From: Peribolospora baueri
Lineage: Eukaryota
Reading direction: 5' to 3'
NCBI GenBank assembly: GCA_029717555.1
Contig: JAMDHS010000003.1
Span: forward strand, 478,062-498,061
DNA length: 20,000 bases
Under the pieces are notes generated by a model, which had not been told where the DNA came from, ran no database searches, and saw nothing but the letters and a program-made list of their open reading frames with translations. The translations under genes were made by a program, and so were the position numbers. Below are positions 1 to 20,000 of the stretch, piece by piece. Numbering within the stretch: position 1 is the stretch's first letter; every line of letters starts with the position of its first letter.

Positions 1-128
1 GAACAGAACATGTCCTTATTTATGCCCATACGAACGCCCGTCTGCTGCTCTCACGCTCGAACCACCTCGTCCATCCCCCCAGCTCACTGGACAATCCTGT
101 ACAGCGAGCGAAGCGATCCTGTCTCAAG

Positions 129-1157
129 ATGCCGCACAAATCTTCGCGCCGCTACCAAAAGACACACGACACCAACGAGTCCTTCCTCGTACTCGGCCTT
201 CCCATCTGCGCCAATGCGGACCCCACTACAAGGCCCTGGGTGCATCGCAGCCATCTGGGCGAAAAGAATAGTTACCCTGGGGTGGCAGGGTGGAAGGATA
301 CGACGAACACGATTCACAGCACCTGTGCGTCGCTGCGTCTCGTCGCTTCGCCTCACCTGACATGAACTGACCGTCGTCCAGTCGCCACTCCAACCCCCAC
401 ACCTGTCCAAGCGCAGCTGACTTCAACTCTCTCGGCAACACCTCCTCTGCCAAAGGCGTCGACGCACCGAACCTCGGCCGCGCCCAGCGAGCCGCGCGCA
501 GAGGCAAAGGGCGCGTGCCAATAGGCCCTCAGCAGGAGATTGCACATACGTTGCCCGAGGACTTTATTATCGGCCCTATGAGGCCGGAGTGGAAGGGCGA
601 AGAGTTTACGTGCGCCTTTTCCTCGTCAGGGACGACTGAAAGCGGTGGCGGAAAGGGGCCTGGCATTTATTCCCGATCTCCTCCTCCTCCTCTCCGTTTT
701 TCCCCTTCTGACCTTTCAAAGCATTCCCAACGTTCACGCAAAGACGAAAGCCGGCGTTTCCGCACCTCGCTTTGCAGGCAGGGGTCCTCAGGAGGAAGTC
801 CCCATGCCGTGCTACCCTCCGCTCCAATGGCATCCCGAGACCTTTATCCCCGGCGACGAGCTTTCCACGTACGGTCCCGGTGGGGACGAGACCAGGGTCC
901 AATTCTATGTTAGTCCCACTCGACCTCCTTTGCCGGTCGTATATGAGCTGAGTGAGTCTGGACGACCGACGTCTGACCCAGCACGCTGACGGGTCCCATC
1001 CCTTCCTGGCCTTCGCTCCCCTGTCTTCGCTCTTTCTTGCCCTCCCCCGCCCGCGCTTCAGTCCCACGACGAAGACCTGCCTGAACACCCGGCGCACGAA
1101 GCCATTGCCCCCAACGACCGCTACTACCGCCGAAGATCGAGGCTGTACATCCGGTGA
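129..1157 (+). CDS. Hypothetical spliced protein; tentative exons 129-324, 417-609, 722-908 (or -951), 1062-1157 (or -1084)
   Basis: Donors GTGCGT (325), GTGCGC (610) and GTTAGT (909) or GTGAGT (952), with acceptors at 416, 721 and 1061 preceded by CTGAC, join three short ORFs in frame (MPHKSS...IHSTS/DFNSLG...WKGEEFT/IPNVHAK...ETRVQFY). No family recognised. The last junction is ambiguous and the 5' end may lie outside the window. Confidence 0.4.
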
Positions 1158-1827
1158 GTTGCAATTGCCCTGCCTGTCTGCCTTTCAGCATCAGGGGGTT
1201 GCCACCTAGCTCTGTAAACGAATCATGGGGAGAACGACGAGCACGTACATGTCTTTCCAACGTGAAAAAGCCGCTGTCCTTTCGTTGCATAGGCTGAGCA
1301 TCTGAGAAACGGGGCGCCCTCGAGTCCCGCGACGACGACGGCCGTGAGTGCCGTGCGACATTCATCCCTCCGTCATCCTTATATCCGCTTCGTACGCCTT
1401 GCTGCATTCCTTGGTTCCCGAAGCAAGACGGCGGCGTGTGAGCGACTCGTTTTCAACGTCTCGCTTGCATCCGTGTCCCGGCGAGACTGCGGCGCAGCTT
1501 CGGCCCCAGTTGCAAGGAACGGTCCGGTGGACGTCGCCGTCGCCGTCACCGTCACTGCACCGTCTCCCTCTCCGCACCCCTCACCATCTTCAGGTCAAGG
1601 ACGTGTCTAGCGCATAGATGCCGCCTGGACCCGGACGACAGTACGACTGACGAACTCCCACGATACCAACAGACAGGGAGTCGTTCGGCGCCGGACGCTG
1701 CTGGAACGAAGCGAGCGCAACGTGGGCCGGCCCAATTGACCGATCGGACAGTGTTCCCGTCATTCCCTCTCTCGCTTGGCTTGCATTCAATCCAACGACC
1801 AACGACGAACAACTTAGACAAGGCGAG

Positions 1828-4800
1828 ATGAGCAGCAACCCTCGGTCCCCAGCCTCTACTCCTACCCGCTATCCCGGAAACACTCGTCTTAAACGGCTTT
1901 CCCTCTCCACTTCGACCTCCGCATCCAACGTCTCTCCCCTCTATGACAAGGACCTTCCGGCCCTCGCGGTACAGGCGCCGGTGACGACTCTTGTGGCAGA
2001 AAACGGCGACATCGATGGGGCGCCGGAGAACGCAAACGGAAGTGTCGGTCCAGCTCACGGTCAGGGCGGTGTAGCCATCGAGCTCTCAGCCTCGATAAGC
2101 AGCGACAGCTTGCACCCAACTCGGGTGCTGGACAGTGCCACGGTCAAGGATAGGGAACGGTATTGGGCATCAACAATGTCTGGGAGGGAAAGTCCTGTAA
2201 CGAGGAAGGAGATCAGCTTTCCATACGACGGCATGCCCGATTCTGCTACGTCCAGCCCGCTTTGGACATCCGCTTTGCCTTCTGCACGAGGCGACGAACA
2301 GGGTCAGTCAGCAGGGGCGTCGATGGCGGACGGAGGACAGACCGTCAGGAGTAGGAGGTCGCTTTCCCTTCTTGGAAATGATGGCCTCAGCGGCGGCGGC
2401 AGCGGCGTCTCGGAGCGAAGCGCAGGCGAGGAAGGAGCCGGTAACGACGGGTCGTTTGCCATTTCCCGCTCTCCCCTGGCTCGGAGGGATCCCAGGAAAC
2501 GCATGTCCCTTGGATACGTGGCATCTCCCTCCTCTTCCTCCTTCAATCACTACAACCCAGACCGCTCCTCTGCGTCTCCCTCCGGCCTACCCTACTCACC
2601 TGCCGCCAACCACCACCACCCAGGTTCTCCCTTCGCCCGTCAGCAGTCTCAAACCGTTCCCCGTACGCCCACTGCGAATGGACGATCCATCTCCTACAAC
2701 TCGACAGGAGGAGCCACTTCGGCGCCAGACACGCCGTTGACGCGGTACACGACGTCCTTCGACCGCTCTGATGATGCCGGAGGCGAAGTGGATGCGCTGG
2801 CTGCCGTAAGTAGGACGCCTCCGTTGTCCTCTTCGATATCTTCTTGGGGCAGCGGGCGGTCGTTGGCCGTCTCGGCGTCCAAGGACGGCGGTGAGATGAA
2901 CGGAGACGGGGAAGGCTCGACGGCCAGGCCGTCTTCTGTTTCGACGTCCATGGACAGGCATATGGAGCTCTTGGGCTTAATGGCTGGTAAGGAGAGAAAG
3001 TGCTTGGATCTGAGAGAAGGTGAGCCCCACTTTTTTCTTTCCCGAGCTCCGTCTGACTTTTTTCAGAGGTCGTAAGGAGAAGACGGCTTGTTTTAGATAC
3101 CAATAGCTTCCTTTTCTGTTTCCTCAATATACAGAGCTGAAGAGAGAAGAAGCAGAACTGGCGGCTCTTAAGGAAGAATGGCATTCCATCGTTTCCTCCT
3201 CCCTCGCTCCTTCTGCCGGCTCCCATCCTTCTTTGAACCCCCCTGGCGACGGCGGCGCGATCGACTCGGAGAGTTCAAGGTCGACGGCGACAGGCGGCCC
3301 GATCTCATCGTCGCCTTCCGTCACGGGTAGTCGCCCCAACCCTTTCGAAGCACTGGCTTCCTTCGTGGCCACTTCCGACGGTTCAAAAGATGACTCGTCG
3401 AGTGGAAGAGGAAGCGGGGACTGGAAACAACTCCTGGCTGCGAGGCTTCCCGCTGGCGTGGGAGGCCAGGTTGGCGCCTTCTTGGAGGGACTGGCGCAGG
3501 GTGCCAGAGGCGGAGGACCATCAGAGGGGGCGAAGCCAAAGGAGAAGGGCAAAGAGAGGGAGGGGTCGGTTTCGAGCGGCGCGGGCGGGACGCTTGGTGC
3601 GATTGGAGAGGAGGACGAGGAAGGCTCACCTCGTGTGCCCAGGAAGGATATGGATCGGCCAGCGGCCGCAGGAGGGTCGAGCATCATGACAGCGTTGGCC
3701 AAAGTAGACACTTTGGTCATTGTTGCAGGCGACGATAAAACGGAAGAGAGCGGACCTCCAGTTCCTCCTGAACCCTCTCCCTCTCCGCCTCCCCCTTCCA
3801 CTCCTTACCCCACAACGAGACGCCCCAAGGCAGAAGACAAGGATCTCCTCCGCGCATTTGGCCTCAGCGACAGCCCCATTAGCTCCCCTGAGACGGTCGT
3901 TCGAGCGCTCGGCACGGAGGATGGAGAAGAGGAGGAGAAAGAGACTCTTGCCGAGCCGAAAGAAGAGACGAGTGGAGCTGGTGCCGCGGAGGCGGAAGCG
4001 GAGGAGACGAGTGGGTCGATCGCACAAGATCGTCGAGCGTCCATGATCTCGAGCACGACGGAGGGCAGCTCCAGGCCCACCTCTTTCACATCGACCGCTT
4101 CATCCACCGCCCCATCCGATTCGACCGTCCCGTCCCCTTCTACATCTCCTCAACAGCTTCAGAAACAGACGAGACAGGAAAGCCGGACCGACGCACAGGC
4201 GCCTCAGTTCGCCAAAGCGCTTGCCGCCAATGCGGGCAGGGGCAAGGAGACCACGCCGGTCAAGTCGACTGTGCCGAAACATGCCAAGCGCAGGTCGCTC
4301 TTCGACGTGTTGTCTCCGGCGCCTTTCGCGACGTCGTTCTCGTTCGGGTCAGCGGATGCTGCGTCCAACCGGGGGGTTGGACGCACGAGCGTTGACGGCG
4401 CTGGACCAGAGGCCTCGGAGAACACACCGCCGGCGAAGGTTGTGTCCTCGAACTTTGGTCTATTGTCGGAAATGCGCAAGGCAGGTGAGGACGGCTGGTC
4501 GAACTGGTCGAAGCGTCTCGCGTCGAGCGAGACGTTCAAGGCTGGGCAAAAACTCTTGAGCAAGGCGGAGCAGCGCGTCATCGAGGCCATTACTGTCGAC
4601 GTGGAGGAAACGTGGAACAGCACAGGTTCCAGCAGTAGCGCCGCTGCCAGAGCGAGGCAGCACCATCACCAGCAGCAGCAGCAGCAGCAGCATGTGTCTG
4701 GGCAATCGAAACCGAGGACGGTCGACCAGCGTAGGAGCGCGACCAGCGCCGGCGGATATCGAGAGCCGTCAAGTCCTAGTTCGCTTTCCGCTAATGTCGG

Positions 4801-5341
4801 CAGCCTCGGCGGTGCTGGCGGCCGACGGACGTCGTCCTCTTCTTCGACCGCGGGAAAGATGGAAGCCGAGGGTCCTGAGGCCGATACAAATCAACAACAG
4901 CAGCGAGGTCGATTGGCGCCTTCGTCCGCACTGGCACCGTCGTCGTCATCGCAAGCGCAACGTCGGAGTTCGTCTACCCACTCTTCTTCCGCCTCTCCCT
5001 CCTCCGCTCGTTCCCGCTCCCCCACCGAAGCCACGATGTTGGCCCCAGGAGCGCCACCCGGCTCAGCGCGCTCGACCGGAAGTGCCAAATCCCCGATGAC
5101 GGGGTGGGAATGGGACGAAAGCGACGCATGGAAGGAGGAGGAGCTAAAGCAGATTGCGACGGCTAGGAAGAAGACTGGTGGCAAGGGCTTGCGGTCAAGT
5201 TGGAGTGGCGGTAATGCTGGCGGAGGTGTGGGTACTGGAGTAGACGAGGTGAGAAAGGCGGCTGGCCCGCCTGGTGCTGTGGAGGGGAGGAGGAGGAGTA
5301 GGGCTGCGGTAGACAAAGCGCTCGGGAAGGAGTCGAGATAA
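1828..5341 (+). CDS. About 1132-aa Ser/Gly-rich low-complexity protein with a short coiled coil (DUF4048/Tda11-like); exons 1828-3019, 3135-5341
   Basis: Intron 3020-3134 (GTGAGC...TACAG, phase 1) fuses the 415-aa and 702-aa ORFs and rebuilds ELLGLMAGKERKCLDLREELKREEAELAALKEEW, which resembles the fungal 'LLTALAAQERRVLELKEEL...W' coiled-coil motif. The family label is from memory and is less certain than the gene itself. Confidence 0.75.
4670..4690 (+). repeat. (CAG)7 coding microsatellite, poly-Gln
   Basis: Seven perfect CAG units in frame (QHHHQQQQQQQH). Confidence 0.95.
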
Positions 5342-5908
5342 GATGGGGGCGGCACTCGACTTGTGTCCCCCCTAGCTATGGACTGCTTCTACGTGACCAT
5401 TCTTCTTCCTCCGCTTCAGGTCATTCTCGCTTCATATCGAGCAACTCTTTCTGCCTTCCGCATCTCACCGTGCGTCTTGCGCTGTGCGCCGCACGACCGC
5501 AGCGAGCCAGCCTTTCTCTCCTTCTTGCTGCACGCAGTGTCGTTTTTTGCTTTTGTGATTCGTTCCCATCATCATGATCAACGTGTCTCGTCTCGTATTA
5601 CTTGCGCATTTTCGCCCCCTTTGGATTCGCCGAGGGATCTCCTAGAGAGGATGAGCCGTGGGCACGTTCTAAAAAAACTATTTCTTTTGTTCGTGCTGCA
5701 TTTATTCGCTCCGAGCGAGCGAAGTCGAGTCTAGCGCGAACCCGGCGTACGTCTTCACAAAGGCACAGATCGAATCGATCCAAGAGAGAAGCAGAACATC
5801 AGGGCTGCTATCGCAGCTTTTGATTGCAGACGTGGAAAAGGAGTGGAGACTGCTGCAAGGACTCCCGACCCAGCGAGAGCCGCTCCTGGTCGCGCGATTC
5901 TCAATCGA

Positions 5909-7226
5909 TCAACGACTGACTTTAGGCAACCAACGCACGACGGCCGTGGCCTTCCCGCTGACGTAGGTGTAGACGTACCATCCGTACGAGCAAGCTTGGG
6001 ACGCTGTGAAGACGATGTGATCTGCAGGGTACGTCCGAGGAGCGTGAGAGGATCGCGTGAAAAGACGGGTCGGCGACGTTCAGCGTGATGACGTCCTGGG
6101 TCATCTCCTCGTCGTCACGCCGTCTGCCGAACCTTCCGGCTAGAATTCCAAAACCTCATCCCGTAGCTGCGTGGAGAGAGCTGGAGTCCAGCATCGTCCA
6201 AGAAGGTACTCACGACGGACCCAATCACAGGGAAGGCACTCAGGAAGACCAGGGGAACGGATCCGAACCATATGACGACAGGGAGCCAACGAGAAATAGA
6301 CTTGGCTTGACGGAACTGCTTGCCGAACTGTGCGCGGCGGCGGAGTGGGCGAGGGCATCAAGCGAGAGCGTGTGCGATGTGGGGCTCAGTGAAGCCAGAA
6401 GGAAGAATGGAGCGTAGTTGAGCTCGCGCAGAAGATACGTCGAACACTTACTCCGGCTAAAAATCCGGTTGCGACGGTATACAGAGCGAGTCCAACGAGA
6501 TAAAAAGCTGGGCACAGGTGGAGGGGAGAAGCATTGAAAGGGAGCAGATGCGACAACCGTAGAGTGGTGAGAGTTTCAGCGCTCTTTCCCGTGCAGATGA
6601 CGCGTCCAGTTCGCTTACTGGTGAACAGTCCGAGGATCGACGCCCACGCAAAGACGACGGACAAGATAGTCGAGCAAGAAGCGGCGGCGGCTCTGAAATC
6701 AGGAAAAGATAAAAAATTAGCAACGACAATAAAATGAGGCGGTTACTTAGAGTTCTAGTCAGACATGGCGACAGATCCCCTCTGTCCAAGTGGACTTGAC
6801 ACCACGTCGTCAAAGTCTGGGGGACCACAGCGGCAACAAAATTTCGACGTACATGACACCAAAGCCCTTGGCTCTTCCGCTGTTGCTGAGGCCCAGCCAG
6901 CTGTAGGCACACTTTTCATCGCCAAAAGAGATCTCATTGGCCTCTCCGCCTCTGACGCTGCCCTTCTCGATGTCATTTTCGAGGTCGGAGGCTGTATAAG
7001 CCGGGGTGCCGCCGTCGAAAGTGCGAGAGGAGGCGTAATGAGAATGCCAGTTCTCCGAGGAAACGCCGCGGGCAAGCAAGGGGTTTGGTCGGAAGGCGAC
7101 TCTGAGCGAATGCATGCTGGGCGAATTACAGCATTCGTGCTGGTTGCGGAAGCGAGTCGCTCAGTGTGCGTGGGTGTGGAGGTGGAACAGCAGGGAGGAA
7201 TGGACAATGAACGAACGAGTGCGCAT
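5909..7226 (-). CDS. Diverged Got1/Sft2-family membrane protein, paralog of the adjacent SFT2; exons 7226-7217 (tentative), 6991-6853, 6692-6619, 6507-6452, 6327-6214, 6139-6133 (tentative microexon), 6021-5909
   Basis: Spliced product ...AYSWLGLSNSGRAKGFGVI/AAAASCSTILSVVFAWASILGLFT/TFYLVGLALYTVATGFLAG/FGKQFRQAKSISRWLPVVIWFGSVPLVFLSAFPVIGSV/..DHIVFTASQACSYGWYVYTYVSGKATAVVRWLPKVSR aligns collinearly with the SFT2 at 8281-9474. Canonical donors GTACGT, GTAAGC, GTAAGT, GTGAGT. The 74-nt and 56-nt exons have the same size and phase in both genes. Confidence 0.75.
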
Positions 7227-7355
7227 CCACGATAGGGAAAACAAGAAACAAACATAAAAGTCAGACGAGTCCAAGTCCTTGTGACCTGCGCAAGGTAGAG
7301 GGAGTAGGAGAAGAGGAAGAAAGAAAGTGCGTCGAGGAGGGAAAATCTCGAACGC

Positions 7356-7389
7356 GAGGTACCGGGGGCAGGGAGGTACCGGGGGCAGG
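7356..7389. repeat. Perfect 17-bp tandem duplication GAGGTACCGGGGGCAGG x2
   Basis: Units at 7356-7372 and 7373-7389, in the intergenic region between the divergent SFT2-family genes. Confidence 0.9.
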
Positions 7390-7473
7390 GGATCTTGAAA
7401 TATACCGTCTCGAAGGCACGTAAGAAAGATAGGCACTGGGGCTGATCCTGATCCTACCTCTACTAGCCTAGAT

Positions 7474-7492
7474 TCGTCCTGACTCAGGACGA
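7474..7492. promoter_or_regulatory. 19-bp quasi-palindrome centred on TGACTCA (AP-1/Gcn4-type bZIP consensus)
   Basis: TCGTCCTGA-C-TCAGGACGA; TGACTCA at 7480-7486. A regulatory role is inferred only. Confidence 0.35.
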
Positions 7493-8280
7493 CTCAACCG
7501 CATTAGCCGAGAATCCGCGACGGCTGTTGCCTGGTCTGAACATGGTACTGTGGGGAAACAAACGGACTAAACATGTAGATGCAGTAGAAAAACCTACAAT
7601 CTCAGTTCAACTGCATATGTATAGACTCTGGTAATACGGCTGACGACGGAGGTTGAATGTGAAGGATGGTCAGTTATACGAGCTTGCCCGCAAGAGACGT
7701 CAACCGGTGAGACTTGGTAACCGTCCAATAACATCAACATGGGAACGGCGTGGCAAGGAAAACCACTCAAGCTGGCATAAAGCCCCAAGAATGCCGTCAG
7801 CCATAGAATCGACATGTGATCATCCTAACCAGACTCTGCTCTTTTGCCACGCCGTTTGTTGCCCATGACGACGGCGAGAGAAGGGCGAGCTGAACCTGTG
7901 AGACCCTGAAGTTAGAGGTTGAAAATCAGTACTTGGGGAGTCTACACCAGTGTGTGCTCCTTGTCACTCGCGGGGGAGAGAAAGAGGTGGTGTTGACCGA
8001 AAGACTTGCCGAGGTCAAAGGAGGCCATTCATTGTCGTTCCCCAACGCGGCCCTCGAGAAGCATCGCGACACCGCCCCGGAGCACTGCGGCAAGATCCGT
8101 CACCCATCCAGCAACAGTCAGTCGCCAGGCGTTGTGTCAGAAACGACAACAACCGAGCCTCCTTCATCAGCACGACAGGTCACTCGCCTAGTGTTCACGC
8201 AGAGTAATCGCTTCTTGGAGAGGCTATTGGCTAATTGAGACAGGAACGGGAAAAAGGGCGGAAACAGGACAGCCAGTAAG

Positions 8281-9474
8281 ATGTCGGGACGATGGTGAGT
8301 GAACTTTCGAGTTGCATGTGCATATCATCGTTGCGGTCACCAAAGAGGATTGCATACCATTTGAAGGGCATGGGATATGCCATATGACGCTCATCGCACT
8401 TTGTCCTCGCCTTGATACAGGCTTAACATCGACACGAATGCGATCAAGAACGTCAACTCGGAGCTGACCGAGGACAGCTCCCAGTTTGATTTCTTGCAGC
8501 TTAGTCGACAGCAGCGCCTGATAGGATTTGCTGGCTGGTAAGCCGACGGATTGGATGGTAGACTGAATTGGCAGCAATGTGATGGCTGCCAGTCGAAAAA
8601 TGACGTATACGTGCCGTTCTTCCCTTTCTTTGCTCCTACTCTGCGCTTTTCTTTACGTTCTTTTCAACTGGACAGCTTCATCGGCGGCTTCGTCATCTCC
8701 CTTCTTGGATCGATTCTTCTCTTTACGGGTAACCTCGCTCTTTTCGCAGGTGAGCTCTGAGGATTCTGGACTACTCCGGACGGGGACTCGATTGTGACCG
8801 AGTCGTGATGAGCGCACATGCTTACTAGCAACTCTAACGGTTTGGTATAGTGCTTTACTCGGTCGGCGTTGTCGTCTCGCTCGTTGGAACGGGCTTCCTC
8901 CTCGGCGTGAGTTGAACTCTACGTGTTACCTGTTATCACACGTCCGTTTGTGCTTGTGGACGTATGTATGCGTGCATGGTAGTCAAGCTGAACGTTTCTC
9001 TATTTTGCCATCGCGTCTTGGCCTACCTTTCCTCCCCGTCGCCAGTTCGTCCGCCAATTCAAGCAGATGTTCAACCCAGTCCGACTAGTGGCGACGTGCA
9101 TCTTCCTAGCCGCGATGGTGATGGTCTTCGTGAGCGCATTTGCGCTCCGCATCGACGTGAGTGCTCCGTGTCAAACAAGCGACACCTTTGCCGGCCATGT
9201 CCAGCGGAAACGTTGCGACGCACGGCCTTGATTGCCTGACGTGCCTTGTTCCTCCTTCACCAGGCCCTGGCCATCGTCTTCTGCATTATCGAGTACCTTG
9301 CCTTCCTCTGGTATTGCCTTTCATATATCCCTTACGCAAGGTGAGTGTCCGTCCAAACTTTTCTTCCGCCAAGAGTGTCTCTCGCTGTCTGTCTCACCGA
9401 GGCCTTCGCCCTGTCCTTCGGACTGATCGATCAACAGGGCGGCAGCCAAAAAGTTGTTTGGCAACCTCTTCTGA
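8281..9474 (+). CDS. SFT2: Got1/Sft2-like vesicle transport protein, 161 aa; exons 8281-8294, 8421-8537, 8676-8749, 8851-8906, 9046-9156, 9264-9340, 9438-9474
   Basis: Six canonical GT-AG introns give MSGRWLNIDTNAIK...LQLSRQQRLIGFAGCFIGGFVISLLGSILLFTGNLALFAVLYSVGVVVSLVGTGFLLGFVRQFKQMFNPVRLVATCIFLAAMVMVFVSAFALRIDALAIVFCIIEYLAFLWYCLSYIPYARAAAKKLFGNLF*, with family hallmarks 'QRL.GF', 'Q.K.MF...RL' and 'WY.LSYIPY'. Confidence 0.93.
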
Positions 9475-10020
9475 GTTTTGACCGAAGGAGTCAAAAGGGT
9501 TTTTTTGTCCGTCGCAGCTTAGCTCGTCAGCGCCGTCTTCCATTTCGGAGTCTTTGCCCGTCCACACGACGTGCTGCGACTCCTACTTCCTGCGCCCGTC
9601 CATCTTTCCGATCTCGCTATCGACTTCGGTTTCGTGCTCTCCTTCCGGTTTTTCTGTACTTGTCACGGTCTAATAAAGTCTGGGCTTGGTTGTGCAATGT
9701 CCTCTTTTCTTGTCCTTAGCAAAGAGTCCAATGACCTCGAGTGGCCGGACGGACGACAGCGTTATGGCTCGACCACTCGTTCGTTCGGGGCCAGGCCTTT
9801 TGTTCGGCCGGTCCGCCCGATGAATCCCTTTCGCTCAGGACCTGTTACGCCAACCAATTCCACGCCTACCGATCGTGCCTGGATCGGCGATGCGATGATG
9901 ATGGAGACAGCGTTGCGACGAGCGGCGGTTGCCATTGCAATGCGAGTATAGGATAAGGAAGAAAACAAAAGACAGCGAGCTCGAGCTCGCGACTCGTCTA
10001 AAGCGTAGGTGGCCGCCCCG

Positions 10021-11849
10021 TCATTCCTCGACGCCCTCGGCTCTCCGCTCCTTCTCCCTCCGAATCGCCAGCCACTTCTCCCTCTCCTCCTTCTCCTTCT
10101 CCAAATCCGGATCAGTAAAGACGGCAAACCGGCTTCTGAACCGGTCATCCCATTGGACCGGTTTAGACGGTTTGACAATGTCAAAACCTTCCTTTTCGCC
10201 GCGCCAGCTAAGCTCCTTTTTGATACGCTGGGCTCGGAGCTCGGATTCAGTAGGCGGGGGATAATTCTTCTCTTCCTTTGTAGGTTCCCTTTCTCCCCTC
10301 GCCAAGGCGCGCGCAGTGGCCAGCTTCTCGGGCAGCTCAGCATAGAACCTAGCCTTGGCGTCGTCGAGGTACTTGGGCAGCTTAAAGAAGGAGGGCTTGT
10401 AGAAGCGCTCGCTGTCGAGACCCCAGTCGAGGTCGCTGTGCGTCGGCGCGCCCGTCGTCCTGTCCTCCGCTTCTCGTCCTCCCTCGCGCTCTCCTTGCTC
10501 CTCCGTCTCGGGCACCCAAGGACCTTCATCCCGTTGATCTGGAGGAAACTCAAAATCTCGCCGGCCACCGAGGACGAGACGGATGGCGGTCTCACCGCCC
10601 TCGCGCACCTTGTCGCGCTGTCGGAAAAAGCCCACGATCCTCCTCGGCCAGGTGCGGAAGCCGATCTGGGTGGCATAAGGGACGTAGAGAAGGGGTGGTT
10701 GAGCGGGGAGGACGTCGGGTGGGGGGATAAGAGTCGGTTCTGTGGTCGATCGAGACGAGGCGGCGGGGGAAGGAGGCGCGGGGGCGGGCGCACGACGGAG
10801 AGCGGAGAAAGGTGCAAAGAGGCTGGATCGTTGCGACGACGAAGAGGAAAGCCGGGAGGGCGGAGCGGCGTCGTCACCGTCCGCCTCTGCCGCCAGCATC
10901 CTGATCCGTCGCTCCACCTCATCCTCTTCACCAAGGTCTTCATCCGCCCTCAAGTTGTCCGCGTCAGGCGAAGAAACAACGCCTTCCGATGCCATCTCTT
11001 GCCGCTTTGGCGGCTCATCAAATGCCCGGTCTTCCTCTTGCTCGAGTATCTTCACCAGCCTCTCCTCCTCCTCTCCTTCCCGCGGCGGCTGAGCGGGGAT
11101 ATGCCCGCTCCAGCCGCGCTTCAATCCAGCCATATACTCCTTGAATGCGGGTCTACCAACGACAAGGACGCCTCCCTCGAGCTCGCGCTGAAGTTTTTGT
11201 TCGGGTGTGAGGATGGTGGGAGGAAGATCCGGCTCGGGCGGTTGGGGCCCTCTGGCTTCTAATCGGCGTCGGTCGTGCACGCGCGCTTCGATGGCGCGGG
11301 CAAGCGCTCCGTGCTGCTTTCCTGCGACGGTCTCCCAGTCTACCGCTGCCGCCACGAGGATGGGCTGAAAAGAGGAGGGAGAGGGAGAGGTAAATCGTAT
11401 GAGGGCGGAGCGAGACCTGTGAAGCGACAGGGCCAACTCACCTTGACATACTTGCGAAAGTAGCGCAAACCGCGATCCCAGTCATCGTCCTCGGGTCCCT
11501 TAGCACCGAGAACGAGCACCTTCCTTCCGTAGTCGAGGCTGTTATCCAAAGTCTGTTCGCCGAGGTACTTCACGCGGTCCTCGTACTCCTTGCGGATGCG
11601 CTTGCACTGTCTCCGGTCGTCCCAGTAGAGGTAGGAGAGTGTGCCGGTGAGAGTCCAAAATATGAGCCAGTTGCGGCCCGGTAGGCGCGGTCGCCAGGTG
11701 AGCACGGAGCGGGGTATGCCCATGTACTGGAGCGGGGCGAGGGCGCGAGGGACGGGTCGGGGGGGCGGCTTGGCAGGGAGGGTGGACTTGGAGGAGGAGG
11801 AGGAGGCGGCGCCGTCGGAGGGCGGGGGTGGCGGAGGAGGTTGGGCCAT
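10021..11849 (-). CDS. TIM54: Mitochondrial inner-membrane translocase subunit Tim54, about 583 aa; exons 11849-11442, 11364-10021
   Basis: Motifs 'YMGIP...RLPGRNWLIFW...YWDDRRQCKRI', 'YFRKYVK/PILVAAAVDW' and 'VVGRPAFKEYMAGLKRGW'. One phase-0 intron, 11441-11365 (GTGAGT...TTTCAG). Confidence 0.93.
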
Positions 11850-11963
11850 CTTGGAAGGGCCTGGCCTGATGTGACTGACTCCTCGGCGAGATGGCGGTGA
11901 CGACTTTGGGCAAGCATTTACAACGACGACGAGGAGGATGAAGAAGAATGCGAATAATCGCCT

Positions 11964-11975
11964 CATCACGTGATG
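11964..11975. promoter_or_regulatory. Palindromic E-box CATCACGTGATG (Cbf1-type RTCACGTG) upstream of TIM54
   Basis: Perfect 12-bp palindrome about 115 bp upstream of the TIM54 ATG; function inferred. Confidence 0.35.
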
Positions 11976-12476
11976 CGAGAAGCCGGGCGAGGACCCATTC
12001 TCATAACCCTAAAGTACGGTCCGGAGACATTTCTCGGCCTCCGCCGTAAAAGCCCATGGATGACCCGGGCGCGAGTTTGTATGCCCGCACAGTTCCATCG
12101 GCCTCCACGAGGAACGAGACCGGGTGGACTGGCCCGGCCCAGCCTTTTGGACATCGACTCCACGAGTAACCTCCATTTCTTCTCCGTCACCGAGTGGCAG
12201 CGTCGTGATGAGAAGAAGCTGGCCTTCGTCGATGGGGAAAAGTGTGTGTGAAGAGTGCAGGGGCTTGAGCGTGTTGGCAACGCCGAACGAGTGCGACATC
12301 TCGATTAGCGACCGGTGCAAAGCTTCCGTCTCGTGGTAGACGTGGTGTGTCTCCGCAACGTTGGGAATCCCGTTGAACCTTTTGACAGAAAGGAGGAGCG
12401 ATGTCTGTTCCGGCAGGACAGGGACTGGTTTCGAGATCTTAATGAGCCTTCGAGCATATGGGAACGTATAAGATTG

Positions 12477-12517
12477 ACAAAAGCTCATTCAACCCTCGAT
12501 TGAACTGAAAATGAACT
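12477..12517 (+). repeat. Degenerate direct repeat, copy 1 (partner 13220-13260)
   Basis: ACAAAAGCTCATTCAACCCTCGATTGAACTGAAAATGAACT matches copy 2 at 35/41 positions. Confidence 0.85.
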
Positions 12518-12518
12518 A

Positions 12519-13164
12519 CAGTCAAACTTGTCTATAAACATACAAGTTGTACAGCCCGAGGGCTATGCAGTATGTGGGAGGGTGACTATACAGGGCGGGG
12601 TCTATGCAAAGTTGCCGCAGTCGTTGCCACAGTCGACAGCGTCCATCAAGACATGAATTCCAAGCTTTACTATAGAGTATGTACACGTCATAACACAACC
12701 ATGTTTAAGAAGAAGCGTGTGCAGAAAAGAATTGTCGAAGATCGGTTCGTTTACTCGTTGACATGTTCTTTGAAAGAGATGGTGAAACGCGGACAAGCAC
12801 CCACGTGTAGTAACGTTAAAACTGACGGTGGATGGACGAAAGTGGATGTTACTTGTTCGTTATTGTTAAGAGAGCATACAAAGACGAAAGCCGCAGTAAC
12901 ACAGTTGCCTACGTAGTCATGTCCGATTTCAGCCGCGTAACCACGGTGCATATGATCCTCAACCCTAACTATGCATGCCGAGGTGGTAAGGACGGCACCG
13001 GTTTCAGTGCTATGCAATATGCGGGTACGTTTGGTATGCATGTAGACCAGTGTTTTGACTGGGATTAGTCAATTTTTGGCTGGGGACAAGCGGGAAAGGG
13101 AGATCTCTATGCACTATGCGAAGGCATACCTAGGGACCCGTATGCTAACAGAAAAGTTTGACTG
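12519..13164. mobile_element. Non-autonomous Tc1/mariner-superfamily (pogo-like) DNA transposon or MITE, 646 bp
   Basis: Left end CAGTCAAACTTGTCTATAAACATAC (12519-12543) versus reverse complement of the right end CAGTCAAACTTTTCTGTTAGCATAC (13140-13164): 21/25 identical, first 11 perfect. TA flanks both ends (12517-18, 13165-66). The interior is AT-richer than its surroundings and has no transposase-length ORF. Confidence 0.85.
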
Positions 13165-13219
13165 TAGGTCTCATTGAACGTATGAGGTTAACCAAAGGCC
13201 GATGAAGCCTTGTACCTAA

Positions 13220-13260
13220 ACAAAAGCTCATCCAACTCCTGATTGAACTGAAAGCGAACT
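13220..13260 (+). repeat. Degenerate direct repeat, copy 2 (partner 12477-12517)
   Basis: ACAAAAGCTCATCCAACTCCTGATTGAACTGAAAGCGAACT; six mismatches to copy 1, all transitions. Confidence 0.85.
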
Positions 13261-13473
13261 TAAGTTTGGGATGAGGCGTGGAGTGGCTCGAACGAGGACG
13301 GCGTCATGGAGAGGTCGCGCGTAGCGCACCGCCATAGGCCCGACTCTACGGTAAACTAGTCGCACATTCGTCGAGACGGCGAGGCGAGCCACAAGCGTCG
13401 TGCGAAGGCGCCGGACGATCGGTCGGCTGCGTCGACGGATGGAGGAAGTGGGTGAGGCGGTCAGGCGGTGCTG

Positions 13474-13501
13474 CATAGCACTCGTTTCATAGCACTCGTT
13501 T
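13474..13501. repeat. Perfect 14-bp tandem duplication CATAGCACTCGTTT x2
   Basis: Units at 13474-13487 and 13488-13501. Confidence 0.9.
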
Positions 13502-14283
13502 CGTCGATGGCACCGCCTTGCTTGGTCCTCCGACCGCGGTCAGTCCGGTGGACGACCGGCTGGCGACGGCGTGGGCTATGCTATGCTATGCGCGTGATCG
13601 GCTGCGGCGGGCGTCAGGGCAAACGGTGTGGCCGACGCCGTGACGACGGATCGCAACGGCTCGCGACAACGACGCCGTCCGCGTGCGAGTAAGACGGCTG
13701 GCTCGCTGGTCGTCGTCGTCGTGGCTCGGTCGGGGCATGCGCACTAACCTATATCCACCGTCTGTGGGCAACGGATGATGGAGTCACATCCCCCGAGCAC
13801 TCGAGATCGGACCGGACGCCTCCTTTCTTTCACACCGGAGGCCGTCTCTCCCGGCGTGACTACGACGGAGTCACGGTCTGCGACGGATCTCGCATCCTAC
13901 TCACTCTCCCTTTGTTGCCTGCAGTCTTAGTGGCTCTGCAACACACCGCAACACACCGCAAGCAAGCCCGGCCACCGGCGTCGAGCCCGTGGCGAGGCAG
14001 AGTCATGCGCTCAACGACGGACGGACGGATGGATGACTGTGCCTCGCCACCGTGACACGCGGCCGTCTCGCCGTACTTCCGTCACCGTCGATGACATGAC
14101 CGCCGTCGGCCGCCTTCATAATCCGGCGCTCAACACCTCGGCTACGCTCCGCTCGCTCACCCCATCGCACTCTTCCACCTTCTCCCACTCTTCACTTTCC
14201 ATTCACTTACTTTGCTTCCTTCGCTCGTCTTTCGTCTGCGCCGAATAACCTCCCCCTCCTTCTCTCTGAGGCCAGCAGACGGC

Positions 14284-14780
14284 ATGTCGTGCTGCTCAGC
14301 CTTCAACACGCCTTCGTCCCCGTCGACGACGACGATGACGACGACGGCGACGACGCCCGGCATCATCACCTACTCCGGATGTTCCAATCGATCGTGCCCG
14401 TGGTGAGCAAAGCCTTCCTTTCTTTCCCGTCAATCCATACGTTCTCCGACACAAAAGGCCCCGATGTCTCAGCGTGCTGACCTTGCCCTCGCCTCCCCTT
14501 CTCACCTCCCGACAGCTCCGCACTGAAAGGATACTGCCCGTGCACGATCCCATGCAAGTGTCGCAACGCTCCCCCTCCGCCCCGTCGACGTCGAGGCGCT
14601 CGGGATGCGGAGAGAGACGAAGGAGAGGATGATGGGGTGGAAGGGCGGACCTGTTCGCCGGCTCCTTTAGCAGCAGCGGTCGGGGGGCGCCGGTGCTGTG
14701 CTCCTGGTTTCCAGCTCGTCGACGAGCGGCGGGGAGGAGGCGAAGGCGAAGGCGATGATGAGGAGGCGGGGAGGAGGTGA
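14284..14780 (+). CDS. Small Cys-rich putative metal-binding protein, 127 aa; exons 14284-14402, 14516-14780
   Basis: Intron 14403-14515 (GTGAGC...GCTGAC...pyrimidine tract...GACAG, phase 2) yields MSCCSAF...GCSNRSCPCSALKGYCPCTIPCKCRN...RTCSP...RRCCAP...; 12 Cys in total, 7 within 23 residues across the splice junction. Confidence 0.55.
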
Positions 14781-16213
14781 TAATGAGAAGACGCGGAGGC
14801 GATGACGCCGGCCGACGACGACCGTTTTCGTCGTCGCTCCCGCTCGCTTCTTTTTGTTCCCCTCGGACCCATTCGCAAGCTTCTACGCCACACCATCTCA
14901 TCCTCTTTCTGCCCTCCCGACGACGCCATTTTTCATTCGACCGTCGACACGGACGTGCCGCCCGAGATTGTCTCCATTCGGCCACAACCCTAACGTTGTG
15001 GAGGACGAACACAGATCCGGCTTGCTATCGCCCTCCCTCAAGGTCATGCATGCGGCACAGTTAGTGAGGAGAAGAATATGATCGAGGAGACGCATATCGT
15101 ATATGTGAAGGGACACACTGTGCCCTTCCCCCCACCCAGATCGCTCCATCTATCCGAAAAAGTCCGAAATGGTACGTACGTAGCCTCGATGCGCTCTTGC
15201 ATCCGTCCGTGAACGGTAAGGTGAGCGCACGTTGACCCGAGTCACAGCTTTCCTCCCCTGCAGCCCAATTGGTGCGCCGCTCGCTCGCTCAGCCCGCCAA
15301 GGCCAAACGCGGTCGGTGGACTGCCTTGCCTGCACCGCTTCTCAACTCGTCTCGTCTCGTCAATCAACGCCGAGCCCGAGCCATTCCACCGAGGAGGAAC
15401 TTGGACGGCGCCGCTAGCCATGGGCGCGCCCGTCCCTTCTTCTTCTAGCACGGAAGGAAAATGCGTACTCTGCCGGGAAGGCGAGCCTGATGAGCCGTGC
15501 GAGGGATGGAACGTCGCCCGGACACCTCTTTGGCCGACGCACTCCGTGGACGCGACGGAGATATATTCATGTAGAGAGAGAGGGGGAGAGCGGGGGTCCG
15601 AGCGCCATCGATGTATTTTTGTGAGCTGGGCGTGCGGAGGCGAGCAGGAGGAGGAAGAAAGGCAGGAAGGAAGGGAAAAGGGAGGAAGGGGGAGCTAGCT
15701 TGGCTCGGGACCGCGGCGCATCGCCTATCTCCGGGTCATTTTCGTTTCATGTCGACCAGCCTCGATCCGTCTTTCTCTCTCTCGCCCAACCGACCGTGAA
15801 TGTGGAAAAAAGACGGCAATCTTGCTTTTTTTATTATAAGTGCGCGTGTCTAAAGCCGTGTAGCAAGCAGTGACGTGAATAGGAGTCGCTGCGTCTGTCG
15901 TCTTTCTTCCCCTGGGCGCGTGTTGAGAAAAGAAAGCGCCGCCCCGTACCGCGCCGCCGTCGTCGCCCTCATCGAGCGGTCGAAACGTACGAGCACGGAG
16001 GGAAGTACCGGCGAGACCGGAGATTTGCCTCGGGACGCCGTTGTTGCAAGTCCTGGAAGAGTAAGTACATGGTACGGGTCGGCTGATAATGAATTTAGAT
16101 GGAAATTGATATAGATTATTAGACTTTTGTCCTTTATCAAAAAGATAAAATTCATGAGGTGCATAGTATATAGGATGGATCCAAGAACGACCAGACCCTG
16201 ATCCATGGGGGCC

Positions 16214-18632
16214 TTATTCTTGGTTCGACAAGAGCGACAGGAAAGGAAAGGCGAGAGAGACAAGTTTAAAGGGAGGGGCGGGAGACGGGGAGATGAGACG
16301 GGAGAGGAAGTACAATGTGAACAACTGTGTTTTGCTCCTACATTGTGACAAGTACGAACGGCGGCGGGGAGATGAGCAAGGGCCGGCTTTCAATCCAGTG
16401 TCGGGACGGACATAACTCACGGGTCAGGGGACCATATCTTAAGGACTGTCGGAGATGAGGCCGAACGTGCTCCGTCAGACGACGGCGATTCCCCTTCAGC
16501 GAAGTTCCTCAACACACTTACCGTAGTTGCCCACACCAGAGACGTTCTTCGGTCCAGGCTCGGACAGACTGTAAGGCATGTTCTGCAAGATGCGCATCTC
16601 GTCTTCGCGGGTCAGATCCGTGTCGTCATCGTGATTGCCTGCGCGATTTACCAATGCCGTGTGAGTCGGATCAAACCCGCGCGGTCGCAATTACCGCCGC
16701 CCCGCCGTTTCACGCGATTCGCGATTCGCGATCGCTACGTCTGCTGTAGCTCTCACCGAAGATGGCCGCCCACGGCAACTTCCTCTTGATGGCGATTTGT
16801 ATTGTCTTGGCGATGGTGCTCTTCGAGTCCCAGCTGGTCGTCTGACCGTTGATCTGGTCGCCTGTGAACACGAGCAAGTCCGGCTTCTCTTCGTCGAGGA
16901 AGCGCTCGACGAGCGTCATCGTGTCCACATCGGCCGTGCAGGGTTTTTTCTGCGGAGACGAAAAAGACGGTGAGACGGCCTGCCAATGACGCGCGATCCT
17001 CACTGAACTCACGTCGGAGTTGCGACAGACACCGTGGCCCTGAGGAAGGCGGCAAAGACGAGGAAGACTGTCAGGGCCGCCGAACATATGGACTGCAGTA
17101 AAGACTTGAAAGGGCGAACGAGCTCACCGTCGAGAAGTGGATGTCGGCCACTTGCATGATCTTGAACGTGCCATCGTTGTGGAACGTAAGTGGCGGCGCT
17201 TGCGGCACAGCTGAGAAGCGAGAGGGAGCACCAGCGCGAAAGCGAAGAAACGAGCGTGAGCAGAGCCAGAGGGACCTCGTCACATGAACAAGAGTGCCAC
17301 GTCTCACGCTTGATGGTCCTTCGAATGACGATATCGACCCTCTCGACCCCCGTCCCCTTCTCATGTTCCTCAACCGCCTTGCCCATCCTCTCAAAGTTCC
17401 ACATCGGCTCGCCGTCGCCGTACACAAGGTCCAGCTCGGTGATGGCCTTGGGTGCACTCGGGTCAAACGATTCACCCGCCTTCCCGTACACTGTTCCCTC
17501 CCTCGGCTCTTGAACATAATTGCCTCCAATGCCGGCGGTGATCGGAGCAGACTGGGAGCGACCGGGGCGGACGCGATAGTAGATTCGCAAGCCATCAGCT
17601 CCTTTCGACGAGCTCTTGCCGCCGCTCGATAGCCAGCTGCTAAGAGCACTGAACCCATGAGAGGCTCGAATGTCCTCCTCGCAGCGGATCCACTCGTCCT
17701 TTCCGCCCGCCAGCTTGTCCTCCTGTTCCTTGGTTTTCGATTCGTCGATCAAGGCGAGGTCAACGACGTTCGGAACGTCGGAGCGCCGGGATCGGCGGTA
17801 GAAGAGGTAGGGCGCATAGATGGAAAAGGCAGAACCGGCTCGGACGTTGGGTCAGAGAGGACGGCCGACCCTGACCCACTTGCCGAGGAGAAAATCATCA
17901 GCTGGAGTGGACGGGGGCTCGCAGGTGAGAAGAGAGAGCCAGCTGAAGGCGGCGCAAGGACGGACGGTGATCGCCGTAAAGGGCGCCGGATTGGGTAGCA
18001 GAGGAGCGTAGACATCGAGGGGTAGCGATGCTAACGAGAAGGCCACGACGAGAAGAAATCGGGTGAACGCCCGATGAACGGTGCGCGGGCTCTCCTTCTC
18101 CCGCTCTACGAGGTCGCCGATGAGCGCTCACCAGGTCCGTAGGCACCCGCCAACCCTCCGTTGCCGTACACCTCGCCATCTCCACCTTGTCCGTCCGTTC
18201 CACCTCCCCAGAGGTCACCGCCGCCGCCGCCTGGCAGCTTGTCCAAGTCGGTTCCCTTTCCGCCCGATCCCGTACCGGGGCTAGGGCCCACCGCATCGAA
18301 GGCCTGCCATCCGATCTGCGAGATGATCAGCGACGGCGGGGGATCGCGTGAGAGGTGGAATAGCGCTGATGGGACGAGACGAGACGAGACAAGACGAAAC
18401 GAGGGGAATAGGTGGTTTAATCGGTCCCAAGCGAAGCGGAGCGACGGGCGAAGTGATTCGACTCGGTTAGCTTCGGTTCGGTGCGGCGCGGTGCGATTCG
18501 AGCAACGCCCCATCCCGCGGTCATACTCCTCCAAGAAGCGCAAACGCACCGACCGGCTCGCTCACCTGTGAGAAAGAAGAAAAAGCCGATTCCAACGAGC
18601 AAAGAGGCAAAGCCACGGAGACGGACGGCCAT
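16214..18632 (-). pseudogene. DCR2: DCR2-like calcineurin-type metallophosphoesterase, disrupted; exons 18632-18566, 18365-18132, 18030-17308, 17210-17128, 17039-17013, 16949-16757, 16638-16522, 16445-16421, 16337-(16304/16214)
   Basis: N-terminal TM segment and motifs FKIMQVADIHF, PDLLVFTGDQING, PWAAIFGNHD, GVGNY and TLYFL; all eight introns are canonical and phase-compatible. In-frame TGA at 17854-17852. Similarity ends after TLYFL (16304) and I found no downstream FFHIP or GHxH motifs. Family call is confident; pseudogene status is less so. Confidence 0.75.
18373..18403. repeat. Imperfect (GAGAC)n pentanucleotide microsatellite in DCR2-like intron 1
   Basis: GACGAGACGAGACGAGACAAGACGAAACGAG, forming the pyrimidine tract before the acceptor on the - strand. 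Confidence 0.7.
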
Positions 18633-18756
18633 GGCGACGGTCTCTCTCTCCTACCCCTTTCCGTCCATCGATCGAGCGGCGGGAGGCCCGAAGGAAGGAG
18701 AAGGGGGGAACAGTGGTGGGGAAAAAGCAAGCAAAGGTTTTTTGAAAACGAGCGAG

Positions 18757-19938
18757 CTAGCTTGCGGGCTTGACTTGGTCGTCCTGAGCCAGCGCTGCCG
18801 TCGCCGGGGTCGAAGTTGGGGGGTTCGTGGTTCCAAGCGTGCCAACGGTCGCCGCAGCAAGATGTTCACGGATCGTACTTGGTTCTCCCCCGGGCATCGT
18901 TCGCCTTCGCCCACATCGAGGAAGGGCCTCGGTCGACAGTCCAAGTCCAAAGAGAGGGCGATAACATGAGCGTGCCGAACCCTCGTCCAGTCGCATGCGG
19001 AGCGTGAGGACGGCGAGGTCTGCACGAACCCGTCCGATCCACCTCGTCGACAAGTTAATTCTAGCGACAACCGTTATAGATCTACATAATGGAACACGAA
19101 CGATCCCGTTTAAATGGAACGAGTGGATACTGGGGACGAGGATCCTGGGCATGAAAGGGGCTGTGCCGTGTGCCGGCTGGGGCTTGGAGCCGGTGACGGC
19201 CTGGACGGCCTTGTTCGCGTTCTCCTGGATGCTGAGGTCGGTAGGCGGGATGCGACCGCTGCCGATGTCGTGAATCTGGGCGAGTCCCGCGAGGGCCTGC
19301 AGCGCCGCAGGCACCAAGTTGGCCTTGGCGCCCTTGGTCTTGCCCGCCAGGATGTCGCGGCAGAGGTAGGGCTCGGCGCACAACGGACGGGCCATGCCGA
19401 TGATATCGCACGTGCCCTGTTGGACGGCCTGTGCCATCGGCTCGGCGGTGCGGAAGCCGCCGGTGACAGCCAACTTGGCCTTGGAAAGGTACGGGCGAAT
19501 CTGATCGGAAAACTCGACAAAGTAGGCTTCACGTTTTTTGGTCGACTCCTTCTTGTGCTCGAAAGCGCCGCTCTCGTAGGTGCCGCCGGAAAGCTCGATC
19601 AGATCCACGCCGGCCTCCTCGAGTCGACCAGCCATCTCCTTGCTCTCCTCGGAATTGAAGCCGCCTTCGGCAAAGTCGGCCGAGTTGATCTAGACAAGGA
19701 AGAAGAAGGGGGGGGGGGGTGGACCAGCAACCTGGAATCCGCTCGTCGCTCGTGCCCCAGTCCAACTTTTATGAGAGCTCACCTTGATGGCGATGATGAA
19801 CTTGGGGTCGTTGACAGCCTTTTTGATAGCGTCGATAGTCTCAAAGACGATGCGGCTCCGGCCGGCGAGGTCACCACCGTACTCGTCCGTGCGCGTGTTG
19901 ACGCGGGGCGAGAGGAACTGGGAGAGGAGGTAGCCGTG
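18757..19938 (-). CDS. NADH:flavin oxidoreductase / Old Yellow Enzyme family, 5'-partial; visible exons 19938-19783 and 19689-(19168 or 18757)
   Basis: HGYLLSQFLSPRVNTRTDEYGGDLAGRSRIVFE, IAIK/INSADF, GVDLIELSGGTYE, REAYF, VTGGFRT and IGMARPLCAEP are diagnostic OYE-like FMN TIM-barrel motifs. Intron 19782-19690 (GTGAGC...TCTAG). The true stop position is uncertain. Confidence 0.92.
19708..19719. repeat. G12 homopolymer in the oxidoreductase intron
   Basis: Twelve consecutive G on the + strand. Confidence 0.9.
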
Positions 19939-20000
19939 CTGTCGACGGAGACGGAGATGAATAGGAATGAGATGGAGAGTGAGAAGGGAAGCGGTGACAC

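Follow-up and report, generated by a model that had tools for sequence, protein, structure and literature searches.

A diverged, inverted duplicate of an SFT2-type gene in Peribolospora baueri, possibly disabled recently

The 20,000-nucleotide stretch of Peribolospora baueri DNA analyzed here (the window) contains an SFT2-type gene on the plus strand and, head to head with it, a series of minus-strand exons that resemble it. On balance, we favor the interpretation that the minus-strand locus (7115-5909) arose from the SFT2-type gene by a genuine, ancient tandem duplication in inverted orientation, and that selection would have kept it through most of its history as a spliced coding gene for an N-terminally extended Sft2-like membrane protein. 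The copy adds a diverged new member to a known family and may have been disabled recently. Positions in the following list and throughout the text are those of the window.

8281..9474, plus strand: SFT2-type gene, 7 exons, 161 aa, defined by splice signals, translation, and Pfam PF04178; exons at 8281-8294, 8421-8537, 8676-8749, 8851-8906, 9046-9156, 9264-9340, and 9438-9474 (stop included)
7116..8280, no strand: divergent intergenic region of 1165 nt between both start codons
6853..7115, minus strand: exon 1 of the minus copy, with ATG at 7115, a ~65-residue N-terminal extension followed by the SWLGLSNSGRAKGFGV block, and donor GTACGT at 6852
6619..6692, minus strand: exon 2 of 74 nt, encoding hydrophobic segment 1 and followed by donor GTAAGC (6618); same length and phases as plus exon 3
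6452..6507, minus strand: exon 3 of 56 nt, encoding hydrophobic segment 2 with TGFLAG and followed by donor GTAAGT (6451); same length and phases as plus exon 4
6214..6327, minus strand: exon 4 of 114 nt, encoding the FGKQFRQ loop as well as hydrophobic segment 3 and followed by the consensus donor GTGAGT (6213)
5909..6021, minus strand: last exon, beginning at 6021 behind a CAG acceptor; homologous frame IVF...GWYVYTYV with its stop at 5909-5911

Judged from its sequence, the plus-strand gene is an ordinary fungal-type SFT2 membrane-trafficking gene. Every donor reads GTRAGY and every acceptor YAG. We found that its exon 5 matches positions 51-85 of the Got1/Sft2 profile PF04178 with 30.9 bits, against a cut-off of 24.6, and that exon 6 matches positions 89-110 with 23.4 bits. 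All four hydrophobic segments of the encoded protein are strong, with best 19-residue Kyte-Doolittle means of 2.23, 2.23, 2.59, and 2.21, and the protein carries the C-terminal SYIPY-type motif.

For the minus copy, the junctions given in a preliminary description of the locus (6852/6693, 6618/6508, and 6451/6328) proved exact, as they combine consensus donors with acceptors that lead into exon starts 6692, 6507, and 6327. The peptide motifs that it quoted were likewise all found in the translations. All four introns of the copy have GTRNGY donors and CAG acceptors. The distance between the two starts, previously put at about 1.05 kb, has to be corrected to 1165 nt, with the in-frame ATG of the minus copy at 7115. 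Further upstream, the minus strand of the spacer carries ATGs at 7255, 7226, and 7134, none of them more than 140 nt away from the proposed start; the one at 7226 opens an ORF of only 21 codons, with a stop at 7161-7163. Codon usage across exon 1 favors the proposed frame (log-likelihood ratio 11.4 vs 2.9 and -39.5; GC3 0.68), and the antisense frames across the same exon reach at most 4.3. Over exons 1 to 4, GC3 amounts to 110/169, as compared to an intron GC of 0.554 (P 0.006). Segments 1 to 3 of the product have hydropathies of 2.05, 1.60, and 1.89 by the measure used for the plus protein.

The two genes share much of their structure. The internal exons measure 74, 56, and 114 nt in the minus copy and 74, 56, and 111 nt in the plus gene, exactly as had been described. 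Three introns occupy matching positions, with a constant residue offset between the proteins (44/44/44) and phases 2/1/0 in both, while a fourth is equivalent at an offset of 45 and phase 0 in both genes. Thus, intron positions and phases are shared with a Got1/Sft2 member. The view that the exon architecture is the same holds in part: the plus gene has seven exons and the minus copy five, and the first and last introns of the plus gene are without counterpart in the copy.

At the protein level, BLASTP of the spliced minus peptide against the plus protein yielded an ungapped match of 53.5 bits with 30/98 residues identical (31%), and with composition correction and a search space of 1e8 residues the same pair scored 43.5 bits (E 7.8e-5). 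The minus peptide is significantly similar to an established Got1/Sft2 member, namely the PF04178-matching plus protein. The likeness is collinear and covers the LS...R..GF block, hydrophobic segments 1 to 3, and the TGFL.G/F..QF.Q loop. The local alignment score was 127, whereas block shuffles preserving the hydropathy profile scored 36-40 ± 6.5-8.2 (z 10.7-14.0); in four runs of 1000 shuffles each, not one attained the observed value. When the plus protein was searched against the 20-kb window by tblastn, its best two matches other than itself were minus exons 4 and 3, the better with an E of 0.058; in a direct BLASTP comparison, minus exon 4 and plus exon 5 shared 11 of 34 residues (24.3 bits, pair E 2e-6). 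Exon-by-exon Pfam searches returned no family at E<=10 for minus exons 1, 4, and last (homologous frame), a result that includes the exons homologous to the PF04178-matching plus exons 5 and 6 (30.9 and 23.4 bits). Minus exon 2 as a single query gave no family at E<=0.01, and the open frame across minus exons 2 and 3 gave none at E<=1. Plus exons 2 and 3, searched in the same way, were likewise without a PF04178 match.

We next consider the age of the duplication. Identity between the two genes at codon positions 1, 2, and 3 is 0.48, 0.49, and 0.26; the third position is at the random level and hence saturated, while the first two are not. Because of this saturation of dS, dN/dS between the paralogs is unusable, but pN (0.51) is lower than pS (0.83). 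In a simulation of neutral decay to 31% identity, scored for an open frame together with preservation of the 12 splice dinucleotide bases, 158 of 2000 replicates stayed free of stops, one kept the splice dinucleotides, and none kept both. The minus copy did not merely decay since the duplication, as the codon positions, the excess of pS over pN, and the simulation demonstrate. The saturated third positions, the unsaturated first and second positions, and the outcome of the simulation together argue for an old duplicate that was retained by selection as coding sequence for most of its history. The two genes are no longer linked by any inverted repeat at the DNA level. The previously suggested old inverted duplication, far diverged from the family consensus, is thus borne out by the pairwise statistics, the intron positions and phases, the lack of a residual inverted repeat, and the third-position identity of 0.26.

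The C-terminal exon is the part of the copy that fits least well. Enumeration of donors and acceptors identified 6021 as the sole acceptor for the last exon, and joining it to donor 6213 (phase 0) leads into a frame without homology that ends at a stop at 5755-5757. The homologous frame, which terminates at 5909, requires one additional base from the upstream exon and is therefore off by 1 nt with the consensus sites. Only three GT donors restore it, with exon ends at 6291, 6240, and 6210, and all of them lack a G at +5. The last of these, the weak donor GTACCT at 6209, overlaps the consensus donor of exon 4, and its use would extend that exon to 118 nt. GTACCT is the sole frame-restoring GT donor nearby; it lacks the G at +5 that is found in 10/10 other donors of both genes. 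Still, the homologous frame is open over 56 codons and stands out from shuffles with a z of 3.9 (its score was reached by 8/2000), as opposed to a z of 1.2 (285/2000) for the in-phase frame, and its GC3 is coding-like, at 27/37 (P 0.02) vs 17/36. The fourth hydrophobic segment that the preliminary description had seen in the copy is weak, at 0.68 vs 2.21 in the plus protein, and it is devoid of the C-terminal SYIPY-type motif of the family. By this measure, the copy falls short of the four transmembrane segments of Got1/Sft2 proteins; its segment 4 is also out of frame with the consensus donor. The statement that frames and splice signals were kept remains valid for exons 1 to 4 and for the splice signals, and fails for the last exon, which is out of frame with consensus sites.

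These features bear on a serious, if less probable, alternative, according to which the copy is a recently disabled duplicate that was functional for a long time. A real shift of the frame by 1 nt, where the last exon begins, would then have made it a young pseudogene, or it would now yield a functionless, truncated three-segment product, with the weak segment 4 and the lost motif reflecting relaxed constraint. The frame break in the presence of consensus splice signals, the hydropathy of 0.68, and the lack of a Pfam match in exons whose plus-strand homologs do match are all consistent with such a disabling, and a sequencing indel is made less likely by the position of the break, which lies outside any homopolymer on the exon side. 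However, a 1-nt error in the assembly could produce the same break, exons 1 to 4 and all splice signals are intact, and in the last exon the homologous frame has stayed open and retains a coding-like GC3. The open frame, its GC3, and the residual similarity imply that any disabling was recent. In contrast, we strongly disfavor, as highly improbable, the explanation that there is no gene at all and that the collinear likeness arose by chance from hydrophobic composition in a GC-rich genome, or marks a long-dead relic. The single-exon matches are indeed weak (best tblastn E 0.058), the locus is without Pfam or database support, and GC-rich DNA yields long spurious ORFs, as exemplified by those of 232 and 152 aa in other frames of the same strand. 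Chance composition, however, does not account for a score that the hydropathy-keeping shuffles never attained, for three exact matches of intron position and phase with 74- and 56-nt exons of identical length, or for the advantage of the proposed exon 1 frame over the antisense frames (11.4 vs 4.3), and none of the competing ORFs on either strand matches Pfam. A long-dead relic would hardly be expected given that 0/2000 neutral-decay replicates resembled the copy.

Under the favored reading of an old duplicate kept as a coding gene, the product would be an Sft2-like membrane protein with an extended N terminus, in which three solid transmembrane segments are collinear with those of Sft2 and the cytosolic loop (TGFL.G / F..QF.Q) is conserved. 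If expressed, it would be predicted to reside in Golgi/endosome membranes and to act at the same vesicle-docking/fusion step as Sft2, possibly as a specialised or partner subunit that is divergently transcribed from the 1.17-kb spacer common with SFT2. The C-terminal exon is the weak point: segment 4 has lost its hydrophobicity and the family motif and, in the assembly, is 1 nt out of frame with the consensus splice sites. Depending on the state of this exon, the present product may be a four-segment protein (in the case of a 1-nt assembly error or use of donor 6209), a protein of three segments that ends in an unrelated tail, or there may be no product. A more far-reaching proposal, which we regard as unlikely, is that the copy is expressed as a lineage-specific derivative of Sft2 that gained a long N-terminal cytosolic domain and whose fourth helix was remodelled or lost. 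It would share a bidirectional promoter with canonical SFT2 and take part in endosome-to-Golgi vesicle fusion as a heteromeric partner of Sft2 or as its regulator. If true, a tetraspan trafficking factor would have been converted, in a fungus, into an adaptor with three spans.

Got1 proteins, which belong to the same Pfam family as Sft2, are not known to carry its N-terminal cytosolic region. Got1p and GOLT1A-GOLT1B are described as early secretory pathway proteins that span the membrane four times, and a paralog pair among them is reported to have opposing effects in one assay (bioRxiv 10.1101/2023.12.12.569033). Sft2p of the yeast Saccharomyces cerevisiae is described in PMC4542293, with reference to Conchon et al. 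1999, as interacting genetically with the syntaxin Sed5p and influencing post-Golgi traffic. As compared to Sft2p and the plus-strand neighbor, the minus copy is similar in the N-terminal block, segments 1 to 3, and the TGFL.G/F..QF.Q loop, and it shares intron positions with the neighbor. It differs from them in the ~65 extra N-terminal residues, in its 31% identity to the neighbor, in exons that have no Pfam score, and in a segment 4 that is weak, out of frame, and without the SYIPY-type motif. Animal SFT2D1, SFT2D2, and SFT2D3, likened to the copy here by description, set a precedent for expansion of the Sft2 family by duplication into diverged paralogs; in contrast to the copy, they are annotated family members. 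SFT2D2 is reported on TGN/endosome structures and as required for endosome-to-Golgi retrieval (PMC4542293).

If functional, the minus copy would be a gene that escapes both ORF- and HMM-based annotation, having five short exons none of which has a Pfam match. It would indicate that fast-evolving paralogs can arise in fungi from the Sft2 family, which is poorly understood, and would offer a natural variant for dissecting the importance of the individual parts of Sft2. As a young pseudogene, it would represent an ordinary outcome of gene duplication. In both cases, the bearing is on annotation quality more than on any standing biological question.

Searches for relatives beyond the window gave little. 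With minus exon 1, phmmer against 1.84 billion representatives found only two weak matches, with E values of 2.4e-4 and 5.3e-4, in proteins of 301 and 1356 aa. A word-index protein search with the same exon among longer proteins produced 95 word-sharing candidates, none of which scored, and the 41-aa frame of plus exon 2 produced one candidate, which did not score either. A protein search with a two-row alignment of plus exon 5 and minus exon 4 listed 37 candidates, with none at E<=10. Since the canonical plus gene also found no relatives in this manner, blank results from such short queries carry little information. In the ESM Atlas, minus exon 4 had no usable match, and the control, plus exon 5, retrieved only unrelated clusters of small membrane proteins (scores <=0.80), which makes this comparison uninformative. 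The literature searched, which was of limited coverage, contained no paper on fungal SFT2 duplication. A metagenome scan with minus exon 1 gave 325 pattern matches and no confirmed one, and the same kind of scan with the neighboring Tim54 exon detected six fungal-like loci with 32-55% identity. Neither spliced peptide found a credible SFT2 at these six loci by tblastn (best 29.3 bits, with in-frame stops), which indicates that synteny is not conserved at that distance.

Within the window, seven other ORFs on both strands had no Pfam match. The ORFs of the divergent spacer were likewise without a match in Pfam, and the spacer contained no Rfam family and no tRNA. It does carry, at 7356-7389, a 17-nt sequence that is perfectly duplicated in tandem.

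Judged from its sequence, the inverted copy of the SFT2 gene (− strand, 7115–5909, modeled here with five exons) represents a new and strongly diverged member of a known family, possibly one that has been newly disabled. It lies head to head with a canonical SFT2-type gene on the + strand, and the two start codons are separated by 1165 nt. Both genes and their neighbors are listed below.

8281–8294, 8421–8537, 8676–8749, 8851–8906, 9046–9156, 9264–9340, and 9438–9474, + strand: the seven exons of the canonical SFT2-type gene, 161-aa product
7115 (ATG) to 6853, − strand: exon 1 of the diverged copy, with an in-frame start
1651–5341, + strand: two open frames of 474 and 744 codons, very long and rich in Ser, Pro, and Gly; no Pfam match
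10021–12008, − strand: Tim54 gene (PF11711), next to SFT2 on its downstream side, in two long open frames scoring 81.7 and 61.5 bits
18757–19689, − strand: weak match to NADH:flavin oxidoreductase (PF00724), partial in that it is limited to the C-terminal portion of the profile, and sub-threshold at 20.4 bits (cut-off 27)

The Ser/Pro/Gly-rich frames are probably one low-complexity protein gene that converges on the diverged copy from its downstream side. The window is GC-rich (0.46–0.66 per 500 nt), and short introns of 97–192 nt, bounded by GTRNGY donors and YAG acceptors, interrupt its genes. This organization resembles that of a fungal genome.

The identity of the + strand gene was established by searching single exons against Pfam. 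Exon 5 matched PF04178 (Got1/Sft2) with 30.9 bits (cut-off 24.6; profile positions 51–85), and exon 6 matched the same family with 23.4 bits (positions 89–110). The protein has four strongly hydrophobic segments with mean hydropathies of 2.21–2.59, and its N-terminal region suggests that it is an Sft2-type and not a Got1-type protein.

For the − strand gene, consensus donors are found at 6852, 6618, 6451, and 6213, and CAG acceptors set the exon starts at 6692, 6507, 6327, and 6021. These sites match exactly the three junctions proposed in the preliminary description and add a fourth. The start implied there, ATG 7226, opens an ORF of only 21 codons with a stop at 7161–7163; exon 1 begins at 7115. 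Exons 1–4 comprise 169 codons in a single frame, with a GC3 of 110/169 as compared to an intron GC of 0.554 (P 0.006). A codon model built from the window's long exons gave exon 1 its best score in the proposed frame. The 140 nt preceding the proposed start contain three further ATGs (7134, 7226, and 7255). One of them opens an ORF of 2 codons, another an ORF of 21 codons, and another an ORF of 166 codons that is in a different frame and overlaps exon 1. Depending on where transcription starts, they could serve as upstream ORFs.

The resemblance between the two genes exceeds chance. BLASTP of the spliced peptides gave an ungapped alignment of 53.5 bits with 30/98 identical residues, and 43.5 bits (E 7.8e-5) with composition-based statistics and a search space of 1e8 residues. 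The local score of 127 was reached by 0/1000 shuffles in each of four runs (shuffled scores 36–40 ± 6.5–8.2), in which residues were shuffled within blocks of 5, 8, 12, or 20 so that the hydropathy profile was preserved. BLASTP of exon pairs aligned exon 4 of the diverged copy with + strand exon 5 (24.3 bits, 11/34 identical) and the last exons of both genes with each other (16.5 bits, 6/19). When the + strand protein was compared with all 20 kb by tblastn, the top non-self matches were exons 4 and 3 of the diverged copy, followed at lower rank by its last exon and exon 1; all four lie collinearly on the − strand. The introns also correspond: three are offset by 44, 44, and 44 residues between the proteins, which share phases 2, 1, and 0 there, and the fourth by 45 residues, at phase 0 in each. 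Exons between the common introns measure 74/56/114 nt in the diverged copy and 74/56/111 nt in SFT2. The paralogy noticed in the preliminary description is secure. The common exon architecture extends to the core introns but not to the first and last introns of the + strand gene, which have no counterpart.

The duplication is old. No DNA-level inverted repeat links the two genes, and identity across the 98 aligned codons is 0.48, 0.49, and 0.26 by codon position, placing third positions at the random level. Synonymous differences are saturated (pS 0.833), with a pN of 0.511. In a neutral simulation with substitutions only, stopped once protein identity had fallen to 31% (on average 0.62 changes per site), the 98 codons stayed free of stops in 158/2000 runs, all 12 splice dinucleotide bases stayed intact in 1/2000, and both held in 0/2000. 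Indels, which lay outside the simulation, would also have altered the 74- and 56-nt exon lengths. The copy was therefore a selected coding gene during most of the period since the duplication.

The profile comparison suggested in the preliminary description, run exon by exon, assigned no translation of the diverged copy to a Pfam family. At E ≤ 10 there was no match for exons 1 and 4 or for the last exon, at E ≤ 0.01 none for exon 2 in the correct frame, and at E ≤ 1 none for the open frame over exons 2 and 3. As a control, the + strand gene is half informative, since the same procedure recovers PF04178 from its exons 5 and 6 but not from its exons 2 and 3. Thus, the copy has left the family consensus where the test has power. 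A word-index search of protein databases scored no relatives of exon 1, and two further searches seeded with exons of the canonical gene likewise scored none; phmmer with exon 1 against 1.84 billion representatives returned two weak matches. No match to exon 1 came out of a metagenome scan. Scanning with the neighboring Tim54 exon located six fungal-like contigs (32–55% identity), none of which had an SFT2 close by. These collections evidently contain little of this lineage, and the empty searches are therefore no evidence against conservation. A fungal SFT2 duplicate was unreported in the literature searched.

The preliminary description had the reading frames preserved, which holds for exons 1–4 but fails at the last exon. 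Splicing from the consensus donor GTGAGT (6213, phase 0) to acceptor 6021, the only one ahead of the homologous block, shifts the last exon by 1 nt relative to the frame that encodes IVF...GWYVYTYV and resembles SFT2. When all GT and GC donors and all AG acceptors were enumerated, this homologous frame could be entered solely from the exon ends 6291, 6240, and 6210 and from GC donors. It appears to be the true frame, or to have been so until recently: against the SFT2 C terminus it gave a z of 3.9 (reached by 8/2000 shuffles) as compared to 1.2 (285/2000) for the in-phase frame, its GC3 is 27/37 (P 0.02) versus 17/36, and it ends near the end of the + strand protein. The in-phase frame continues to 5755, with a GC3 of 0.43 across the whole tail.

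A 1-nt assembly error or the use of a weak donor may account for this offset, yielding a protein of 207 aa. The exon side of the break is not a homopolymer, and the frame-restoring donors, the closest being GTACCT at 6209, which overlaps the consensus site, all lack the G at +5 present in the other ten donors of the two genes. Alternatively, the frameshift may be real, leaving a three-segment protein of 257 aa with an unrelated tail, or the gene may be a young pseudogene. The fourth of the hydrophobic segments described previously is only weakly hydrophobic (0.68 versus 2.21 in SFT2), and the C-terminal motif seen in the + strand protein is missing from it.

The function of the diverged copy is putative and unproven. 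According to PMC4542293, yeast Sft2p interacts genetically with the syntaxin Sed5p and affects post-Golgi traffic, and human SFT2D2 localizes to TGN/endosome membranes and is required for endosome-to-Golgi retrieval. If expressed, the copy would be expected on the same membranes as Sft2 proteins and might act at the same trafficking step, as a specialized or partner subunit. Both genes are possibly co-regulated from the common spacer (7116–8280).

The ORFs of this spacer had no Pfam match, and it contained no Rfam family or tRNA. It carries a perfect 17-nt tandem duplication (7356–7389; two copies, spacing 17). Intron 2 of the diverged copy (6508–6618) spans 111 nt, a length divisible by three, and contains no stop in frame, so that exons 2 and 3 lie in one open frame (ORF 6386–6742); its retention would insert 37 residues without truncating the predicted protein.
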